A DNA stretch of 64,000 nucleotides from Escherichia phage vB_EcoM_RZ, in sequence record MW598459. The stretch is one strand, 5' to 3'. The position numbers were made by a program, and so were the translations under genes. Positions within the stretch are counted from its first letter, which is position 1, and each line of letters begins with the position of its first letter. Of the stretch, positions 1-64,000 are shown piece by piece. The notes below the pieces were generated by a model. The model saw only the letters and a program-made list of their open reading frames with translations, made no database searches and was not told the origin of the DNA.

Positions 1-1768
1 TGGTGATTACCTTCGTCTCGGCGGTCAAAAAATAAACAATAACTTTGACGACCTTTATTATCAGCTGGGTGATGGTGAAAATCCTCATGCGGCTGGTGCA
101 TGGAAAACTTGGACTACACAAGAAGGCACCGAGTTGTCTGCTGTTATGGGTCGAAGCTATACCATCGATACATCAGCCGGTGCGGTTCGAGTCGTCCTCC
201 CGAAAGGAACAACTCAAGAATACAATTATGTAATTCGATTGCGTGATGTGTTTGCTACCTGGCAAATCAACCCGGTGACAATTGTTCCTGCAGTCGGGGA
301 TACGATTAAAGGCTCACCAAATCCAGTAGAAATTAAACGCAACTTAGCCGACCTTGAACTTGTATATTGTTCACCAGGTCGTTGGGAATATATCGATAAT
401 AAACAAGTCGATAAAATTTCAAATAACGACGTTGCTACGGTTGCATCCCAACAGTTTATTGCTACCGAAGGACAAACTGACTTTATCAATGTGTTTGGTG
501 CTATTCCGTATAGCGTATCGAACTTAGAAGTCAAACATCGTGGTAACGACCTGTTTTATGGTAAAGATGATATTTTCGACCCGGTGAATGCTGAATTTGG
601 TTCCCCTGGTGCAAACCCTGGTGAAATCGTTGCGCTTGATGGTAAAAGCATCCGTCTGAAAATGCCATGCGCTGAAGGTGATACGGTTATCATCCGAACA
701 TTTAATGATGGCATTGCACAATGGCGTAGTTCGTATAATCGTCGTGATGTACTTGTTCGTAGTCAAGACAGGACCAAAGAAACAACAATTAATGGTTCTT
801 TGATTGTTACGGATTTGACAACCAAACACACCTTTACAATTGAAGAACTTGGCATTTCTCCGGGTAGCCCAATTAACCCAAACGCATGTCAAGTATTCAT
901 TAACAGTATTTTACAACACCAAGCCGGGACTGCAGGAACTCCAGTATTTTATTGCGAAGGTGCACAAGGTTCCACTGCGGCAGAATGTAGCGCAAATGGT
1001 GGCAGTTGGTCTGAATCAACCCAGGATTATTTGCTGCAATTTGATGATGACAACCGCATCGAAGGTATTAGCATTTATCGTGAATTTGAAGACGGTGATA
1101 TTCTGTCGGTCATTTGGTACAATAACGATATCGGCACAACTATGACCATGGATGAAATCCGTGATGAGACTGACACTCTTTATGTTTCTCAGGGAAATAC
1201 ATTGAGCCTAACTGGTCGTGTACGTATTACAGATTTTGATAATCCGTTTGCACCAAACGTTGAACCGGTCGGTCTTCAGGAAGTTGTTCCATCTTCTGTT
1301 GGCGCTATCTTTGAATTATTCTATCCGGTTGGTACAATTTACGAAAATACGGTTAACCCGAATAACCCGGTTACTTATATGGGATTCGGTTCATGGAAAC
1401 GTTTGAAAGAACGTGTAATCGTTGCCTGGTCTGATGACCCTGCCTCAAACTTCCATACAAACAATAATGACCTGGATTCTGGTGGTAACCCACAAGCGAC
1501 GGCGGGTGGCACAGGTGGTAGTGTTGAAGTTCATATTAAAGATATAAACGTACCTAAACTTGAAACCGATGAGAAAGTTTTGGTTGTTGATGATAATGGT
1601 CCGATTGTTGTTGGCGGTTGTCAGGTAGACCCGGATGCACAAGGTCCAGCTTATACCAAATACAGAGAAGATAAAGCCACCATTAATCAGGCGCAAGACC
1701 CTCAAGCTCAACCGGTTTATACAATGCCTCCATATTTGATTGCTCATCGCTGGGTAAGGATTGCTTAA
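1..1768 (+). CDS. 10: baseplate wedge/tail pin protein gp10, 5' end outside window
   Basis: Frame open from nt 2 to stop at 1768 (at least 588 codons); sits directly upstream of gp11/gp12/wac as in T4; T4 gp10 is about 602 aa. Confidence 0.7.
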   Translation, partial: GDYLRLGGQKINNNFDDLYYQLGDGENPHAAGAWKTWTTQEGTELSAVMGRSYTIDTSAGAVRVVLPKGTTQEYNYVIRLRDVFATWQINPVTIVPAVGDTIKGSPNPVEIKRNLADLELVYCSPGRWEYIDNKQVDKISNNDVATVASQQFIATEGQTDFINVFGAIPYSVSNLEVKHRGNDLFYGKDDIFDPVNAEFGSPGANPGEIVALDGKSIRLKMPCAEGDTVIIRTFNDGIAQWRSSYNRRDVLVRSQDRTKETTINGSLIVTDLTTKHTFTIEELGISPGSPINPNACQVFINSILQHQAGTAGTPVFYCEGAQGSTAAECSANGGSWSESTQDYLLQFDDDNRIEGISIYREFEDGDILSVIWYNNDIGTTMTMDEIRDETDTLYVSQGNTLSLTGRVRITDFDNPFAPNVEPVGLQEVVPSSVGAIFELFYPVGTIYENTVNPNNPVTYMGFGSWKRLKERVIVAWSDDPASNFHTNNNDLDSGGNPQATAGGTGGSVEVHIKDINVPKLETDEKVLVVDDNGPIVVGGCQVDPDAQGPAYTKYREDKATINQAQDPQAQPVYTMPPYLIAHRWVRIA

Positions 1769-2433
1769 TGAAAACATTAACGAATAAAAAGGCTGGAGTA
1801 ATTTCCCGCCTTGCTAGTTACTTAGAATTTCAAAATACATCAAAAAATATTACGGCTGTCATGGGTCAACGAGCAATCGGCGGCCCATCCGCAACACAAA
1901 CAACCGAGGGTATTTTTTATCCAACAGTTCAGAGCGCAATAGATGATATTGCGTTTCGATATGAGCTTCCGGTTGGCAGTGTAATTACTAATACGAATAA
2001 CCTTTCTCCTGCGGCAATTAGTCAGTCGGATAAAATTAAATTCACCGGGTCTATTTCTGGTGCTGGGGTTGGTGATACTGTTTTATTTTTCATTTTTGGT
2101 ATTCCAGTTGAGGTTATTGTCGGGGATTCGGCTGTATTAGTTGCTTCCAAGGTTAACGATGCTTTGCTGACGGCTGTTGCTGATAGTTTAATTGTGTCAA
2201 GCTCTGCAATTGATAGCGTGGACCAGTCTATATTAAATATTACATATAACGACTACCAAAACCATAATTTTGCACCTTTCACTCAATATGGTTGTACGCT
2301 TAGCCAGACTATTACACAGCAACCGCGCGGTGGGTATGGTTCATGGGAATATCTTGGAACTTCAACCCAGACATTATCAGGTGGCACAGCAAATGGCGCA
2401 ATTTCACTTTACCATTATAAGCGAGTATCGTAA
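1768..2433 (+). CDS. 11: baseplate wedge/short-fibre attachment protein gp11
   Basis: 221 aa (T4 gp11 about 219 aa); stop/start overlap with flanking genes; synteny 10-11-12. Confidence 0.75.
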   Translation: MKTLTNKKAGVISRLASYLEFQNTSKNITAVMGQRAIGGPSATQTTEGIFYPTVQSAIDDIAFRYELPVGSVITNTNNLSPAAISQSDKIKFTGSISGAGVGDTVLFFIFGIPVEVIVGDSAVLVASKVNDALLTAVADSLIVSSSAIDSVDQSILNITYNDYQNHNFAPFTQYGCTLSQTITQQPRGGYGSWEYLGTSTQTLSGGTANGAISLYHYKRVS

Positions 2434-3983
2434 TGACAACGACTAACACGCTAAAACACATTAGCGATAAATCCGAATATAAAACATTCGACCCGACGGG
2501 AACAGCTTTCCCGTCGACTGTTACCAACGTACAAGAGGCTTTAGGGTCTCTTAATAAAATTGCGTTAGATGGATATATCCCAGCCTCTTCCGAAACGACC
2601 GCAGGGCTCATCAGGCTAGCCACCACACAAGAAGTTATTGATGGTATTAGTCCAGACTCTGCAGTTACTCCAGCGACCTTAAAAGCTCGTTTAGACATCC
2701 CTACGCAAGCCACAGAAACTTATGTAGGTATTACCCGTTATGCAACCAATGCTGAAGCAATTGCCGGAACAGTAACCGATGCGGCTATTGTTCCATCTTC
2801 ATTAAAAGCAACAATTGATGATGTTTTTGCTGTTCGTGTCGGTACCGAAAATAATTTGGGTGTTCTTCGTATTAGTACCGAGGATGCAGCTTTAGCTGGT
2901 ACAGATGATACAACCGCTATGTCTCCGTTGAAAGTTGCTCTGGCAATTGGCAAAGCAACAGCAGCGCTTCCGACTTATTCAACTGCCACACAAACTGTTT
3001 CTGGTTTAGTACGAATTGCTACAAATGCTGAAGTGCAAGCAGGAACCCTGGGTGACGGTGTGGCAATTTCTCCAGCAGGTTTAAATGCTCGTACAGCAAC
3101 ACAAGACCGCGCTGGGATTATTCGTCTTGGTACTCAGTCAGAGATTAATAACAGTGTTGATGGTGTTGCGGTAACCGGAGCAACTCTTAATGACCGTGGC
3201 GCTACAACCGATATTCGCGGTGTTGTTAGATTAACTAATCAGGCAGGGGTTGCTCCCGGGGGTGACGGTGCTGGTGCCTTGGCTTGGAACGCTGATGTAA
3301 TTAACACTCGCGGTGGTCAACGAATTAATGGAAGTCTTTCTTTAGATTATATTTCCACCGGCAATTTTGATTCCAATACAGCTCATATGGGCGGTCAATT
3401 ACTTTCTACACAGCGTTATGCTTCTGAACGGGTTCCTGTCGGAACGGTGATGATGTTCGCAGGTGATAGTGCTCCTCCTGGCTGGATTATGTGTCATGGT
3501 GGCACCGTTAATGGTGACCAATTCCCTGACTATCGAAATACTGTTGGGACTCGTTTTGGTGGTGATTGGAATAACCCTGGCGTTCCTGATATGCGCGGCT
3601 TATTCGTTCGTGGCGCAGGTACGGGCGGTCATATTCTGAATAACCGTGGTCAAGATGGTTATGGTAAAGACCGTTTGGGTGTTGGTTGTGATGGAATGCA
3701 TGTTGGCGGTGTTCAGGCACAACAAATGTCATACCATAAACACGCTGGTGGCTGGGGTGAATATCAACGCAATGAAGCTCCATTTGGTGCGTCAGTTTAT
3801 CAGGGTTATCTTGGTACCAGAAAATATGCAGACTGGGACAATGCCTCGTATTTCACAAATGACGGATTTGAATTAGGTGGTGGTCGTGATTCTCTCGGAA
3901 CGTTAAACCGTGAAGGCCTTATCGGATATGAAACAAGACCTTGGAATATGTCTTTAAACTATATTATTAAAGTTCACTATTAA
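2433..3983 (+). CDS. 12: short tail fibre protein gp12
   Basis: 516 aa, Ala/Thr/Gly-rich repetitive fibre-like N-terminal two-thirds; position between 11 and wac; T4 gp12 about 527 aa. Confidence 0.75.
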   Translation: MTTTNTLKHISDKSEYKTFDPTGTAFPSTVTNVQEALGSLNKIALDGYIPASSETTAGLIRLATTQEVIDGISPDSAVTPATLKARLDIPTQATETYVGITRYATNAEAIAGTVTDAAIVPSSLKATIDDVFAVRVGTENNLGVLRISTEDAALAGTDDTTAMSPLKVALAIGKATAALPTYSTATQTVSGLVRIATNAEVQAGTLGDGVAISPAGLNARTATQDRAGIIRLGTQSEINNSVDGVAVTGATLNDRGATTDIRGVVRLTNQAGVAPGGDGAGALAWNADVINTRGGQRINGSLSLDYISTGNFDSNTAHMGGQLLSTQRYASERVPVGTVMMFAGDSAPPGWIMCHGGTVNGDQFPDYRNTVGTRFGGDWNNPGVPDMRGLFVRGAGTGGHILNNRGQDGYGKDRLGVGCDGMHVGGVQAQQMSYHKHAGGWGEYQRNEAPFGASVYQGYLGTRKYADWDNASYFTNDGFELGGGRDSLGTLNREGLIGYETRPWNMSLNYIIKVHY

Positions 3984-3991
3984 GGACCAAA

Positions 3992-5623
3992 ATGATTAAT
4001 AAACTCAGTCTCAAAGAACTGCCGTATAGCATCGGTATTCCAGACGAAGGCCAACAGAGAATTCGTTGGATACAAAACGGTGATTGTATGACTGCGGCCA
4101 GTACCAAATATGGTCATGATGGTAATTTGAACGCCGCCGCGGTTGGCGTTCAAACAAACGTAGATACACTCGACGACAACTCAAATACATCTAAAGAAAA
4201 AATAAACGAAATTATTGATAACGTCAATAATATTCAGGAAGCTTTGGATATAACAACTAACACGGAAGTTGTTAAACAAATTGAAAAAAACCGTACGGAT
4301 ATTCTTGACCTTGATGAACGTCAATTTAATACCGAATTACTGTCAAGCGAAACATCCGAAGGCCTTAAAACGTTAAAAGAAGATGTTGGTGCTTATGACC
4401 CGTTAACCGATTCATATTATCGCACAGTTCGTAATGACCTCGTATGGATTAAAAATGAATTAGGCCAGTATGTTGACCAAGATATAAATGGTCTCCAGGT
4501 TATCGGCAATCCGTCAAAAGGCATGAAACGCCGCATCATCGATAACAGTTCTGCTATTGTTGCTCATGGAGTTCGTATTAAGACTCTTGAGGACAATTAC
4601 CATGATTCTGATGTCGGTTCTCTTAACGTAAAAGTAATTAAAATTCGTGAAGAATTAGGTGAGTCTACTTTAGCAATAGGTAAACCGGCTGTATTTGTTA
4701 GACTGAATACTCTTGATGGTAAAGCAGTCGAAATTGACGAAGATATTACCAACATTCAAGAAGCTATTGGTTTTGGTACAGGGATTGCAATTACAACCCG
4801 CGTTGAAAATCTCGGCGGACGTGTTTCAGTCAATGAAACAGATATTGCGAATATCAAACCAAGACTCACGAAGGTTGAAACTGATATTGGAACAGCACTG
4901 GAGCCATTGACAATTAATGGTCGAATCAGTGCTTTACGCGCGGATGTCAATGGATTACAGGTTGTTGTTGGCCAGGATTCAAGTTCCGGTTTGCGTGGTA
5001 CCACTGCATGGCTTTCTCAGAGAATCGGTACAGAGCAATCTCCAGAGCCAAACACTATCACGTATAAGTTGAATGCAACCACTACGCTGGCTAACGAAAC
5101 TGCATCAGGTCTCCAGGATGTACAAGCTGAAATTGGTACAAATAACACTGGTATGAAAGGTTCTATTTTGACTTTAACTAGTCAGATGAATGGTACAAAC
5201 CCTAACGGTGCTACTGTGGCTGAACGTGGTGTTCTTCCGGTTGTAATTAACTTGGATATGCTGATGGCGTCCAAGCTGAACGATGCACCATTGGACAATA
5301 AGTTATATGGTCGCAAGCAAGGAACCTGGGCTGAAATTATCGATGCTGAAACCGAGATTGATGCAATTAAACTTGATACTGCAAAAATTGCACCATTAAC
5401 CACTCGTGTGACAACCCTTGAAGGTACAGTAACTCCGCTCCCTGGTCGCCTGGATGCGGCCGAGACGAAGATAACTACTTTAGAAGGTAAAGTATCAGCC
5501 TTAGAAACAGAGCTCGCCAAAAGGCCTCCTGTCGCTCCTGTGGCCGATGGTCTCCCGTATGTTCTAGTTGATAATGCATGGGTTCTTTTGTCAACATTCG
5601 TGACATTAAATCCAGCACCATAA
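3992..5623 (+). CDS. wac: fibritin (whisker/collar protein)
   Basis: 543 aa, long heptad coiled-coil; C-terminus GLPYVLVDNAWVLLSTF resembles the T4 fibritin foldon; followed by terminator. Confidence 0.85.
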   Translation: MINKLSLKELPYSIGIPDEGQQRIRWIQNGDCMTAASTKYGHDGNLNAAAVGVQTNVDTLDDNSNTSKEKINEIIDNVNNIQEALDITTNTEVVKQIEKNRTDILDLDERQFNTELLSSETSEGLKTLKEDVGAYDPLTDSYYRTVRNDLVWIKNELGQYVDQDINGLQVIGNPSKGMKRRIIDNSSAIVAHGVRIKTLEDNYHDSDVGSLNVKVIKIREELGESTLAIGKPAVFVRLNTLDGKAVEIDEDITNIQEAIGFGTGIAITTRVENLGGRVSVNETDIANIKPRLTKVETDIGTALEPLTINGRISALRADVNGLQVVVGQDSSSGLRGTTAWLSQRIGTEQSPEPNTITYKLNATTTLANETASGLQDVQAEIGTNNTGMKGSILTLTSQMNGTNPNGATVAERGVLPVVINLDMLMASKLNDAPLDNKLYGRKQGTWAEIIDAETEIDAIKLDTAKIAPLTTRVTTLEGTVTPLPGRLDAAETKITTLEGKVSALETELAKRPPVAPVADGLPYVLVDNAWVLLSTFVTLNPAP

Positions 5624-5624
5624 T

Positions 5625-5646
5625 AAAAGGGCTTCGGCCCTTTTTT
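5625..5646 (+). terminator. intrinsic terminator after wac
   Basis: GGGCTTCGGCCC hairpin (5629-5640) followed by TTTTTT. Confidence 0.7.
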
Positions 5647-5648
5647 CG

Positions 5649-5656
5649 TATAAATA
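5649..5656 (+). promoter_or_regulatory. late promoter (TATAAATA) for gene 13
   Basis: exact TATAAATA 19 nt upstream of gene 13 ATG; T4 late promoter consensus. Confidence 0.6.
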
Positions 5657-5674
5657 CAGTAAAGAGGAAAACAT

Positions 5675-6613
5675 ATGGCAACTGAATCATACAACCCGAA
5701 ACAATTAAAAGATGCAATCCTTCGTCGTCTTGGTGCTCCAATCACGAATATCGAAGTTACGACCGAACAGGTTTATGATTGCATCCAGCGCGCATTAGAA
5801 TTATATGGCGAATATCACTATAATGGTTATAACAAAGGTTATCAGGCTTTTTATATTGGCCATGATGAAGTTTCACAGCAGAAATTCCGCGATGGCGTTT
5901 TCGATTTAAAAGGACGTAATATTTTTGCAGTAACGCAGATTATTCGTACTAATGTCGGTTCATTAACTTCGATGGATGGTCAAGCTACATATCCGTGGTT
6001 CACAGATTTCGTTCTGGGACTGGCCGGGATTAACGGTGGAATGGGTAGCTCATGTAACAGCTTTGGTCCAAATGCTTTTGGTGCAGACCTTGGTTATTTT
6101 ACACAGCTTATGCAATACCGTTCAATGATGCAAGACCTGATGGTTCCGCTGCCAGATTACTGGTATAATGACGATACTGAACAACTTAAAATTATGGGCA
6201 ACTTCCGTCAGGGAGATGTGATTGTAATTGAAGTTTACACCAAATCCTTTAATGGTGTTGATGCAATGGCCAGCAATACAGCTGGATATGGTTTTGCTTC
6301 GGCCGATTGTGATAATCCGTGGAATGCTGGTGCACAGTGGGATAACCCAGCGCGCAGAATAAGCGGTATGAGAGCCGGTGAGGACCTTGGACTTCAAGAT
6401 GGTGCATACAACAACCGTTGGGTGAAAGACTATGCCACGGCGCTCGTTAAGGAAGTTAACGGCAACGTATTGGCTAAACACCAGGGGATGATGATGCCAG
6501 GTGGTACCACGGTTGATGGTGTTCGTTTAATTGAAGAAGCTCGTATGGAAAAAGAACGGCTCCGCGAAGAACTTGACCTGCTGGATGCACCCGCTGGAAT
6601 ACTAATTGGGTGA
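5675..6613 (+). CDS. 13: neck protein gp13
   Basis: 312 aa (T4 gp13 about 309 aa); SD AAGAGGA; synteny wac-13-14. Confidence 0.8.
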
Positions 6614-6616
6614 TTA

Positions 6617-7252
6617 ATGGCTACTTACTATAGACTTTATGTATCAACATTTGAAACATCTAATGGGATAATGGTATATGGCGGTAAACGCCATTCACAT
6701 TATGAAGATTCTAAAGCGGATAGTTATTTCGGTTCTGGTACTATTGTCAAGCGAGCTAAACAAAAATACGGAAGGAAATGTTTAGTCGACATTACATGGT
6801 CTAAACCTTTTGAATCGCCTGCCCTATTAAAAGAAGCCGAAGCCTTACTAGTCAGTGAGCTTTTAGAAAGTTTTGATAATTGTGCAAATTTACATCCAAC
6901 AGGGGGAGGCGGACCAGAAGGTTATAGTTGTCCAGAAGATTCCCCTGCCTTTGGTAAAAAGAGAACAGCAGAATCAAGAAAACGAATGTCAGACGCAGCA
7001 AAACAAAGGGAATGGTCAGAAGAAGGATTAAAACGTCGTAAAGAATCAACAGCTCGAATGTGGATTGATTTTAAGGACAGACATCCAGATTTTTCTGATG
7101 ATAAAAATCCGGCCGCGCGTAAAATTATTACAGGCGACCTAGAATTTTGTACCGGAAGAAAATGTGCAGAATATTATTCGATAACACCGGCGACGGTCAT
7201 TTACAGATGTAAAAGTACAGCCGAAAAATGGAAATTATGGAATTATGCGTAA
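6617..7252 (+). CDS. GIY-YIG-like free-standing endonuclease (Seg-like) candidate
   Basis: N-terminal YYRLYV-x10-VYGGKR resembles the GIY-x10-YIG motif; [11 protein letters not shown] / [10 protein letters not shown] repeats resemble NUMOD-type DNA-binding motifs; no T4 gene between 13 and 14 as far as I recall. Confidence 0.5.
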
Positions 7253-8033
7253 TTCTTATGATGCAAGCTTATTCGCTCGGCTCGAAGATGGAACCGGGTA
7301 TGACAATACAAACTCGTCAGAGATACTCAACCAATATGTAAACTTTATGCATCATGAAAATACCCAGACTTTAGCTGATGCTATTGTTGCTGAAAGTATT
7401 CAGATGCGCGGAATGTCTCTATATTATATCCCAAGACAATTCGTTAAACCGGATTTGTTATTCGGTGAAGACCTTCAGAGTAAATTTGATAAAGCATGGA
7501 AATTTGCTGGCTATCTGGATACGTTTGACGCATATCAGGGTGATGGTTCTATCTTTAGTAAATTCGGTATGACTGTGAACGATGAAATCACAATATCGAT
7601 TAACCCTAATCTGTTTAAACATCAATGCAACGGAACCGAACCTATTGCAGGGGATTTGATTTATTTCCCTCTTGATAACAGTCTGTTCGAAATTACATGG
7701 GTGCAACCTTACGACCCATTCTATCAGGTAGGTCAAAACGCCATTCGTAAAATCACCGCGAGCAAATACATTTACTCCGGGGAAGAGCTTAAACCTGAAT
7801 TGCAACGGAATGAAGGTATTAATATTTCAGAATTCAGCGAGCTCGATTTACAACCAATCCACAATATCGATGGCCTTACAGATATCAGCGATATCCCTTA
7901 TGCTGAATCCAATGAGATTAACGCAGAAGCAGCTGAATATGTTAAACCATATTTTGTGCAGAATGGCCGTGGACTTGAGGCTCCTCCGAAGGCAAAACAG
8001 GATAGCTTTGACGATAGTTTCTTTGATGAATAA
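7245..8033 (+). CDS. 14: neck protein gp14
   Basis: 262 aa (T4 gp14 about 256 aa); start overlaps stop of preceding ORF (ATGCGTAA). Confidence 0.8.
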
Positions 8034-8045
8034 ATACATTTATTA

Positions 8046-8064
8046 ATGCGCCCGAATTGGGCGC
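8046..8064 (+). promoter_or_regulatory. hairpin just upstream of gene 15 ribosome-binding site
   Basis: GCGCCC-GAATT-GGGCGC, 6-bp stem, no T-run; GGAGG SD follows. Confidence 0.4.
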
Positions 8065-8076
8065 CTGGAGGTTACT

Positions 8077-8948
8077 TTGTTTGGGCATTTTTATAATTCG
8101 TCTCTGCGTCGCTATATCGTTTTAATGGGCGATTTATTTTCCCATGTACAAGTGGCCAGAACCAGAGAAGACACTGGACTTAAATATATTAAGGTCCCTA
8201 TTTCTTATGCTTCAAAAGAAAAATTCATGATGCAGCTTGGAAAATGGACCGCTATTCAGAATACACCGACTCCTGACATGACACCACAAGAACGTGCTGC
8301 TCAGAAGGCTAAAATCGAGACCGTATTGCCCCGTATGAACCTACATATGGTTGACTTGATGTATAACGGGCAATATAAAACGGCTCTCCAGAATCACACA
8401 CAAGCGCGATTTGCTAATAACGACCCTCGCAAGCAGATATCTCAATATTCTCCTGTGCCGGTCAAAATGATTTTCGAGCTTGGAATATATACAAGGCATC
8501 AAGATGATATGTTCCAGATTATCGAACAAATCATGCCTTACTTCCAGCCACATTTTAATACAACCATCACTGAACTTTACACGAATGAAATTACATTCGA
8601 ACGTGATATAAGAATCGTATTGCAGTCAATTGCTATGGATGAGCAAATTGAAGGTGATGCAATGACTCGTCGTAGACTCGAATGGTCCATTATGTTCGAA
8701 GTTAACGGTTGGTTATATCCACCGGTCAAGGAAGTAGCCGGGGAAATCCGTACTATCTATCTTGACTTCTTTGCAAATTCCAGAGAGCTTGCACCGGAGG
8801 GCAATTTCGAATCTGTTGACTCGGAAGCTGTTCCACGAGACGTCGACCAAGAAGACTGGCAAGGTGAATCTGTTCAAACATATTCGCAGGATATTCCTGT
8901 GCCGGTTGACCCAGCACCGCCAGCCCCAAGAAAAAATAGGGTACCACT

Positions 8949-8952
<4 letters not shown>
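8077..8952 (+). CDS. 15: tail sheath stabiliser/completion protein gp15
   Basis: N-terminus [13 protein letters not shown] matches remembered T4 gp15 (MFGYFYNSS...); 291 aa; apparent TTG start 5 nt after GGAGG. Confidence 0.8.
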
Positions 8953-11259
<2,307 letters not shown>

Positions 11260-11288
11260 AAGTAAAGCAAACTATTAGAGGACTCAAA

Positions 11289-13268
11289 ATGGCTTTATTA
11301 TCTCCGGGCATTGAGCTCAAAGAAACAACGGTCCAAAGCACTGTTGTTCGTAACGCGACGGGTCGTGCGGCGCTGGTTGGTAAATTCCAGTGGGGCCCAG
11401 CTTTCCAGGTAACTCAGATTACAAACGAAGTTGAACTTGTTGATTTGTTTGGTGGTCCGAATAATGAAACAGCAGATTACTTTATGAGTGGGATGAACTT
11501 CCTGCAATATGGTAATGACCTCCGTACTGTACGTGTTGTTAACCGTGACGAAGCTAAAAACGCATCCCCGATTGCTGGCAATATTGAAACTACCATTGTA
11601 ACTGCTGGTACAAACTATGCTGTCGGTGATGTTATTCAGGTTAAACACAACCAGACTGTTGTTGAACCAGCTGGCCGTGTGACCAAGGTCGATGTTGATG
11701 GTAAAATTCTGGCAATCTTTATTCCTACCAATAAGATTATTGCATTTGCTAAAACTATTAATCAGTATCCTAATTTGGGCAGTGCATGGACTGCAGAAGT
11801 TACGACCACTTCTTCCGGTGTATCTGGTACCATCACTGTCGGGAAAATTGTTACCGATTCTGGCATTCTGTTGACTGAAGCAGAAAACAGTGAAGAAGCA
11901 ATTACTTCTCTGGAATTCCAGGCATCATTGGCAAAATATGCAATGCCGGGTGTTGTTGCTCTTTATCCTGGTGAAATTGGTTCGACTCTTGAAGTTGAAA
12001 TCGTATCCAAAGCTGAATTTGAAAAAGGCGCAACTGCAAATCTGGATATTTTCCCCGGTGGTGGTTCCCGCGCTTCTATAGCTCGTGCAGTGTTTAACTA
12101 TGGTCCTCAGACCGAAAACCAATATGCAATTATCGTTCGCCGCGATGGTGCAATCGTCGAAAACGTTGTTTTGTCTACTAAGCAGGGCGAAAAAGATGTT
12201 TATGGTAATAACATTTACCTGGATGACTACTTTGCAAAAGGTACTTCCAACTACATCTATGCAACATCTCGCAACTGGCCTGTAGGCTTCAGTGGTATCA
12301 TCAATCTGTCTGGTGGTATTTCTGCAAACGATAAGATTACCGCTGGTGATTTGATGCAAGGTTGGGACCTGTTCGCTGACCGTGAAGCTCTGCATATCAA
12401 CCTGCTTATCGCTGGTGCTTGTGCTGGTGAAGGTGATGCGACCGCTTCCACTGTTCAGAAGCACGTAGTTTCTATTGCTGACGAACGTCAGGATTGCTTG
12501 GCATTCATTTCCCCGCCGAAAGGTCTGTTGGTTAACGTTCCTCTGACCCGTGCAGTGGATAACCTGATTGACTGGCGTACAGGTGCTGGTGCATTTGATA
12601 CTGATAACATGAATATCAGCACGACTTATGCAGCGATTGATGGCAACTATAAATATCAGTATGATAAATATAACGACGTTAACCGTTGGGTTCCTCTGGC
12701 AGCTGATATGGCTGGACTGTGTGCTCGTACTGATGATGTTTCTCAGCCTTGGATGTCTCCGGCAGGTTATAATCGTGGTCAGATTCTGAACGTTCTGAAA
12801 TTGGCTGTTGAACCACGTCAGACCCAACGTGACCGCATGTATCAGGAAGCTATCAACCCGGTTGTTGGTTTCGCAGGTGGTGATGGTTTTGTTCTGTATG
12901 GTGATAAGACTGCAACTAAAGTTCCATCTCCGATGGACCATATCAACGTTCGCCGTCTTACGAATATGCTGAAGAAAAATATCGGTGACGCATCCAAATA
13001 TAAACTGTTTGAGCTTAACGATAACTTCACTCGTGCATCATTCCGTATGGAAACTTCTCAATACTTGGATGGTATTCGTGCGCTCGGTGGCATTTATGAA
13101 GGTCGTGTGGTTTGTGATACTACTAACAACACCCCGGCGGTTATTGACCGAAATGAGTTTGTTGCTAGCATTTATTATAAACCTGCCCGCAGTATTAACT
13201 ATATACAGCTTAATTTCGTTGCCACTAGCACTGGTGCTGATTTCGATGAGCTGATTGGGCCACAATAA
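11289..13268 (+). CDS. 18: tail sheath protein gp18
   Basis: 659 aa, same length as T4 gp18; strong SD GAGGA; synteny 17-18-19. Confidence 0.9.
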   Translation: MALLSPGIELKETTVQSTVVRNATGRAALVGKFQWGPAFQVTQITNEVELVDLFGGPNNETADYFMSGMNFLQYGNDLRTVRVVNRDEAKNASPIAGNIETTIVTAGTNYAVGDVIQVKHNQTVVEPAGRVTKVDVDGKILAIFIPTNKIIAFAKTINQYPNLGSAWTAEVTTTSSGVSGTITVGKIVTDSGILLTEAENSEEAITSLEFQASLAKYAMPGVVALYPGEIGSTLEVEIVSKAEFEKGATANLDIFPGGGSRASIARAVFNYGPQTENQYAIIVRRDGAIVENVVLSTKQGEKDVYGNNIYLDDYFAKGTSNYIYATSRNWPVGFSGIINLSGGISANDKITAGDLMQGWDLFADREALHINLLIAGACAGEGDATASTVQKHVVSIADERQDCLAFISPPKGLLVNVPLTRAVDNLIDWRTGAGAFDTDNMNISTTYAAIDGNYKYQYDKYNDVNRWVPLAADMAGLCARTDDVSQPWMSPAGYNRGQILNVLKLAVEPRQTQRDRMYQEAINPVVGFAGGDGFVLYGDKTATKVPSPMDHINVRRLTNMLKKNIGDASKYKLFELNDNFTRASFRMETSQYLDGIRALGGIYEGRVVCDTTNNTPAVIDRNEFVASIYYKPARSINYIQLNFVATSTGADFDELIGPQ

Positions 13269-13300
13269 GACTTTACTTCTGATTTAACTTGGGTTATAAT

Positions 13301-13323
13301 GCGCGTATAATATAAATACGCGC
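13301..13323. promoter_or_regulatory. palindrome GCGCGTAT-AATATAA-ATACGCGC containing a late-promoter TATAAATA (13311-13318)
   Basis: 8-bp perfect inverted arms; TATAAATA 18 nt upstream of the HNH ORF. Confidence 0.5.
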
Positions 13324-13335
13324 AAGGATTTACAA

Positions 13336-13941
13336 GTGATTATTTCTAAATTTGTTGAAGTTAAAATACGAAATCATGCAAAATGGTGGAGTGAATACTT
13401 AGGTAAAACTCTAACATACCATGATGTAATTTCTGTTCCAGTTGAACAAATGCCAGATAATAGTAATAAAAAGATTGAGTGTTCCTGTGATGAATGTGGG
13501 GTACATTTTGAGCGCGGCATTCAGCTGCTTCGTCGTGTTGATAAACATTTATGTAAAGCATGTTCAAGAAAAGATATTGGACAAAAGAATGTTATTGCGC
13601 AAGGTGGTGTACCAAGACCATGGCAACGCGGTGAAAAACATCATAGCTGGAAGGGTAATAAGCGCGAATTCTATTTGTATGCTCAACGCGTTCATGCATT
13701 GACAAGAGCAAAACATCTAAAGAATATTTGGTCAACATGGGAAAATGCAGATAAGATAGGAAAATGTGGAGAAGATGGTGCATATCAACTTGACCACAAA
13801 GTTTCTATTGCATATGGATTTTATAATCACATACCAGAGACTGTTATCGCTTCGCTCAACAATTTAGAAATAGTCACTTGGGAATCTAATAGGTCCAAAG
13901 GAAAATCAAATAGTATTGACTTATGGGATATATTATCCTGA
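13336..13941 (+). CDS. HNH-family homing endonuclease-like protein
   Basis: C-terminal QLDHKVSIAYGFYNHIPETVIASLNNLEIVTWESNRSKG fits an HNH/HNN motif; CxxC...CxxC zinc-finger-like pairs; GTG start after AAGGA; T4 has no gene between 18 and 19 as far as I recall. Confidence 0.6.
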   Translation: MIISKFVEVKIRNHAKWWSEYLGKTLTYHDVISVPVEQMPDNSNKKIECSCDECGVHFERGIQLLRRVDKHLCKACSRKDIGQKNVIAQGGVPRPWQRGEKHHSWKGNKREFYLYAQRVHALTRAKHLKNIWSTWENADKIGKCGEDGAYQLDHKVSIAYGFYNHIPETVIASLNNLEIVTWESNRSKGKSNSIDLWDILS

Positions 13942-13965
13942 CAGTAAATGTAATTAAGCAGTAAA

Positions 13966-14018
13966 CCGTAGAACCATTATACAATGCTATAAATAAAAGC
14001 ATATCATCGGTTCTACGG
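13966..14018. repeat. 10-bp perfect inverted repeat (CCGTAGAACC / GGTTCTACGG) enclosing TATAAATA
   Basis: arms at 13966-13975 and 14009-14018; loop carries TATAAATA (13988-13995) and, on the other strand, TATAAT. Confidence 0.6.
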
Positions 14019-14076
14019 ACTCCTCAGAGCTCCTCCAGCGACCTAAATACATTTATTGATGAATCATATTACCTAG

Positions 14077-14084
14077 TATAAATA
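14077..14084 (+). promoter_or_regulatory. late promoter (TATAAATA) for gene 19
   Basis: exact TATAAATA about 50 nt upstream of gene 19 ATG. Confidence 0.55.
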
Positions 14085-14136
14085 CATGCATCAGGGACGC
14101 GTTCGCGCGACCTGTGTCTATAAAGAGGATTCCTTA

Positions 14137-14628
14137 ATGGAGTTGACCGATATCACACGCGCTTTCGAATCCGGCGACTTTGCTCGCCCTAACCTGTTCG
14201 AAGTCGAAATCCCATTCCTGGGTAAAAACTTTGCTTTCCATTGTAAAGCAGCCCCGATGCCTGCTGGCATTGTAGAAAAAGTTCCTGTTGGTTACATGAA
14301 CCGTAAAATCAACGTTGCGGGCGACCGTACATTTGATGACTGGACTATTACGATTTATAACGACGATGCTCATAAAGTTCGTCAAGCAATTGTTGATTGG
14401 CAAAATCTGTGTCACGGTATGACTAACGAAATCACCGGTGCAGCTCCTGCTGATTATAAGAAAACCGCTACTGTCCGCCAGTTCCATCGTGATGGCAAGA
14501 CCGTTACGAAAGAAGTTGTTATTACCGGCATGTGGCCAACCAACGTTGGGGAAGTCCAGATGGATTGGGACTCCAATAACGAAATTGAAACGTTCGAAGC
14601 GACGTTCGCAATTGACTGGTGGGAATAA
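14137..14628 (+). CDS. 19: tail tube protein gp19
   Basis: MELTDITRAFESGDFARPNLFEVEIPFLG matches remembered T4 gp19 N-terminus; 163 aa; start moved to the internal ATG after SD AAGAGGA. Confidence 0.9.
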   Translation: MELTDITRAFESGDFARPNLFEVEIPFLGKNFAFHCKAAPMPAGIVEKVPVGYMNRKINVAGDRTFDDWTITIYNDDAHKVRQAIVDWQNLCHGMTNEITGAAPADYKKTATVRQFHRDGKTVTKEVVITGMWPTNVGEVQMDWDSNNEIETFEATFAIDWWE

Positions 14629-14629
14629 G

Positions 14630-14637
14630 TATAAATA
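14630..14637 (+). promoter_or_regulatory. late promoter (TATAAATA) for gene 20
   Basis: exact TATAAATA; followed by GAGGCTTCGGCCTC hairpin (14648-14661) in the leader. Confidence 0.55.
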
Positions 14638-14685
14638 AAGTTATTATGAGGCTTCGGCCTCATTTCCCAAACTTCGGAGACTCTA

Positions 14686-16260
14686 ATGGCAGGTTTTAAT
14701 ACAATACTAAATTTTCTTAAGCCTTGGGCTAAAGAAGATGAACAAGAATATAAGCAACAAGAAAAAAATAATTTAGAGTCAATGACCGGGCCGAAGTTTG
14801 ATGATGGGGCTCGCGAAATTGAGTCACAAGAACAAAACGTCCCGTATAATGCATTGATGCAACAGATGTTCGGGAGCAATGAACCTGAAGTAAAAAATAC
14901 CAGGGAATTAATTGACACCTACCGCAACTTACTAAATAATTATGAAGTTGATAACGCAGTGCAAGAAATTGTGTCTGATGCTATCGTTTTTGAAGACGGT
15001 AAAGATGTTGTAGCTCTTAACCTTGATGCTACCGAATTTAGTCAGAAAATTAAAGACCGAATCCTCGAAGAATTTTCGGAAGTCAATAACCTCCTTAATT
15101 TCGAGCGCAAAGGTTCTGACCACTTTAAACGTTGGTATGTGGATTCTCGAATTTTCTTCCACAAAATTATCAACCCATCAAAACTTAAAGATGGAGTTCA
15201 AGAACTTCGTCGCCTTGACCCAAGACAAATCCAGTTCATCCGTGAAATCGTTACACGCATGGAAAACGGTACAAAAATTGTCGACGGTTACAGAGAATAT
15301 TTTGTATACGATACTGGCCATGAAAGTTATTGTGCCGATGGTCGTATATATGAAGCAGGTACTAAAATAAAAATTCCTCGTGCGGCGATTGTATATGCGC
15401 ATTCTGGATTACTTGATTGCTGCGGCAAGAATATCATCGGATACTTGCAACGAGCAATTAAACCTGCAAACCAATTAAAACTATTAGAAGATGCTTTAGT
15501 CATTTATCGTATAACTCGTGCTCCAGACCGCCGAGTCTTTTATATCGATACCGGGAATATGCCGTCCCGTAAAGCAGCAGCACACATGCAACATATTATG
15601 AACACGATGAAAAACCGTGTCGTATATGATGCAACTACGGGTAAAATCAAAAACCAACAGCACAACATGTCAATGACGGAAGACTATTGGTTGCAACGTC
15701 GTGATGGTAAAGCAGTCACTGAAGTTGATACACTCCCGGGTGCACAAGGCATGTCGGATATGGACGATGTTCGCTGGTTTAAGAACAACCTATATCAGGC
15801 TCTCCGAATTCCATTATCTCGTATCCCTAATGACCAAAACAGTGGTGTTATGTTTGATGCGGGCGCGACAATTACTCGCGATGAATTGAATTTCTCTAAA
15901 TGGATTCGACAGCTACAGAATAAATTTGAAGAAGTTTTCCTCGACCCACTTAAAACCAACCTTATCCTGAAAAAAATTATTTCAGAAGAGGAATGGGAAA
16001 AGGAACTAAATAATATTAAAGTTACGTTCAACCGTGATAGCTATTTCACTGAAATGAAAGATGCAGAAATCATGGAACGCAGAATCAATATGCTAACGAT
16101 GGCTGAACCGTTTATCGGTAAATATATTTCGCATCAAACGGCTATGAAGGATTTCCTCCAGATGTCTGATGAAGAAATTAATCAAGAAGCTAAGCAAATT
16201 GAATTGGAGTCCAAAGAGGCTCGTTTCCAAAACCCTGAAGAAGAAGAAGAGGATTTCTAA
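14686..16260 (+). CDS. 20: portal vertex protein gp20
   Basis: 524 aa (T4 524 aa); acidic C-terminus; synteny 19-20-67. Confidence 0.9.
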
Positions 16261-16520
16261 TGGATGATTTATTTGAAGCCATTAAATCAAACGACCTCGT
16301 AGCCGTTCGCAAATATTTTGCTGAAAACATTGGCCCAGTATGCGGTAGTTTGATTGAAGAACGTAAGATTGAAATTGCACGTTCCATCATGATTGAAGGC
16401 GAAGAGCCTAAAGATGATGAAGATGAAGACAAGGACGACGGTAAAGCAGAAAAGAAAGACAAAAAAGAATCTGATGACGCTGACGAAGGCGACGATGATG
16501 AAGATGAGGACGATGAATAA
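16260..16520 (+). CDS. 67: prohead core protein gp67
   Basis: 86 aa with highly acidic D/E-rich C-terminal half, as in T4 gp67; ATGA coupling with gene 20. Confidence 0.7.
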
Positions 16521-16948
16521 TGTTTATTATCCCTGATGATTACGAATTAACTCTTGAAAACATCGAAAGTGTTTCCGAAGAAGCTCAGGGACAATTTGAT
16601 TCATTATCTGAAGCCTTAGAAAAAGACGATATAAATATTATTGTAGAAAACATGTTTGCAGCCGGTGAATACGAAAAAGCAACGGTTATCGGCGCTCTGA
16701 ATGAAGGTGTTCAGCTTAACGAATTTATCGTTAAACATGTATCGTCTCGCGGTGAGTTAACCCGCACAAAAGACCGAGCTACTCGTAAGCGTAATGCTTT
16801 CCAAACAACTGGTCTTTCTAAAGCTAAACGTCGTCAAATTGCCCGTCTGGCTACTAAAACGAAAAGAGCAAACCCATCTACGCAAATCAGAGCAGAGCGC
16901 AAGCGCAAAAAAGCTCGAGCTAAGCGTAAAGCATTCGGACTTGATTAA
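16520..16948 (+). CDS. 68: prohead core protein gp68
   Basis: 142 aa (T4 141 aa); basic C-terminus; translationally coupled. Confidence 0.7.
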
Positions 16949-17586
16949 TGGAACAGAAACCAGAGTTACTAATCGAACACTGGGGTCAACCGGGCGAAAT
17001 TAAAGATGGTGTACCGATGTTGGAATCTCATGATGGTTCCAGCAGCGGTTTAAAGCCAGGACTTTATATTGAAGGTATTTTCCTACAAGCTGAAGTTGTT
17101 AACCGTAATAAACGACTTTATCCTAAACATATTTTGGAAAAAGCCGTTGCGGACTATATCGCCGAACAGGTTGAAACCAAGCAGTCTCTTGGAGAATTAA
17201 ACCATCCACCTCGTGCAAACGTTGACCCTATGCAGGCGGCAATTATTATCGAGGAAATGTGGTGGAAAGGGAATGATGTATATGGCCGCGCTCGTATTAT
17301 CGAAGGCGACCATGGCCCAGGTGATAAACTTGCTGCGAATATAAGAGCAGGTTGGATTCCTGGTGTATCTAGTCGTGGACTTGGTTCCCTGACTAAATCA
17401 GCAAAAGGTTATAGCATCGTTAATGAAGGTTTTAAATTGACGGTTGGAGTAGACGCAGTATGGGGGCCAAGTGCTCCGGACGCTTGGGTCAAACCAAAGC
17501 AGATTACAGAATCACAAACGGCTGTTGCCGATACCAGTGCCGATGACGCCTTTATGGCTCTCGCAGAGGCTTTAAAGGCGTTATAA
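16948..17586 (+). CDS. 21: prohead core protein/protease gp21
   Basis: 212 aa; LIEHWGQPGEI...GVPMLESHDG...GELNHPPRANVDPMQAAIIIEEMWWKGNDVYGRARIIEGDHGPGDKLAANIRAGWIPGVSSRGLGS near-identical to remembered T4 gp21. Confidence 0.9.
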   Translation: MEQKPELLIEHWGQPGEIKDGVPMLESHDGSSSGLKPGLYIEGIFLQAEVVNRNKRLYPKHILEKAVADYIAEQVETKQSLGELNHPPRANVDPMQAAIIIEEMWWKGNDVYGRARIIEGDHGPGDKLAANIRAGWIPGVSSRGLGSLTKSAKGYSIVNEGFKLTVGVDAVWGPSAPDAWVKPKQITESQTAVADTSADDAFMALAEALKAL

Positions 17587-17589
17587 ATA
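17582..17589 (+). promoter_or_regulatory. late promoter (TATAAATA) for gene 22
   Basis: exact TATAAATA 30 nt before gene 22 ATG. Confidence 0.55.
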
Positions 17590-17618
17590 AATGTATATCT
17601 TAACAACAGGACTACAAA

Positions 17619-18437
17619 ATGCTTAAAGAACAACTCATTGCCGAAGCTCAGAATATCGATGCTTCCGTTGCTCTCGATAGTATTTTCGAATCAGTTAATT
17701 TGTCCCCGGAAGCGAAAGCTACCTTCGGCACTGTATTCGAAGCTACCGTCAAGCAACACGCCATCAAACTGGCAGAATCTCACATTCACGCCATCGCTGA
17801 AAAAGCTGAAGAAGAAGTCGAAAAGAATAAAGAAGAATCCGACGAAAAAGCAGAGAAAAAACTGAAAGAATCTGCAGCTAAATTCCTGGACCACGTTGCT
17901 AAAGAATGGCTTGCTGAAAATAAACTGGCTGTCGACCGTGGCATTAAAGCTGACCTGTTCGAATCCATGTTCACCGGCATGAAAGAACTGTTCGTTGAGC
18001 ACAACGTTGTTGTTCCGGAAGAATCTGTCGATGTTGTCGCAGAAATGCAGGAAGAACTGGCTGAACAGAAAGAAGAAACCGCTAGCCTGTTCGAAGAAGT
18101 TTCTAAGCGTGATGCTTATATCAATTATGTCCAACGTGAAGTTGCGTTGACTGAAGCAACTAAAGACCTGACTGAATCTCAGAAAGAAAAAGTTGGTTCT
18201 CTGGTAGAAGGCATGGAATACTCTGATGCATTCGGTACCAAAATTGGCGCTATCGTTGAAATGGTTAAAGGACAGGTAGAACCCACCGACAAACCAATCA
18301 CCGAAGCCGCTATAAATAAAAATGTAGACGATGCTGCGGCACTGAATTACATTTCAGAAGCAGTTGAAGAAAAAGGCGCCAAGCCTACCCTGTCCTTCGC
18401 GGACTTGTCTGCTCTCGCAGCATCACGAATTTCTTAA
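17619..18437 (+). CDS. 22: prohead core scaffold protein gp22
   Basis: 272 aa, E/K-rich helical scaffold-like sequence (T4 gp22 about 269 aa); between 21 and 23. Confidence 0.85.
   Translation: MLKEQLIAEAQNIDASVALDSIFESVNLSPEAKATFGTVFEATVKQHAIKLAESHIHAIAEKAEEEVEKNKEESDEKAEKKLKESAAKFLDHVAKEWLAENKLAVDRGIKADLFESMFTGMKELFVEHNVVVPEESVDVVAEMQEELAEQKEETASLFEEVSKRDAYINYVQREVALTEATKDLTESQKEKVGSLVEGMEYSDAFGTKIGAIVEMVKGQVEPTDKPITEAAINKNVDDAAALNYISEAVEEKGAKPTLSFADLSALAASRIS
18311..18318 (+). promoter_or_regulatory. TATAAATA inside gene 22, candidate late promoter for gene 23
   Basis: exact motif 141 nt upstream of gene 23 ATG; no TATAAATA in the 22-23 intergenic spacer. Confidence 0.4.
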
Positions 18438-18458
18438 TTTAATAAGGTTATACAACAC

Positions 18459-20018
18459 ATGAAAAAGAATGCATTAGTTCAAAAATGGTCCGCTCTGCTG
18501 GAAAACGAAGCTCTTCCGGAAATCGTTGGTGCTTCTAAACAAGCTATCATCGCTAAAATCTTTGAAAACCAGGAACAAGATATTCTGACCGCTCCTGAAT
18601 ACCGTGACGAAAAAATCTCCGAAGCATTTGGTTCTTTCCTGACCGAAGCTGAAATCGGTGGTGACCATGGTTATGATGCTACCAATATTGCTGCTGGCCA
18701 GACCTCTGGTGCAGTAACTCAGATTGGGCCGGCAGTTATGGGTATGGTTCGTCGTGCTATCCCGCATCTGATTGCGTTTGATATTTGTGGCGTACAGCCT
18801 CTGAACAACCCGACTGGCCAGGTATTTGCACTGCGTGCAGTATACGGTAAAGACCCTGTCGCTGCTGGTGCTAAAGAAGCTTTCCATCCGATGTATGCTC
18901 CGAACGCTATGTTCTCTGGTCAGGGCGCTGCTCAGACTTTTGAAGCACTGGCTGCAAGCAAAGTTCTGGAAGTTGGTAAAATTTATTCTCACTTCTTCGA
19001 AGCAACCGGTTCTGCACACTTCCAGGCTGTTGAAGCTGTAACTGTTGATGCTGCTGCTACCGATGCTGCTAAACTTGACGCTGCTGTTACCGCTCTGGTT
19101 GAAGCTGGTCAGCTGGCTGAACTGGCTGAAGGTATGGCTACCTCCATCGCCGAACTGCAAGAAGGTTTTAACGGTTCCCAGGATAACCCGTGGAACGAAA
19201 TGGGCTTCCGCATCGACAAACAAGTTATCGAAGCTAAATCCCGTCAGCTGAAAGCAAGCTACTCCATCGAACTGGCACAGGACCTCCGCGCTGTTCACGG
19301 TATGGATGCTGATGCCGAATTGAGTGGTATTCTGGCTACCGAAATTATGCTGGAAATCAACCGCGAAGTTATCGATTGGATTAACTACTCCGCACAGGTT
19401 GGTAAATCTGGTATGACCAACACCGTTGGCGCTAAAGCTGGTGTGTTTGACTTCCAGGACCCGATTGATATCCGTGGTGCTCGTTGGGCTGGTGAAAGCT
19501 TCAAAGCTTTACTGTTCCAGATTGATAAAGAAGCCGCTGAAATCGCTCGTCAGACCGGTCGTGGTGCAGGTAACTTCATCATCGCTTCCCGTAACGTAGT
19601 TAACGTGCTGGCTGCTGTTGATACTTCTGTTAGTTATGCTGCTCAGGGTCTGGGTAAAGGTTTCAACGTTGACACCACTAAAGCTGTGTTCGCTGGTGTA
19701 CTTGGTGGTAAATACCGCGTATACATCGACCAGTATGCTCGTGCAGATTACTTCACCATCGGTTACAAAGGCGCTAACGAAATGGATGCTGGTATCTACT
19801 ACGCACCATATGTTGCACTGACCCCGCTGCGTGGTTCTGACCCGAAAAACTTCCAGCCGGTTATGGGCTTCAAAACCCGTTACGGTATCGGTATCAACCC
19901 GTTTGCTGACCCTGCTGCTCAGGCTCCGACCAAGCGCATTCAGAACGGCATGCCGGACATCGTTAACAGCCTTGGCTTGAACGGTTACTTCCGCCGCGTA
20001 TATGTTAAAGGAATTTAA
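18459..20018 (+). CDS. 23: major capsid protein gp23
   Basis: 519 aa (T4 521 aa); typical N-terminal propeptide region; codon usage of a highly expressed gene; followed by strong terminator. Confidence 0.95.
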   Translation: MKKNALVQKWSALLENEALPEIVGASKQAIIAKIFENQEQDILTAPEYRDEKISEAFGSFLTEAEIGGDHGYDATNIAAGQTSGAVTQIGPAVMGMVRRAIPHLIAFDICGVQPLNNPTGQVFALRAVYGKDPVAAGAKEAFHPMYAPNAMFSGQGAAQTFEALAASKVLEVGKIYSHFFEATGSAHFQAVEAVTVDAAATDAAKLDAAVTALVEAGQLAELAEGMATSIAELQEGFNGSQDNPWNEMGFRIDKQVIEAKSRQLKASYSIELAQDLRAVHGMDADAELSGILATEIMLEINREVIDWINYSAQVGKSGMTNTVGAKAGVFDFQDPIDIRGARWAGESFKALLFQIDKEAAEIARQTGRGAGNFIIASRNVVNVLAAVDTSVSYAAQGLGKGFNVDTTKAVFAGVLGGKYRVYIDQYARADYFTIGYKGANEMDAGIYYAPYVALTPLRGSDPKNFQPVMGFKTRYGIGINPFADPAAQAPTKRIQNGMPDIVNSLGLNGYFRRVYVKGI

Positions 20019-20035
20019 TCCTAGATTAAATTAAA

Positions 20036-20068
20036 TAGAAAGGGACCCTTGAGGTCCCTTTCTTGTTT
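20036..20068. terminator. bidirectional intrinsic terminator after gene 23
   Basis: AAAGGGACCC-TTGA-GGGTCCCTTT hairpin with flanking A/T runs on both strands. Confidence 0.75.
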
Positions 20069-20350
20069 TCATACCATACCATTTAAATGAACTTCTACCC
20101 GGCGCTTGATAAGGTCTCTGAAGTTAACATTGTTTTCTTGAAGTTTCAACCAGTTACCATTTTTATCTTTAGTGTGAGTAGAATAATTACCATTCCACCA
20201 GAAATCAGTGTCATATGCTAAGTTTTCATATTTTTTAACTAGTTTGTTCAGAGCATTACCATTAACACCATTTGGGTATTTGTTGACCAAGGCAATAACT
20301 TCAATTTCCAGATTTTTAAAGGTGTTCAGAAGGAAAGTTGCTTTGTTCAT
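20069..20350 (-). CDS. hypothetical protein, antisense to the late-gene cluster
   Basis: 93-aa ORF with SD GGAG and a sigma70-type early promoter upstream on the minus strand; no recognisable motif. Confidence 0.5.
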   Translation of the reverse strand: MNKATFLLNTFKNLEIEVIALVNKYPNGVNGNALNKLVKKYENLAYDTDFWWNGNYSTHTKDKNGNWLKLQENNVNFRDLIKRRVEVHLNGMV

Positions 20351-20390
20351 TTTTAAACTCCAGGTTTTGTTTGTTAACTCAGTATGGAAT

Positions 20391-20421
20391 CATTATGTCT
20401 TATCTTAATCTGGTTGTAAAC
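20391..20421 (-). promoter_or_regulatory. early-type promoter (GTTTACA-N17-CATAAT)
   Basis: reverse complement reads GTTTACAaccagattaagataagaCATAATg. Confidence 0.55.
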
Positions 20422-20427
20422 AACTTT

Positions 20428-20435
20428 TATAAATA
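20428..20435 (+). promoter_or_regulatory. late promoter (TATAAATA) for gene 24
   Basis: exact TATAAATA 25 nt before gene 24 ATG. Confidence 0.55.
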
Positions 20436-20460
20436 AAGTATATCACAAAAGGAAATAGCA

Positions 20461-21741
20461 ATGGCTAAAATTAACGAACTCTTAAAAGAGTCGACCACGA
20501 CCACAAGTTCTTCGATTGGTCGACCGAATCTAGTAGCTTTAACCAGAGCTACGACTAAACTGATTTACACCGATTTAGTAGCACAACAGCGCACATCCCA
20601 GCCACTGGCGGCATTATACGGTCTTAAATACCTGACTCAGCAAGATGAATTATCTTTCCAGACTGGTGCAACCTATTCCGGTGCAGTATCAGCAAAAGAC
20701 CGTGCGACCATTCCGGTTTTTGTTGCTGGCACAGTTTATGCTAAAGACGATTTGTTCCAGTTTGAAAATGTAGTTTATAAAGCGCTGGTAGCAACTCCAT
20801 TTGCTGGAGCAACGGGCGATGAGTATGACCAGCTTCAAGAAGCGATGGTTAAATTGACCATCCGTATTATGTCCGAAGCTGCAATCACCGAACGTTTTGA
20901 AGGACCACAGGAAGTCGAAATTGCCGAAGCTAAATTTTTGGTTAACAAATGGAATGCTCCGGTTAAATCTCGTAAGCTGAAAAGCACTGTTACAGTGGAA
21001 CTGGCCCAGGACCTGGAAGCAAATGGTTTTGACGCTCCAAACTTCCTGGAAGACCTGTTAGCTACCGAAATGGCTGATGAAATTAACAAAGATATCCTGC
21101 AATCCCTGGTAACAGTTTCCAAGCGTTATAAAGTTGCTGGGCTCTGTGATGATGGCCTGATTGACCTGTCTTATACTAACTCTCCGGAAGCTTCACGCAA
21201 GTTGTACGAAATCATGTGTGAGATGGTCTCCCATATTCAGCGGGCAACTTCTTACACCGCAACATACGTTGTTGCTTCTACGCGTGTAGCTGCAGTTTTG
21301 GCTGGTTCTGGTTGGTTGAAGCATCGTCCACAAGATGAGAAATATCTCTCCGATAATGCGTATGGTTTCTTGGATAATGGTCTACCGCTTTATTGCGATA
21401 CGAACACTCCATTTGATTATGTGACTGTTGGTGTTAAAGAAGATTTCGGTGGGAAAGAGATGGTGGGTTCACTGTTTTATGCACCTTATACCGAAGGTCT
21501 TGACCTGGAAGACCCTGAACATGTTGGTTCGTTCAAAGTTGTCGTTGACCCAGAAAGTTTGCAGCCGTCTATTGCATTAATGGTTCGTTATGCGTTAGCA
21601 GCTAACCCTTATACAGTGACTGCTGATGATAAACAAGCTCGTATTATTGATGCAACAAATATGGATTTGATGGCAGGACGTTCAGATATGTCTGTACTGC
21701 TTGGTGTGAAACTTCCTAAAGTTCTGACTGAAATAAATTAA
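20461..21741 (+). CDS. 24: head vertex protein gp24
   Basis: 426 aa (T4 427 aa); evident paralogy to gp23 core; followed by terminator. Confidence 0.9.
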   Translation: MAKINELLKESTTTTSSSIGRPNLVALTRATTKLIYTDLVAQQRTSQPLAALYGLKYLTQQDELSFQTGATYSGAVSAKDRATIPVFVAGTVYAKDDLFQFENVVYKALVATPFAGATGDEYDQLQEAMVKLTIRIMSEAAITERFEGPQEVEIAEAKFLVNKWNAPVKSRKLKSTVTVELAQDLEANGFDAPNFLEDLLATEMADEINKDILQSLVTVSKRYKVAGLCDDGLIDLSYTNSPEASRKLYEIMCEMVSHIQRATSYTATYVVASTRVAAVLAGSGWLKHRPQDEKYLSDNAYGFLDNGLPLYCDTNTPFDYVTVGVKEDFGGKEMVGSLFYAPYTEGLDLEDPEHVGSFKVVVDPESLQPSIALMVRYALAANPYTVTADDKQARIIDATNMDLMAGRSDMSVLLGVKLPKVLTEIN

Positions 21742-21742
21742 A

Positions 21743-21769
21743 AAGGGACCTTCGGGTCCCTTTATTTTT
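21743..21769. terminator. bidirectional intrinsic terminator between gene 24 and rnlB
   Basis: GGGACC-TTCG-GGTCCC hairpin flanked by A-run and T-run. Confidence 0.75.
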
Positions 21770-22775
21770 ATTCACTAACTAATGCAATCCAAACATGTCT
21801 TAATGTTTCTCTTACATTTGCGATGAGTTGCTTTTTAACTTCAACAGGATTTTCCGTCAGGGACAATTCAAGACCTTCGCGCCCCGCTTCTTCCAGAATA
21901 TCTTGGACTGTTAACCCCATTACTTTTCCAAAATCCTTCGGTGTTACTTCCCCAATTTTACTGATAACATTGTTGATACGGTTAACAGTCACATAATCAG
22001 TGAAATTCCACAGTAAATCCATATCATTTTGGCTCAGAACCACTGCAGCCTTAATAGGCTTATCAGACTTTTTCTTTTCACTGAATTTAGAGTTCTTACA
22101 TTTAATCGCTACACGCTCGCCGTTAGGTAACCATGCAGGAACATCAGGTTTTAATACAAATCCTTCAGCAGTGAATACTTTACCTTCCACCTTTGCATCA
22201 AAATCAGTGGTATTTGCTGTAGTCAAACCTGCGTTATCCACTGTAAAATTGTAATCAGGGACAACAGAATCCAGGTCATTAGGGAGCTTAATTAATTCTT
22301 CAAAACTACCTGTAGCCAGGCGCGGCGCAACCTTAAACTTATGGATAATACAGAATGCTTCCATCAGGGTGTCAGTCAGGACGGATTCAAAACCATCTTC
22401 TTTAGTAACGCGGATATCAAATACATAAAAATCTTTATCACCGTAATCCACATTCTTCTGGATACCTGCCCCGGCAAACTCACCATAAATCTGGTATGCC
22501 TGGTAATTAATATCCTGCAAAAGTTTCTGCACAGATTTAATAGAATCTGCATAGTTCTTTAATACAATTTCATAACCATAGAAATCTTCTGCAGGCAGGA
22601 TAGGTCCAGTGCGTTTCGCACATGTTACATTGTCTTGTTCAATGATTAATGAAAAGTTGGTACCATGAATCTTCTCGCGAGCTACCCATTCACCGCTGGT
22701 GAAGCCTTGCAGGCGAATCTTTTCAATGAACTTGTTGTTATAGTGATTTTCAAGGCTGTTGTATTTCTTAAACAT
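21768..22775 (-). CDS. rnlB: RNA ligase 2
   Basis: 335 aa; [12 protein letters not shown]...[10 protein letters not shown]...[19 protein letters not shown] closely matches remembered T4 Rnl2 including the KxHG nucleotidyl-transferase motif. Confidence 0.9.
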
Positions 22776-22873
22776 AATCTCTCACTTTTGATGTTATAAA
22801 TATCATTATAAATTAGACCCACTATACTTTCTTTCTCTGAAAGGAATTAATAGTCGCAAAGGGGTCTAGAACC

Positions 22874-22899
22874 ATTATACCACAATTTTATTTGAAGCA
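22874..22899 (-). promoter_or_regulatory. middle-type promoter (MotA box TGCTTCA + TATAAT) for rnlB
   Basis: reverse complement: TTTGCTTCAaataaaattgtggTATAATGGTTCTAGACC. Confidence 0.5.
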
Positions 22900-22905
22900 A
22901 AAAGG

Positions 22906-23169
22906 TCAGAATTTTACATACAGCATTGGCTTGGCTTCTTGCCAATCATAATTCCAGGTAAATGATGTAAATTTTTCTGCTCGCAGAAATTCAGATATCT
23001 TTGCGCGGTTTCCTTCTTCATACTCTTTTTCAGAAACTGCCATATTAACAGCATCTTTGCCATTTTCAGCGGCGGCAATAGCCACTTTGCGGAATATAGC
23101 AATAAAGTCATTTGCAACTTTATCTTGTGACTCTTTGGCCATTTGACGTAGTTCTTCTGCGAATGTCAT
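22906..23169 (-). CDS. hypothetical protein (24.2-like position)
   Basis: 87-aa ORF, coupled to the upstream ORF; position only. Confidence 0.5.
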   Translation of the reverse strand: MTFAEELRQMAKESQDKVANDFIAIFRKVAIAAAENGKDAVNMAVSEKEYEEGNRAKISEFLRAEKFTSFTWNYDWQEAKPMLYVKF

Positions 23170-23369
23170 TTCTTCACCTTTTTGTTATTCAAACGTTTAC
23201 GATAAACAATCTTTTCTTTCGCTTTAAATTTAGCTTTAGCTTGTTCTACATCAACCCAGGCCTTTGCCATCTCTTTAGCAGTCCCGCCTAATACCTTGGC
23301 AATTTCAATAAATGTCATACCAGATTCATGCAGAAAATGTACTTTAACCTTATCCATAATGATTCTCAT
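23166..23369 (-). CDS. hypothetical small basic protein (24.3-like position), possible HTH
   Basis: 67-aa ORF, Lys-rich C-terminus; segment TFIEIAKVLGGTAKEMAKAW looks helix-turn-helix-like. Confidence 0.45.
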   Translation of the reverse strand: MRIIMDKVKVHFLHESGMTFIEIAKVLGGTAKEMAKAWVDVEQAKAKFKAKEKIVYRKRLNNKKVKK

Positions 23370-23456
23370 GTTGAGTTAGTGAAGCTATCTTAACATGGAA
23401 TTTTTAACTTGTAAACAGGGTTTTTATGCCAGGCAACGTTTGTACAGTACCATAAA

Positions 23457-23485
23457 AACAAAGGGACCCGAAGGTCCCTTTTTAA
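23457..23485. terminator. intrinsic terminator downstream of hoc
   Basis: AGGGACCCGAAGGTCCCT hairpin with T-runs on both strands. Confidence 0.7.
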
Positions 23486-24334
23486 TTAATAAACGTAATC
23501 GTATATAATACCAGCTTCTAAAGCGGTGCGATGAATAATTCGACCATTACGAGATTCTTGTACATCAACCTCTGGATAGTCGGTAATCATTTTTTGAAGG
23601 GTATATCGGTGCAAATAATACGGGCTATCTGGAGCATCAGTTTTCCAGTCTTGCCCAGCAAGAGTCATTTTCTGAATTTCGTCCATAACCCACCAACCAC
23701 ACCAGATATAAGCTGAATTACGAACTGGCAGCGGATGAACGTAAGGTAGTTCGCCCTCTGGTTCAGGAGCTACTTTAGCCGTGACTGTTACATTACCAGT
23801 TTTTGTAACGGTTACAGGGTTATAATCAGTAGCAGATACAACAACAGAAACTTCAATTACCTGGGAACCTTCGGTGCTTGTATCGATTGCTAGAGTATCC
23901 GTGGTGTCAACTACAGGAGAACCGTCTTTCTTCCATGAATAGGCAAAAGTAGCACCAGCAGGCGCGCCAACTACATCTGCTTTAAATGAAGCTAGGGTGT
24001 CTTCCGGAACATTAATCGAAGCTGGAGTTAATGTCACAGAAACACCAGACATTGTTTTATTCTGGATAGTTAAAGTTGTTTCGGCTTCAGCTGTTTCTGG
24101 TTCGCCGTCCGCTGGTGTAGTTGTTGCAACAACTTTAATAGTCTTACTGTCTGCTGGACCAACAGCAACATAATCCATTGCAGCAGTCACAGAAGATTGA
24201 GGAACGCCATCAACGGTCCAGACAAATGATTCGGTACCTTCAGCTGCAGCACCGGAACCGGTCGCAGTGAAATTGGTTGTTGCTCCAATAACGGCCGTAG
24301 CCGTCAAAGGAGCAATAGTTACGGTATAAGCCAT
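23486..24334 (-). CDS. hoc: highly immunogenic outer capsid protein Hoc (short form)
   Basis: C-terminal TVTKTGNVTVTAKVAPEPEGELPYVHPLP...SAYIWCGWWVMDEIQKMT...YYLHRYTLQKM matches remembered T4 Hoc; 282 aa versus about 376 in T4. Confidence 0.85.
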   Translation of the reverse strand: MAYTVTIAPLTATAVIGATTNFTATGSGAAAEGTESFVWTVDGVPQSSVTAAMDYVAVGPADSKTIKVVATTTPADGEPETAEAETTLTIQNKTMSGVSVTLTPASINVPEDTLASFKADVVGAPAGATFAYSWKKDGSPVVDTTDTLAIDTSTEGSQVIEVSVVVSATDYNPVTVTKTGNVTVTAKVAPEPEGELPYVHPLPVRNSAYIWCGWWVMDEIQKMTLAGQDWKTDAPDSPYYLHRYTLQKMITDYPEVDVQESRNGRIIHRTALEAGIIYDYVY

Positions 24335-24343
24335 AATAAACCC

Positions 24344-25009
24344 TTATTTTAAAGTGACAAAAGATGAGTTACGAGTTTCTCGTACTAGAACAGACCCATT
24401 ACGATTGATGTAATAAATCAAACTGAATAGAGTTTGGTGTGCGGTGGGATGTGGGAAAGCAGTTGGACGTTCTTTCCAATCTGGAGTCTCGGCAATCCAC
24501 TGATAAATCCACCATGGAACAGTGCAGAATCCAGGGTTCTTACCAATAAGCATTAAATTCGGGCTAAAGTTTTTTGGCAGAGCAAATACGGGTTTTTCAG
24601 ATTCGATAACCTTAGCAACAGCAGCTTCGAACCTTTCTTCGACAAAAGGAATATCTTCTTCAACCACAACAACTGGTTCTTCGATTTCAACAACTTCAAC
24701 CTTTGCTTCGGTTGGAGCATCAAATAAGAGTTTAGCTTCTTCTTTAGCTGACTCATCGCCATCAAATTTAGCACCTGACAATTCATCATCGGCATCGATA
24801 AGGTCAGTGATGCTCAGGCCTTCATTATCATCAGGCATAGGCATGTCAGCAAATGCTTTAAGTCCTGCTTCCAGGTCAGCCAACATATTATCAAAGGTTT
24901 TTGTTTTCTTAACATCAACACCAAGTGATGCTGCATATTCGGCTAATTTTTCTTTGGCTTCTTTTTTCTCGAGGACACGAATTTCCTCAATGTAGTTCTT
25001 GTCAATCAT
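24344..25009 (-). CDS. inh: inhibitor of prohead protease (Inh)-like protein
   Basis: 221 aa (T4 Inh about 226 aa); position between hoc and uvsW. Confidence 0.6.
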   Translation of the reverse strand: MIDKNYIEEIRVLEKKEAKEKLAEYAASLGVDVKKTKTFDNMLADLEAGLKAFADMPMPDDNEGLSITDLIDADDELSGAKFDGDESAKEEAKLLFDAPTEAKVEVVEIEEPVVVVEEDIPFVEERFEAAVAKVIESEKPVFALPKNFSPNLMLIGKNPGFCTVPWWIYQWIAETPDWKERPTAFPHPTAHQTLFSLIYYINRNGSVLVRETRNSSFVTLK

Positions 25010-25027
25010 GATGAACCTCGGTTAGTG

Positions 25028-25035
25028 TATAAATA
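25028..25035 (+). promoter_or_regulatory. late promoter (TATAAATA) for uvsW
   Basis: exact TATAAATA about 28 nt upstream of uvsW ATG. Confidence 0.55.
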
Positions 25036-25063
25036 TAGATATATTTATTACCTTGGAATCATC

Positions 25064-26563
25064 ATGGATATTAAAATCAACTTTCTAAATTTTAGTCACG
25101 TGCATGTTGAATGTGAAGATGGAATCTTCTACGAACTCCGTGATTACTTCAGCTTCGAAGCTGAAAACTATCGCTTCAATCCAAAGTTCAAGCAGGGAGT
25201 TTGGGACGGACGAATCCGCCTCCTGGATTACAACCGTAAATTACCATACGGTTTGGTTAATCAAATTAAAAAGTTCGCTGACCAGTTTGGCTATTCATTC
25301 TGGATTGACCCACAAATCACCGAGAAAGAAGAAATCTCTCGCGAAGAATTCAACAAATGGGTCGAGTCAAAAGAAATCTATTCAGGCAATACCAAGATAA
25401 CGCCCCATTGGTATCAATCTGACGCCGTATATGATGGTCTGGTCAACAGAAGAAAGATTCTGAACTTACCTACGTCTGCAGGTAAAAGCCTCATCCAGGC
25501 GCTTCTGGCGCGATATTATCTCGAGAACTATGAAGGCAAGGTGCTTATCCTTGTTCCTACAACTGCGCTTGTTGACCAGATGATTAATGACTTTGTTGAT
25601 TATCGGCTTTTCCCTCGTGCAGCTTGTCTGGGTATTCGTTCTGGGACTAAACGCGATTCTGATGCGATGATTTATGTATCGACTTATCAGACGGCTGTAA
25701 AACAACCTAAAGAATGGTTTGAACAGTTTGGCCAGTTTATGAATGACGAATGCCACATGGCTACAGGTAAATCGATTTCGACGGTTATCGAAGGCCTTAC
25801 GAATTGCATGTTTAAATTTGGTCTGTCAGGTTCACTCCGTGATGGCAAAGCCAACCTTATGCAATATATGGGTCTGTTTGGTGATATCTTTAAACCAGTA
25901 TCAACATCTAAATTAATGGAAGATGGCCAGGTTACTGACCTTAAAATAAATAGTATTTTCCTTCGTTACCCTGATGAATTCACCGTTAAAATGAAAGGTA
26001 AAACTTATCAGGATGAAATCAAGGTAATTACAAAAGCTACACGCAGAAATAAATGGGTAACAAACCTTGCCCTCAAGCTTTCTAAAAAAGATGAAAACGT
26101 CTTTTTGATGTTTAAGAATATCGAGCACGGTAAATCGATGTTTGAAATGATTAAGGAAGCTGGTCATGAAAAAGTGTATTATGTTTCTGGGGAAGTCGAT
26201 ACCGAAACTCGTAATGCTCTGAAGGTCATGGCAGAGAATGGAAAGGGAATTATTGTTGTAGCTTCATATGGTGTATTCTCGACGGGGATTTCCGTTAAAA
26301 ACCTCCATCATATTATTTTCGCTCACCCAGTCAAGTCAAAGGTAATTGTACTCCAGACAATTGGTCGTGTGCTTCGAAAACATGAATCCAAATCGACCGC
26401 AAACGTGTGGGACATTGTGGATGATATGGGGGTCAAACCCAAATCAGCAAACGCTAAAAAGAAATATGTTCATATTAACTTTGCGCTTAAACATGCACTA
26501 GAACGTATTCAGCGGTATGCAGACGAAAAATTCAATTATGTAATTAAACAGGTGGAAATATAA
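25064..26563 (+). CDS. uvsW: UvsW DNA/RNA helicase
   Basis: from MDIKINF...; NLPTSAGKSLIQALLARYYLENYEGK (Walker A), DECH box, LQTIGRVLRKH; closely matches remembered T4 UvsW; about 500 aa. Confidence 0.9.
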   Translation: MDIKINFLNFSHVHVECEDGIFYELRDYFSFEAENYRFNPKFKQGVWDGRIRLLDYNRKLPYGLVNQIKKFADQFGYSFWIDPQITEKEEISREEFNKWVESKEIYSGNTKITPHWYQSDAVYDGLVNRRKILNLPTSAGKSLIQALLARYYLENYEGKVLILVPTTALVDQMINDFVDYRLFPRAACLGIRSGTKRDSDAMIYVSTYQTAVKQPKEWFEQFGQFMNDECHMATGKSISTVIEGLTNCMFKFGLSGSLRDGKANLMQYMGLFGDIFKPVSTSKLMEDGQVTDLKINSIFLRYPDEFTVKMKGKTYQDEIKVITKATRRNKWVTNLALKLSKKDENVFLMFKNIEHGKSMFEMIKEAGHEKVYYVSGEVDTETRNALKVMAENGKGIIVVASYGVFSTGISVKNLHHIIFAHPVKSKVIVLQTIGRVLRKHESKSTANVWDIVDDMGVKPKSANAKKKYVHINFALKHALERIQRYADEKFNYVIKQVEI

Positions 26564-26790
26564 TGAAATCCTTCGAAGAAATTATGTACGAAGCATCAAT
26601 TGAAGGCTTTATGGCTAAGATTGGTTCCTGTCAGACCATGGACGGTCTGAAGGAGTTGGAAGGCTATTATAAGAAACGCAGCAAAGAAGCTGAACTGAAA
26701 GATTCCGATGATATCAGTGTTCGCGATGCTCTTGCCGGTAAACGCGCCGAGCTTGAGGATATGGACGACGAAGAAGACGAAGATTTCTAA
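26563..26790 (+). CDS. uvsW.1: UvsW.1 small acidic protein
   Basis: 75 aa; ATGA overlap with uvsW stop; acidic C-terminus. Confidence 0.7.
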   Translation: MKSFEEIMYEASIEGFMAKIGSCQTMDGLKELEGYYKKRSKEAELKDSDDISVRDALAGKRAELEDMDDEEDEDF

Positions 26791-26792
26791 AT

Positions 26793-26826
26793 AAAAAGGC
26801 CCCAACCAAAAGGAAGGGGCAAAACC
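26793..26826 (-). terminator. candidate minus-strand terminator at the end of the uvsY operon
   Basis: GGCCCC...GGGGC hairpin followed on the minus strand by a T-run. Confidence 0.4.
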
Positions 26827-26847
26827 AAAAATGGTTAACAACACTAG

Positions 26848-27015
26848 CTAAATTAAAAGTTGGGTCTCGTTCAGTTGCTCTTCTGTATTTTCCGTAACTG
26901 GCAAACTCTGAACATAATTATAACAGGCGCCCGGATGCACCGGACCTTGGTCTGTATCCACAACCAATGCAGAATCGATTGGAGTTTTACAGACAACACA
27001 AATCTTATCTGACAT
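26848..27015 (-). CDS. small Cys-containing protein (uvsY.-2-like position)
   Basis: 55-aa ORF below the ORF-track cutoff; SD GAGGAG 6 nt before ATG; CxxC motif. Confidence 0.45.
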   Translation of the reverse strand: MSDKICVVCKTPIDSALVVDTDQGPVHPGACYNYVQSLPVTENTEEQLNETQLLI

Positions 27016-27043
27016 GATTGTCTCCTCAGTTAAACTTACATAT

Positions 27044-27154
27044 CTATTTAGTGCTCTTCATAATAGCAGCACGAGCTTTCATCTCATTAACAATTTCGGT
27101 TATTCGGTTTGCAGAGATAACCATCTCGTCGAGAATCTTACTAATATTTTTCAT
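27044..27154 (-). CDS. micro-ORF (36 aa)
   Basis: ATG immediately after the stop of the upstream ORF (TAAATG); helical-looking sequence; speculative. Confidence 0.3.
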   Translation of the reverse strand: MKNISKILDEMVISANRITEIVNEMKARAAIMKSTK

Positions 27155-27388
27155 TTAATTTTCCTTAAAGTATCTCATACCGGTATCTATTCCCATATTG
27201 TGAGAATAGAACGCATCATCGATGTATCCTGCAAATTTACCTTTAACATAGATAACATCTTCACCACAAGGGTGGTCAGCGCAGATACGAATATCTGCAC
27301 GATTCAATTTCCATTCCTTCATCATATACTTAATTTCTTCTTCGAACTCTTCGTCTTGGTTAAACGCATCGTCGATAGAATATCGCAT
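27155..27388 (-). CDS. hypothetical protein (uvsY.-1-like position)
   Basis: 77-aa ORF directly downstream of uvsY; acidic with Cys/His cluster. Confidence 0.6.
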   Translation of the reverse strand: MRYSIDDAFNQDEEFEEEIKYMMKEWKLNRADIRICADHPCGEDVIYVKGKFAGYIDDAFYSHNMGIDTGMRYFKEN

Positions 27389-27822
27389 TACTTGCCCGCC
27401 TCAAATTGTCTTATTTCTAACATATGTTTAAGTGCGAAACTTCGTGACTTAACACCATCTAATGCAGCGCTACAGAAGTCCTGGAGCAGTGTCCAATACT
27501 GAATTGACGTATCAATCTTCAGTACGCTTGAATCTGCGGCCATGACTGTTTTCAATTCTGACTTCTCGTACACATCCATGCATACTTCTTCCCCTGGGTC
27601 ACCCCTTCCTGTATAATGGTCTAGTCGTTTTTTCAGTGCAGTTTTCTTCTGAATCTCAAGACGCATTATTTCTTTCTTGCAGTTGGTATACAATCTCAAC
27701 CATTTGCTATGCAACAAAACGTTGTTTTGTGTTTCATATTGAAGTTGTGTACCATCAATTTTTAAATCTGCATCTAACTCATCCTGAAAGACTTCTAACT
27801 TATATTCAATCTCTGTTTTCAT
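27388..27822 (-). CDS. uvsY: UvsY recombination mediator
   Basis: from MKTEIEY...; LQYE..NNV.L.SKWL...EIMRLEIQKK.ALK.RLD.Y.GRGD...YEKSE.KTV..AD..VLK.DTS.QYW matches remembered T4 UvsY. Confidence 0.85.
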   Translation of the reverse strand: MKTEIEYKLEVFQDELDADLKIDGTQLQYETQNNVLLHSKWLRLYTNCKKEIMRLEIQKKTALKKRLDHYTGRGDPGEEVCMDVYEKSELKTVMAADSSVLKIDTSIQYWTLLQDFCSAALDGVKSRSFALKHMLEIRQFEAGK

Positions 27823-27850
27823 AATGTATCCAATGTAAGGGTCTAGAACC

Positions 27851-27875
27851 ATTATACAGCCATAAAATTAAAGCA
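27851..27875 (-). promoter_or_regulatory. middle-type promoter (MotA box TGCTTTA + TATAAT) for uvsY
   Basis: reverse complement: aaTGCTTTAattttatggctgTATAATGGTTCTAGACC; 12-nt box to -10 spacing. Confidence 0.55.
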
Positions 27876-28265
27876 TTAACCGTTTTGACTTAGCTGAATC
27901 CTGATTTGTTCGAGGGTATCAGGGTCATCAACAATGCTGAACTGAACTGTTACGATAATGGAGTTATCATCATACATAGGGACAACTGCCACCTGTAGAT
28001 TGCTTATCCTTGGTTCGAAGTTCCGCACCGCGGAGACGATGTTGCGTTTAATGGTATCTGTGATTAATGGAGTGATATTCTCGAAAAGCTGATTACTTAT
28101 ATCACATCCAAATTCAGGCATAAAAGGCCTTGACCCTTTTCTTGTGGTGATTATTCCCAAAAGACTGTTCTTAACAGACCTTGCACCAGTTACTTTAGCA
28201 ACGTCTTTATCCCAACTTGTAGATAAGTCGGGAGACACATCGCTATACATTTTGTTTATATTCAT
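27876..28265 (-). CDS. 25: baseplate wedge protein gp25
   Basis: 129 aa; NKMYSDVSPD...KNSLLGIITTRKGSRPF.PEFGCD.S.QLFEN.TPL matches remembered T4 gp25. Confidence 0.9.
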   Translation of the reverse strand: MNINKMYSDVSPDLSTSWDKDVAKVTGARSVKNSLLGIITTRKGSRPFMPEFGCDISNQLFENITPLITDTIKRNIVSAVRNFEPRISNLQVAVVPMYDDNSIIVTVQFSIVDDPDTLEQIRIQLSQNG

Positions 28266-28889
28266 TTACATAAACTTAAAGAATTCTTTAAGCCCCTTAA
28301 TTACATGGACAGAATGTGCTCCGCACTCGCAAGAGATAGGAATAGCCATTTGGACCTGTGGCTTGAGAAGTTCTTCTGTTAGTGCATTTATATCATCGAG
28401 GGTAATTGCATTGTACAGGTCCTCGATTTCAGCTTCATTTAAGTCATCAACAACGATGCGCTCACCGCCTTCCGTGATAATATATTCGATACAACAAGCA
28501 ATCATTTTTCCTTTATCACCATCTTCAAACAGTCCAGGATAACGGAATTTAATTTTAAACGCCCCGAAATCACGAATAACTTCAGACTCATCCACGATGC
28601 TTGCGCGACTTATAGTCACAGGAATATCTTGTTCCTTTCCGCACTCACATACCCATGTATGCTCGACGTTAACAGCTCCGAGACTATTTGCCCAGAGATT
28701 AATAAGAAGCAGCTCGGCTTCCTGTTTGTTTAACCCTTTAGCATCAGTGCATTTATTAAGCAGTTCAATTATTGCAGGTTCCATACGCTTTTCTAATTTT
28801 GCCTGAAGCAAATCTTTGTATTCGCGCAAGGTAAAAGCCCTACAATTTATAGTTTTATTTTTAATTTGGACAATAAATTCATAAGTCAT
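28266..28889 (-). CDS. 26: baseplate hub protein gp26
   Basis: 207 aa from MTYEF (T4 about 208 aa); SD AAGGAG; start chosen downstream of the late promoter that lies inside the longest ORF. Confidence 0.75.
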   Translation of the reverse strand: MTYEFIVQIKNKTINCRAFTLREYKDLLQAKLEKRMEPAIIELLNKCTDAKGLNKQEAELLLINLWANSLGAVNVEHTWVCECGKEQDIPVTISRASIVDESEVIRDFGAFKIKFRYPGLFEDGDKGKMIACCIEYIITEGGERIVVDDLNEAEIEDLYNAITLDDINALTEELLKPQVQMAIPISCECGAHSVHVIKGLKEFFKFM

Positions 28890-28906
28890 AATTTGCTCCT
28901 TTACTG

Positions 28907-28918
28907 TATTTATAAATA
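28907..28918. promoter_or_regulatory. back-to-back late promoters within palindrome TATTTATAAATA
   Basis: TATAAATA on plus (28911-28918, gene 51) and on minus (28907-28914, gene 26). Confidence 0.55.
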
Positions 28919-28942
28919 TCAATAAAGATAAAAGGGGATTCT

Positions 28943-29695
28943 ATGGCCAATATCGTAAGATGTGAAATGCCAGACGGAGTTCATCGTTTCAAACCGTTTA
29001 CAGTCGCTGATTACCGTGATTTACTGCTTGTGCGAAACGACATGAACAACAAACCCGTCGAAGAACAAAAACAATTATTAGACGAACTGTTGGAAGATTA
29101 TTTTGGAGAGTATCCAAAAGCATGGAGGCCTTACATATTTCTGAAGGTATTCACTTCCTCTATCGGTAAGACAAAAGTCCCGGTAGCGTTTGAATGTCAA
29201 AAATGTAAAAAGACAAAGCAGACTTTGTTTAACCTGAATCAGGGTCCATTAGTAAATCCAACGATGGAAACCGCCGGGATAAAAATACAATTTAAGTTCC
29301 CTGAAGTGGAATATAAAGATAAGTCAGAGCTTGTCTTGAATACCATCCAGACTGTCGAAGACTCGGAACAAAAATACAATTGGGAAGACCTTCCTGAAGA
29401 AACAAAGATGCAGGTTATCGATGCAATTGATATAGAGAGCCTCGAAGCACTCCTTAAGAAAATGCATTCGGTTTATATTCCATTTACATATGGCTGTTGT
29501 GAAAAGCACAAAACCGAATACACTGACCTGCTTGACGTCTTTAAGCTTATCCTTAACCCGGATGAAGTCTTTGTATTTTATCAAATTAACCACTTGCTGG
29601 TAAAGAATCAATATTCGCTGGATAGCATCATGCATATGATTCCTATTGAACGAGGTATTGCTTTATCACTAGTTGAGAAGGACTTGAAAAAATGA
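28943..29695 (+). CDS. 51: baseplate hub assembly protein gp51
   Basis: 250 aa (T4 249 aa); Cys-rich (CxxC pairs); upstream of 27. Confidence 0.75.
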
Positions 29696-30861
29696 CAGTT
29701 AAATCTATGCAGCGCGAAGGCTTTCCTAATATCAGCATCCGCCTTTACGAAGATTATGATGCATGGCTTGAGCACCGTTTTGTGGAACTAGCTGCTACCT
29801 TTACAACGTTAACCATGCGCGATTCCCTTTACGGAAGAAATGAAGGTCTCTTGCAATTCTATGATACGAAAAACCTACATACAAAAATGAATGGTGAACA
29901 GGTTATTCAGATTTCCGTTAAGAATGCCAACTCTGACCGAACCCAATCTAGAATATATGGAAGTAAACACTTTGCCGTTTCCGTGGATTCAAAGGGTGAT
30001 AACATAATTACAATTCAGTTGGCTCCTATTCACGAAATTGAAGACTTGAAATTTAGTCGTATGTTTTACCCGAGCGTACAGGAAACATTAGTCGAAATGG
30101 CCGGGGTAATTTATCAAGATAGACCATTACTTTCCCCACCAATAAACGGCATAAACGTTTATGCTCCTAACGTTCCATGGTGTGATTCGATGCACCAATA
30201 TATGGAATTCATAAGGGAAGTTGGCCTGTCGGTAGAAACTGATAAATTTGTTTTTGTATGGGAAGATATTGATGGGATAAGTATCCAGGATTATGAATGG
30301 TTAACATCACAAGAGCCAATTAATTTTGTGGTGGGGGAACCTCGATTGGTTGGGCAATTTGTACAAAACCTGACTACTCCTTTAGCCTTCGATTTTGAAT
30401 GGTTAACAAAGGCAAACCAACACACAAGAAAACCATACGAAAACGCAACTGTGTATGCGCATTCATTCCTTGATAAGAACGCAACCAGAATAACTTTTGG
30501 GGAAGGACAAAACAGTATTCTGGTATCTCGTTCCGGTGGCTATGCAGATTACACATACCGAAATGGTTTCGAGGAAGCACAACGATTGATAACTATGTCA
30601 CAATACGACGGTTACGCGCATTGCAAAACATACGGGAACTTTGAACTGACCCCGGGTGATAAGATAAATTTCTTTGACCCTAAGAACCAATTCAAATATG
30701 ATTTTTACGTAGACGAAGTTATTCATGAAGTGAGTAACAATACATCAATTACAAACCTCTATATGTTTACCAATGGTAAGCCTATCGAAGTTGAAGAACC
30801 ACCGAAGGTTAAAAATGAACTTAAAACTGATTCTGCCGACGAAGAAAATACAGCTGGGTGA
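29692..30861 (+). CDS. 27: baseplate hub subunit gp27
   Basis: 389 aa (T4 391 aa); synteny 51-27-28-29. Confidence 0.85.
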
Positions 30862-31333
30862 TAAAGAGATTCATGTTCCTAAGCTTGGTCTCAAGCATCA
30901 CAATCTGATTAAAAACGAACCTAACCCATACGCTGCATTAAGAAAGATTATGCAATCGATATTCCCTAATCTTACAGCAGCCGAATCCGACTTTGTATCT
31001 TTACATCTCCTGGAATTCAATGGTAAGCTAAAAGACAAACGCGAGATTAATGGATTTACATATAAGCTGGATGATGTTTATATCTGTCAGCGCCTTGAAT
31101 TTTCTTATCAAGGGAAGACATTTAAATTCCGCTCCAATAAACCGTATGAAGAATTCGGACCAGTTGACAATCTCCTGGAGACCCTTTATCTCGGGGAAGA
31201 TGTTCCAGACTTTCTGGATATGCCTGCTTTTGTTGCTAAGTGGGCAGACGATATCACAAGCACATTAGCAATCCCGGGCCCGAATGGTCCTGTTAAGGGG
31301 TTACTGAAAATAATGGAACTCCTAAATGAATAA
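30815..31333 (+). CDS. 28: baseplate hub distal subunit gp28
   Basis: 172 aa from MNLKL (T4 about 177 aa); overlaps the 3' end of gene 27. Confidence 0.7.
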
Positions 31334-33071
31334 GAACTCCGAACAAACGAGCTTCAGACGCGGTGGACCGAATAAAAAGCTTATTGAAGAATTAGCACCA
31401 CAAAGGAGGGCGGAAGCCCTCTCTGCCGAACAGAATGACGAACTATCGAATCTGAATACAACTCTTACAAATACTCAGGCCGCAACCGAACTTGTGTCGG
31501 AAGCTATTGAGGATAAGGGTAATCAGATTATCGAGAATATCCAAACCAATAATGGAGTCCTCCAGGATATCAGTGCTGGGGTCGAACTGACGGCCGAAGC
31601 CACCGAGAAGACTCAACAAGGGATTAAAAACCTCACGGATATTCTCTCGGATAAACTCGACAAACTCAGTGCAATGATAAGCGGTAAACTAGGCGTCACG
31701 TCTCCTGTGGCTGGTTCTGAAAGCCTTAAACCTGTGGAGGATGCATTACCAGAGCCTGAAGAGAATAAGCCCACGGCGAGCGTTCCAGAGCTCATACCGC
31801 CAGAAGAACAAAAGCCAGACGCAGACTTCATTCCAGAACCAGAACAGCCAAAAACCGATGCAGAAGGTAAAGAGACTAATACCTGGTCACTTGGTGATAA
31901 GCTTGATACCCTTTCGAAGATAACCGAAAAAGGATTTAAGGCATCGGTTTCTGTTGCTGACCGAATCTCCGGGATGCTGTTCAAATATACAATTACGGCA
32001 GCAGCCGAAGCAGCCAAGCTTATTGGTGGATTATTGTTGTTGGTATTCGGTATCGATGCGATACGAGTTTACTTCCAATATTTCATGAAGCAATTCGAAA
32101 AAGGATGGGCCGAATTTAATGACAAGTTCAAAGAATGGGGACCGTTACTCGAAGGACTAATGACTTGGGCTAAGAATGCTGAAGCGATGTTTAGTGAAAG
32201 GAACTGGTTGGGATTAGCTGAAGCTATTATCCGTGGGATGGTTAACTTAACGAAGAACATGGCTCAACTTCTTATGCTTGGGATTTCGAAACTGATTTCA
32301 GCTATCTTAAACAAAATCCCTGGGATGGGTGATTTAGCAGATAATGTGGAAGCCTCGGCTTTGATGTCTTATCAGCAAAATACAGGGGCAACTCTGGATG
32401 ATGAAGACCAAACCAAGATAGCAAAATATCATGACAAACGTTCGGCCGAAGCAATGGAAGCTGCAGAGAAGATGAATAAGAAGTATAAGGATAAACCTGA
32501 ACTAATTAATCAAGCCGAAAAATATGGTAACCTTACCAAGGAACAAGCTGACCAGCTTCGCGCGGGTGGTATTGACACAAGCTTCAGAGACCTTCCAGAA
32601 GAAGAACGTCTGGACTATTTCAAGAAGCGTGACAAAGCGCAGGCTGATATTATTCGTTTGACCCAAACTGCTGACAACCTAATGAAGCCAGATGCGACCG
32701 ATAAAAAGAATGCGCTGGAAATGAGAGCTAACATTGAAAAACAATTAGCTGACCCTGCTATGGCAAAAGGTGGAGCTCCGAAAGACTTGAATATACGTGC
32801 TCTCCTGGAAAAACTTGATAAGTCTCTTGAGAAGTTCAAAGATGAACCGAAGGTTAAACCGCCAGACATTAAGACTTCTCCGGATGCGCAACAAGCCGCG
32901 AAGGTTGATGAAGGCATGAAGGCCAAAGAAAATAAATACAAGGATGCACCGGCCCAGGCCCAAATTAACACAGTCAATAATATTCAGAAGACTTCCAGGA
33001 CGCAATACAATATGCCTCCCCAAAGTTCAACCCCTGCCCCTGGCATGAGACAGGCTACGAGAATTAACTAA
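31326..33071 (+). CDS. 29: baseplate hub/tail length determination protein gp29
   Basis: 581 aa (T4 about 590 aa); helical, Ala/Lys/Glu-rich tape-measure-like sequence. Confidence 0.8.
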   Translation: MNKNSEQTSFRRGGPNKKLIEELAPQRRAEALSAEQNDELSNLNTTLTNTQAATELVSEAIEDKGNQIIENIQTNNGVLQDISAGVELTAEATEKTQQGIKNLTDILSDKLDKLSAMISGKLGVTSPVAGSESLKPVEDALPEPEENKPTASVPELIPPEEQKPDADFIPEPEQPKTDAEGKETNTWSLGDKLDTLSKITEKGFKASVSVADRISGMLFKYTITAAAEAAKLIGGLLLLVFGIDAIRVYFQYFMKQFEKGWAEFNDKFKEWGPLLEGLMTWAKNAEAMFSERNWLGLAEAIIRGMVNLTKNMAQLLMLGISKLISAILNKIPGMGDLADNVEASALMSYQQNTGATLDDEDQTKIAKYHDKRSAEAMEAAEKMNKKYKDKPELINQAEKYGNLTKEQADQLRAGGIDTSFRDLPEEERLDYFKKRDKAQADIIRLTQTADNLMKPDATDKKNALEMRANIEKQLADPAMAKGGAPKDLNIRALLEKLDKSLEKFKDEPKVKPPDIKTSPDAQQAAKVDEGMKAKENKYKDAPAQAQINTVNNIQKTSRTQYNMPPQSSTPAPGMRQATRIN

Positions 33072-33079
33072 GGAATAAC

Positions 33080-34174
33080 ATGAAAGTAAAAGAACTCGAT
33101 ATTGATATTGCGGGTTTGTTTAACGGAGGTTCTAAGACCTCTGCGGGGCAGTCAAAAGCTGCCCCGACTCAAGCTACTATTGTGGCGCAATATCCAGCAG
33201 AACGAGCTTCCGGTAATGATTCTTCAGATGATATGCGAGTTAATGACCTTTATAAAAATGGTCTGTTATTCACGGCATACAATTTCAGTTCAAGAACATC
33301 TCCGGAATTACGCTCAGATAGGTCAAGCCAATTGACTTCATTAAAGAACGTTTCAAATGGTGCTTCATTTAACCCGGTTAAAAGTTTAACATCTTTTGCT
33401 AAATCGAAATTAACCGGCGCAGGCTCAACGGGTAAAAGTTTTGATTCAAACGCTGTTGCAAATATCCTATTGCCTCGTTCGAAGTCTGATGTAGAATCCG
33501 TGTCGCATCGATTCAATGATGTTGGTGAATCTCTTATTACGAAAGGGGGCGGCTCAGCCACCGGTATTCTTAGTAACATCGCATCGACTGCAGTTTTTGG
33601 CGCACTCGAATCAGTTACAAACGGTGTAATGGCCGACCACGGTGAACAGATTTATACAACCGCACGAAGCATGTATGCTGGCCCGGATAACAGGACAAAA
33701 GTTTATACCTGGGAAATGACTCCACGTTCGGCCCAGGACTTAATCCAGATAGTGAAGATATACGAGATTTTTAACTATTACTCCTATGGGGAAACAGGTA
33801 AAAGTTCGTTTGCTTCCGAGTTGAAAGATAAAATCGACACATGGTATAAATCTACCTTCAAAAAAGAAGCAATTGATAACTTTGATGGTAAGTTACTCGG
33901 TGAAGAGATAACAAGCTTCCTAACGAACGTTCTGGTGGTCTCTAACCCTACTATCTGGTATATCCGCAACTTCGGTGATACAAGCTCGTACGATGGTCGT
34001 GGGGAGCTATTTGGGCCATGTCAGATTCAGAGCATAAGATTTGATAAATCTCCGGATGGTCATTTCGGCGGATTAGCTATTGCTCCTAACCTGCCATCGA
34101 CTTTTGTACTTGAAATCACTTTCCGTGAAATCATTACGCTTAACCGTGGCTCGTTATATGCGGAGGGTTTCTAA
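33080..34174 (+). CDS. 48: baseplate-tail tube junction protein gp48
   Basis: 364 aa (T4 364 aa); synteny 29-48-54. Confidence 0.85.
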   Translation: MKVKELDIDIAGLFNGGSKTSAGQSKAAPTQATIVAQYPAERASGNDSSDDMRVNDLYKNGLLFTAYNFSSRTSPELRSDRSSQLTSLKNVSNGASFNPVKSLTSFAKSKLTGAGSTGKSFDSNAVANILLPRSKSDVESVSHRFNDVGESLITKGGGSATGILSNIASTAVFGALESVTNGVMADHGEQIYTTARSMYAGPDNRTKVYTWEMTPRSAQDLIQIVKIYEIFNYYSYGETGKSSFASELKDKIDTWYKSTFKKEAIDNFDGKLLGEEITSFLTNVLVVSNPTIWYIRNFGDTSSYDGRGELFGPCQIQSIRFDKSPDGHFGGLAIAPNLPSTFVLEITFREIITLNRGSLYAEGF

Positions 34175-35133
34175 TGTTTACTTTACAAGAATTCCAAACG
34201 CAGGCGATTAATATCGACTTACAAAGGAATAACCTTTTTAGTGTGGTCTTCGCGACCACACCTTCCTCCAAATCTCAGAATCTTCTGGACCAGTTTGGTG
34301 GCGCATTATTCAGCAACCTTCCTGTTAACTCAGATTGGTTTGGTTTAACGCAAGGCGACTTAACTCAAGGGATAACAACTCTTGTTACTGCTGGGACACA
34401 AAAGCTTATTCGCAAATCAGGGATAAGCAAATATCTTATCGGGGCAATGAGTAACCGTGTTGTGCAATCATTATTGGGGGAATTCGAGGTTGGTACTTAC
34501 CTGCTTGATTTCTTTAATATGGCCTATCCAACGGCTGGTCTATTGGTCCACTCTGTTAAGCTTCCGGATAACACGTTGAACTACGAAATGGACCTCAACC
34601 ATAACGCACCAAATATCAAGATAACAGGAAGAGAATATTCTCCATTGGTATTGAGCTTTAGAATGGATTCAGAGGCAGGGAACTACAGAGCATTTAACGA
34701 TTGGGTCAACTCTGTACAGGACCCAGTTACCCAGCTAAGGGCTTTGCCTGAAGACGTTGAAGCTGATATTCAGGTTAACCTTCACTCACGAAATGGTTTG
34801 CCCCATACGGTTGTTATGTTAACTGGTTGTGTTCCTGTAAGTGTATCAGCGCCTGAATTGAGTTATGAAGGGGATAATCAGATAGCTACATTTGATGTGA
34901 CTTTTGCTTATCGCGTTATGTCAACTGGTGCGGTGGGAAGAGCTGCTGCATTGGAATGGTTAGAAGATAAGGTTATTAAGGGTGTATCCGGTATTAGTTC
35001 AGATAACAACTTGAACGCAGAAGTTGCCAAATTGAGCCGCTTGTCTGGTGCCCAATCTGGATTAACAAGTCTGTACAATACGTTCACTGGTTCTGGGAGA
35101 ACAGTCTCTGGTGGAAGTCAACGTATATTATAA
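34174..35133 (+). CDS. 54: baseplate-tail tube initiator gp54
   Basis: 319 aa (T4 320 aa); ATGA coupling with gene 48. Confidence 0.85.
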   Translation: MFTLQEFQTQAINIDLQRNNLFSVVFATTPSSKSQNLLDQFGGALFSNLPVNSDWFGLTQGDLTQGITTLVTAGTQKLIRKSGISKYLIGAMSNRVVQSLLGEFEVGTYLLDFFNMAYPTAGLLVHSVKLPDNTLNYEMDLNHNAPNIKITGREYSPLVLSFRMDSEAGNYRAFNDWVNSVQDPVTQLRALPEDVEADIQVNLHSRNGLPHTVVMLTGCVPVSVSAPELSYEGDNQIATFDVTFAYRVMSTGAVGRAAALEWLEDKVIKGVSGISSDNNLNAEVAKLSRLSGAQSGLTSLYNTFTGSGRTVSGGSQRIL

Positions 35134-35137
35134 AAAG

Positions 35138-35163
35138 AAAGGGACCCGAAGGTCCCTTTTTAT
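35138..35163. terminator. bidirectional intrinsic terminator after gene 54
   Basis: GGGACCCGAAGGTCCC hairpin, A-run before and T-run after. Confidence 0.75.
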
Positions 35164-35450
35164 TTGCGGAATGAAATGAAACCTGCTGCAGTCATTACAG
35201 CTTCTTTCTTAGCAAAGACTGTAATTGCAATTGGTGCTTCAGATTCAAGTTGTCCAGTTACTACACCATTAAAAATATTTTCTGTTTGTTCAGAATTTAC
35301 AAAGTTTTCAACAGGGCGAAGGTCAAACTTCTTATCTTCACCAAATACACGGCGCAATTCATTACCCACCGCGCTGTCAAACTCTTCTGAAGCCGGGATA
35401 ACATTCTCAACTACCAGTTCCTGACCATTAAAGCGAAAAGATGATTTCAT
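35160..35450 (-). CDS. hypothetical protein downstream of alt
   Basis: 96 aa from MKSSFRF; SD GAGGA; first ATG of the longer ORF lies inside the promoter. Confidence 0.5.
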   Translation of the reverse strand: MKSSFRFNGQELVVENVIPASEEFDSAVGNELRRVFGEDKKFDLRPVENFVNSEQTENIFNGVVTGQLESEAPIAITVFAKKEAVMTAAGFISFRK

Positions 35451-35478
35451 TTTGTTTTCCTCATGTGCAATTGATATG

Positions 35479-35509
35479 AACATTGTATCGCACTTCCTTG
35501 TGCTTGTAA
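35479..35509 (-). promoter_or_regulatory. early-type promoter (GTTTACA-N17-TACAAT)
   Basis: reverse complement: GGTTTACAagcacaaggaagtgcgaTACAATg. Confidence 0.5.
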
Positions 35510-35513
35510 ACCC

Positions 35514-37574
35514 CTACGAAAGGAATTTAGGAGGAATAGCTTCCAAATTAATACAACTAGCAAGAATACCAAGACCTTGATTGACTTTCTTCGTTACCCC
35601 AGAGGATGCAAACGATGCAAAGTCAACAGATTCTACTGGCTCTTCTGTTTCCTCGCCCTGATAAACGACAAGCTCACCAGTTTCCATCAACACATCACCA
35701 TCATAGATAACTGCATTTTCATCCAGTTGGTCCGTAGTCTGGATATCAGCTTCCAGCATTTTGACGTTCGCGTTTCCTTGATACGAAGCATCAGTAATTT
35801 TGGTAATCTTAACTACAGTCCCACGAGGAAGAATAACTTCCTGCTCGGACGGGTTGCTTGACAATTCCCCAGGAACAATTACGTTAATTAAGTCCGCCCC
35901 AGAAATTTTCCAACCAACATGCATCATTACGTGGTCGCGGCGTGCATCCGGCATATCTGGTAAAACAATTTCGTCATCAGCCTGGAAAGATGTCCCATCA
36001 CGATAGTCCTGATGAACTGCAGCCATAGCAACGTTCGCCACCCAGCCACCAAAGATAATCGGTTTAAACGACGTTGATACATAGTTCCTGAAATAAAATA
36101 ATTTAGATTTCTTAATTTTATCAAATGTAGGAACGTTTAAATATTGACCACGCCAAAGAGTTGTATTAGGCGGCAACTTATGTCCAATTTCAAAGGCCGA
36201 ATCCAATTCCTTAATTGTTTCGACAACTCTGTCTAGATTTAGGAATTCAGCTTCTTCTTCATAATATTTGCCCATCAAATAATTATTAATATCGACATAG
36301 TTTGCTCCACAATAATCTGCAATTGCTTCTCGCTGACCATAATGGAAACGGTTGTCAGTATACCCTGCTGTGAAATTAAGAGTATTTTCTGATGCTTCTT
36401 CGGCAAAGTCTTTAACTGCAACACGAATGGCGCTTGTGTATTCTTTTTCCCAGAGCGAGGCTGCATAAGTGGCTGCATCCAGGTTAGGAGGAGCATCATT
36501 CATTTTTCTTTCGATAAATGCGGCTTTGCGAAGGTTAAGAATCTCTGCACATGATTCGGCAAAAATCTGCATCTGCTTCATACTGCCAACAGGAGCACGT
36601 TTAAGTTCACGATGCATACGGTTAAAAATTGGGTCAGAGTCTTCAACACGAATTTCTTCTTTCCAAACACCATTTGCTCGCATAGCCTCATCTGCTGCGC
36701 GCATACGAGCCATAGTATTCGTTTCGGAAGGTCGAACAAAAATTTCCAGTTCTTCATAATCATCGATAAGTTCTGCCGTAGCCGGTCGACTAAACTTAGC
36801 AGCTTCTGCATCAATTTCGTCCCAACCGTCTGGTACGGAATCACTTGGAGCGTACTGGGCTTGCGCAATAGCTCGGCGACTGATTTTAGTTTTCTGGGCA
36901 ACAGCAGCATCGGTCTTTTTGTTTGCTGCGTCAATCAGAACTTCGGCTGCGATTTCTTGTTTGGAGACTTGTGCGCCTGTATCTTTATTAGTGAATACAT
37001 CGCCGACTTTAGTTTCAACTTTTTGATATTTCTCAGGGACCGGTGGCATACCATCAACCGAAAGCAGGTCAACACCCTTTTTGTACATAATTACATAAGC
37101 GTTCTTTTTACCGAGGCCAGAAGCATTCGGAAGAACATGATAACGCCCGCTGGTTTTCATTTGAATCAGTCGATTCATAATACGAATAACAGCTTGGTCT
37201 TGTCCTTTCATCTTTTTGGATGGGAAACGGAACAAGACTACATCAGGTTTGCCTAGTTTAATGCTTTCCCAGACTGTAACAAAAATCAGGTTAATTGCAT
37301 CAAGAGGTTTTTCACCTAGACCACCCTTCAGAGGAACAGCATGGCCATGTGAAGTCCCGGAGAGCAGGAATACCTCGGCAATTGCATCACCGCGTTTATA
37401 CTGTTTAACTGTTTCTTTGCCCGTGAATTGCATCAAACGTGCCATAAGAGAATTGGTCCCAGGAACACCGAATTGCCAAACCTGTGGGACCTTGTATTTT
37501 GGATTCATATTAATGACAGGATAACCGAAGGCTTCGATATATTTGTCAAAGAGTTCATTTAATTGTTCAGACAT
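35514..37574 (-). CDS. alt: Alt ADP-ribosyltransferase
   Basis: 686 aa (T4 Alt 682 aa); position between gene 54 and DNA ligase; minus-strand late promoter upstream. Confidence 0.8.
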   Translation of the reverse strand: MSEQLNELFDKYIEAFGYPVINMNPKYKVPQVWQFGVPGTNSLMARLMQFTGKETVKQYKRGDAIAEVFLLSGTSHGHAVPLKGGLGEKPLDAINLIFVTVWESIKLGKPDVVLFRFPSKKMKGQDQAVIRIMNRLIQMKTSGRYHVLPNASGLGKKNAYVIMYKKGVDLLSVDGMPPVPEKYQKVETKVGDVFTNKDTGAQVSKQEIAAEVLIDAANKKTDAAVAQKTKISRRAIAQAQYAPSDSVPDGWDEIDAEAAKFSRPATAELIDDYEELEIFVRPSETNTMARMRAADEAMRANGVWKEEIRVEDSDPIFNRMHRELKRAPVGSMKQMQIFAESCAEILNLRKAAFIERKMNDAPPNLDAATYAASLWEKEYTSAIRVAVKDFAEEASENTLNFTAGYTDNRFHYGQREAIADYCGANYVDINNYLMGKYYEEEAEFLNLDRVVETIKELDSAFEIGHKLPPNTTLWRGQYLNVPTFDKIKKSKLFYFRNYVSTSFKPIIFGGWVANVAMAAVHQDYRDGTSFQADDEIVLPDMPDARRDHVMMHVGWKISGADLINVIVPGELSSNPSEQEVILPRGTVVKITKITDASYQGNANVKMLEADIQTTDQLDENAVIYDGDVLMETGELVVYQGEETEEPVESVDFASFASSGVTKKVNQGLGILASCINLEAIPPKFLS

Positions 37575-37599
37575 AATAGGTTCCTTATAAAATATGATG

Positions 37600-37607
37600 T
37601 ATTTATA
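37600..37607 (-). promoter_or_regulatory. late promoter (TATAAATA on minus) for alt
   Basis: plus-strand TATTTATA 26 nt upstream of alt ATG. Confidence 0.55.
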
Positions 37608-37610
37608 CTA

Positions 37611-37632
37611 AAAAAGGGCCGAAGCCCTTTTG
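37611..37632 (-). terminator. intrinsic terminator after DNA ligase gene
   Basis: GGGCCGAAGCCC hairpin; T-run on the minus strand. Confidence 0.7.
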
Positions 37633-39171
37633 TTATTTTAACCCGGTCTTTGACCAGTCGCCAAATACATCTTCGAATGTGTCTGCATGGTCTTTATCGA
37701 AACGGAACCCTTTGATAATCGGCAGGAACAATGCAACCGTATTATCTTTACGAGTTTCGGAAGTCAACCAACCATTACATTCACAGTCAGCAATCATTCC
37801 AACCAATTCACCTTTACGAGCTTTAACCATTAAGGCTTCACGGTCCATTTCATGACGCTCATCAATCGGAATAGAAACCCATTTTTTGGTTTTCTTATCT
37901 TTAACTTGAGTTGTGTCTTTAAAACCAGAACCACAGTTATTTCTAATCTTACCACAAGAAGAACGAAGCACAACACCGCCAATCTTATTCGGGTCTTTAT
38001 CGTGCTCGTAATATTCAATGATTTCCATTGCAATGTCAATTACTTCTTTGAACTTATACAGGTTCTTTGAGCGCTTGTTTTCCCAAATCGATGCCATGTT
38101 CTTAAGGATAATACCTTCAAGACCTTCATCCACATATTTCTTATAGATAACCTTCGCTTCATCGAGATTGTTAACAACATGGTTTTCAATCAGAATCATG
38201 CGGTCGAAACCATGTAGCACCACGTTATCTGCAATCATCTTTTCCAGAACAGCAAAACGCACATCATATTTCAACGGATTGAGAATCTTAACATCAGAAT
38301 AGACTTCAATCAGTGGAACATAATCCCAAACCTGGAATTTCATGCAAGAAGCTTCTGTTGCAGAAATAGTTCCTTTCAATGATTTGTTTGCCAGACCATT
38401 TGAAAAGGTTCTTGATTCCGCAGTTTCTTGTACAGGGGCAATCTCATCTGAATCGTCAAAAAGGAAGCCCAAACCGTCATTCTGGGGAGCTATTTTCTGT
38501 TCATGATATACTAACTCACCGTCAATCAAAACGCCCTCAGGATGTCTCTCACGCGCTTCACGGGTAGCTTCAATCAATTCCTTTTTAAGGAGGTCAAGCT
38601 TGAGGTATTCGTTGCCAGCTCGGGATAACAATCGAACATCATCCAACTCATCGCCACGAACTTCTGCAAAACACCGAGCGCCGTCGGCTTTCAATTGCGC
38701 AAAGGCCGGGAACTTAATGTTCTTGGCAATACCAGCTTCATCATAGGAAGAAGCGAGCATCTGCGGTTGTTCAGGAATTAAACCTTTCCAAACCTTATTT
38801 GCAATTGATACGGATGCCCCGCATTCCAGGTCACGCATCATCACACGGCGAAGAACTTCAACATCTGCTTTTTTACCATCAGCAATATAGCCAGATAATT
38901 CCTCGATTGCAGCATTACCTGTTAATTTACGAGAGGCTAATGTAAATTCGATAAAGTCAAGCATATCATCAATATTCAACATGCCAAAGCTTTGAGACGT
39001 TGTACCAGGTTTAGGCCATTTCTTAATATAGAACTGGATGCCTTTGGAATATGTCAAACGATACACACGTTTGAGGGTTTCATTGTCAGAATACGATTCC
39101 AGAATAGCTTGTTTCTCTTTAGTGGAATCGGTTGCAGCAATTTCATTTAAAATATCTAAAATCATAATCAC
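37633..39171 (-). CDS. 30: ATP-dependent DNA ligase gp30
   Basis: KADGARCF (KxDG adenylation motif); N-terminus and most of the length match remembered T4 ligase; true start may be the third codon (39165). Confidence 0.9.
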   Translation of the reverse strand: MIMILDILNEIAATDSTKEKQAILESYSDNETLKRVYRLTYSKGIQFYIKKWPKPGTTSQSFGMLNIDDMLDFIEFTLASRKLTGNAAIEELSGYIADGKKADVEVLRRVMMRDLECGASVSIANKVWKGLIPEQPQMLASSYDEAGIAKNIKFPAFAQLKADGARCFAEVRGDELDDVRLLSRAGNEYLKLDLLKKELIEATREARERHPEGVLIDGELVYHEQKIAPQNDGLGFLFDDSDEIAPVQETAESRTFSNGLANKSLKGTISATEASCMKFQVWDYVPLIEVYSDVKILNPLKYDVRFAVLEKMIADNVVLHGFDRMILIENHVVNNLDEAKVIYKKYVDEGLEGIILKNMASIWENKRSKNLYKFKEVIDIAMEIIEYYEHDKDPNKIGGVVLRSSCGKIRNNCGSGFKDTTQVKDKKTKKWVSIPIDERHEMDREALMVKARKGELVGMIADCECNGWLTSETRKDNTVALFLPIIKGFRFDKDHADTFEDVFGDWSKTGLK

Positions 39172-39174
39172 CTC

Positions 39175-39456
39175 TTAGTCGTTGGCTCTATTATATGCCA
39201 CATCTTCCAAAAGCAAATCCAGGCGTTTGTGATAAGTGAACACAAATTTAGTCGACCCATCCGGTTTCATTTTAGTCATGAAGTGAACATAGATAAATCC
39301 TTGCTCAACGCATTCACGCCAAACGGGGTTATCTTTAGCCGGATTAATATCAAACGAGTAATTATGATTCACATGACGAATAAACTGGTTAACATGACCG
39401 TAATCCATCGTGGTAGTTGGACCACGGTCAGAAATAGTATGAACGACAAACATCAA
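39175..39456 (-). CDS. hypothetical protein (30.1-like position)
   Basis: 93-aa ORF, tightly packed after the ligase gene. Confidence 0.5.
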   Translation of the reverse strand: MMFVVHTISDRGPTTTMDYGHVNQFIRHVNHNYSFDINPAKDNPVWRECVEQGFIYVHFMTKMKPDGSTKFVFTYHKRLDLLLEDVAYNRAND

Positions 39457-40277
39457 TTACCCCCTTGGCCACCGGTCGGTTGATTGTACCAGTATTCAAT
39501 ACCAGTACCTACACGCTGGCCATATTGATATGGATATGCTGGATTATATCCAGGAGTCCACGGTTGACCAGGCTGCCAGCCTTGCTGCATTTGTTGTTGA
39601 AGGCGTCGAGTTTCACGAAACAGCTCTTCCAGTTTACGGAGTTCATCTGGAGTGAATTCTGGTTTGACCGGTTCATCTTTGTGTTTCAGTTTAAGCTGTC
39701 CAGCAACATCGTCCCAATTAAAAACTTTGGAAGCTGTTTTAGGAATAGCATCACGTTCGCCGCGGGCCATCCAATAAACCGGAACCTCAAGAATTTCACT
39801 CGCATGGTCGCAATGGTGTGCAAGGTCATCAATATAACAAATGACATTATATTTGTTTTTTGCCTTCTGAAACAAATCCTCTTTAGAGGCTGTATGACCA
39901 CACATCATCACTTCTTTAAACGCTCCAGGGAACAAAGCATTCAGGTTAAATTGACGATTCAAGCGTGCGTCAATGGAATCACCCAGGGCTGTAACAGCCA
40001 CAAAATCATATTGCTCTTTGAGGTTATTAATAACCCTTAATGCATCCGCATAAGGAGACAAATAGCGAATAAAGTCTGAACAGTTATATTTTTCAATTAA
40101 CTGCGCGCCTAACTCTTCATCACAATTGAAAAGTTTACCAGGGGTCACAAATTTTTCATCCTGAATCATCTTAAGGATATGTTCCAGGGGTAAATTATAT
40201 TTTTGGGCGAAATAAGGTAAGCCAGACTGCCATGACAAACATACGCCATCAATATCTGTTAAAATAACGGGTTTCAT
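39453..40277 (-). CDS. HAD-superfamily nucleotidase-like protein with low-complexity C-terminal tail (30.2-like position)
   Basis: N-terminal ILTDIDGV (DxDxV HAD motif I); C-terminal 45 aa rich in Q/P/G/Y. Confidence 0.55.
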   Translation of the reverse strand: MKPVILTDIDGVCLSWQSGLPYFAQKYNLPLEHILKMIQDEKFVTPGKLFNCDEELGAQLIEKYNCSDFIRYLSPYADALRVINNLKEQYDFVAVTALGDSIDARLNRQFNLNALFPGAFKEVMMCGHTASKEDLFQKAKNKYNVICYIDDLAHHCDHASEILEVPVYWMARGERDAIPKTASKVFNWDDVAGQLKLKHKDEPVKPEFTPDELRKLEELFRETRRLQQQMQQGWQPGQPWTPGYNPAYPYQYGQRVGTGIEYWYNQPTGGQGGN

Positions 40278-40741
40278 AATGCATCTCTCAATTGGTTAAG
40301 TATGTCAATAAATTCTTGTTCAGTCAATATTGTATCATGAACAGTAAGGTGGCTCGCCATCGAATGCTTTAAAACTTTGCCTTTTGTAGCTTGTAATGCG
40401 TCGCGGAATCCTTTGTTTTGGAGCGCTGCTTCAAAATATGCATTTGTATACAACTCTTTCCATGCTGCAGAGTATCTTGAAAAGGGAATTCCAAGCCAGA
40501 AAAGCGTCCCACGGTCCGCAGCTCTTGCATAAGCTCTTCCACTTTGCTGGGCGGCCAATCCGGACATCCCAAATATACGTTTTTGTTGTTCATGATTTCT
40601 CACCTTGCACCCTTGTAGGAAACCTTCGAGACCTCCAAACTGGATACCCTCCATAACAAAAGGCCATTTGGCAAAGTTACTTAATGCACATGATGGCCAC
40701 GGGAAATTGCTTCTTATTTCTAACTCAGACATCTTTGACAC
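40274..40741 (-). CDS. YbiA/NADAR-like (DUF1768-like) protein candidate (30.3-like position)
   Basis: ALSNFAKWPF...EGFLQGCK resembles the FSNF...W...EH.FQA.K signature of the YbiA fold; weak, motif-level only. Confidence 0.4.
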   Translation of the reverse strand: MSKMSELEIRSNFPWPSCALSNFAKWPFVMEGIQFGGLEGFLQGCKVRNHEQQKRIFGMSGLAAQQSGRAYARAADRGTLFWLGIPFSRYSAAWKELYTNAYFEAALQNKGFRDALQATKGKVLKHSMASHLTVHDTILTEQEFIDILNQLRDAL

Positions 40742-40937
40742 TGATAATATCTACATCAGCCCAATGACCATAACCAGGTAGACGGTCTTTAATAGATAAT
40801 CCGCCGTCAGATTTCAGCATTTTAATTGTTTTAGTATATGGTTCAATATTTCGGGCCCATGGACTTACGTCAGTCACGCGATAAGTAACTTCAACCATTT
40901 CTGTTCCCAAAATTTTCTGAATCAGTTTCTTAAACAC
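40725..40937 (-). CDS. hypothetical protein
   Basis: 70-aa ORF in compact early array. Confidence 0.45.
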   Translation of the reverse strand: MFKKLIQKILGTEMVEVTYRVTDVSPWARNIEPYTKTIKMLKSDGGLSIKDRLPGYGHWADVDIISVKDV

Positions 40938-40938
40938 A

Positions 40939-41133
40939 TTATCCTCGCTTTAAACATTTGATTACAGACAACTCACCACCCATGCGAACGTCTTCAGTTC
41001 CATCAACCCACAAGACTGCATATGCTTCTTTAATTTGGGTATTGCCTAATTTAAACGCAGGCAGGACCTTTGAAATCATTCCAGGAATACCCACACCTTT
41101 TAACTGAACAGTTTGTGATAAGAATAATTTCAT
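40939..41133 (-). CDS. hypothetical protein
   Basis: 64-aa ORF, coupled to neighbours. Confidence 0.45.
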   Translation of the reverse strand: MKLFLSQTVQLKGVGIPGMISKVLPAFKLGNTQIKEAYAVLWVDGTEDVRMGGELSVIKCLKRG

Positions 41134-41420
41134 TAGAACCTCATCTGGAAACCGTGTGATTTAACATTACCGCCATTAATATCAGATGAATTAATTTCAC
41201 GTGCTGCAATTGGGGCAATATCAATGTCGCGTCTAAGCTTGGTGATTGCCAGAGTATCGCGTCCATTAACAGTCCGGAATTCTAGTGGGCAAACTACATC
41301 AACATAGTTCTTAATGGAATCACGTGTTGGTTCACACCCAGCAGGAACATTAGGGCCTTTTTTAGAGAAAACAACTTCACAGAAATTTTTACGTGTATCA
41401 AAGTAAGTAGTCATAAACAT
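41133..41420 (-). CDS. hypothetical protein
   Basis: 95-aa ORF; SD upstream. Confidence 0.5.
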   Translation of the reverse strand: MFMTTYFDTRKNFCEVVFSKKGPNVPAGCEPTRDSIKNYVDVVCPLEFRTVNGRDTLAITKLRRDIDIAPIAAREINSSDINGGNVKSHGFQMRF

Positions 41421-41458
41421 AGTATTTTACTCAAGGGGGCTTTCGCCCCCATTTAAGA

Positions 41459-41824
41459 TTAGATATCAAATTCATTAAGAACTACATCAAAGATTGCTTC
41501 CAGGTGTTCAGGTTTTGCTTTGTTGCTCAGGATATGACGAATCCAAGTTTTAACCAGAAGCTTGCGATTAACACCATTCCAGCAAGGATGAGTCCCTAAA
41601 TCACGCTCACGGAAATCATCATCTAATGCGATTTTGAATACCGAACCTTCCATCGTGATTGAAAGAGTGATACCATTTTCAAATCGCATATAAACGTAGT
41701 TAGGAGTCATATACTGTTCAATTTCACACACTGAACCGTTTTGATGTTTCCACAAGCAAATAACTTCAGAAGAACCTGGGATGCAGTTAGAAACATATTT
41801 GCGTTCAAAGTTGATGTAGTTCAT
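41459..41824 (-). CDS. hypothetical protein
   Basis: 121-aa ORF with SD GGAG and promoter in inverted repeat upstream. Confidence 0.5.
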   Translation of the reverse strand: MNYINFERKYVSNCIPGSSEVICLWKHQNGSVCEIEQYMTPNYVYMRFENGITLSITMEGSVFKIALDDDFRERDLGTHPCWNGVNRKLLVKTWIRHILSNKAKPEHLEAIFDVVLNEFDI

Positions 41825-41851
41825 TTTATTCTCCAGTTGTTTTCATTTGTT

Positions 41852-41882
41852 GGTACAGGTCTATAATATCATAACCTGTACC
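41852..41882 (-). promoter_or_regulatory. early-type promoter whose -10 lies in the loop of a 9-bp inverted repeat
   Basis: GGTACAGGT-ctataatatcata-ACCTGTACC; GTTTAC -35 upstream on minus. Confidence 0.45.
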
Positions 41883-41895
41883 AAAGTAAACTGTT

Positions 41896-42264
41896 TTATG
41901 CGACTTTAATCCAATTATCTAAATTTAATTCACCCTTAGCTTTCATTTTTTCAATCAGAAGGTCTGCAGTGGTGCGACCATTTTGATACCATGTAACATC
42001 TTCAGAATAACCAGTTTCTTCATCTTCATAGGTCTTACAACGAATCTTACCAATAATCAAAGTTTTCAGTTCGTAGGTATCACCAGTAAAAAAGTTTGTT
42101 ACCATAATTTTCCAAGAGAAGTCATCAGAAGGACCTTCTGGAGTCATGCAACCTACAAATTCAAACTGCTCTTTATACAAGTGCCATTGCATCTCTTTAG
42201 TTTCGATTGCTTTGTAGCCGTCGTGGTCTTTACCTTTGATGTATGAGTTAAGATTGATTTTCAT
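41896..42264 (-). CDS. hypothetical protein
   Basis: 122-aa ORF; conserved leader with GGAG SD. Confidence 0.5.
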   Translation of the reverse strand: MKINLNSYIKGKDHDGYKAIETKEMQWHLYKEQFEFVGCMTPEGPSDDFSWKIMVTNFFTGDTYELKTLIIGKIRCKTYEDEETGYSEDVTWYQNGRTTADLLIEKMKAKGELNLDNWIKVA

Positions 42265-42304
42265 TTTATGCTCCAGTGTTTTATTGTGTAACTCAGTATG
42301 AAAT

Positions 42305-42334
42305 CATTATGCACTGGACCAACCCTGTTGTAAA
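42305..42334 (-). promoter_or_regulatory. early-type promoter (GTTTACA-N17-CATAAT)
   Basis: reverse complement: GGTTTACAacagggttggtccagtgCATAATg. Confidence 0.55.
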
Positions 42335-42354
42335 CCCCTTTATGGAAAATAAAA

Positions 42355-42380
42355 AAGGGACTCCGAAGAGTCCCTGAACT
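42355..42380 (-). terminator. intrinsic terminator (minus strand)
   Basis: GGGACTC-CGAA-GAGTCCC hairpin followed on minus by TTTTTTATTTT. Confidence 0.7.
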
Positions 42381-42543
42381 TATGCTTTCGGCTTACCAAA
42401 GCAAGCTGCATCGGCGCGCAATACCGCACGAGCACGAGCCTGAAGTTTATCAGTCACCTGATTGATTCGCTTGTTGGACGCACGCTTGTAACCAGCGCGT
42501 TTGGAGGAGCCATCAACAACTTTAACTTCTTTCTTAGCCATAT
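42381..42543 (-). CDS. small basic protein (54 aa)
   Basis: ORF below ORF-track cutoff; SD AAGAGAA; K/R-rich MAKKEVKVVDGSSKRAGYKRASNKR...; terminator downstream. Confidence 0.4.
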
Positions 42544-42589
42544 TAAATTCTCTTTAAAATAGAATGCAGGACTTATTGGCATTGCCTGC

Positions 42590-42939
42590 GCAAGCCCTCG
42601 AAGGGAACATTAGGTTTCGGATATTTAACGACAGGATAACCATAAACCTCGTCATCATACCTTATAGCTCTTATCTGTTGCACACCGTTAGCTTAAAGGT
42701 TCCGGGTTCGATTTCTCGAGGATAAGATATATACTGATGGATATATAGGCCTTGAGGCGTACTCCCGATTGGCCATCACCTCGGGGTAGCATGCACTTGC
42801 CGCTATAAGAATAACATTCAAGAGGTACACCGTAAAACTGCCGGGGTCTTAAAACTATAATGATTCGCAAATCATTAATCAGACGGTTCGACGGCTCCTC
42901 GATTTTCTAGCCGCACTAAGGTAGCGAATCACCTACAGC
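42590..42939. other. ORF-free, hairpin-rich intergenic island (candidate structured RNA or regulatory region)
   Basis: 350 bp with stops in all frames, several local inverted repeats (e.g. TAATGATTCGCAAATCATTA, CCCTCGAAGGG). Confidence 0.4.
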
Positions 42940-43194
42940 TTACTTCAGGGTTACGACAAAATGGCGAACAGCTTTACGGGCAGCAGATGCCAGCGGCTTA
43001 GCAAATTTCAGTTCATCTTTTGCTTCGAGCACTGCGCGAAGGTCGGTTTGAACCGGGTTAAGATGTTTGAAATACTGCAGAATTTCCAGTGCTTCGGCTT
43101 CAACATCAATAGATGCGCCGTAGTTTTCGTGACCGTTATTCCATGCAGTGCGTTGCAGTTCGAGAGCGTGTTGTAATTGTTTGTTTAAAGACAT
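42940..43194 (-). CDS. rIII: rIII lysis inhibition accessory protein
   Basis: MSLNKQLQHALELQRTAWNNGHENYGASIDVEAEALEILQYFKHLNP...KPLASAARKAVRHFVVTLK near-identical to remembered T4 rIII. Confidence 0.9.
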   Translation of the reverse strand: MSLNKQLQHALELQRTAWNNGHENYGASIDVEAEALEILQYFKHLNPVQTDLRAVLEAKDELKFAKPLASAARKAVRHFVVTLK

Positions 43195-43348
43195 TTTAGA
43201 AGCCTCAATATGAAGTGAATATTTGGTGGACACGTTCTTCTGAATTTCACTTCCTTTCGGCAAGTCTCTCAGTTGTAGTCCACCGTTTAGGATTGGCTAA
43301 CCCCATACACCAGCAAAGCTCTGTATGACATCAACCAATCCATATTAT

Positions 43349-43356
43349 TATTTATA
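43349..43356 (-). promoter_or_regulatory. late promoter (TATAAATA on minus) upstream of rIII
   Basis: plus-strand TATTTATA between gene 31 and rIII. Confidence 0.45.
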
Positions 43357-43365
43357 ACGCTAATT

Positions 43366-43713
43366 TTACTTATAAAGACAAGGAACAGCTTTATAATGAC
43401 AAGTCACAAATTTCTGCTTAACTTCTTTAGCCTGCTTAAGTCCCAGTGCAACCAGAGGATGTGGAACGTTTGCAATCTTGCCAACCGGAAGAGGAGTCAA
43501 ATCACCTACTTCGCAGAATCCTTCAGGAACATCCGGACCAACCGAAAATACTTCACACATCTCCGGGATTTCACCCTGATGGAGTTTTCCGATAACGATA
43601 CCTGATGCCGTAGTTTCTTCATCACCAGCTTGCTTTGGCTCAGAAACCAAAATAATATATTCACCTACTGCTTTAATTGGTAATTCCATATTTAATCCAT
43701 GTTGTTTGGTCAT
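43366..43713 (-). CDS. 31: co-chaperonin gp31 (GroES-like)
   Basis: [25 protein letters not shown]...[57 protein letters not shown] matches remembered T4 gp31; start may be the internal ATG at 43689. Confidence 0.9.
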
Positions 43714-43715
43714 GT

Positions 43716-43744
43716 ATTAATAATAGCATGCATTGTTTGAAGCA
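43716..43744 (-). promoter_or_regulatory. middle-type promoter (MotA box TGCTTCA) for gene 31
   Basis: reverse complement: tTGCTTCAaacaatgcatgctaTTATTAAT. Confidence 0.45.
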
Positions 43745-44044
43745 TTAAAGGACGAGCAGAGTCTCGGTCTGCAGTCCATTCACGGAAATCAATTTATTGA
43801 AACAGAATGAACGCCATTCATTAAGCTTGGTATCAAATACCCGGATATAGCTAACTGGTTCTTTATTGGCTTCTGGTCCAGGGGCCTGGATTTCTTTATA
43901 CGGTAGCAGGTCCAGGTCGCGAGTACAAGTCATACGACGGATGCTACCATCTGCTTTTTCAAACAGAACTTCGTGAAAACCAACAGACAAAATAGTCTTG
44001 ACTTTTTCACGGAGACGAATTGTTTCTTGTTCAGTTAAAATCAT
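43745..44044 (-). CDS. hypothetical protein
   Basis: 99-aa ORF in early array. Confidence 0.5.
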   Translation of the reverse strand: MILTEQETIRLREKVKTILSVGFHEVLFEKADGSIRRMTCTRDLDLLPYKEIQAPGPEANKEPVSYIRVFDTKLNEWRSFCFNKLISVNGLQTETLLVL

Positions 44045-44046
44045 AA

Positions 44047-44280
44047 TTATTCCAGAATAGTTTTGATAGTGGTTGCATTACGCTCTTTTAGAGCTCTTAA
44101 TAGGCTATGGCAATTATCAAGAATAGGCACCGTTTTATATTTCATTTCGGGGCGAACCCACTCGGATTTATAGTACGATTTCCAACGAGAGAAAAAGTAT
44201 TTTTTATATTCTACTGAATAGGCTACCAGGTTTTCACCTTTTGAGTTCAGACCTGAAAACTTAACTAGACGAAATTTCAT
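44047..44280 (-). CDS. hypothetical protein
   Basis: 77-aa ORF in early array. Confidence 0.45.
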   Translation of the reverse strand: MKFRLVKFSGLNSKGENLVAYSVEYKKYFFSRWKSYYKSEWVRPEMKYKTVPILDNCHSLLRALKERNATTIKTILE

Positions 44281-44861
44281 TATTCACCACAAAATTCGTT
44301 AATGTTTTCCCAGTTCAATTTGTCTAGACTACGCTTAGGCACATTGAACACCTCAATTCCCGCGTTCTTCAGGATATCATCCCAACCAGGAATATTCTTA
44401 TCATACGTTTCACAGTAAACCAATTTCTTGATTCCTGATTGAGAAATTGCCTTTGCACAATCAGGACAAGGAGAAAGCGTCACATACATAGTAGCGCCTT
44501 CAATTGACGAACCCATTCTGGCTGCGAACAGAATCGCATTAAGCTCAGCATGAATTTCGTTGTTCTTTGACCATGCAGAATGTTCTTCGCGATGAGCTTT
44601 CGCCAATACAAAACGGTCAACCTGACTGAATCTCACGCATTCTGGCTTATGACCAGGGATGAGAACAGGTTTAGGTTTATTCAGTAACCAACCTTGCTCT
44701 TCCGCATGCTCGCAACAGTTAACCCCACCTGCAGGGGAACCATTATACCCTGTAGAAATAATGCGGCCATTCTTTTCAATAACAGCTCCCACTTTCCAGG
44801 AGCAACATTTGGATTCTTGAGATACAAGGTATGCGATTTGCAGAACAGTAGTTGGTTTCAT
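44280..44861 (-). CDS. cd: dCMP deaminase
   Basis: 193 aa (T4 Cd 193 aa); HAELNAI...SPCPDCAKAI zinc-dependent deaminase motifs. Confidence 0.85.
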   Translation of the reverse strand: MKPTTVLQIAYLVSQESKCCSWKVGAVIEKNGRIISTGYNGSPAGGVNCCEHAEEQGWLLNKPKPVLIPGHKPECVRFSQVDRFVLAKAHREEHSAWSKNNEIHAELNAILFAARMGSSIEGATMYVTLSPCPDCAKAISQSGIKKLVYCETYDKNIPGWDDILKNAGIEVFNVPKRSLDKLNWENINEFCGE

Positions 44862-45197
44862 TTACATCACCACGAGATAATTGGTTTTAATAGTTTCAAC
44901 ACGATATAATTCATGTCGCAATTTAGTAATGCTCTTAACATGTGTTGTAATTATACTATCACCGTCGCTGAAGCGTTTTTTCTTATCGCCAAAAATCACC
45001 CCAAACATTCGCTCACCAATTTCTACAGGAGCTTCTGTGATAACAACCGCATCATAATTACTTGGGTGAATACTTTTAAACAGAGCATCATTCACAAGCG
45101 TTACTTTGATAAATGCAGCTGTCTCCGGGTCCAACTTACGATGGTCACCCAAATCATTTTTAAGTGCTTCCTGAAAAATATCCATTAAATTCATCAT
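44862..45197 (-). CDS. hypothetical protein
   Basis: 111-aa ORF. Confidence 0.45.
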   Translation of the reverse strand: MMNLMDIFQEALKNDLGDHRKLDPETAAFIKVTLVNDALFKSIHPSNYDAVVITEAPVEIGERMFGVIFGDKKKRFSDGDSIITTHVKSITKLRHELYRVETIKTNYLVVM

Positions 45198-45439
45198 TGA
45201 ATATACACTCGCTGCGCTTCAACCAGACCGTCAGAACCCAATTTCAGTTGGGTCAACTGGTCACCACCTTTTAGAGTAATTTTCGGATTAATGACAATCA
45301 TAAAACTGCGTGCAGATTCCTGAATAACTTGCAAAGTCGCAGCAGGGAATCGCTGTGATACGCGGTTAATCATCTCTTGAGCAAATGCCTTCACTTTTTC
45401 GTGGAACTCTTCAACAGTAATTGGGGTTTCGCTAAGCAT
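45194..45439 (-). CDS. hypothetical protein
   Basis: 81-aa ORF, overlapping stop/start. Confidence 0.45.
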   Translation of the reverse strand: MLSETPITVEEFHEKVKAFAQEMINRVSQRFPAATLQVIQESARSFMIVINPKITLKGGDQLTQLKLGSDGLVEAQRVYIQ

Positions 45440-45981
45440 CAGATTGTCTCCTGTTTTACTTGTTTAACGATAGAAGCTTTTGTGATATCACCTTTGATAA
45501 TATAACAATCTTCTGCAGTACCGCGGTTTAACAGGCGCTCTGCTTCGTCTTCCGCATATTCTTTTGACACATGACGAGAGTTAATCTCAATCTTGCCATT
45601 TTTAACCACAAGCAATTTCCAAACTGATGCAAGTTTTACTGGCACAGGTTCAACTTCTGGCTTAACACCAACTTCTGCCTGGATGAAATAATCAAATTCA
45701 TCAGACAATGGACCAGCAGAAACAAACATTGCCCCATGATGCCTGTTCTGTGTGCCAGATATTTTTGGCAAATCCACAAAATCATTTTCATCAATCAAAC
45801 GAATCTCACAAACTTTTTTACCGCCGCTGATGTCATCGGATAAAATCTTAACTTCAAACGGAGTCATACCGATGTATCCAGCAATTTGGTAATTGGCTGC
45901 CCAGCCTCCGGCAATAAACTGTTTTTTGGCATTTTCAGATACAAATTTGTAAAACTTACCTTCTTCAAAGAAATCGCTCAT
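45439..45981 (-). CDS. hypothetical protein, N-terminus paralogous to ORF 59478-59846
   Basis: 180 aa; GKFY...KKQFIAG shared with the 122-aa ORF. Confidence 0.5.
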   Translation of the reverse strand: MSDFFEEGKFYKFVSENAKKQFIAGGWAANYQIAGYIGMTPFEVKILSDDISGGKKVCEIRLIDENDFVDLPKISGTQNRHHGAMFVSAGPLSDEFDYFIQAEVGVKPEVEPVPVKLASVWKLLVVKNGKIEINSRHVSKEYAEDEAERLLNRGTAEDCYIIKGDITKASIVKQVKQETI

Positions 45982-46041
45982 TTTGTTTTCCTCATGTGTT
46001 GATGAAATTCATTATACACCATCCATGGTGAAAGTAAACAC

Positions 46042-46320
46042 TTAAATTGCTTCGACAACTACCGTTTGTTTCTGGAAGTCCATTTTGCATGAAATAGCCA
46101 AAATATGGTTATCAATTTTAAATGGAACAATTGCAAATGCTGCACCAGGCGTGAGTTGAACAGTGATTGCATCAACTGCATCCGGGAACATGATTTCCAG
46201 AATAGCAGACAAACGACCGTGCACTTTTAGTTCAGTCGACACGTCGACGCTTTCGTATAGATAATCAGATACAATCTGACTAAAAAGTACTTTAACAATT
46301 TCAGAATATGTAGGAAACAT
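46042..46320 (-). CDS. hypothetical protein
   Basis: 92-aa ORF. Confidence 0.45.
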   Translation of the reverse strand: MFPTYSEIVKVLFSQIVSDYLYESVDVSTELKVHGRLSAILEIMFPDAVDAITVQLTPGAAFAIVPFKIDNHILAISCKMDFQKQTVVVEAI

Positions 46321-46391
46321 TTCTTTTCTCGCTTAGTTATTGGGGTATCCAAAGGACCTAGACCCCATTATACCATAAAATTTTTAAAGCG

Positions 46392-46676
46392 TTAATGGAC
46401 GGTATGCACCTTGACATTAACGATAAATCGGTCAATGACTTCAGTCAGCGGAACGAATTCAACATAATATTCGCCCTTGTACCGTTCGTTGATGTCATTA
46501 CGCAGTGCAGCCAGGTTATTGATAAGAGCAGGAGACATATTCTGACCTACCAGTTTCTGAAGCTCTTTATAAGCTTCTTCTTCAACTTCATGGTGTTTGT
46601 TATACATAATGTTCTTCCAAGAAGGCCAAGAGTTCTGGAGCGGATTTAAAGATACCGCCATCGACCTTGTCTTCAT
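46392..46676 (-). CDS. hypothetical protein (start uncertain)
   Basis: 94-aa ORF; overlaps the upstream 65-aa ORF unless initiation is at the internal ATG 46607. Confidence 0.4.
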   Translation of the reverse strand: MKTRSMAVSLNPLQNSWPSWKNIMYNKHHEVEEEAYKELQKLVGQNMSPALINNLAALRNDINERYKGEYYVEFVPLTEVIDRFIVNVKVHTVH

Positions 46677-46797
46677 CTTTATAGTCCATTACATCCAGGC
46701 CAATACGTCCATCAGTTAAAGGCCATACGCTGAAAAAGTATTCGTAACGTTTTTCAATCTCTTCGATTGTGCGAAAAATTTTTTCAATGTTATTCAT
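46600..46797 (-). CDS. hypothetical protein
   Basis: 65-aa ORF. Confidence 0.4.
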   Translation of the reverse strand: MNNIEKIFRTIEEIEKRYEYFFSVWPLTDGRIGLDVMDYKDEDKVDGGIFKSAPELLAFLEEHYV

Positions 46798-46989
46798 AAG
46801 TTTTCCATGGTAATTGGATTCGAGTTTGTTTTACAGTAAGCTCGACCTCGGGATTCAATTTTTTCAATCGGAGACATTCTTCCCAGGCGTCTGATTCGTT
46901 ACTGAACGTATAGAAACGGCCGTCAATAACTACAATCTTTTTCTGATTGGTAATATTAACAATGGCCCAGGTATCGCAATAATAGCCCA

Positions 46990-46990
<1 letters not shown>
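46790..46990 (-). CDS. hypothetical protein
   Basis: 66-aa ORF immediately upstream of pseT. Confidence 0.4.
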
Positions 46991-48208
<1,218 letters not shown>

Positions 48209-48212
<4 letters not shown>

Positions 48213-48691
48213 ACACCAAGCTCCTTATAAAGTTCTTCGCGGCAAGTTTTAAGGATTTTACCAGTTTCATAAGCTGCACTTTCAGAAACATCACCAAGTG
48301 CAGCGGCAGATTGCATTTGACCATGGCGTTTAGCTGCATATTCAAAACTTTTTACTAGCTCACGAATACGTTCTTTTTCATTGTACTCTTCAATGAATTC
48401 AGGGTATTCCCAAACTGGGCGCATCATACGATACCACTGTTGGATGGTAATATAATTACTTCCATCCAGATTAATAATTTGCGAAGGCTTAATAGCGCCC
48501 GGAGCATAAAAAGTTACCTGTCTTACTACATCAATACCGTCCACCATAGCCCAAGCAAAATCGAAAGTTGCCTTCTTTTCAATTGGTGTACTTGCACAGG
48601 ACCCTAATTTTAAGAGCTTTTGTAATGCAGGGGATTTAACACCTGAAATGTATTCAGGCTTAGCCACAAAACTGTTATCACGTAATGTCAT
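48209..48691 (-). CDS. hypothetical protein
   Basis: 160 aa from MTLRDNSF; SD GAGGAAA; early promoter lies inside the longer ORF so the upstream 39 codons are rejected. Confidence 0.5.
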
Positions 48692-48721
48692 AATATTTTC
48701 CTCAAATATTTTATAATCCGT

Positions 48722-48765
48722 GGGAGCATTATACTCTGCTCCCATAAGTTTGTACACTACTTTCC
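48722..48765 (-). promoter_or_regulatory. early-type promoter with -10 inside inverted repeat GGGAGCA/TGCTCCC
   Basis: reverse complement: GTGTACAaacttatGGGAGCAgagTATAATgCTCCC. Confidence 0.5.
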
Positions 48766-48860
48766 AAAAAGACCTTGGACACATAAAGTGGCCGCAATTC
48801 CAAAACAAAAACAGAATGCACCAAATCTAACAATATCCCAACCAAGGCTACAGGTCTCAA

Positions 48861-49151
48861 TCATTTACAACGTTCCTCTTTTAGTTCAGAACGATAATAA
48901 CATAACATACCTTTTTGGTCATGTACATATCTTTTTACATCATTCATCCAAATCCTGAATTCTTGCGATGCTTCAAAAGGCATACCAACCCAGGCTTGAC
49001 CCTCAATTACCTTAACTTCCCATTGCTGTTTGTAATCAGCCAATGCAACAGGCCAATTAGGATGAACTTGGATTGTGGGCTCCACAACGGGCTTCTGGGC
49101 ACATGAAACGAGTCCAATAGCCAAACATACTGCCATGATAGATTTCATCAT
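48861..49151 (-). CDS. outer-membrane spanin (lipoprotein) candidate
   Basis: 96 aa; signal peptide with lipobox LVSC; immediately downstream of the i-spanin candidate. Confidence 0.55.
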   Translation of the reverse strand: MMKSIMAVCLAIGLVSCAQKPVVEPTIQVHPNWPVALADYKQQWEVKVIEGQAWVGMPFEASQEFRIWMNDVKRYVHDQKGMLCYYRSELKEERCK

Positions 49152-49501
49152 TTGGTGAGCTCCTGAAAGTCCTGGGCGAACTTATCAAAAGACTGATTAA
49201 TCTGTTTTTCAACTAATTTAGGCTTCGCAGCCACAACCTTAGTACGTTTTGCATCTGCACGAAGTTTATCATTTTCCTTCTGTAGGTGTTCAACATATTC
49301 CTGACGCTGTTGGTCAAGGAGATTAATTTGATTAACCTGGTCTTTTATTGATTGCAGATTTTTCGCATTATCTTCTGCGACTTTGGTGACTTCCGCCACC
49401 GCTGTCTTGAGATTATCCACTTTTGCTTTTAGATAGAAACCACTACCAGCAGTTACTACCAGGGCGAGCATAAGCCCTGCAGTGAGATTACTTATTTGCA
49501 T
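49148..49501 (-). CDS. inner-membrane spanin candidate
   Basis: 117 aa; N-terminal TM helix then long coiled-coil; ATGA coupling to the o-spanin ORF. Confidence 0.55.
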   Translation of the reverse strand: MQISNLTAGLMLALVVTAGSGFYLKAKVDNLKTAVAEVTKVAEDNAKNLQSIKDQVNQINLLDQQRQEYVEHLQKENDKLRADAKRTKVVAAKPKLVEKQINQSFDKFAQDFQELTK

Positions 49502-49995
49502 AACTTGATGATTACCTCAACAATATCATCCTGGGATAAACCATTCAGGAGGATGTGATTTGTACTGTCAGATGCTGAAATGCGGAACTGATTACCAACT
49601 TCATCCGCCATATCATCCTGGGTTAACACTGGGTGTTTAATTCCCAGGCGGTGTTGAAGTGTCAGGGGTTCAACCACAACATAACAAACACATCCATTGA
49701 TATGCACATTAGGTTGGGTCTGATTGATGAACACTTCTGCATCATATTTAACCAAATGGTTCTTTAAGAAGTCAACCATTTCAGGAACAGATTCATGCAG
49801 TGCTTCTTTCCGCTCTTCTGATTTTTTATCGCGATATTCTTTTTGTTTCGCCTTCAACTTTTTGTTAGAGGCGAGTTTTTTCCGCAGGTCAGTCATAAGA
49901 CCAATTTTCTTGGTCCCTTTATAGACATAAATTCCGTCATGACGGTCACCATATTCATTGACAATCATTTCATTTGAAATCAGTTGCATATCCAT
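49492..49995 (-). CDS. alc: Alc-like transcription termination factor (by position and size)
   Basis: 167 aa from MDMQLIS (T4 Alc 167 aa); between rnlA and spanin ORFs; SD GAGGAAA. Confidence 0.5.
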   Translation of the reverse strand: MDMQLISNEMIVNEYGDRHDGIYVYKGTKKIGLMTDLRKKLASNKKLKAKQKEYRDKKSEERKEALHESVPEMVDFLKNHLVKYDAEVFINQTQPNVHINGCVCYVVVEPLTLQHRLGIKHPVLTQDDMADEVGNQFRISASDSTNHILLNGLSQDDIVEVIIKLCK

Positions 49996-50008
49996 AATAT
50001 TTTCCTCA

Positions 50009-50242
50009 TTAGTAGCGGTTATAACCCCGGGGACCAAAAGAGTTGGCACCCAGGCGCTCATCTTTCTTTTTGGCTCTTGCTCTAAACCCGGAATCACCTG
50101 TTTGAGCTTTCAGTTCTTTTAACAATTTGGCCTTTAGGTCAGTAATGAAACCAATCCGGCGGTCTCCCTTATAGACATAGATTCCATCATTTCTGTCACC
50201 ATATGCCTTTGTAACTCTGTCATTTGTAATTAAGTTTAACAT
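50009..50242 (-). CDS. short paralogue of the N-terminal domain of the alc-like protein
   Basis: 77 aa; NDRVTKAYGDRNDGIYVYKGDRRIGFITDLKAKL vs alc NEMIVNEYGDRHDGIYVYKGTKKIGLMTDLRKKL; own promoter and SD. Confidence 0.5.
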   Translation of the reverse strand: MLNLITNDRVTKAYGDRNDGIYVYKGDRRIGFITDLKAKLLKELKAQTGDSGFRARAKKKDERLGANSFGPRGYNRY

Positions 50243-50261
50243 GTTTTGGTCCTCATCAGTA

Positions 50262-50297
50262 GTTGATGGAACCATTATGTATAGAAAGAAGGGGCTT
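50262..50297 (-). promoter_or_regulatory. early-type promoter (GTGTACA-N17-CATAAT)
   Basis: reverse complement: GGTGTACAagccccttctttctataCATAATgg. Confidence 0.5.
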
Positions 50298-50312
50298 GTA
50301 CACCCCTTTTTA

Positions 50313-51449
50313 TTATTCAGGAAGGATTACTTCCGCCTGGTAGTCTAACGGAATGTAAAGTTTATGATTTTTAAGGAAAACTTTATTGATTTGAGCAATC
50401 GTTTGTTCAGTTTCCTGTGGGCGTTGATAGGTGTTCATTAATACGGAGAACAATCCCGGATATGGTTTACATAACTCTTGACCTTTAATCGCAAACTCGC
50501 GACGGTCTTTTCCTGCTAACTGTTTTTGTGCATCAAGCAACAGTCCAAGAGTGTTGGACAGATAATCCAGATGTGTTGCAGTAAAGGCAGTAACTTTTTC
50601 ACGAGCATAAGTATCGCCAGTAAACATGGCAATAACATCATCCGCGCCGCCAGCAACAACAACTTCAAACAGTCGCTCATTATTATTAATGGAGTCTTTA
50701 GTATGATGCAGAGCACAATACCATTCTGTTTTCATCTTGAACTTCTGACCGTTAGCCATCTCATAGACGAAGCCTTCAATCTCTTTCATACCGCGAACAT
50801 TCTCAATGGTTGCCGGGTCATATGCTTCAACCAGGAAAGGACGAAGCGCTGCATCTTTGAACAGCTCCTGATAAGGAATATATTCACCAGTTTCATTATG
50901 ACGAACGTTCAGTAAAATCAGGTCACGTTCCTGGTAAGGCAAAACAATGCGGTTGGTCGGTGCAACATATTCCATGTTGCATGTATAACCAGCTTCAGTG
51001 ATTTCAGTCACACGAGCCCTGAATGCACTGCGATGTTCTTGTTTAAACACCTGCAAGGATTCAGCTGCTTGGGAGCTTTTGATTGACCCTTTGGATTTAA
51101 AGGCGATATTGGTCTGGTCCATATAAGTGGAAACCAAACTACCATCAGCTTTTGCAGTAACCAGGACAACTTCATCAAGGTTAAGGTCCATGGTCATTGG
51201 ATTCTCACCCAGATTAAAGAATTTTTCCATAGGACGAGCAGCAATGCGAACTGGACCATTGTCATCCATTTCAAACATAATGCCACGGCACTCCAGCGCA
51301 TCATCAAGAAGCCAATCACTATAGGAAGCATAGTTATAGCTAAAGATGCGGAACTTAGTTTCAAATGGAGAAACAAAATCCGTATAGAAAAACTTACCTT
51401 TATCGGATTCGGCACAAAGCTTCATTAAGTTATCATATAATTCAATCAT
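50313..51449 (-). CDS. rnlA: RNA ligase 1
   Basis: 378 aa; FRIFSYNYASYSDWLLDDALECRGIMFEMD...PMEKFFNL matches remembered T4 Rnl1. Confidence 0.9.
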   Translation of the reverse strand: MIELYDNLMKLCAESDKGKFFYTDFVSPFETKFRIFSYNYASYSDWLLDDALECRGIMFEMDDNGPVRIAARPMEKFFNLGENPMTMDLNLDEVVLVTAKADGSLVSTYMDQTNIAFKSKGSIKSSQAAESLQVFKQEHRSAFRARVTEITEAGYTCNMEYVAPTNRIVLPYQERDLILLNVRHNETGEYIPYQELFKDAALRPFLVEAYDPATIENVRGMKEIEGFVYEMANGQKFKMKTEWYCALHHTKDSINNNERLFEVVVAGGADDVIAMFTGDTYAREKVTAFTATHLDYLSNTLGLLLDAQKQLAGKDRREFAIKGQELCKPYPGLFSVLMNTYQRPQETEQTIAQINKVFLKNHKLYIPLDYQAEVILPE

Positions 51450-51856
51450 TTCTTCACCTTATGTTGGTAATTCCACGGGGGATTAAAAAGCTTGATGAAC
51501 ATCGGCTCTTCCAGAGACATCGTTTCGACTGACATTGTGCCAAGTTCATTGGTCATTGACAGATTGAAACATTGTCGTGCATAGAATACCACCTTTTTGC
51601 CTTCTTGTAAAGCTTCATGTATCATCCGGGATTTGTTTGAATCACTCGTCTGTTCGATTCGGTTAATTGCAGTCCGGTAATAGTTGATACGCTTCTTAAG
51701 GTTGTTCGTCTTACCAATATACACTAGTTCATCATCAACTGAAATAGCATAGATAACATTTTTCTTGTTTGCGAGAGTAAGGATAGGGATTTTATCATCG
51801 ACTAACTCTAACTCCGCGTATTTTATAAAACTGTATTCGTCAGCGATTTGTTTCAT
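51446..51856 (-). CDS. denA: endonuclease II (GIY-YIG)
   Basis: 136 aa from MKQIADEYSFIKY; NVIYAI...DELVYIGKT...KRINYYRTAINR...FYARQCFNLSMTNELGT matches remembered T4 EndoII. Confidence 0.9.
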   Translation of the reverse strand: MKQIADEYSFIKYAELELVDDKIPILTLANKKNVIYAISVDDELVYIGKTNNLKKRINYYRTAINRIEQTSDSNKSRMIHEALQEGKKVVFYARQCFNLSMTNELGTMSVETMSLEEPMFIKLFNPPWNYQHKVKK

Positions 51857-51857
51857 A

Positions 51858-51882
51858 GACAAAAAGGGCCGAAGCCCTTTCC
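51858..51882 (-). terminator. intrinsic terminator after nrdB
   Basis: GGGCCGAAGCCC hairpin followed on minus by TTTTTG, ending 2 nt before denA ATG. Confidence 0.65.
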
Positions 51883-53061
51883 TTATAGATATTTACGGAA
51901 ACCAGCAAGAACGTTCTCATCGACGTCATTGTCAATCTGGGCTACCAGGTAAGCAGACAACTCAACTTCTTGTGGTGCTGATTGCACATTATCAGAGTTA
52001 AGATATTCGCGAATCCATGGAATCGGGTGCTTAGTAGATTCTAACACGATTTCACACGGGAGACCGCATTGCTTCATACGAGAAACCGTCAGGTAATCGA
52101 TGAACCGGTTAAGAATCTCGACGCTCAGCCCAGGGAGTCCACCATCTTTAAACAGATGCACGGCCCATTCTTTTTCCTGGCGATTAACTTCCATGAAAAT
52201 GGCTGCGGCTTCTGCTTCACATTCGTGAGCGATTTTAACCCATTCGTCACCGTCAACACCAGTCTGCAGCTGACGAAGAATATATTGGGTCCCCTTAAGG
52301 TGGAGCTGTTCATCACGGGCGATGAACTTCATTATCTTCGCATTGCCTTCCATGATTTCCATGTTCTTATGGAAGTTGAAAGTGCAAGCAAAAGATACAT
52401 AAAAACGAATAGCTTCCAGGGCATTAATGACATGCAGACAGAGATAAAGAGACTTCATCAATGCTCGTTTGGCGATAGCTTCTTGTTTGATAGCTCGTTC
52501 CAAACGTTCGTCCGCTTCGGGAGTTTCTTTGGCCAGTTCAACAAAAGCAATCTGGTTTTGCCATTGACGAGTTTTATTCAGAACATCATCATAGTAATGG
52601 CCAATGGATTCTGCACGCTTCATGATTGCATCATCTAACAGGATTTCGTCGAATACCTTCGCCGGGTCCGTATAGAGATTTCGCATGATGTGCGTATAAG
52701 AACGAGAGTGAATTGTCTCGCTGAATGTCCAGGTCTGAATCCATGTATCAAGACTTGGGTCAGAAACTAATGCGGCTAATGCTGCAGCTGGAGCACGACC
52801 CTGGATACTATCCAGAAGTGATTGGTATTTCAGGTTGTTGGTAAAAATATTTTGTTGATGTTCAGGAAGCTTATTAAATTGAGCTCCGTCCATCATCAGG
52901 TTTACTTCCTCTGGACGCCAGAAGAATGATAATTGCTTTTCTGTTAATTCTTCGAAAACTTTATGACGCTGGATATCATAACGGGCAATCCCCAATCCTG
53001 AACCGAAGAACATTGGCTCGGCTAAAACATCCACCGGAGTGGTATTAAAAACTGTACTCAT
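51883..53061 (-). CDS. nrdB: ribonucleotide reductase small subunit NrdB (uninterrupted)
   Basis: 392 aa continuous ORF (T4 NrdB 388 aa); diiron-site E..H motifs; no intron. Confidence 0.9.
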   Translation of the reverse strand: MSTVFNTTPVDVLAEPMFFGSGLGIARYDIQRHKVFEELTEKQLSFFWRPEEVNLMMDGAQFNKLPEHQQNIFTNNLKYQSLLDSIQGRAPAAALAALVSDPSLDTWIQTWTFSETIHSRSYTHIMRNLYTDPAKVFDEILLDDAIMKRAESIGHYYDDVLNKTRQWQNQIAFVELAKETPEADERLERAIKQEAIAKRALMKSLYLCLHVINALEAIRFYVSFACTFNFHKNMEIMEGNAKIMKFIARDEQLHLKGTQYILRQLQTGVDGDEWVKIAHECEAEAAAIFMEVNRQEKEWAVHLFKDGGLPGLSVEILNRFIDYLTVSRMKQCGLPCEIVLESTKHPIPWIREYLNSDNVQSAPQEVELSAYLVAQIDNDVDENVLAGFRKYL

Positions 53062-53786
53062 TTATTAACCTTTATCCTTCCTCTGACCCATCCATCGGGG
53101 ATAATTTCAGAGGATTCAATTAATTTATTTGTAAACCCGTCATTAATACAGATTTTACCACGGGCACCTTTATATTGTCGTGGAGTTATTTTATCAAATG
53201 TGGGTTGAAGCGAATATGACCATCTAAATCCATAGGCATATTGAAATTTTCCACTCGCACAATACTTGATGTTTGATGCGTTTCCATTTACGGACCGAGC
53301 TGCTTCTTGCAATGACCTAAATTTTTCAACAAATTCACCATCAAGAGTAAATTGATAAATTTCTGTAGATGGAACAGCTAACTTATTCTTTTCACTTACA
53401 ATTTGCTTAGATTCTTCACTGTGATGCTTACCCAACATACCACGGGGATGTGGGTTATTTTTCCAGTGTTCCTTAAAGAATTCAGAATTTGCTTTGGCAA
53501 ATAGCTTTCGATGGAAACTATACAAGTTATTATTAATACGATTTCCAGCTTTATCCGTTGCCATTAAAGTTAGGGCCGAGACCAATCCAAAATGACCGGG
53601 ATTTATTTTGCATAAAAGCAAATGAGCAATAAAATGTTCTCGAGCTGTTAACTCGACAAGGTTTGTTCTTTCATCAGTACCGCCCATACATCTTGGGATA
53701 ATATGATGAATCTCTTTATATTCGGTTAAAGGTTCCCGGGTTTTACCCCGGGATATTAAATTATTATAAATGTTTTGATAATTCAT
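53058..53786 (-). CDS. HNH homing endonuclease (MobE-like position)
   Basis: EIHHIIPRCMGGTDERTNLVELTAREHFIAH (HNH); GKHHSEESKQIVSEKNK (NUMOD3-like); IYQFTLDGEFVEKFRSLQEAARSV (NUMOD1-like). Confidence 0.7.
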   Translation of the reverse strand: MNYQNIYNNLISRGKTREPLTEYKEIHHIIPRCMGGTDERTNLVELTAREHFIAHLLLCKINPGHFGLVSALTLMATDKAGNRINNNLYSFHRKLFAKANSEFFKEHWKNNPHPRGMLGKHHSEESKQIVSEKNKLAVPSTEIYQFTLDGEFVEKFRSLQEAARSVNGNASNIKYCASGKFQYAYGFRWSYSLQPTFDKITPRQYKGARGKICINDGFTNKLIESSEIIPDGWVRGRIKVNK

Positions 53787-56041
53787 TACAGTTTACATGC
53801 CGAGCAATCATCAGCTTTTGGCATTTCCAATTCATAATCGTCAGTTCCCGAGCCATCACGAGTATTGTGATAGTAAAAATTCTTGATTCCGTAGTACCAA
53901 CCATACATCAAGTCGTCAAGCATAACTGACATCGGAACTTTTCCTTTCGGATAATTCTGCGGGTCATAATATGTGTTTGCTGATGCTGACTGACAAATCC
54001 ATTTCAACATAATCGCAACTTGGGTCAGATAAGGTTTGTTACCTTGCTTAGCTAACACCCATGCGTAATCGTACAATCCTTTATTGTGCTCAATATTGGG
54101 CACGACTTGATTAAAGGAACCCTCTTTTGACTCTTTAATAGAGACTGGTCCACGCGGAGGTTCGATACCGTTTGTACTGTTAGAAACTTGGGAAGATGAC
54201 TCACAAGGCATAAGTGCTGATAATGTGCTATTACGGATGCCATGTTCAACCAGGTCTTCCCGCAACTGCGCCCAGTCACAAACGTAGTTTGGAGCTGCGA
54301 TTTGGTCAATCTTTTTATTGTACCAGTCGATAGGTAATTCGCCTCGAGCCCAACGAGTGTCTGAATAATATTCGCAAGGTCCTTTTTCTTTGGCGAGCTT
54401 GATTGATGCTCGGATAAGGCCATATTGTAATCTCTCGAACAGTTCATGTGTTAAATCGTTTGCATCAGCATAGGAAGCGAAATTGCTTGCCAACCATGCA
54501 GCATAGTTAGTAACCCCAACACCCAGGTTGCGCCGTTTTTTGGCTTTCAGAGCTTCTTTAACCGGATAACCCTGGTAGTCCAACAGATTATCAAGAGCAC
54601 GAACTTGTACTTCGGCCAGCTCGTTAATTTTATCTTGGTCCTGCCAGTCAAAACTATCCAGAACAAATGCAGACAATGTGCACAATCCGATTTCAGCATC
54701 TTCGCTGTTCACATCAGTAGTCGGGATTGCAATTTCGCAGCAAAGGTTTGATTGACGAATCGGAGCCTTATCACGGATGAACGGAGTGTAGTCATTCACG
54801 TTATCGACGAACTGCGGATAAACCCTGGCTGTACCGGAACGTTCGGTCATGAATAATTCAAATACATCTTTTGCTTTGATGCGTTTCTTACGAACCGTCG
54901 GGTCTTTTTCTAAAGCTTCATATAACTCGCGGAATTTATCTGGGTTATCAAAATATGAATAATACAATTCCCCGCCAGCTTCGTGTGGACTAAACAGGGT
55001 GATGTAATCATTCTTAGCCAGTCGTTCCATCATCAGGTTATTCAGCTGGACACCATAGTCCATATGTCTGATGCGGTTTTCTTCAACGCCCTTGTTGTTC
55101 TTCAGAACGAGTAAATTTTCAACTTCCAAATGCCAAATAGGATAATAAGCAGTAGCAGCGCCGCCACGGATTCCACCTTGTGAACATGATTTAACAGCTG
55201 TTTGGAAATGTTTCCAGAACGGAATAACACCAGTATGCTTGACTTCGCCCATACCGATTTTAGAACCTTCAGCACGAATCATGCCAACGTTGATACCGAT
55301 ACCTGCACGCTTACTGATATATTCGATGATTGAATTAGCAGTTTTATTAATTGACTTCAGGGAGTCCGCCGCTTCGATAACCACACATGAACTGAACTGC
55401 CTGGTAGGTGTTCTGGCGCCCGCCATGATAGGTGTGGGCAACGAAACCTGTCGGGTGGATACTGCATCATAAAAACGGCAAACGTGCTTCAGACGGTCCG
55501 TTGGTTCATCCTGGTGCAGTGCCATGCCAATGGCCATGATAGCGAACTGTGGAGTCTCATAGATTTTCCCAGTGGTTTTATCTTTAACCAGGTATTTCTC
55601 TTTAAGCTGCATTGCGCCTGCATAAGTCAGGTCAAAATCGCGTTCGTGCTTAATACGAGATTCCAGGTAAGTAATCTCTTCAGCGGAATAGCTTGACAAC
55701 AGCTCCGGGTCATATTTACCTTCATTAACACAATAAGAAATCTGGTCAATAAAAGAACGTGGCTCAAATTGTCCATAAACATCTTTACGCAGAGCAAACA
55801 TCGTAGCCTTCGCTGCAACGTATTGGTAATCTGGTTCTTCAACCGAGATAAGCCCAGCAGATACTTTGATGATAACCGTCTGAATATCGCGAGTAGTCAT
55901 ACCATCGCGCAGATGTGGTTTAATTGTTTCGTATAATTCGTATGGGTCGATATTAGTTCCTTCACATGACCAGGAAAGAACTTTAATAATTTTTTGGCCA
56001 TCAAAATCTTGAGATACACCACTACTTTTTTGTACTTGCAT
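53786..56041 (-). CDS. nrdA: ribonucleotide reductase large subunit NrdA
   Basis: 751 aa (T4 754 aa); class Ia RNR motifs (NLCCEI active-site Cys region, C-terminal CSACKL). Confidence 0.9.
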   Translation of the reverse strand: MQVQKSSGVSQDFDGQKIIKVLSWSCEGTNIDPYELYETIKPHLRDGMTTRDIQTVIIKVSAGLISVEEPDYQYVAAKATMFALRKDVYGQFEPRSFIDQISYCVNEGKYDPELLSSYSAEEITYLESRIKHERDFDLTYAGAMQLKEKYLVKDKTTGKIYETPQFAIMAIGMALHQDEPTDRLKHVCRFYDAVSTRQVSLPTPIMAGARTPTRQFSSCVVIEAADSLKSINKTANSIIEYISKRAGIGINVGMIRAEGSKIGMGEVKHTGVIPFWKHFQTAVKSCSQGGIRGGAATAYYPIWHLEVENLLVLKNNKGVEENRIRHMDYGVQLNNLMMERLAKNDYITLFSPHEAGGELYYSYFDNPDKFRELYEALEKDPTVRKKRIKAKDVFELFMTERSGTARVYPQFVDNVNDYTPFIRDKAPIRQSNLCCEIAIPTTDVNSEDAEIGLCTLSAFVLDSFDWQDQDKINELAEVQVRALDNLLDYQGYPVKEALKAKKRRNLGVGVTNYAAWLASNFASYADANDLTHELFERLQYGLIRASIKLAKEKGPCEYYSDTRWARGELPIDWYNKKIDQIAAPNYVCDWAQLREDLVEHGIRNSTLSALMPCESSSQVSNSTNGIEPPRGPVSIKESKEGSFNQVVPNIEHNKGLYDYAWVLAKQGNKPYLTQVAIMLKWICQSASANTYYDPQNYPKGKVPMSVMLDDLMYGWYYGIKNFYYHNTRDGSGTDDYELEMPKADDCSACKL

Positions 56042-56074
56042 GTTTTCCTCTATAGTTCAAAAGGGTTGGGAACC

Positions 56075-56320
56075 TTAAATTGTCTCTGGTAGTTCCGAAG
56101 TCATTTCATCATTATATTCTTCTTCTGACTGGACAGTGATGTCAAAATATGACTGGACGTCACCGGCTGAATCATGACAGTAGACACGTTCATGTCTTTT
56201 GGCCAGAAATTTGATTCCGTCAATAGTGATATAAGAATTTGGGGCAGGTAAATCCTGTTCGGTAAATTGTGGCATTTCAAAAATGACTTCGCCTGACTGG
56301 CGTTTAAATCGTAAATTCAT
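56075..56320 (-). CDS. hypothetical protein
   Basis: 81-aa acidic ORF. Confidence 0.45.
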   Translation of the reverse strand: MNLRFKRQSGEVIFEMPQFTEQDLPAPNSYITIDGIKFLAKRHERVYCHDSAGDVQSYFDITVQSEEEYNDEMTSELPETI

Positions 56321-56379
56321 AATTTCCTCTCATTAAATTTTAAATAATTATATCACGGTGTCCTGGAGCGGAATCGTAT

Positions 56380-56679
56380 TTATGTACCCAAATCCTCGAG
56401 CGAAAAGGTGTCTTTGAAAAGTTTGTTAACGACCAGAGCGATAATATCACCATGACATGACTTCGGTTTGCATGTGCAGGCTAATCGCATTCCGCGGAGA
56501 GTTTCAAGGTGTTCTCTTTTGATTTCACCCGATTTAATCTTTGCTATGAAATATTCTTTAAAGTTTTTTATGTTTTCTTCTCGGGTACCATCTTTATATG
56601 GGTTTCCCCACATGGTACCCCGTTGAATATTCACATCAAAGTCGGATTGATATTTGTTAACAACCCGACAGGCTTTCAT
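56380..56679 (-). CDS. hypothetical protein with Cys/His cluster
   Basis: 99-aa ORF; CTCKPKSCHGD motif. Confidence 0.45.
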   Translation of the reverse strand: MKACRVVNKYQSDFDVNIQRGTMWGNPYKDGTREENIKNFKEYFIAKIKSGEIKREHLETLRGMRLACTCKPKSCHGDIIALVVNKLFKDTFSLEDLGT

Positions 56680-56741
56680 AATAGGAAGTTAAGCCCGACC
56701 ATTACGGCCAGAAATAAAATACCGGCAATTTGAATTTTCAT
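56677..56741 (-). CDS. micro-ORF encoding 21-aa hydrophobic peptide
   Basis: MKIQIAGILFLAVMVGLNFLL; start overlaps upstream stop (TAATG), stop overlaps downstream start (ATGA); speculative. Confidence 0.3.
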
Positions 56742-56937
56742 TATACCTCGACAATAAACCAGATAGACCGATTGAAATCATCATATTCATACGATTTAAT
56801 CACACGCATAACATAAAGTTCTTTGTTCTGGACAAAAATCGTTGTTTTCTCTTTAGGCAGTTCATCGAGACTTATGTTCATTTTTTCAAACAGCACCTCA
56901 TTGGTGCCGTATCTATTGTTTACTATACGAATATTCA

Positions 56938-56938
<1 letters not shown>
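56741..56938 (-). CDS. hypothetical protein
   Basis: 65-aa ORF directly downstream of td. Confidence 0.45.
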
Positions 56939-58713
<1,775 letters not shown>

Positions 58714-58714
<1 letters not shown>

Positions 58715-58905
58715 TATATTTTCCTCAAATATTTTTTAACCATATAATATTGAAATTCAAACATTTTGGAATCAATTACCCAAATCTGACGTTTAGGACA
58801 CTCATTCAAACGCACCGCGGAACATCCAGAGGAAAGGAATGAATACTGTTCCTTTTCTGTTTCAGAAAGACATGTTCTTAAAAAGCGGAAAAATAAATCA
58901 TGCAT
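58714..58905 (-). CDS. hypothetical small protein (63 aa)
   Basis: C-terminal part of a longer ORF; ATG overlaps the stop of the 82-aa ORF. Confidence 0.35.
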
Positions 58906-59146
58906 TTTTATTTGCCTTAACGACTTTCCAGTCAGCTTTAAATTGGTCAACATCAGAGTGGTGAATCCAGAAACCAGATGAGCTACCATCTTCATAAAGA
59001 GGACAACCATCACACTCATCTTTCCAACCCATTGCACACAAAGTTTCTTCAGCTTTTTCCAGAGCTTCTGGATTGTTACCCTGGATTGTGAAATACCATT
59101 TACCTTTAACTTCTGAATCTTTGATGCTCTCACGTTGTAATTTCAT
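58898..59146 (-). CDS. hypothetical protein
   Basis: 82-aa ORF with conserved leader/SD and early promoter. Confidence 0.5.
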   Translation of the reverse strand: MKLQRESIKDSEVKGKWYFTIQGNNPEALEKAEETLCAMGWKDECDGCPLYEDGSSSGFWIHHSDVDQFKADWKVVKANKNA

Positions 59147-59185
59147 TTTATTCTCCAGTTTTGTTGTGTAACTCAGTATGGGACC

Positions 59186-59214
59186 ATTATGTCATAGCCC
59201 CATTTGGTTGTACA
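59186..59214 (-). promoter_or_regulatory. early-type promoter (GTGTACA-N17-CATAAT)
   Basis: reverse complement: GTGTACAaccaaatggggctatgaCATAATgg. Confidence 0.55.
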
Positions 59215-59221
59215 CTACTTT

Positions 59222-59488
59222 TTAAATTTTATCAAGCCATTTTCCAAGTTTAGTCATTTCCTTGGTGGCCTTTTCCATACTTCTGAACTTAATTAATAAA
59301 GGATGAACATCCATACCCATCACCAGATTGGTTGCAAGACTGTGCTCACCAACAAGCCATAATGAGTATGTTTGAACATCCAGACCATAATTTCTGTCTT
59401 TATGAACTCGTACACCCATTACTTCAAACTGTTCGCTTGCTTTTTCTACTGCATCCAGGAAATCATCTTTAGTCATGTTAGACCCCAA
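59222..59488 (-). CDS. hypothetical protein
   Basis: 88-aa ORF. Confidence 0.45.
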   Translation of the reverse strand: MGSNMTKDDFLDAVEKASEQFEVMGVRVHKDRNYGLDVQTYSLWLVGEHSLATNLVMGMDVHPLLIKFRSMEKATKEMTKLGKWLDKI

Positions 59489-59846
59489 AAGTTGCTTTAA
59501 TCAGTGCAATGACTTCTGCTGCATTTTTGTGATTGACTTGCACATGAATGGTTTGGGTATCAACATCAGGAGCATCACCATCAACTTCCAGGAAGTGACG
59601 GAATTCCCATTCACCAAGTTCAAAGTACTCATCAGAATCACCCATACTATTCAGGATGGTGCCATCTTTCATTTCAACTTTTTCAACAAAATAATCGCCA
59701 TCAATAAAGCACATGTCCAGGACTTTGAAGGAACTACCATGTTGTTCCATCAACTTAATCATACGCGAATTGTCATCAGGACTACCAGCGATGAATTGTT
59801 TTTTGGCAGCAGGGTCTAATACGTAAAATTTACCAGTTTCCATCAT
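59478..59846 (-). CDS. hypothetical protein, paralogue family member A
   Basis: 122 aa; shares DYFEL.E.EF..F and C-terminal IALIKA/IELLQKA with ORF 60196-60558. Confidence 0.5.
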   Translation of the reverse strand: MMETGKFYVLDPAAKKQFIAGSPDDNSRMIKLMEQHGSSFKVLDMCFIDGDYFVEKVEMKDGTILNSMGDSDEYFELGEWEFRHFLEVDGDAPDVDTQTIHVQVNHKNAAEVIALIKATFGV

Positions 59847-59871
59847 TTTAATTTCCTCATATTCAATTGAG

Positions 59872-59906
59872 GGAACATATTATCATGTTCCAGTTGGTTT
59901 GTATAC
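59872..59906 (-). promoter_or_regulatory. early-type promoter with -10 inside inverted repeat GGAACAT/ATGTTCC
   Basis: reverse complement: GTATACAaaccaactGGAACATgaTAATATGTTCC. Confidence 0.5.
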
Positions 59907-60133
59907 TAAGCTTGAATCAAGCCCATATAAAATTCAGCATCTTCCGGGTGCATCCCTTCGCAATATTCATTTTGCATAAAGCGGGTAAGGTCTTTGAGAG
60001 GACCTTGAACTTCAATTTGAATACTAAAGAATTGGGTATCTTTAATGTAAGTCATACACAAAGAAGGATACCGATTACGAATAACTTCGTAAGTGTATTC
60101 AAAATCAACGATATCAATATTAACCTTGGCCAT
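59906..60133 (-). CDS. hypothetical protein
   Basis: 75-aa ORF. Confidence 0.45.
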
Positions 60134-60156
60134 TTTATTTTCCTCATGTAGTTGAT

Positions 60157-60195
60157 GGGTCTATAATAACATAATCATAGACCCGTTGTAAACTG
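60157..60195 (-). promoter_or_regulatory. early-type promoter with -10 inside inverted repeat GGGTCTAT/ATAGACCC
   Basis: reverse complement: GTTTACAacGGGTCTATgattatgtTATTATAGACCC. Confidence 0.5.
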
Positions 60196-60558
60196 CTATT
60201 TGAAAGCTTTTTGTAGAAGTTCAATGATTTGGTCGACGTTATTAGCATCTACAACACAATTAATAGAAACCGCCCCCGAAGGTGTTTTTGTATAATTGGA
60301 GTATTCACGGAAGCAATAAAACTCTTCTTCGCTAAGTTCAAAATAATCATCACCCATGCCATCATCATTATAGATTGCACCATTAGCACAAATGATTTCG
60401 GTTACATAATCATAGCCGTCTGCACTTGATATTGATTTAACTTCAAACCAACCGCCATTTTCTTGGATGATGTCGACCATACTAGCATTCGATGAACTAA
60501 TATCAATGAAAGATTTAATACGATGTGGATTGAACTCATATTTTTTGCCGATTTCCAT
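60196..60558 (-). CDS. hypothetical protein, paralogue family member B
   Basis: 120 aa; paralogous to ORF 59478-59846. Confidence 0.5.
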   Translation of the reverse strand: MEIGKKYEFNPHRIKSFIDISSSNASMVDIIQENGGWFEVKSISSADGYDYVTEIICANGAIYNDDGMGDDYFELSEEEFYCFREYSNYTKTPSGAVSINCVVDANNVDQIIELLQKAFK

Positions 60559-60595
60559 TTTTATTTCCTCAGTTGTTATCAGTAGTTGATGGAAT

Positions 60596-60626
60596 CATTA
60601 TGCCTTAGCTCAAAGGACTTGTACAC
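60596..60626 (-). promoter_or_regulatory. early-type promoter (GTGTACA-N17-CATAAT)
   Basis: reverse complement: GTGTACAagtcctttgagctaaggCATAATg. Confidence 0.55.
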
Positions 60627-60639
60627 TACTTTTTGAAAA

Positions 60640-60668
60640 TAAAAAGGGGACCCGAAGGTCCCCTTATA
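60640..60668 (-). terminator. intrinsic terminator after gene 32
   Basis: GGGGACCCGAAGGTCCCC hairpin followed on minus by TTTTT. Confidence 0.75.
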
Positions 60669-61574
60669 TTAAAGGCCAGCCAGCAGGTCATCAAGACCAT
60701 CATCGGAAGGCTCTGGAGTGCTTGGGGCAGTCGCAGTGCGTTCAGACTTAGCAGGTTTGCTGGAAGTGAAGTCTTCCATATCTTTATCGAAATCGTCCAG
60801 GTCAGCACCCAGTTTATCGGCTTGTGCAGCAGCTTTAGAAGCAGCGCCACCGAGAGCAGCTGTGCCCATTACTTTAGAGAATTTCTTCTGATTCTCTTCA
60901 AGAGATTTAAATACCAGCAATTCATTCAGGTCAGACATGTCGTCCCAAAGTTTTTTCTGGAATGCTTCATCATTGATACCGGCGATTTCAGACTGGTTCA
61001 TGAATTTGGAATCATCGTAGTTTTTATAACCGGAAACCAGTTTAGATTTCAGTACGAAGTTTGCACCATCAAACGGACAAGTTACATCAACAGCTTCTTC
61101 GCCCATGTCAACATCAACTTCAACCATCTGGTTGATTTTGTCCATGATTTTCTTACCAAAGCGATATTTGAATACTTGGCCTTCGTTAGACGGAACAGCA
61201 GGGTCTTTAATGACCAGGATGTTAGCCCAGTAAGAAGTATTACGCTTCAGTTTACGATATTCAGATTCGTTTGTATTGTACAGGTCATTCTTATTCATGT
61301 ACGCACACACAGGGCAGTTTTCATAATCGCCGTGAGTAGAAGTACAGTTTTCAATATACCATTGACCAGCATTTTTAAAGCCGTGGTTAACGAGCTTGAT
61401 GAATGGAGATGGATTTTCTTCATTCTTAGAAGGCAGGAAACGAATAACCGCAGAGCCGACGCCATCAGTATCTTTCAGTTTCCATTCTTTTTTATCGTCA
61501 GAAGAGAAACCAGCGCCACCTTTCAGAGCGTTAAGGGAAGCAGCCAGGTCAGCAGGGTTTTTACGTTTAAACAT
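60669..61574 (-). CDS. 32: single-stranded DNA-binding protein gp32
   Basis: MFKRK...EWKLK...[11 protein letters not shown]...LVNHGFK...WYIENC.STHGDY; acidic C-terminus; matches remembered T4 gp32 (301 aa). Confidence 0.95.
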
Positions 61575-61629
61575 AGACATATGATTTTCCTTAGATTATT
61601 TGATTTTTAGCAGTTGTTTTGATTACGTA

Positions 61630-62268
61630 TTAATTATACTTCAAAGTGATTGAAGCGATAAACTTTTGAAATTCAGAATCAAGATGGGGATTCCATCCTA
61701 ATTTGAATTTATTTATAATGGAAATACCGGTCGTGTGTGTACACGGTAAACCAGTTTCTCTTGCCATAATAACTGGACCAAGTCTGGAAGTTCTATGCGG
61801 TCCTATATACCAGTCATAATATATTCCAGCATTTAACCAAACTAAATGAGCACCTTTAGCTATTGTATTAGGATGTTCCCAAGGCAATAAACCTTTAAGG
61901 TGAGAATTTAATTTCATATTTATTTTATGTGATTCTGATTTTGGTTTACCTTTTAATGAAGACTTAAAGGTTCCACGAGCACTCGCCTTATTGAAAAACA
62001 ATGGCGATTTAACCACATTATAGTGTTGATGGTAAAACTCTTCTTCTGACAACACATCGTCACACACATGCAGAATTTTAACGGTTGGTTTTTCAGACAA
62101 TGCCTCAATAAAACGAGATTGTTTGCATGAAGACCAGTATTCTTTATTATGTGAATCAATTATAACACCATTTTCAAAAGCACAATTATGCTTTGACCCA
62201 ATGTAAAAATAAGGAGGCGTTTTATTTTTCAGACGAGTTTCAAATGTAAACCAATATACAACATTCAA
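61630..62268 (-). CDS. GIY-YIG-like free-standing endonuclease candidate (SegG-like position)
   Basis: 212 aa; N-terminal VVYWFTF-x14-YFYIGSK resembles GIY...YIG; located between genes 59 and 32. Confidence 0.45.
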   Translation of the reverse strand: MNVVYWFTFETRLKNKTPPYFYIGSKHNCAFENGVIIDSHNKEYWSSCKQSRFIEALSEKPTVKILHVCDDVLSEEEFYHQHYNVVKSPLFFNKASARGTFKSSLKGKPKSESHKINMKLNSHLKGLLPWEHPNTIAKGAHLVWLNAGIYYDWYIGPHRTSRLGPVIMARETGLPCTHTTGISIINKFKLGWNPHLDSEFQKFIASITLKYN

Positions 62269-62918
62269 AACTTACACCCTTTAACAGTCTCGATGAACAA
62301 TTTACGGGCTTCAAGAGAATCGATATTTAAGATTTTCTTATAAGCATTTAGTTTAGTTGAATACTTTTCCCAAACCAAGTCGTTAGTCTGTTCATCATGT
62401 TGGTCTATTATACCTAAAAATGAATCAAGCAAACAAAACGTTTCAAATGAAATAACATTCGATTGGAGAAGTTTGAAAATATAACTTGTATTCACTTTAG
62501 TATTATACTCGAAAATCTCTTGGAGCGATTTGACTTCGACTTTCTTACTGAAGTAATAGATGTTCTTTATATCATCTTCGTATACTTGTCTAATTCTTTT
62601 AAGTCGGCCAATGTATTCTCTATAAAATATCAGAGCATCGGCATCACTTATATCGCCTATCCATGCATCCTGGTTCGCAACCAGGTTTGACATGAATATT
62701 AACGTTAATTCTTTAAGAGTGTACTTATCGCTAAGCTTTTCGAAAAAATACTTATCGCGACGTTTTTGATAAGCACTATCGGAGATTCGCATGGTCCAGT
62801 TATATTTGATAATATCATAACGACCCGAAAAATGCTGTTTGATGGATAAGTACAGTTGGTATACTGATTTACCATTTATATATCGGTTGTTATTTGGAGG
62901 CATGCGAATCGTAATCAT
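62265..62918 (-). CDS. 59: helicase loader gp59
   Basis: 217 aa; GKSVYQLYL.IKQH..G.YD.IKYNW.MR.SD.AYQKRRDKYFF.KLS.KY.LKEL.LIF.SNLVANQDAWIGDISDADAL matches remembered T4 gp59. Confidence 0.9.
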   Translation of the reverse strand: MITIRMPPNNNRYINGKSVYQLYLSIKQHFSGRYDIIKYNWTMRISDSAYQKRRDKYFFEKLSDKYTLKELTLIFMSNLVANQDAWIGDISDADALIFYREYIGRLKRIRQVYEDDIKNIYYFSKKVEVKSLQEIFEYNTKVNTSYIFKLLQSNVISFETFCLLDSFLGIIDQHDEQTNDLVWEKYSTKLNAYKKILNIDSLEARKLFIETVKGCKF

Positions 62919-63208
62919 AACAAAAAGTCCAGCGTATTAGTTTTCTGTGTACGAGACATACTCGGGCGAAGCAAGTTATCATCATATGCTTCATTCATAA
63001 TCTTATCGACGATTCCCGCAGGGATATATCGCGCAAAATTACCTTCAGGAATTCCACGTTCTTCCAACCAGGCAGTCGCAGCTTCCAGATAAGACATTTC
63101 AGTTGTCTCGACCATGGCTTCAATATCAAGCCCGTTTTGCTGCTTACTAATCGCCCCGGAAGGCGATTCAGTTTTCTGTGTATCAAAATTAACTAAAGAG
63201 GACATCAT
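62915..63208 (-). CDS. 33: late transcription co-activator gp33
   Basis: C-terminal TEMSYLEAA...NLLRPS.S..QKTNTLDFLL gp33-like; start set to ATGATG just after SD GGAG, overlapping the end of dsbA. Confidence 0.65.
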   Translation of the reverse strand: MMSSLVNFDTQKTESPSGAISKQQNGLDIEAMVETTEMSYLEAATAWLEERGIPEGNFARYIPAGIVDKIMNEAYDDNLLRPSMSRTQKTNTLDFLL

Positions 63209-63458
63209 AGAGCTCCACAGCTTCGGTTTTTTCATCTTCAAAACGCTCACGAGTGCCTTTATGATACAGGCCGAGCTGTGTATTGAACATCTTACCGTCA
63301 ACGCCTAATTCGGTTTTTGCCTTGTCTTTAAGGTCTTTAATTTCGTCTGCATATGCTTCCATTTTTAATTTGGTATCGGAAGCAGCTTTAATCAGCTTGG
63401 CTAGTTCAGCACCATGAGTATCAGGACAAAATTCAACTTTCACTTTTTTCTCTTTCAT
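63189..63458 (-). CDS. dsbA: dsDNA-binding late transcription enhancer DsbA
   Basis: 89 aa (T4 DsbA 89 aa); immediately upstream of 33. Confidence 0.7.
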   Translation of the reverse strand: MKEKKVKVEFCPDTHGAELAKLIKAASDTKLKMEAYADEIKDLKDKAKTELGVDGKMFNTQLGLYHKGTRERFEDEKTEAVELYDVLFS

Positions 63459-63466
63459 AATATACC

Positions 63467-64000
63467 TTAATAAAATTCAGCAATATTTGCAGTTAGTTTA
63501 GACAGACCAGACTTAACAAAGTAAGGATAAACTTTACTTTTGGCTGGGATAACGTAGTTATTATATCGTTCTAATATTGAAGCGGATATTTCCGTTGGGA
63601 TAAAGTCCATATCAATCAACAATTGGTTTTCACAGAATCTATTATATTGCTCTTCTGTTAAAAGCGTTTTCAAAACGTCATGGTCGTAATAGTTGAGTGC
63701 AATTTGTTCAAGCTCAGCTGCACGGGTTGGCGGAGTACGTTCACCTTCTTCATGAGTGTAATAAAAATCACCACGAACCTTGATGCTCGACACGTTATCT
63801 TTTTTGTCGCCTTTAACAACCTTTGTCACGCAATCCATAAGGGCATCGCCTGATTTAGTTTTGACATATTTTTTCTGCATCGGGGACCATTGTTTCACCC
63901 CAGGGAATTTATGCAACTGGGTAAAGTCACCATCCGAAGAAACAACCATAACCGGATGTCCGAGACTGGTGAGCAACTTCGTTAATACTGCAATATGGTC
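63467..64000 (-). CDS. rnh: RNase H (5'-3' exonuclease), C-terminal part; N-terminus outside window
   Basis: ORF continues past the window end; position upstream of dsbA-33-59-32 as in T4 (RNase H 305 aa). Confidence 0.75.
   Translation of the reverse strand, partial: DHIAVLTKLLTSLGHPVMVVSSDGDFTQLHKFPGVKQWSPMQKKYVKTKSGDALMDCVTKVVKGDKKDNVSSIKVRGDFYYTHEEGERTPPTRAAELEQIALNYYDHDVLKTLLTEEQYNRFCENQLLIDMDFIPTEISASILERYNNYVIPAKSKVYPYFVKSGLSKLTANIAEFY

Follow-up and report, generated by a model that had tools for sequence, protein, structure and literature searches.

The gene 32-frd region of Escherichia phage vB_EcoM_RZ (record MW598459) was studied as part of the window, which is the whole stretch of 64,000 nucleotides that was analysed. 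Megablast searches with 58000-61500 and 19001-44000 gave 95-97% identity to P479, TH41, UPEC01, VR20 and SP18, which are Escherichia and Shigella phages of the genus Gaprivervirus (Straboviridae, Tevenvirinae). Judged by this similarity, the window derives from a T4-like coliphage of this genus. In the gene 32-frd region a small gene homologous to frd.1 is directly preceded by a block at 59147-59214, which corresponds exactly to the stretch from the -35 hexamer through the last base before the ATG. All genes concerned lie on the minus strand, which is the early direction in T4-like phages. The window contains about 12 promoter and leader cassettes of this kind and they precede small ORFs (frd.x, 30.x, e.x, nrdC.x, ndd.x). 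The features of the block, of the other cassettes and of the genes are listed in Table 1.

Table 1. Coordinates of the block upstream of frd.1, of other early cassettes and of the genes discussed, as positions of the window
Feature	Position	Strand	Details
A-rich tract TTAAAAAGTAG, UP-element-like	59215..59225	-	
-35 hexamer TGTACA (T4-type GT[GT]TAC)	59209..59214	-	17 nt from -10
-10 hexamer CATAAT	59186..59191	-	
Type A initial transcribed sequence CATACTGAGTTA	59169..59180	-	
Predicted +1 (A)	59179	-	7 nt after -10; placed by spacing alone
C/A-rich leader CACAACAAAACT	59157..59168	-	Predicted unstructured
SD and RegB/S1-type site GGAGAATAAAA	59146..59156	-	Last A is the A of ATG 59146-59144
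Stem-loop AUGGGGCUAU-GACAUA-AUGGUCCCAU (predicted)	59178..59203	-	-10 in loop and 3' arm; stem-loop of the promoter-early stem-loop (PeSL)
frd.1 homologue	58898..59146	-	82 aa; DUF5417; PHROG 1254
Early cassette frd.2b, -35 TATACA 59905-59900	59844..59905	-	Abuts frd.3 stop; -10 TAATAT 59882-59877 inside hairpin GGAACAT..ATGTTCC; SD-ATG ATGAGGAAATTAAAATG
Mobile module: type B-like cassette and frd.3	59906..60192	-	-35 60192-60187; -10 60168-60163; ATG 60133
frd.3	59906-60133	-	75 aa
frd.2a	60196-60558	-	PHROG 622; downstream of type B cassette with -10 at 60602
Gene 32 terminator hairpin 60665-60644, then type B cassette before frd.2a	60556..60665	-	-35 60625-60620; -10 60602-60597; SD GAGGA; ATG 60558
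Type A cassette	20348..20420	-	-35 20420-20415; -10 20397-20392; SD GGAGTTTAAAA 20361-20351; ATG 20350
93-aa ORF	20069-20350	-	PHROG 6003; antisense, between late genes 23 and 24
Terminator hairpin GGGACTCTTCGGAGTCCC and T-run 42374-42351, then type A cassette before gp30.8 homologue	42262..42374	-	-35 42334-42329; -10 42311-42306; SD GGAGCATAAAA 42274-42264; ATG 42264
gp30.8 homologue	41896-42264	-	PHROG 1507
Early cassette	41822..41890	-	Hairpin ggtacaggtt..aacctgtacc spans -10; exact GGAGAATAAAA 41834-41824 abuts ATG
Type B cassette	50240..50302	-	-35 50302-50297 inside hairpin AGGGGTGTACAAGCCCCT; -10 50279-50274; transcript start CCATCAACTACTGAT; SD GAGGA; ATG 50242
Alc N-terminal-like ORF	50009-50242	-	77 aa
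Type C cassette	48689..48756	-	Hairpin gggagc..gctccc spans -10
160-aa ORF	48209-48691	-	PHROG 4482; after type C cassette
Homing endonuclease genes	13336-13941, 53058-53786		

The cassettes have a common layout. An A-rich tract is followed by the -35 (T[GT]TACA) and, after a variable spacer of 17 nt, by the -10; then come the family-specific transcript start, a C/A-rich leader and the SD-ATG. The module formed by AAAAAGTAG and TGTACA is common to the three cassette types A, B and C. According to an earlier note on this DNA, the genes starting at 20350, 42264 and 59146 are preceded by nearly identical blocks, and these blocks are indeed present on the minus strand. The 23-nt pattern CATAATGRTTCCATACTGAGTTA, searched with up to three mismatches, matches only at 20375-20397, 42289-42311 and 59169-59191, all on the minus strand, and has no match in 100 dinucleotide shuffles (expectation 0.00). 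The consensus given by the note holds overall, with small departures (GATTTCAT and ACAATAAAAC at 42311, GGTCCCAT at 59191). When the three type A copies are aligned, invariant sequence is found at GT.TACAAC (-35), at CATAATG.T..CATACTGAGTTA..AA.AAAAC (-10 and about 25 nt) and at AAAATGAA at the start codon. Near-identity is also seen at GGAG..AAAATG and in the -35 region AAAG..GT[GT]TACAAC, and the 17-nt spacer is poorly kept with 35-65% identity. The second pair that had been pointed out (starts 50242 and 60558, with -10s at 50279 and 60602) is real (83% identity in the 24 nt that follow the -10), but the set was not complete: a member at 60168 (TATTAT-AGACCCATCAACTACATGAGGA) had been missed. 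Looser relatives lie at 46016 and 35487. The products of the five genes were said to be unrelated, in agreement with a blastp comparison without match below E=0.3 and with their assignment to five different PHROG families.

All five sites have G-TGTACA or G-TTTACA, 17 bp and CATAAT, with an UP-like A-rich tract (AAAAAGTAG or ATAAAAG) 5' of the -35 and (T/C)CC before the predicted +1. Their leaders are 23-35 nt long and end in GGAG or GAGGA-N6-8-ATG. The T4 early promoter described by Liebig and Rueger and by Wilkens and Rueger likewise has an UP-like A-tract, a consensus that extends beyond the hexamers and a C-rich stretch at -3 to -1 (PMC2988021, PMC1524935). The cassettes resemble these promoters in the A-rich UP, the GT[T/G]TAC -35, the 17-bp spacer, the TATAAT-like -10 and the C-rich -3 to -1, as well as in their position before early-strand ORFs and in their many copies per genome (57 predicted in RB69). 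They differ in that the -10 is here mostly CATAAT and in that conservation runs well into the transcript. The published early-promoter consensus accounts for the block as far as +1 and leaves out the transcribed sequence specific to each family. Another promoter-like sequence, GTTACA-N16-TAAAAT, occurs inside the leader (59172-59145; 42268). It was judged a by-product of the A/T-rich SD-ATG spacing; as a promoter it would start transcription inside the ORF.

The complete genome of SP18 was scanned by -35, -10 and SD-ATG criteria only. This yielded about 34 cassettes, all on the early strand, which were grouped by the sequence that follows the -10. Type A (CATACTGAGTTA...) has about 13 copies in SP18, type B (CCATCAAC[T]AC...) about 18 and type C (CCCAC[TG]GGA..., with the spacer conserved too) three. 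The sets of three and two copies in the earlier note hence exist as samples of families with about 13 and 18 copies in SP18. In BLAST searches about 31 Gaprivervirus genomes each have a 50-nt type A block at 10-13 places, and the type B block is found at 10-14 places per Gaprivervirus genome. Single copies of the type A block occur in a few other phages, among which the copy of Dhakavirus IME341 precedes the frd.1 orthologue. In Morganella phage MP1 (Gualtarvirus), five or more type A cassettes lie within 2.5 kb; the MP1 paper lists 12 promoters found by MEME and annotates the cassettes only as such. At E<=1, BLAST matched neither the type A nor the type B block to T4. Weak 40-nt matches in jumbo phages of the 121Q group were dismissed as chance (E about 0.6). 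A scan of IMG/VR with CCATACTGAGTTAMCAA retrieved true cassettes only from the isolate genomes VR20, VR25, VR26, IME341 and MP1, and ten matching metagenome contigs were discarded as chance 17-mers without promoter context. A literature search found no paper on early promoters of Gaprivervirus or on such cassettes in the genus.

Within the window, type A copies agree with each other at 79-83% of the 24 nt after the -10, and with other early cassettes at 21-54%. The similarity therefore extends beyond a generic promoter and SD consensus. The note considered the leader to be the conserved unit. The leader is conserved, but the unit is larger and comprises the whole modular cassette of promoter, leader and SD.

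Leaders folded from the predicted +1 have minimum free energies between -0.9 and -3.6 kcal/mol and z-scores between -0.24 and +1.96, which is no better than shuffles, and are predicted to be single-stranded. A 4-bp ATCA/TGAT hairpin in type B and a UCCA/UGGA pairing in type A were too weak to count. Rfam has no family at gathering score in the whole window, and a permissive scan of 58800-60800 returned chance-level matches only. Read-through versions of the RNA do fold. At 59146 a 10-bp stem of AUGGGGCUAU and AUGGUCCCAU is predicted around the -10 (-21 kcal/mol, z -2.4), which can form only in read-through RNA or single-stranded DNA. At 50242 (z -3.8) one stem is predicted around the -35 and a second pairs GGUUCC with the SD GAGGACC; this GGUUCC (-6 to -1) is not part of the RNA that the cassette itself starts. 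For 42264, pairing is predicted between the spacer GGUCCAGUG and the SD-containing CACUGGAGC, and strong terminator hairpins lie upstream of both 42264 and 60558. A stem-loop in or beside the promoter is thus predicted at 59146, 50242, 42264 and 60558. Among the 34 typed SP18 cassettes, pairing between spacer and post-10 sequence beats at least 96% of shuffled spacers in 15, and compensatory stem pairs are found (gggata/tatccc, gggagc/gctccc, ggggtc/gacccc, tcagtatg/catactga). A convincing stem is absent or weak in about half of the cassettes, including that at 20397.

According to Durand et al. (2006, PMC1702504), RegB and S1 act efficiently on a single-stranded RNA target of 11 nt, for which GGAGAAUAAAA is optimal and GGAGRAYARAA the consensus. 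The GGAG that had been noticed in the SD of the 59146 leader is part of a full match to this optimum, GGAGAATAAAA. The window has two exact copies of the 11-mer, at 59156-59146 and 41834-41824, which both lie on the early strand and run into the ATG; shuffles of the window have on average 0.32 consensus matches. SP18 has 12 exact copies, each of them on the early strand and adjoining an ATG, and eight of the 12 are in type A leaders. The site at 59146 abuts the ATG and, as a RegB/S1 target needs to be, is predicted to be single-stranded. Among the type A copies of the window, the one at 59146 alone has the perfect 11-mer. The copy at 42264, GGAGCATAAAA, has C at position 5, which is very rare among good RegB/S1 substrates (PMC1702504), and the copy at 20350, GGAGTTTAAAA, has UUU at positions 5-7. 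The leaders hence resemble the T4 RegB/S1 sites (PMC1702504; reviewed in PMC3014915), which are 11-nt GGAGAAUAAAA sequences in the SD of early genes, with exact correspondence at 59146 and 41824. They differ from them in that two of three type A copies deviate at positions 5-7 and that most type B cassettes of the window use GAGGA. The annotation of SP18 places a regB gene at 55443-55940, beyond the part of that genome that aligns with the window, and on this annotation the phage lineage presumably encodes regB.

Comparison of the window with SP18 by blastn showed 11 indels: four homing-endonuclease genes, two of which are in the window (Table 1) and two in SP18, one alt duplication in SP18, and six that concern small genes. 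In three of the six small-gene indels the joints lie inside parts of cassettes. The frd.3 module (59860-60131 of the window) is deleted in SP18, with the joint within ATGAGGAAA(A/T)TAAAATG, a repeat of two leaders; the SD-ATG repeat of frd.2b, ATGAGGAAATTAAAATG, is the partner in this joint. SP18 gp30.6A was gained or lost between two terminator hairpins, just 5' of the type A promoter at 42311. The 160-aa ORF was inserted precisely where a type C leader meets the ATG of the homologue of SP18 gp237. Few rearrangement joints were analysed, and indels of whole genes must break in intergenic DNA anyway.

Gene order around frd.3 differs among the relatives. In a comparison of 59700-60330, the order 32-frd.2a-frd.3-frd.2b-gp251-frd.1 is shared by the window and 21 records. 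frd.3 is missing in SP18, P896 and phage 212, and it lies between the gp251 homologue and frd.1 in VR25, JS98 and, by the annotation of that phage, VR7. In the Dhakavirus records and VR7 the homology is limited to about 59912-60205, which is the frd.3 ORF with its own promoter cassette. The frd.1 ORF (ATGAAATTACAACG...) has a type A cassette upstream in the window, SP18, VR20 and IME341, and a type B cassette, GTTTACA-acagggctatggtagt-GATACT-atagccttATCAACTtgaGGAGAATAAAATG, in VR25 and JS98. Between these two arrangements homology stops at ...AAATGGCTTGATAAAATTTAAAAAGTAGTGTACAA, in the -35 module, and restarts at GGAGAATAAAATG. The frd.1 site therefore is a swapped cassette with both joints in modules that the families share. 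The suggestion of the earlier note that the leaders mark gene cassettes joined by recombination, to be looked for as shuffling in related phages, is borne out at frd.1, at the adjacent frd.3 cassette, which is moved or deleted in relatives, and at the further joints versus SP18.

Promoter-early stem-loops (PeSLs) have been described in RB49/phi1 (Arbiol et al. 2010, PMC2839356) and in PST/T4 and nt-1/KVP40 (Comeau et al. 2014, PMC4122927). In the passages of these papers that define the element, a PeSL has an AT-rich tract, a 3' SD with ATG and a stem-loop of variable position, which may lie 5' of the promoter, over the -35, between the boxes, over the -10 or after it, the third and fourth of these places being the commonest. 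It is present in many copies, mostly in hyperplastic regions 5' of ORFans, is tied to indels between close relatives, and has promoter and terminator activity and mini-circle formation as its experimental traits (PMC2839356, PMC4122927). All of its sequence features are present here. A composite motif is repeated in many copies, mostly 5' of small ORFs in hyperplastic regions, and combines an AT-rich tract, a sigma-70-type -35/-10, a variable stem-loop and the SD and ATG of a small ORF. Cassettes are located at indel and replacement joints between close relatives, and T[GT]TACA-N17-[CT]ATAAT fits the TTTACW-N17-TAYWAT given for PST/T4 in the same passages. The cassettes differ from the PeSLs of other phages in genus and in stem sequences, and in that one family core is common to Dhakavirus and Morganella phage MP1. 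Moreover, the families are here set by the first ~12-25 transcribed nucleotides, a difference drawn against the PeSL description in those passages only.

Two other systems are comparable. The internal-protein (IP) loci of T-even phages are flanked by conserved promoter/leader elements (Repoila et al. 1994, discussed in PMC2839356). In that discussion, repeated early promoters bracket swappable small genes and are thought to confine shuffling, which resembles the situation here; unlike the IP elements as presented there, the families are genome-wide and not confined to one locus type. Integron cassettes and the lambdoid 'linker' sequences of Botstein and Campbell have in common with our cassettes the short conserved joints, the modular exchange and expression in a new context. 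Unlike integrons, there is no site-specific recombinase or attC-like site, and exchange apparently proceeds by general homologous recombination on 15-45-nt patches.

We consider it likely that the block is one copy of a multi-copy, PeSL-type cassette for the expression of early genes in a T4-like (Gaprivervirus) phage. Host sigma-70 RNA polymerase would bind the A-rich tract, the T[GT]TACA -35 and the CATAAT -10 and start about 7 nt downstream, at 59179. The 33-35-nt leader is predicted to be unstructured and is C/A-rich, so the GGAG SD would be efficiently occupied by 30S subunits and S1, with expression of the small gene immediately after infection. Since the SD lies within GGAGAATAAAA, an optimal RegB/S1 target, the message would probably be cut there, between GG and AG, and silenced once RegB accumulates, resulting in a transient burst. 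Upstream terminators or stem-loops between spacer and post-10 sequence may shield the cassette from read-through and at times mask the SD in the read-through RNA. Because dozens of cassettes share modules of 15-45 nt (AAAAAGTAGTGTACAA, the family-specific transcript start and GGAGAATAAAATG), they could act as homology patches on which the phage recombination system deletes, moves and swaps units of cassette and small ORF.

The PeSL model does not explain why CATACTGAGTTA is conserved above the promoter hexamers. Of 22 copies from three genera (Gaprivervirus, Dhakavirus IME341 and Morganella phage MP1), 21 have this 12-nt core unchanged, while in the same 22 copies the -10 (CATAAT, TATAAT or TATTAT), the -35, the spacer and the 5 nt before CATACTGAGTTA all vary. 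The cassette is kept at three orthologous gene pairs (MP1 gp120/SP18 gp147; MP1 gp118/SP18 gp148; MP1 gp119 and gp116/Frd.1) of which the proteins are only 44-52% identical, and the GAGTTA half of CATACTGAGTTA is almost never in a stem-loop. Selection on CATACTGAGTTA would be the simplest reading. The core might then be a separate cis-acting signal that a phage or host factor recognises as an operator in the DNA or as a tag at the 5' end of the RNA, a proposal that we regard as tentative and on balance unlikely. The same doubtful standing is given to its extension, in which CATACTGAGTTA would mark an immediate-early sub-regulon and possibly act in early shut-off, message stability or translation control. 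It is in line with such a signal that the mechanism by which T4 early promoters are shut off has been described as not understood (PMC3014915). Arguing against it, there is no known candidate factor and no Rfam match, and the RNA is predicted to be unstructured. The motif is missing from T4 by BLAST of the type A block, so any function of CATACTGAGTTA would be lineage-specific. Cassettes of types B and C, which lack it, drive similar genes, and frd.1 works behind type A as well as type B. Concerted evolution, together with transfer of cassettes between co-infecting phages, could also keep the copies alike.

Concerted evolution acts on the cassettes as well, as shown by the SD part, which is homogenised by lineage (GGAGAATAAAATG in Gaprivervirus versus GGAGTCNAAAATG in MP1), and by orthologous leaders that differ patchily. 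It can be asked whether the likeness derives only from recent duplication or gene conversion, such that the blocks are neutral recombination scars and the leader is free of selection. Besides the homogenisation by lineage, some pairs of cassettes share even the spacer (SP18 168210/61943 and 48066/47489). The frd.1 leader of the window differs from its orthologues in SP18, VR20 and IME341 by three small indels within 20 nt and looks closer to the paralogue at 42264. In most copies, however, the spacer has diverged to the 35-65% mentioned above while the flanking -10 and leader have not (79-83%), and the 12-nt core is kept across genera where orthologous proteins are about 50% identical. Hairpin arms co-vary and the SD region is a functionally defined 11-mer. 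A purely neutral origin is improbable on these grounds.

That the likeness is nothing else than the generic T4-type early promoter and SD consensus is very improbable. All early cassettes do share the -35, the -10, a G after the -10, the C-rich -3 to -1, which is also present in RB69, RB49 and 44RR (PMC1524935), and the A-rich SD-ATG spacing. Yet they fall into discrete families by the identities within type A and to other cassettes given above, the 23-mer is seen three times at an expectation of zero, and the 50-nt type A block with its 10-13 places per Gaprivervirus genome is not found in T4 by BLAST. It is scarcely credible that an autonomous mobile element, MITE-like or homing, carries the small ORFs and has the block as its end, as its multiple copies, its ties to presence or absence of small ORFs and the different positions of the frd.3 module between phages might suggest, since the cassettes have no terminal inverted repeats, target-site duplications, transposase or endonuclease genes, the homing endonuclease genes of the window lie elsewhere and explain other indels, and the joints are in shared homology patches, as homologous recombination predicts.

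The PeSL-type cassette is a kind of element that is already known. Added here are the Gaprivervirus families, the exact RegB/S1 optimum, the frd.1/frd.3 example and the invariance of the 12-mer across genera. Read as such a cassette, the block provides a worked example of how T4-like phages may package small accessory genes as modules of promoter, leader, RegB-sensitive SD and ORF. These modules would be reshuffled via short common sequences, with frd.1 found behind two different cassettes and frd.3 at two positions or absent. The families could be of practical use in Gaprivervirus for the annotation of early transcription units and for predicting which genes are controlled by RegB and which sites tolerate insertions. 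The cross-genus invariance of the 12-nt transcript start is a small, testable point. [quoted passage not shown]

One of the cassettes, each a repeated early promoter with leader and Shine-Dalgarno (SD) sequence before a small early-strand ORF, lies with its 93-aa ORF antisense between the gene for the major head protein (late gene 23) and late gene 24, an arrangement that SP18 and JS98 share according to their annotation. Behind a leader of type C, one of the cassette families told apart by the sequence after the -10, a further ORF of 160 aa has been inserted and ends in an ATGA stop/start overlap with the downstream gp237 homologue, which therefore lacks direct access to the leader. In one cassette of Morganella phage MP1 (L007 940-990) the type A core at the transcript start, CATACTGAGTT, has its exact reverse complement, AACTCAGTATG, in the spacer immediately downstream of the -35, a match that yields a stem of 10-11 bp enclosing the -10. 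Among the copies seen, the GAGTT half is paired only in this cassette.

Features of the window discussed here
Feature	Position	Strand	Context
201-aa ORF, HNH-type motifs	13336-13941	+	between gp18 (tail sheath) and gp19 (tail tube) genes
Early-type cassette and 93-aa ORF (PHROG 6003)	20069-20420	-	antisense, between late genes 23 and 24
Extra 160-aa ORF (PHROG 4482)	48209-48691	-	between type C leader and SP18 gp237 homologue
77-aa Alc-N-terminal-like ORF, SD region	50240-50315	-	predicted read-through RNA fold
242-aa HNH-type ORF, IHHIIPRCMGG..., MobE-like	53058-53786	-	between nrdA and nrdB
Three small ORFs (81, 99, 65 aa; nrdA.1-like in VR20)	56052-56928	-	between nrdA and td

Several segments of the window differ from relative SP18. 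That phage lacks a segment of about 680 bp (13269-13950) containing the 201-aa ORF, which is probably a free-standing homing endonuclease; in front of this ORF, at about 13295-13330, lies a palindrome that resembles a promoter, gcgcgTATAATataaatacgcgc. SP18 also lacks the MobE-like ORF at the nrdA/nrdB position (gap 53064-53777). Between nrdA and td the window has about 880 bp with the three small ORFs, SP18 only 112 bp, and the joints of this segment showed no early cassette. At the alt locus (window 37574-37581 against SP18 123872-125763) the window holds one gene where SP18 has tandem alta and altb, a difference of about 1.9 kb that is unrelated to the cassettes. Finally, the 3' end of frd.1 differs from that of SP18 and VR20, and between frd.1 and the next gene some 180 nt (58715-58897, minus strand) show no obvious ORF and terminate in the leader-like AAAATATTTGAGGAAAATATAATG, and the annotation of IME341 has a similar gap.

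In the fold predicted for read-through RNA, which enters the cassette from upstream, the 77-aa Alc-N-terminal-like ORF has its SD paired with GGUUCC (z -3.8). This arm lies between the -10 and the predicted +1 and is missing from the cassette's own transcript, so that translation of the ORF may be limited to transcripts from its own promoter. A limit of this kind is known from T4, where it applies to genes e, soc and 49.

Follow-up and report, generated by a model that had tools for sequence, protein, structure and literature searches.

In a window of 64,000 nucleotides, the whole stretch of DNA analysed, which comes from a T4-like coliphage close to vB_EcoM_RZ, DK-13 and SP18, we examined the spacer that separates frd from gene 32. 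On the minus strand, this interval contains a 120-aa open reading frame (ORF) at 60196..60558 (copy a), which is the first gene past the gene 32 terminator, and a 122-aa ORF at 59478..59846 (copy b), which is 100% identical to protein P0001 of vB_EcoM_RZ. The two are separated by frd.3 (59906..60133, minus strand), an unrelated small gene of 75 aa that matches Pfam PF05798 (Phage_FRD3) with E 5.1e-37. The neighbouring genes are td, frd, gene 32, a segG-like gene and gene 59, and the context of the frd-32 interval is alike in 12 compared phages.

Copies a and b had originally been predicted to form a family of small paralogues in this spacer. The paralogy was borne out, since the similarity is above chance by both pairwise and profile alignment: the copies share 39 of 121 residues (32%) in an alignment from end to end (BLASTP E 3e-16), and each is the other's sole significant match among the 347 ORFs of the window (phmmer E ~1e-13). 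The family, however, proved to be neither unnamed nor local but to be Frd.2 (PF03197, "Bacteriophage FRD2 protein"; phrog_622), which the literature links to GoF and MotB.1 (PMC12152347). Against a curated gathering cut-off of 29 bits for PF03197, copy a scored 123.0 bits (E 8.8e-36) and copy b 113.7 bits (E 7e-33), with alignments spanning positions 1-95 of the 96 in the profile; the corresponding phrog_622 matches had E values of 9.6e-42 and 9e-34. The predicted shared blocks are present, the central DYFEL.E.EF..F block as EYFELGEWEFRHF in one copy and DYFELSEEEFYCF in the other, and the C-terminal block as VIALIKATF and IIELLQKAF. Both blocks fall on columns conserved across the family, in which Y74, F75, E76, E81, F82, F85, I113, L115 and F120 are invariant or nearly so among 68 Frd.2 sequences. 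The two ORFs represent two subtypes of the T4-phage gene frd.2 that parted long ago, the T4 type in copy a and the JS98/JS10 type in copy b. Such a pair is already known, being labeled frd.2a/frd.2b in the GenBank entries of SP18 and JS10.

The original prediction also assigned an early promoter to each gene, including a distant 180-aa ORF (ORF180; 45439..45981, minus strand), and good T4-early-type matches indeed precede three of them, namely copy a, frd.3 and ORF180. The intrinsic terminator of gene 32 (60644..60665, minus strand; a G+C-rich stem of 9 bp and then a run of T) keeps its position in SP18, JS10, LHE83, T4, RB3 and ATK47. Copy a is preceded by a promoter-like site of early type (60597..60625, minus strand) that reads TGTACA-N17-CATAAT (9/12), with its -10 element at 60597-60602, and T4, RB3, JS10, LHE83 and ATK47 carry a GTTTAC-type promoter at the equivalent place past the terminator. 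The early promoter/5'UTR cassette upstream of frd.3 (60139..60193, minus strand) reads GTTTACA-N18-TATTAT (10/12) with an extended -10 TG, has its -10 element at 60163-60168 and runs to a GAGGAAA ribosome-binding site; that directly upstream of ORF180 (45987..46039, minus strand) reads GTTTAC-N17-TATAAT, contains the internal palindrome CACCATGGATGGTG and likewise runs to GAGGAAA. Palindromes lie inside the promoters of both frd.3 and ORF180, and the composite cassette pattern occurs three times in the 64-kb window compared with an expectation of 0.01. The prediction did not extend as well to copy b, for which only a weak promoter-like site could be read from the sequence (TATACA-N17-TAATAT, 8/12; 59872..59905, minus strand; -10 element at 59877-59882), overlapped by a hairpin (GGAACAT-GATAAT-ATGTTCC; 59872-59891). 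Because this site is weak, copy b may be transcribed by read-through that starts at the promoter of frd.3. A homologous site (GTGTACA ... TATCAT) precedes the JS-type copy in LHE83, where the hairpin loop is inverted. In T4, frd.3 is the first gene past the gene 32 terminator and gives an abundant NAD-capped primary transcript; from this transcript and the promoter cassettes, we infer that the frd.2 genes would be expressed early. These genes do follow early-type promoter cassettes, and the region that holds them is plastic and non-essential.

Comparison with other phages indicated that each copy belongs to an old lineage. Copy a shares 79-83% identity with T4 Frd.2 and 99% with SP18 frd.2a, and copy b shares 92% identity with SP18 frd.2b and 87% with JS10 frd.2a. 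Both copies are under purifying selection as judged by dN/dS (0.08-0.21 for copy a and 0.12-0.15 for copy b, within an overall range of 0.08-0.24). Frd.2 was found in 886 phage records, about 80 of which have two copies. Since copies a and b both resemble orthologues from other genera far more closely than they resemble each other, a recent tandem duplication was rejected; of the proposal that these are duplicated, diverging genes, the paralogy stands, whereas recent local duplication gives way to old, separate subtypes found in varying orders. Gene order in the interval differs among T4, JS10, SP18, LHE83, ATK47 and the window, and frd.3 is absent from SP18 and differs in position in T4, JS10 and LHE83. 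In addition, several highly divergent Frd.2 alleles occur inside one genus, and T4 compared with e112 or RB3 shows intragenic mosaicism, with pS of 0.70-0.91 in the N-terminal domain and 0.09-0.23 in the C-terminal part. The promoter cassette of frd.3 in the window stands directly before frd.2b in SP18, a phage without frd.3. The frd.2 pair may thus have been put together by gene-cassette shuffling in the hyperplastic frd-32 spacer, with recombination probably occurring between repeated early-promoter/5'UTR cassettes (PeSL-like elements).

Both copies, together with ORF180, belong to the GoF/MotB.1/Frd.2 superfamily of small T4-like phage proteins, whose N-terminal beta-barrel was published by Kim et al. 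(2025) as an "LSm-like fold" (PMC12152347). The Frd.2 and GoF (comC-alpha) profiles aligned along 118 columns, which take in the strand and helix at the C-terminus (hhalign 96.2%, E 2.5e-9), and a Frd.2 profile searched against a library of 1.8 billion proteins recovered ORF180-like proteins (E 1e-4) and GoF-like proteins (E 7.6e-4). About 18 giant proteins (700-5400 aa) that matched profile positions 24-68 in the same library-wide search were rejected as artefacts because they contain RTX/HCBP_related repeats, over which many weak matches are summed. Structure prediction gave a confident barrel for copy b (AlphaFold2, pLDDT 89.5) with five strands (residues 7-10, 39-48, 51-59, 64-66 and 85-88), which resembles SH3/FeoA/Tudor barrels and is followed by a C-terminal strand and helix. 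In Foldseek searches, the Frd.2 model matched GoF of VR7 (E 4.8e-6) and MotB.1 of T4 (E 1.5e-4). Superfamily members are predicted to start with an SH3-like (FeoA/Tudor-like) five-stranded beta-barrel with a two-helix insertion after strand 1, and the C-terminal strand and amphipathic helix are common to Frd.2 and GoF. The Frd.2 profile gave only chance-level matches among PDB sequences (E >= 0.14), a Foldseek search of the PDB with the Frd.2 model returned nothing under E 0.9, and FeoA was not matched in sequence searches of PDB and Pfam. Within the window, searches with single sequences and with Frd.2, ORF180 and mixed N-terminal-domain profiles found no superfamily members beyond these three ORFs.

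The N-terminus of copy b had been predicted to recur at the start of ORF180. This proved correct (14 of 28 residues identical, pairwise BLASTP E 3e-4; reciprocal best non-self matches within the window), and the similarity spans a whole domain rather than 17 residues, as the Frd.2 and ORF180 profiles aligned over 98 columns (hhalign E 4.4e-5) and approximately residues 4-105 of ORF180 are homologous to the GoF/Frd.2 barrel. An AKKQFIAG block is identical in copy b and ORF180, and since third-codon positions differ at five of eight codons, it reflects conservation at the protein level and recent gene conversion is excluded. ORF180 falls below the PF03197 threshold and matches phrog_5804 (E 7e-70), goF phrog_2980 (E 1.6e-8) and phrog_622 (E 8e-4). 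It aligns with GoF by profile (hhalign probability 96.3%, E 1.6e-9) and with T4 GoF by BLASTP (39% over 49 aa, E 1e-4). By its sequence, ORF180 is therefore an additional GoF-like paralogue; it is present in only 83 phage records, and the related phage VR25 has a separate goF adjoining cef. Because the alignment was shallow, the AlphaFold2 model of ORF180 was of low confidence (pLDDT 50), and it was left out of the fold search.

What the Frd.2 proteins do can be approached through their charge and their relationship to GoF. Frd.2 has a pI of 4.2-4.5 and a net charge of -12, with -10 to -12 already on the N-terminal domain by itself. GoF(D25Y) stabilises gene 41 mRNA post-transcriptionally (PMC12152347), and the second GoF suppressor mutation, G84R, aligns with the E.EF..F block, at R83 of copy b; GoF D25 aligns with the A20-S22 loop of that copy. 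We favour, with low confidence, the view that Frd.2-type proteins are protein-binding modulators of mRNA fate. Each strongly acidic, non-essential protein would be made early and would act as an adaptor whose partner is a macromolecule of the host or the phage, a protein more probably than RNA. The predicted binding face is the side of the barrel made up by the helix 1-helix 2 loop and the conserved E.EF..F helix/strand 5, which is where both GoF suppressor mutations (D25Y and G84R) would lie. Contact would tune mRNA fate through stability or through transcription/termination coupling, and each subtype may have a partner, or a variant of a partner, of its own, which would account for the retention of two Frd.2 copies. 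Nevertheless, wild-type GoF and MotB.1 have little effect in an mRNA reporter assay and a T4 frd.2 amber mutant plates normally (PMC12152347), so the link to mRNA fate comes from one gain-of-function GoF allele. A genome-wide knock-down screen singled out frd.2 as the only T4 fitness gene of unknown function, with a marginal call. The CRISPRi-ART "Fit" call for T4 frd.2 has a score of 0.83 (p 0.027), and every frd.2 guide shown in the portion of the supplement available is called "Not Fit"; given these guides and the marginal score, the call was rejected as evidence of frd.2 importance. Taken together, the frd.2 identity, the origin by cassette shuffling and the acidic adaptor mechanism form the best overall explanation, one that we regard as somewhat probable.

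A host-takeover or anti-defence role, as originally proposed, is plausible from context. According to this explanation, each Frd.2 subtype would block its own immunity or housekeeping protein of the host, perhaps by acidic mimicry of nucleic acid, with paralogues kept as hosts differ. The early-type promoters, the multiple paralogues per genome and a strong acidity like that seen in known DNA mimics fit such inhibitors, as do dispensability in the laboratory (PMC12152347), a hyperplastic region of variable copy number and order, and very different, mosaic alleles within one genus. However, within-subtype selection is purifying rather than diversifying (dN/dS 0.08-0.24), and occurrence in 886 records from many genera seems to point to an accessory role that is conserved more than to counter-defence of sporadic distribution. 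Moreover, none of the matches obtained for the proteins was to a known anti-defence protein, and the literature searched described no phenotype. A PADLOC scan of all seven small spacer proteins gave no match, the library being one of defence rather than anti-defence proteins. On this evidence, we consider the inhibitor explanation possible but unlikely. A further proposal, which we regard as rather unlikely, is that the Frd.2 subtypes, ORF180, GoF and a MotB.1-like protein make up a set of acidic SH3/Tudor-like adaptors that is diversifying, each adaptor with its own host target, and whose target-recognition barrels are swapped from phage to phage by intragenic recombination. At least five family members occur in phages of the genus to which the window belongs, and candidate targets include the RNA polymerase beta lobe, the degradosome, Rho and an immunity protein. 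If this proposal were true, the family would be a host-range or counter-defence determinant, not a housekeeping accessory.

Direct RNA binding is improbable. Frd.2 proteins would then be genuine LSm/Hfq-like RNA chaperones that bind RNA through the barrel, as the name chosen by Kim et al. implies, a proposal in keeping with the listing of Hfq as a structural neighbour and the longer mRNA half-life with GoF(D25Y) (PMC12152347), and with the five-stranded bent beta-sheet of the copy b model. Nevertheless, Hfq and Sm proteins were absent from the structural matches of the Frd.2 model, and Frd.2 does not show the combination that characterizes Sm/LSm proteins (an N-terminal alpha-helix, five bent strands, and Sm or Hfq proteins as nearest neighbours). 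The strong acidity also argues, if only indirectly, against basic RNA-binding faces. As for ring oligomers, Kim et al. could not model them (PMC12152347). Slighter still is the prospect that the proteins are Tudor-like modules that bind the beta lobe of RNA polymerase, as do the interaction domains of CarD, Mfd and UvrD, and so modulate elongation or termination. Finally, chance similarity, or ORFs that are not genes, has only small ORF size in its favour and can be dismissed almost entirely given the BLASTP E value of 3e-16, Pfam scores four times the cut-off, homologues in hundreds of phages, dN/dS far under 1 and a confident structure model.

The outcome is a clean annotation of two frd.2 genes and one GoF-like gene rather than a discovery; since the three ORFs belong to an already described superfamily, the finding is correct yet not new. 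Frd.2 is nonetheless among the most widely conserved T4-like phage genes of unknown function, and the analysis narrows the hypotheses for it: in some phages additional barrel paralogues accompany the two long-standing subtypes, the acidity of the proteins is very high and, as modelled, the barrels appear to resemble protein-interaction SH3/FeoA/Tudor modules, unlike Sm proteins.

Compared with known systems, both window ORFs resemble T4 Frd.2 in their equal length, two-part architecture and location in the frd-32 interval; the T4 protein carries the database name "14.8 kDa protein in frd-Gp32 intergenic region". T4 has a single frd.2 downstream of frd.3, whereas the window has two copies, the T4-type copy upstream of frd.3 and the JS98-type copy in the position of T4 frd.2. 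Shigella phage SP18 (Gaprivervirus) and Escherichia phage JS10 (Dhakavirus) have a frd.2a/frd.2b pair of the same two subtypes in the same interval, but their copies are adjacent, while in the window frd.3 and its promoter cassette separate them. The N-terminus of ORF180 has its nearest counterpart in GoF and shares with it the GMxPF insertion; unlike GoF, which lies beside cef, ORF180 lies in the cd-pseT region and its C-terminal part is larger (~75 residues) and different, and relatives of the window phage retain a separate goF. The likeness to FeoA/DtxR-type SH3-like domains has a low similarity score and reflects analogous folds rather than membership of that family. The terminator with the promoter past gene 32, the palindrome-bearing promoters of frd.3 and ORF180 and the hairpin-overlapped site before copy b would all accord with composites of stem-loop and early promoter at the borders of variable genes. 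Finally, the small genes of the window are flanked by repeated early promoter/stem-loop/ribosome-binding-site cassettes that, by description, resemble the PeSL (promoter-early stem-loop) cassettes of T4-type phages (PMC2839356, PMC4122927), and the occurrence of one cassette before different genes in the window and SP18 is as cassette-mediated shuffling predicts.

All genes of the segment lie on the minus strand, in the td-frd-32-59 arrangement of a T4-like coliphage: td (56938-57798), frd (57795-58376), four small ORFs between frd and 59478-59846, among them Frd.1 (58898-59146, a DUF5417 match), copy b of the pair (59478-59846), the 75-aa Frd.3 (59906-60133, PF05798) between the two Frd.2 copies, copy a (60196-60558), gene 32 (60669-61580) and, beyond it, a segG-like endonuclease gene followed by gene 59. 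The nearest DNA records are those of Escherichia phages DK-13, TH41, UPEC01 and VR20 and Shigella phage SP18 (95-97% identity), and the copy b protein is 100% identical to a vB_EcoM_RZ protein. In the interval between genes 32 and 59, where T4 and SP18 carry the segG homing endonuclease and JS10 and ATK47 lack a gene, lies an ORF of 212 aa starting with TTG (61630-62268, minus strand). The mechanical call for the ORF at 59222-59488 (minus strand) begins at a TTG overlapping the end of copy b. Its phrog_4423 match begins only with residue 5, and 84 aa is the length of the SP18 homologue; translation therefore probably starts with the ATG at 59476, which lies one base beyond the copy b stop codon, a spacing that suggests translational coupling.

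The original observation of a paralogous pair holds, and the two genes are true paralogues of ancient divergence. Copies a and b align end to end with 32% identity (BLASTP E 3e-16), and in a comparison with all 347 ORFs in the window each has the other as its sole significant match. The central block proposed for the pair occurs in both copies, where it coincides with invariant columns Y74, F75, E76, E81, F82 and F85 of a 68-sequence family alignment, as does the C-terminal block with conserved columns I113, L115 and F120. Both proteins match phrog_622 and Pfam PF03197, "Bacteriophage FRD2 protein" (copy b, 113.7 bits; copy a, 123.0 bits; cut-off 29 bits), and such a pair is already named frd.2a/frd.2b in the SP18 and JS10 GenBank records. 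The Frd.2 family, the pair and the link to GoF are thus on record, the GoF/MotB.1/Frd.2 superfamily having been published in 2025 (Kim et al., PMC12152347). Our analysis adds the placement of the 180-aa ORF at 45439-45981 (ORF180, minus strand) as an extra GoF-like member, the extension of Frd.2-GoF homology through the C-terminal strand and helix, a weakening of the LSm/RNA-chaperone label by acidity and missing Sm neighbours, and evidence for mosaic Frd.2 alleles within the gene.

The resemblance noted between the N termini of copy b and ORF180 also held (BLASTP E 3e-4, reciprocal best within the window). ORF180 belongs to phrog_5804, and its first 45-55 residues match the goF families phrog_2980 (E 1.6e-8) and phrog_13003, as well as phrog_3710 and phrog_622; it shares 39% identity with T4 GoF over 49 residues that span a GMxPF insertion absent from Frd.2. 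In profile-profile comparisons, ORF180 matched GoF with 96.3% probability (E 1.6e-9, 87 columns), Frd.2 matched GoF with 96.2% (E 2.5e-9, 118 columns) and Frd.2 matched ORF180 with 69% (E 4.4e-5, 98 columns), the Frd.2-GoF alignment covering nearly the full length of both, including the C-terminal strand and helix. Among 1.8 billion representative proteins, the Frd.2 profile found P0173 (E 1e-4), which resembles ORF180, and P0181 (E 7.6e-4), which resembles GoF. The same scan returned P0168-P0170 (225-254 aa), in which two tandem Frd.2/GoF-type barrels precede the usual C-terminal strand and helix; these show that the barrel has also been duplicated inside genes. ORF180 occurs in only 83 phage records, from Gaprivervirus and Dhakavirus. 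It is not the goF orthologue, because the related phage VR25 keeps a separate goF adjoining cef. VR25 also carries a gene of about 252 aa (cut at the edge of the fetched locus), annotated as similar to T4 MotB.1, which may be of the two-barrel kind. Counting two Frd.2 copies, ORF180 and the VR25 goF and MotB.1-like genes, phages of this genus therefore have at least five superfamily members. Giant RTX/HCBP_related repeat proteins (700-5400 aa; P0135, P0154, P0157-P0159, P0161-P0163 and others) match the 24-68 stretch of the Frd.2 profile repeatedly. The Pfam FRD2 model, too, puts P0135 above its cut-off (58.6 bits), with no single stretch significant by itself. Weak repeat matches are apparently being summed, an artefact that could yield false positives with PF03197.

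The AlphaFold2 model of copy b, built from the 68-sequence alignment (mean pLDDT 89.5), comprises a strand (7-10, the GKFY motif), helices 12-21 (AAKKQFIAG) and 23-36, strands 39-48, 51-59 and 64-66, a short helix (79-84) and fifth strand (85-88) formed by E.EF..F, a low-confidence acidic linker, and a last amphipathic helix (109-120) holding the C-terminal motif. Against viral models, Foldseek returned 53 significant matches, including VR7 GoF (E 4.8e-6) and T4 MotB.1 (E 1.5e-4), with at least six from Pectobacterium phage PM2 alone; against the PDB no match had an E below 0.9. Structural matches to the model include the C-terminal Tudor domain of UvrD in its complex with the RNA polymerase lobe, FeoA (20% identity over 69 aligned residues), VapX, CarD, EF-P domain I, and chromo and Tudor domains. 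Since neither the PDB nor the FeoA/Tudor match list contains an Hfq/Sm protein, and strand 1 of the model precedes the helices, unlike in the Sm fold, "SH3/FeoA/Tudor-like" is a safer label for the predicted barrel than "LSm-like".

Our preferred reading, held tentatively, is that Frd.2 would be an early, non-essential, acidic adaptor whose barrel face, bearing the sites aligned with the GoF suppressors, binds a host or phage factor and might thereby tune mRNA fate. GoF G84, one of two rho-suppressor sites, aligns with R83 of copy b, inside the conserved E.EF..F block, and D25 aligns to the loop after the FI motif; both sites lie on one barrel face (Kim et al., PMC12152347). In the same study, GoF(D25Y) gave a reporter mRNA carrying the gene 41 leader a longer half-life, wild-type GoF and MotB.1 had little effect in the mRNA reporter, and a T4 frd.2 amber mutant plated normally. 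The CRISPRi-ART screen (PMC11879866) names frd.2 as the sole T4 gene of unknown function called a fitness gene; its supplement gives frd.2 a borderline score, 0.83 (p 0.027), versus 3.3 for gene 32, and the frd.2 guides in the passages covered are all listed as "Not Fit". An anti-defence role for these proteins, the idea put forward originally, may apply; our results speak neither for nor against it. Direct RNA chaperone activity does not fit the strong acidity of the Frd.2 proteins examined (pI 4.2-4.7, the sole exception being RB3, with pI 5.6 and net charge -4), which better suits a protein-binding module or nucleic-acid mimic; copies a and b each carry a net charge of -12, nearly all of it on the barrel.

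Copy a has 79-83% identity to T4 Frd.2 and 99% to SP18 frd.2a, and copy b has 87-92% identity to JS10 frd.2a and SP18 frd.2b; judged by their sequences, the two are different, old subtypes. The dN/dS of 0.08-0.24 inside each subtype shows that purifying selection acts on both genes and that both are functional. Read from gene 32 in the direction of frd, the gene order varies: 32, frd.3, frd.2, frd.1 and frd in T4; 32, frd.2a, frd.2b, a hypothetical gene, frd.3 and frd.1 in JS10; 32, frd.2a, frd.2b, a hypothetical gene and frd.1, without frd.3, in SP18; 32, a T4-like copy, a hypothetical gene, frd.3, a JS-type copy and frd.1 in LHE83; and 32, the T4-type copy, frd.3, the JS-type copy, a hypothetical gene and frd.1 in the window. 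Frd.2 is found at 967 places in 886 records of the phage collection, so that about 80 genomes (~9%), including Gaprivervirus, Dhakavirus and Mosigvirus members, have two copies. The subtype distribution and the varying gene order and copy number argue against a recent local duplication; with the age of the subtypes, this variation indicates that old alleles have probably been reshuffled as cassettes. Frd.2 alleles of T4 (L002:1801-2187), RB3 (L007:1501-1866), e112 (L008:1501-1887) and ATK47 (L005:2392-2784) are mosaic. Over the final 28 residues, SGVTKIHCIVDENNVDEIIELLRKTFKK, T4, e112 and RB3 do not differ except, in RB3, at the first residue or two; the N-terminal barrels are far more diverged (overall identity 72% for T4-RB3 and 44% for T4-e112). 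Synonymous divergence falls from 0.70-0.91 in the N-terminal part to 0.09-0.23 in the C-terminal part, a contrast that implies recombination with a breakpoint within frd.2.

A strong gene 32 terminator (60644-60665, minus strand) is followed, before copy a, by a promoter-like TGTACA-N17-CATAAT (60597-60625, minus strand). T4, RB3, JS10, LHE83 and ATK47 have a GTTTAC-type promoter at the equivalent place, and in T4 an abundant primary transcript with an NAD cap comes from the first gene past the terminator. The window holds three instances of the composite cassette pattern GTTTAC-N16-19-TANNNT-N8-38-GAGGAAA, where 0.01 would be expected, one of them directly upstream of ORF180. A third full match, GTTTACA ... 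TACAAT ... GAGGAAA (35456-35511, minus strand), lies upstream of a small ORF ending near 35160-35483. Upstream of frd.3 is a promoter-like GTTTACA-N18-TATTAT (10/12 match). Before copy b the match drops to 8/12, and a hairpin with a 7-bp stem overlaps the site; the claim of a separate early promoter for each gene is thus borne out only in part. LHE83 has a counterpart (L006, about 2957-2976) of this hairpin (59872-59891), which separates frd.3 from the JS-type frd.2; the 7-bp stem is identical and the 6-nt loop is inverted (coding strand GATAAT in the window, ATTATC in LHE83). The promoter/5'UTR cassette of frd.3 (60139-60193) is nearly identical to the one directly before frd.2b in SP18 (L001, 2692-2759); the frd.3 insertion/deletion thus appears to be bounded by a repeated TGAGGAAA(A/T)TAAAATG ribosome-binding-site region. 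One cassette standing before frd.3 in the window and before frd.2b in SP18 is the outcome expected from recombination of the PeSL type, between the promoter-early stem-loop cassettes of T4-type phages (PMC2839356, PMC4122927).

Follow-up and report, generated by a model that had tools for sequence, protein, structure and literature searches.

What kind of gene lies between gene 59 and gene 32 of Escherichia phage vB_EcoM_RZ, and does it act on its surroundings as segG of phage T4 does? T4 segG encodes a proven mobile GIY-YIG endonuclease that targets gene 32, and it is a promoter-less cassette (PMC2988022, PMC535899, PMC2330249). We analysed a 64,000-nucleotide stretch of the phage genome (sequence record MW598459), referred to here as the window. 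The window belongs to a Gaprivervirus, and its nearest records at the DNA level are DK-13 (98.7%) and SP18 (97.9%). The first-pass annotation had described a 212-aa ORF between the helicase loader and SSB genes with a 4-nt overlap to gene 59, and both the coordinates and the flanking Pfam matches agree with this description:

62265-62918, minus strand: gene 59, helicase loader (Pfam T4_Gp59_N, 1.9e-48; T4_Gp59_C, 2.8e-40)
61630-62268, minus strand: very probable segG-like homing endonuclease gene, free-standing, 212 aa, with a TTG start coupled to the gene 59 stop
60669-61580, minus strand: gene 32, SSB (Pfam gp32, 1.6e-50)

Both neighbours share the orientation of the ORF, which is situated upstream of gene 32, and the gene order rnh-dsbA-33-59-ORF-32-frd is identical to that of T4. 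Its start codon is a TTG (62268-62266) that overlaps the TGA stop codon of gene 59 (62267-62265); the minus-strand text at this overlap reads ...AAG TTT TGA / TTG AAT GTT, and the N-terminus of the product is MNVVYWFTFETRLKNKTPPYFYIGSK. T4 SegG, which starts with ATG, aligns with the ORF residue for residue from position 1 (MNIVYWFTFEDRVKNKTPPYYYIGSK; MNIVYWFTF... in T4 versus MNVVYWFTF... here), and this makes the TTG start credible. The TTG start is further supported because any other in-frame start would lose the conserved first strand. The same TTG-over-TGA start is annotated in SP18, VR7, NC-G, UPEC07 and DK-13. The ORF is under purifying selection, with a dN/dS of 0.23 against the 71%-identical copy in Dhakavirus phage NC-G (N-terminal domain 0.19, C-terminal domain 0.27); gp32 of the same phage pair gives 0.17. 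Because of this constraint and a full-length match to PHROG 7504 (2.9e-91, residues 1-205), the ORF is not a chance reading frame. A search of every ORF in the window encoding 90 aa or more found no paralogue of either of its domains.

The proposal that this gene is the counterpart of T4 segG at the 59/32 locus was borne out by the shared neighbours and orientation, by membership of the same PHROG and by direct alignment. BLASTP aligned the ORF with T4 SegG at 40% identity over 208 aa (E=1e-45), and T4 SegG (gp32.1) also matches PHROG 7504 over its full length (1.3e-133). The two proteins are nearly equal in length (210 aa in T4, 212 aa here), both genes are absent from some close relatives, and the 3' end of the ORF appears to overlap the gene 32 regulatory region as that of T4 segG does. 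They differ in their starts, which in T4 is an ATG located after the gene 59 stop codon rather than a TTG overlapping it. A tblastn search with the ORF against 50,697 phage records returned three tiers of matches: 99.5-100% in a few gapriverviruses, approximately 71% in Dhakavirus phage NC-G, and approximately 40% over 94-96% of the length in the gene annotated segG in T4-like phages. Based on these comparisons, the ORF is very probably a free-standing, two-domain homing endonuclease gene of the T4 SegG family.

The gene is already known. In SP18, the CDS ADO19595.1, annotated as "segG homing endonuclease", translates to the same protein as the ORF (compared by eye), and the identification is therefore correct but ordinary. 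Orthologues are annotated as segG or homing endonuclease in SP18, VR7, UPEC07 and DK-13. The SP18 segG and the corresponding CDSs of UPEC07, DK-13, TH22 and TH55 represent the same gene in sister gapriverviruses, with no substantive difference; we found no experimental characterisation of the gene in these five phages in the literature consulted.

The first-pass annotation had also counted three other endonuclease-like ORFs in the window and had considered the T4 segD and segE positions to be empty. The features that bear on this are as follows:

6617-7252, plus strand: Seg-like GIY-YIG homing endonuclease ORF, 211 aa (phrog_314, 2.1e-29; Y-F-G-S-G motif)
53058-53786, minus strand: HNH MobE-like homing endonuclease ORF, 242 aa (phrog_655, 5.9e-58)
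51446-51862: denA, a GIY-YIG enzyme that is not a homing endonuclease
20069-20350, minus strand: 93-aa ORF at the position and in the orientation of T4 segD (phrog_6003, unknown function, 3.6e-47)

The window thus contains two further ORFs confirmed as homing-endonuclease-like, and denA does not belong in this category. The Seg-like ORF is located between neck genes 13 (5675-6613) and 14 (7245-8033), which are contiguous in DK-13, so it is another presence/absence endonuclease gene; it has no Pfam GIY-YIG match. The MobE-like ORF lies between nrdA (53786-56041) and nrdB (51883-53061), the position of T4 mobE. The segE position is indeed empty, with a gap of 15 bp between inh and uvsW, but the segD position is not, as it is occupied by the 93-aa ORF, which runs antisense between gene 23, for the major capsid protein, and gene 24. 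We considered this ORF as a SegD remnant and rejected it for lack of similarity (BLASTP E=3.1). Elsewhere in the window, between the tail sheath and tail tube genes, gp19.1 (13336-13941, plus strand, 201 aa) matches phrog_5104, of unknown function; the sequence TATAAATA occurs at 13311-13318, just upstream, and no endonuclease signature was found in the protein.

The N-terminal domain of the segG-like ORF corresponds to the following feature:

61975-62268, minus strand: GIY-YIG-type nuclease domain, residues 1-98, 60% identical to T4 SegG

The suggestion that this N-terminus fits GIY-YIG was upheld by a profile link, by the predicted fold and by invariant residues, with the qualification that the first motif reads VVY (residues 3-5) and not GIY; the second is YIG (residues 22-24). 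The ORF matches PHROG 314 with an E-value of 6.3e-10 (residues 13-152, profile positions 184-319), and the same region of this profile is matched by I-TevI (5.9e-51, 177-389) and T4 SegD (5.4e-57). PHROG 314 thereby links the ORF to proven GIY-YIG homing endonucleases. The predicted fold of the domain is the GIY-YIG alpha/beta fold, and in a Foldseek search of the PDB with this model I-TevI ranked first, although not significantly (E=1.4). An alignment of 23 sequences, including T4 SegG, identifies Y5, R12, Y22-I23-G24, S25, K26, Y44-W45-S46-S47, E76 and N93 as invariant residues of the nuclease domain. Among them, Y5, Y22-I23-G24, E76 and N93 come in the order in which one would expect the GIY, YIG, Glu and Asn motifs.

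The profile check had a mixed outcome, positive for PHROG 314 and negative for Pfam and NCBIfam. The ORF has no Pfam match at E<=1 and no match in the NCBIfam scan. The Pfam GIY-YIG model (PF01541) gave no match at E<=10 in any of the 23 family members, T4 SegG included, whereas the controls were matched (I-TevI at 2.1e-18 and denA of the window at 7.2e-6). Since T4 SegG and the whole set of 23 members fail while the controls pass, the missing match is uninformative, and the Pfam model misses the entire SegG family. Direct routes to a known structure were similarly unproductive: phmmer with the ORF and hmmsearch with the family profile found nothing relevant among PDB sequences, and hhalign of the family alignment against I-TevI, or against a three-sequence alignment of I-TevI, SegD and a Seg-like protein, gave no meaningful alignment of the nuclease domain.

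The active site can be placed provisionally by comparison with the catalytic domain of I-TevI (PDB 1LN0), the archetype of GIY-YIG homing endonucleases. In the predicted model, E76 is part of a helix (residues 72-82) and N93 lies in the loop that follows; matched by position and by eye, these residues are the putative counterparts of the catalytic E75 and N90 of I-TevI. The family alignment contains no invariant arginine at residues 25-60 that would correspond to I-TevI R27, and R52 varies. A beta-hairpin and an invariant EYWSS motif stand in the SegG family where I-TevI has the R27 helix, and this motif resembles, by eye, the Y-x-G-S-G of SegD and of the other Seg-like ORF in the window. Judged from the alignment, the invariant R12 and K26 could replace the catalytic arginine. 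I-TevI differs from the ORF in several further respects: the two do not match significantly in direct sequence or profile comparisons, the distance between the tyrosines of the two motifs is 11 residues in I-TevI and 17 in the ORF, the DNA-binding domain is of another kind, and I-TevI is encoded within an intron rather than by a free-standing ORF.

The remainder of the protein corresponds to a second domain:

61633-61935, minus strand: all-helical putative DNA-binding domain, residues ~112-211 (PWEHP ... YYDWY ... KFKxGWNPxLD)

This domain probably binds DNA. It is 23% identical to the C-terminal, specificity domain of T4 SegG, and the PW and GWxPxxD motifs are common to both. In its predicted structure it resembles HTH regulators. 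This resemblance, together with the absence of any curated Pfam or NCBIfam match and the apparent overlap of the ORF with the gene 32 control region, would fit a non-nuclease DNA- or RNA-binding regulator of gene 59/32 expression that is merely Seg-like. We regard such a regulator as very improbable, given that the N-terminal domain has I-TevI as its best structural match, is tied through PHROG 314 to I-TevI and SegD, and shares 60% identity with the nuclease domain of the experimentally characterised T4 SegG.

Comparison of alleles indicates that the C-terminal domain is exchanged between related enzymes. An alternative allele occupies the same locus in TH15, where it is intact, and in VR7, where it is frameshifted; it is also found in P0011-P0023. 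The nuclease domain of the VR7 gp32.1/TH15 allele is 81% identical to that of the ORF, and the insertion point and TTG-over-TGA start are shared. The C-terminal half, in contrast, is unrelated and consists of NUMOD3-like repeats followed by a zinc-finger-like end (CxxC...HxxxC). In line with this, the only Pfam matches among the 23 family members were weak NUMOD3 or zinc-finger matches in members of the alternative allele type. The annotated VR7 CDS gp32.1 (182 aa; L005, 1151-1880) is a frameshifted copy of the 223-aa TH15 endonuclease (L012), and its missing C-terminus (…NIHPKGFKGKKLPRAICDLCGYETSINHLKRHRDKCALNKK) can be read in another frame.

The C-terminal module of the ORF (PWE…YYDW…F(K/R)SGWNPxxD) also occurs away from this locus. 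In the Ackermannviridae Dickeya phage Ds5CZ it stands behind an HNH domain (QHB41569, PHROG 655 + 26163; L020, 751-1566), in a gene located after nrdB/glutaredoxin. In Mosigvirus AV114 it belongs to a SegG-like gene that contains a NUMOD3 insert and is positioned between gene 49 and nrdD (L021, 1501-2322). MobE-like HNH endonucleases of PHROG 655, as represented by Ds5CZ, thus carry a C-terminal module like that of the ORF, but differ from it in having an HNH rather than a GIY-YIG nuclease and in their genomic location. The reuse of the module in Ds5CZ and AV114 therefore points to domain shuffling among homing endonucleases.

The 59/32 locus is found in three states among gapriverviruses. DK-13, TH22, TH55, UPEC07 and SP18 (five genomes) carry this gene, VR7 and TH15 (two) carry the alternative allele, and approximately 20, including VR20, CJ20, UPEC01, VR25, VR26, P8 and TH44, are empty; the same three states occur in Dhakavirus. 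The DNA that distinguishes carriers from empty-site phages is as follows:

61661-62279, minus strand: carrier-only DNA, missing in the empty-site phages VR20, CJ20, UPEC01, VR25, VR26, P8 and TH44

Homology to the empty-site phages stops at 62280 and restarts at 61660, and the GC content of the carrier-only DNA is 33.6%, compared with a window mean of 41%. The Dhakavirus insertion sits precisely between the stop codon of gene 59 and a TGCTTCA box. Its Gaprivervirus counterpart stops immediately ahead of the equivalent box, CGCTTCA, which carrier and empty-site genomes have in common. The empty site of Dhakavirus JS98 shows the normal gp59 end (...CKF*) followed directly by TGCTTCA. In VR20 and CJ20 (L004/L006, 1139-1169), gp59 lacks the ...CKF* end and continues as …NCQITLQSL* through the gene 32 promoter-like box. 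We considered whether the empty sites are simple deletions of the gene, and rejected this because they have a 13-nt junction of their own and a gp59 with five extra codons. Judged by these genome comparisons, the gene behaves as a mobile element. Its sporadic distribution, typical of selfish genes and not of regulators, also speaks against the regulatory role considered above.

The 3' end of the ORF coincides with candidate control signals of gene 32:

61630-61660, minus strand: last 30 nt of the ORF, common to the empty-site phages, where they encode the 5-aa gp59 extension in another frame
61659-61651 and 61638-61633, minus strand: MotA-box-like ATCGCTTCA, 12-nt spacer and TATAAT, identified by eye against the T4 consensus
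About 61638-61656, minus strand: small 7-bp hairpin within the last 30 nt of the ORF
61667-61711, minus strand: long near-perfect RNA hairpin within the 3' portion of the ORF, immediately following TATAAATA
61710-61717, minus strand: match to the T4 late-promoter consensus, TATAAATA, within the ORF and pointing toward gene 32

Because the last 30 nt are common to the empty-site phages, this part of the ORF is derived from the recipient. The arrangement ATCGCTTCA-N12-TATAAT looks like a T4-type middle promoter for gene 32. The late-promoter consensus occurs at 19 sites in the window, compared with 4.1 expected, and the copy at 61710-61717 is one of four on the minus strand. The region 61575-61725 (151 nt) has a fold z of -3.9, and the hairpin at 61667-61711 could stabilise or process the 5' end of gene 32 mRNA. 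A sigma-70 promoter and terminator scan returned nothing on the coding strand, with a tool that excludes T4 middle and late promoters, and an Rfam scan of 61400-61800 gave only chance-level matches to a gene 32 operator or pseudoknot family. This layout is reminiscent of T4, where the middle and late promoters of gene 32 lie inside segG and the segG frame reaches the 5' arm of the gene 32 mRNA pseudoknot (PMC2988022, PMC535899); the T4 segG/32 transcripts are processed by RNase E (PMC2988022). Borjac-Natour et al. proposed that T4 segG is chimeric, having been extended into the sequence of the recipient (PMC2988022, PMC535899). The window and NC-G show such an extension directly, since both can be compared with relatives whose site is empty.

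These signals raise the question of whether the ORF is a domesticated or decaying remnant, kept for the promoters and 5' RNA structures of gene 32 and no longer cutting or moving. The late-promoter consensus, the MotA-like box with its -10 element and the hairpins in the 3' end are what such a remnant would retain; the weak TTG start and the lack of an invariant arginine at the canonical catalytic position point the same way, and the frameshifted VR7 allele shows that decay does occur at this locus. Nevertheless, we consider a remnant unlikely. The dN/dS values of both domains are similar to that of gp32, neither the YIG motif nor the putative catalytic residues E76 and N93 vary, and the active T4 SegG (PMC2988022) matches the ORF at every invariant column of the 23-sequence alignment. 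The near-identical block described below also argues for a gene that has moved recently.

To compare the flanks, we aligned five carrier, two alternative-allele and seven empty-site genomes. This alignment delineated the following segment:

61628-62522, minus strand: near-invariant haplotype block in the five carriers, with two variable sites, both inside the endonuclease gene

Besides the endonuclease gene itself, the block takes in 242 bp from the 3' end of gene 59 but just 33 bp towards gene 32. Within the 179 bp upstream of the gene, carriers differ from each other at 0/179 positions, whereas empty-site phages differ at 10-19/179. In every other segment of the flanks, the window is no more distant from empty-site phages than from other carriers; for example, it differs from empty-site TH44 at 8/959 and 14/731 positions, compared with 14-19/959 and 25-33/731 for the other carriers. 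Seven substitutions are fixed between carriers and empty-site phages, all in the 3' end of gene 59 (62405, 62403, 62402, 62355, 62322, 62307 and 62286), and include a GACC (carrier)/AATA (empty-site) cluster at 62402-62405. None is fixed in gene 32 between the five carriers and the seven empty-site phages, a small sample on which the haplotype argument as a whole is based. A near-identical block of 0.9 kb in five otherwise mosaic genomes points to recent horizontal spread. We infer that the block is a co-conversion tract; on the sequence evidence, homing with co-conversion would be expected to leave such a footprint in mosaic backgrounds.

Reasoning from T4 SegG and other Seg enzymes, we expect the ORF to lack a promoter of its own and to depend for a low level of translation on coupling to gene 59 through the TTG over its stop codon. 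During co-infection, the enzyme would make a double-strand break near the 59/32 boundary in the genome of a relative that lacks the gene. Repair would then copy the carrier genome, so that the endonuclease gene and the adjacent markers would be co-converted and spread. For cutting followed by copying through double-strand-break repair, the models are T4 SegG, SegF, SegE and SegB (PMC2988022, PMC2330249). Clean deletion of the ORF would be disfavoured because its 3' end spans the gene 32 promoter-like site and the late-promoter consensus.

The site of this predicted cleavage bears directly on the comparison with T4. The simplest expectation would be an exact equivalent of T4 SegG that cuts within the coding region of gene 32 in relatives without the endonuclease and excludes their gene 32 markers. 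The shared family, locus and orientation, the homologous C-terminal domains with their GWxPxxD and PW motifs, and the known gene 32 target of T4 SegG (PMC2988022) all favour this, but we find it somewhat doubtful. The C-terminal domains are just 23% identical, no gene 32 substitution is fixed between carrier and empty-site phages, and the block extends for 33 bp on the gene 32 side in all carriers (no more than ~145 bp in a subset) versus 242 bp into gene 59. The haplotype data thus suggest co-conversion of gene 59 and not of gene 32, and the target may differ from that of T4 SegG. Since the specificity domain has diverged, and both the block and the fixed substitutions lie on the gene 59 side, we lean towards the 3' end of gene 59 or the empty 59/32 junction as the predicted target.

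A more specific proposal, which we put forward tentatively, is that the ORF represents a retargeted SegG allele that cuts the 3' end of gene 59 (near 62402-62405) or the empty junction and drags gene 59 markers along with it. Joined to this retargeting, and held no more firmly, is the idea that the 59/32 locus of Gaprivervirus and Dhakavirus may serve as an arena in which one nuclease domain combines with swapped DNA-binding modules that replace each other. The two modules would be the helical type described here, also present in HNH enzymes, and the NUMOD3/zinc-finger type of the alternative allele.

For annotation, these results mean that a missing Pfam match is not evidence against a Seg nuclease, because the model is blind to the SegG family, including the proven T4 enzyme. 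The 59/32 locus offers a clean natural example of a free-standing homing endonuclease, in which presence/absence polymorphism is accompanied by allele replacement through domain swapping and by a sharply bounded, asymmetric block that we attribute to co-conversion. If the target is gene 59 or the junction, the locus would show a single endonuclease family switching its specificity while the insertion site stays the same. Such switching, if true, would be of moderate interest to the homing-endonuclease field, although unsurprising in kind.
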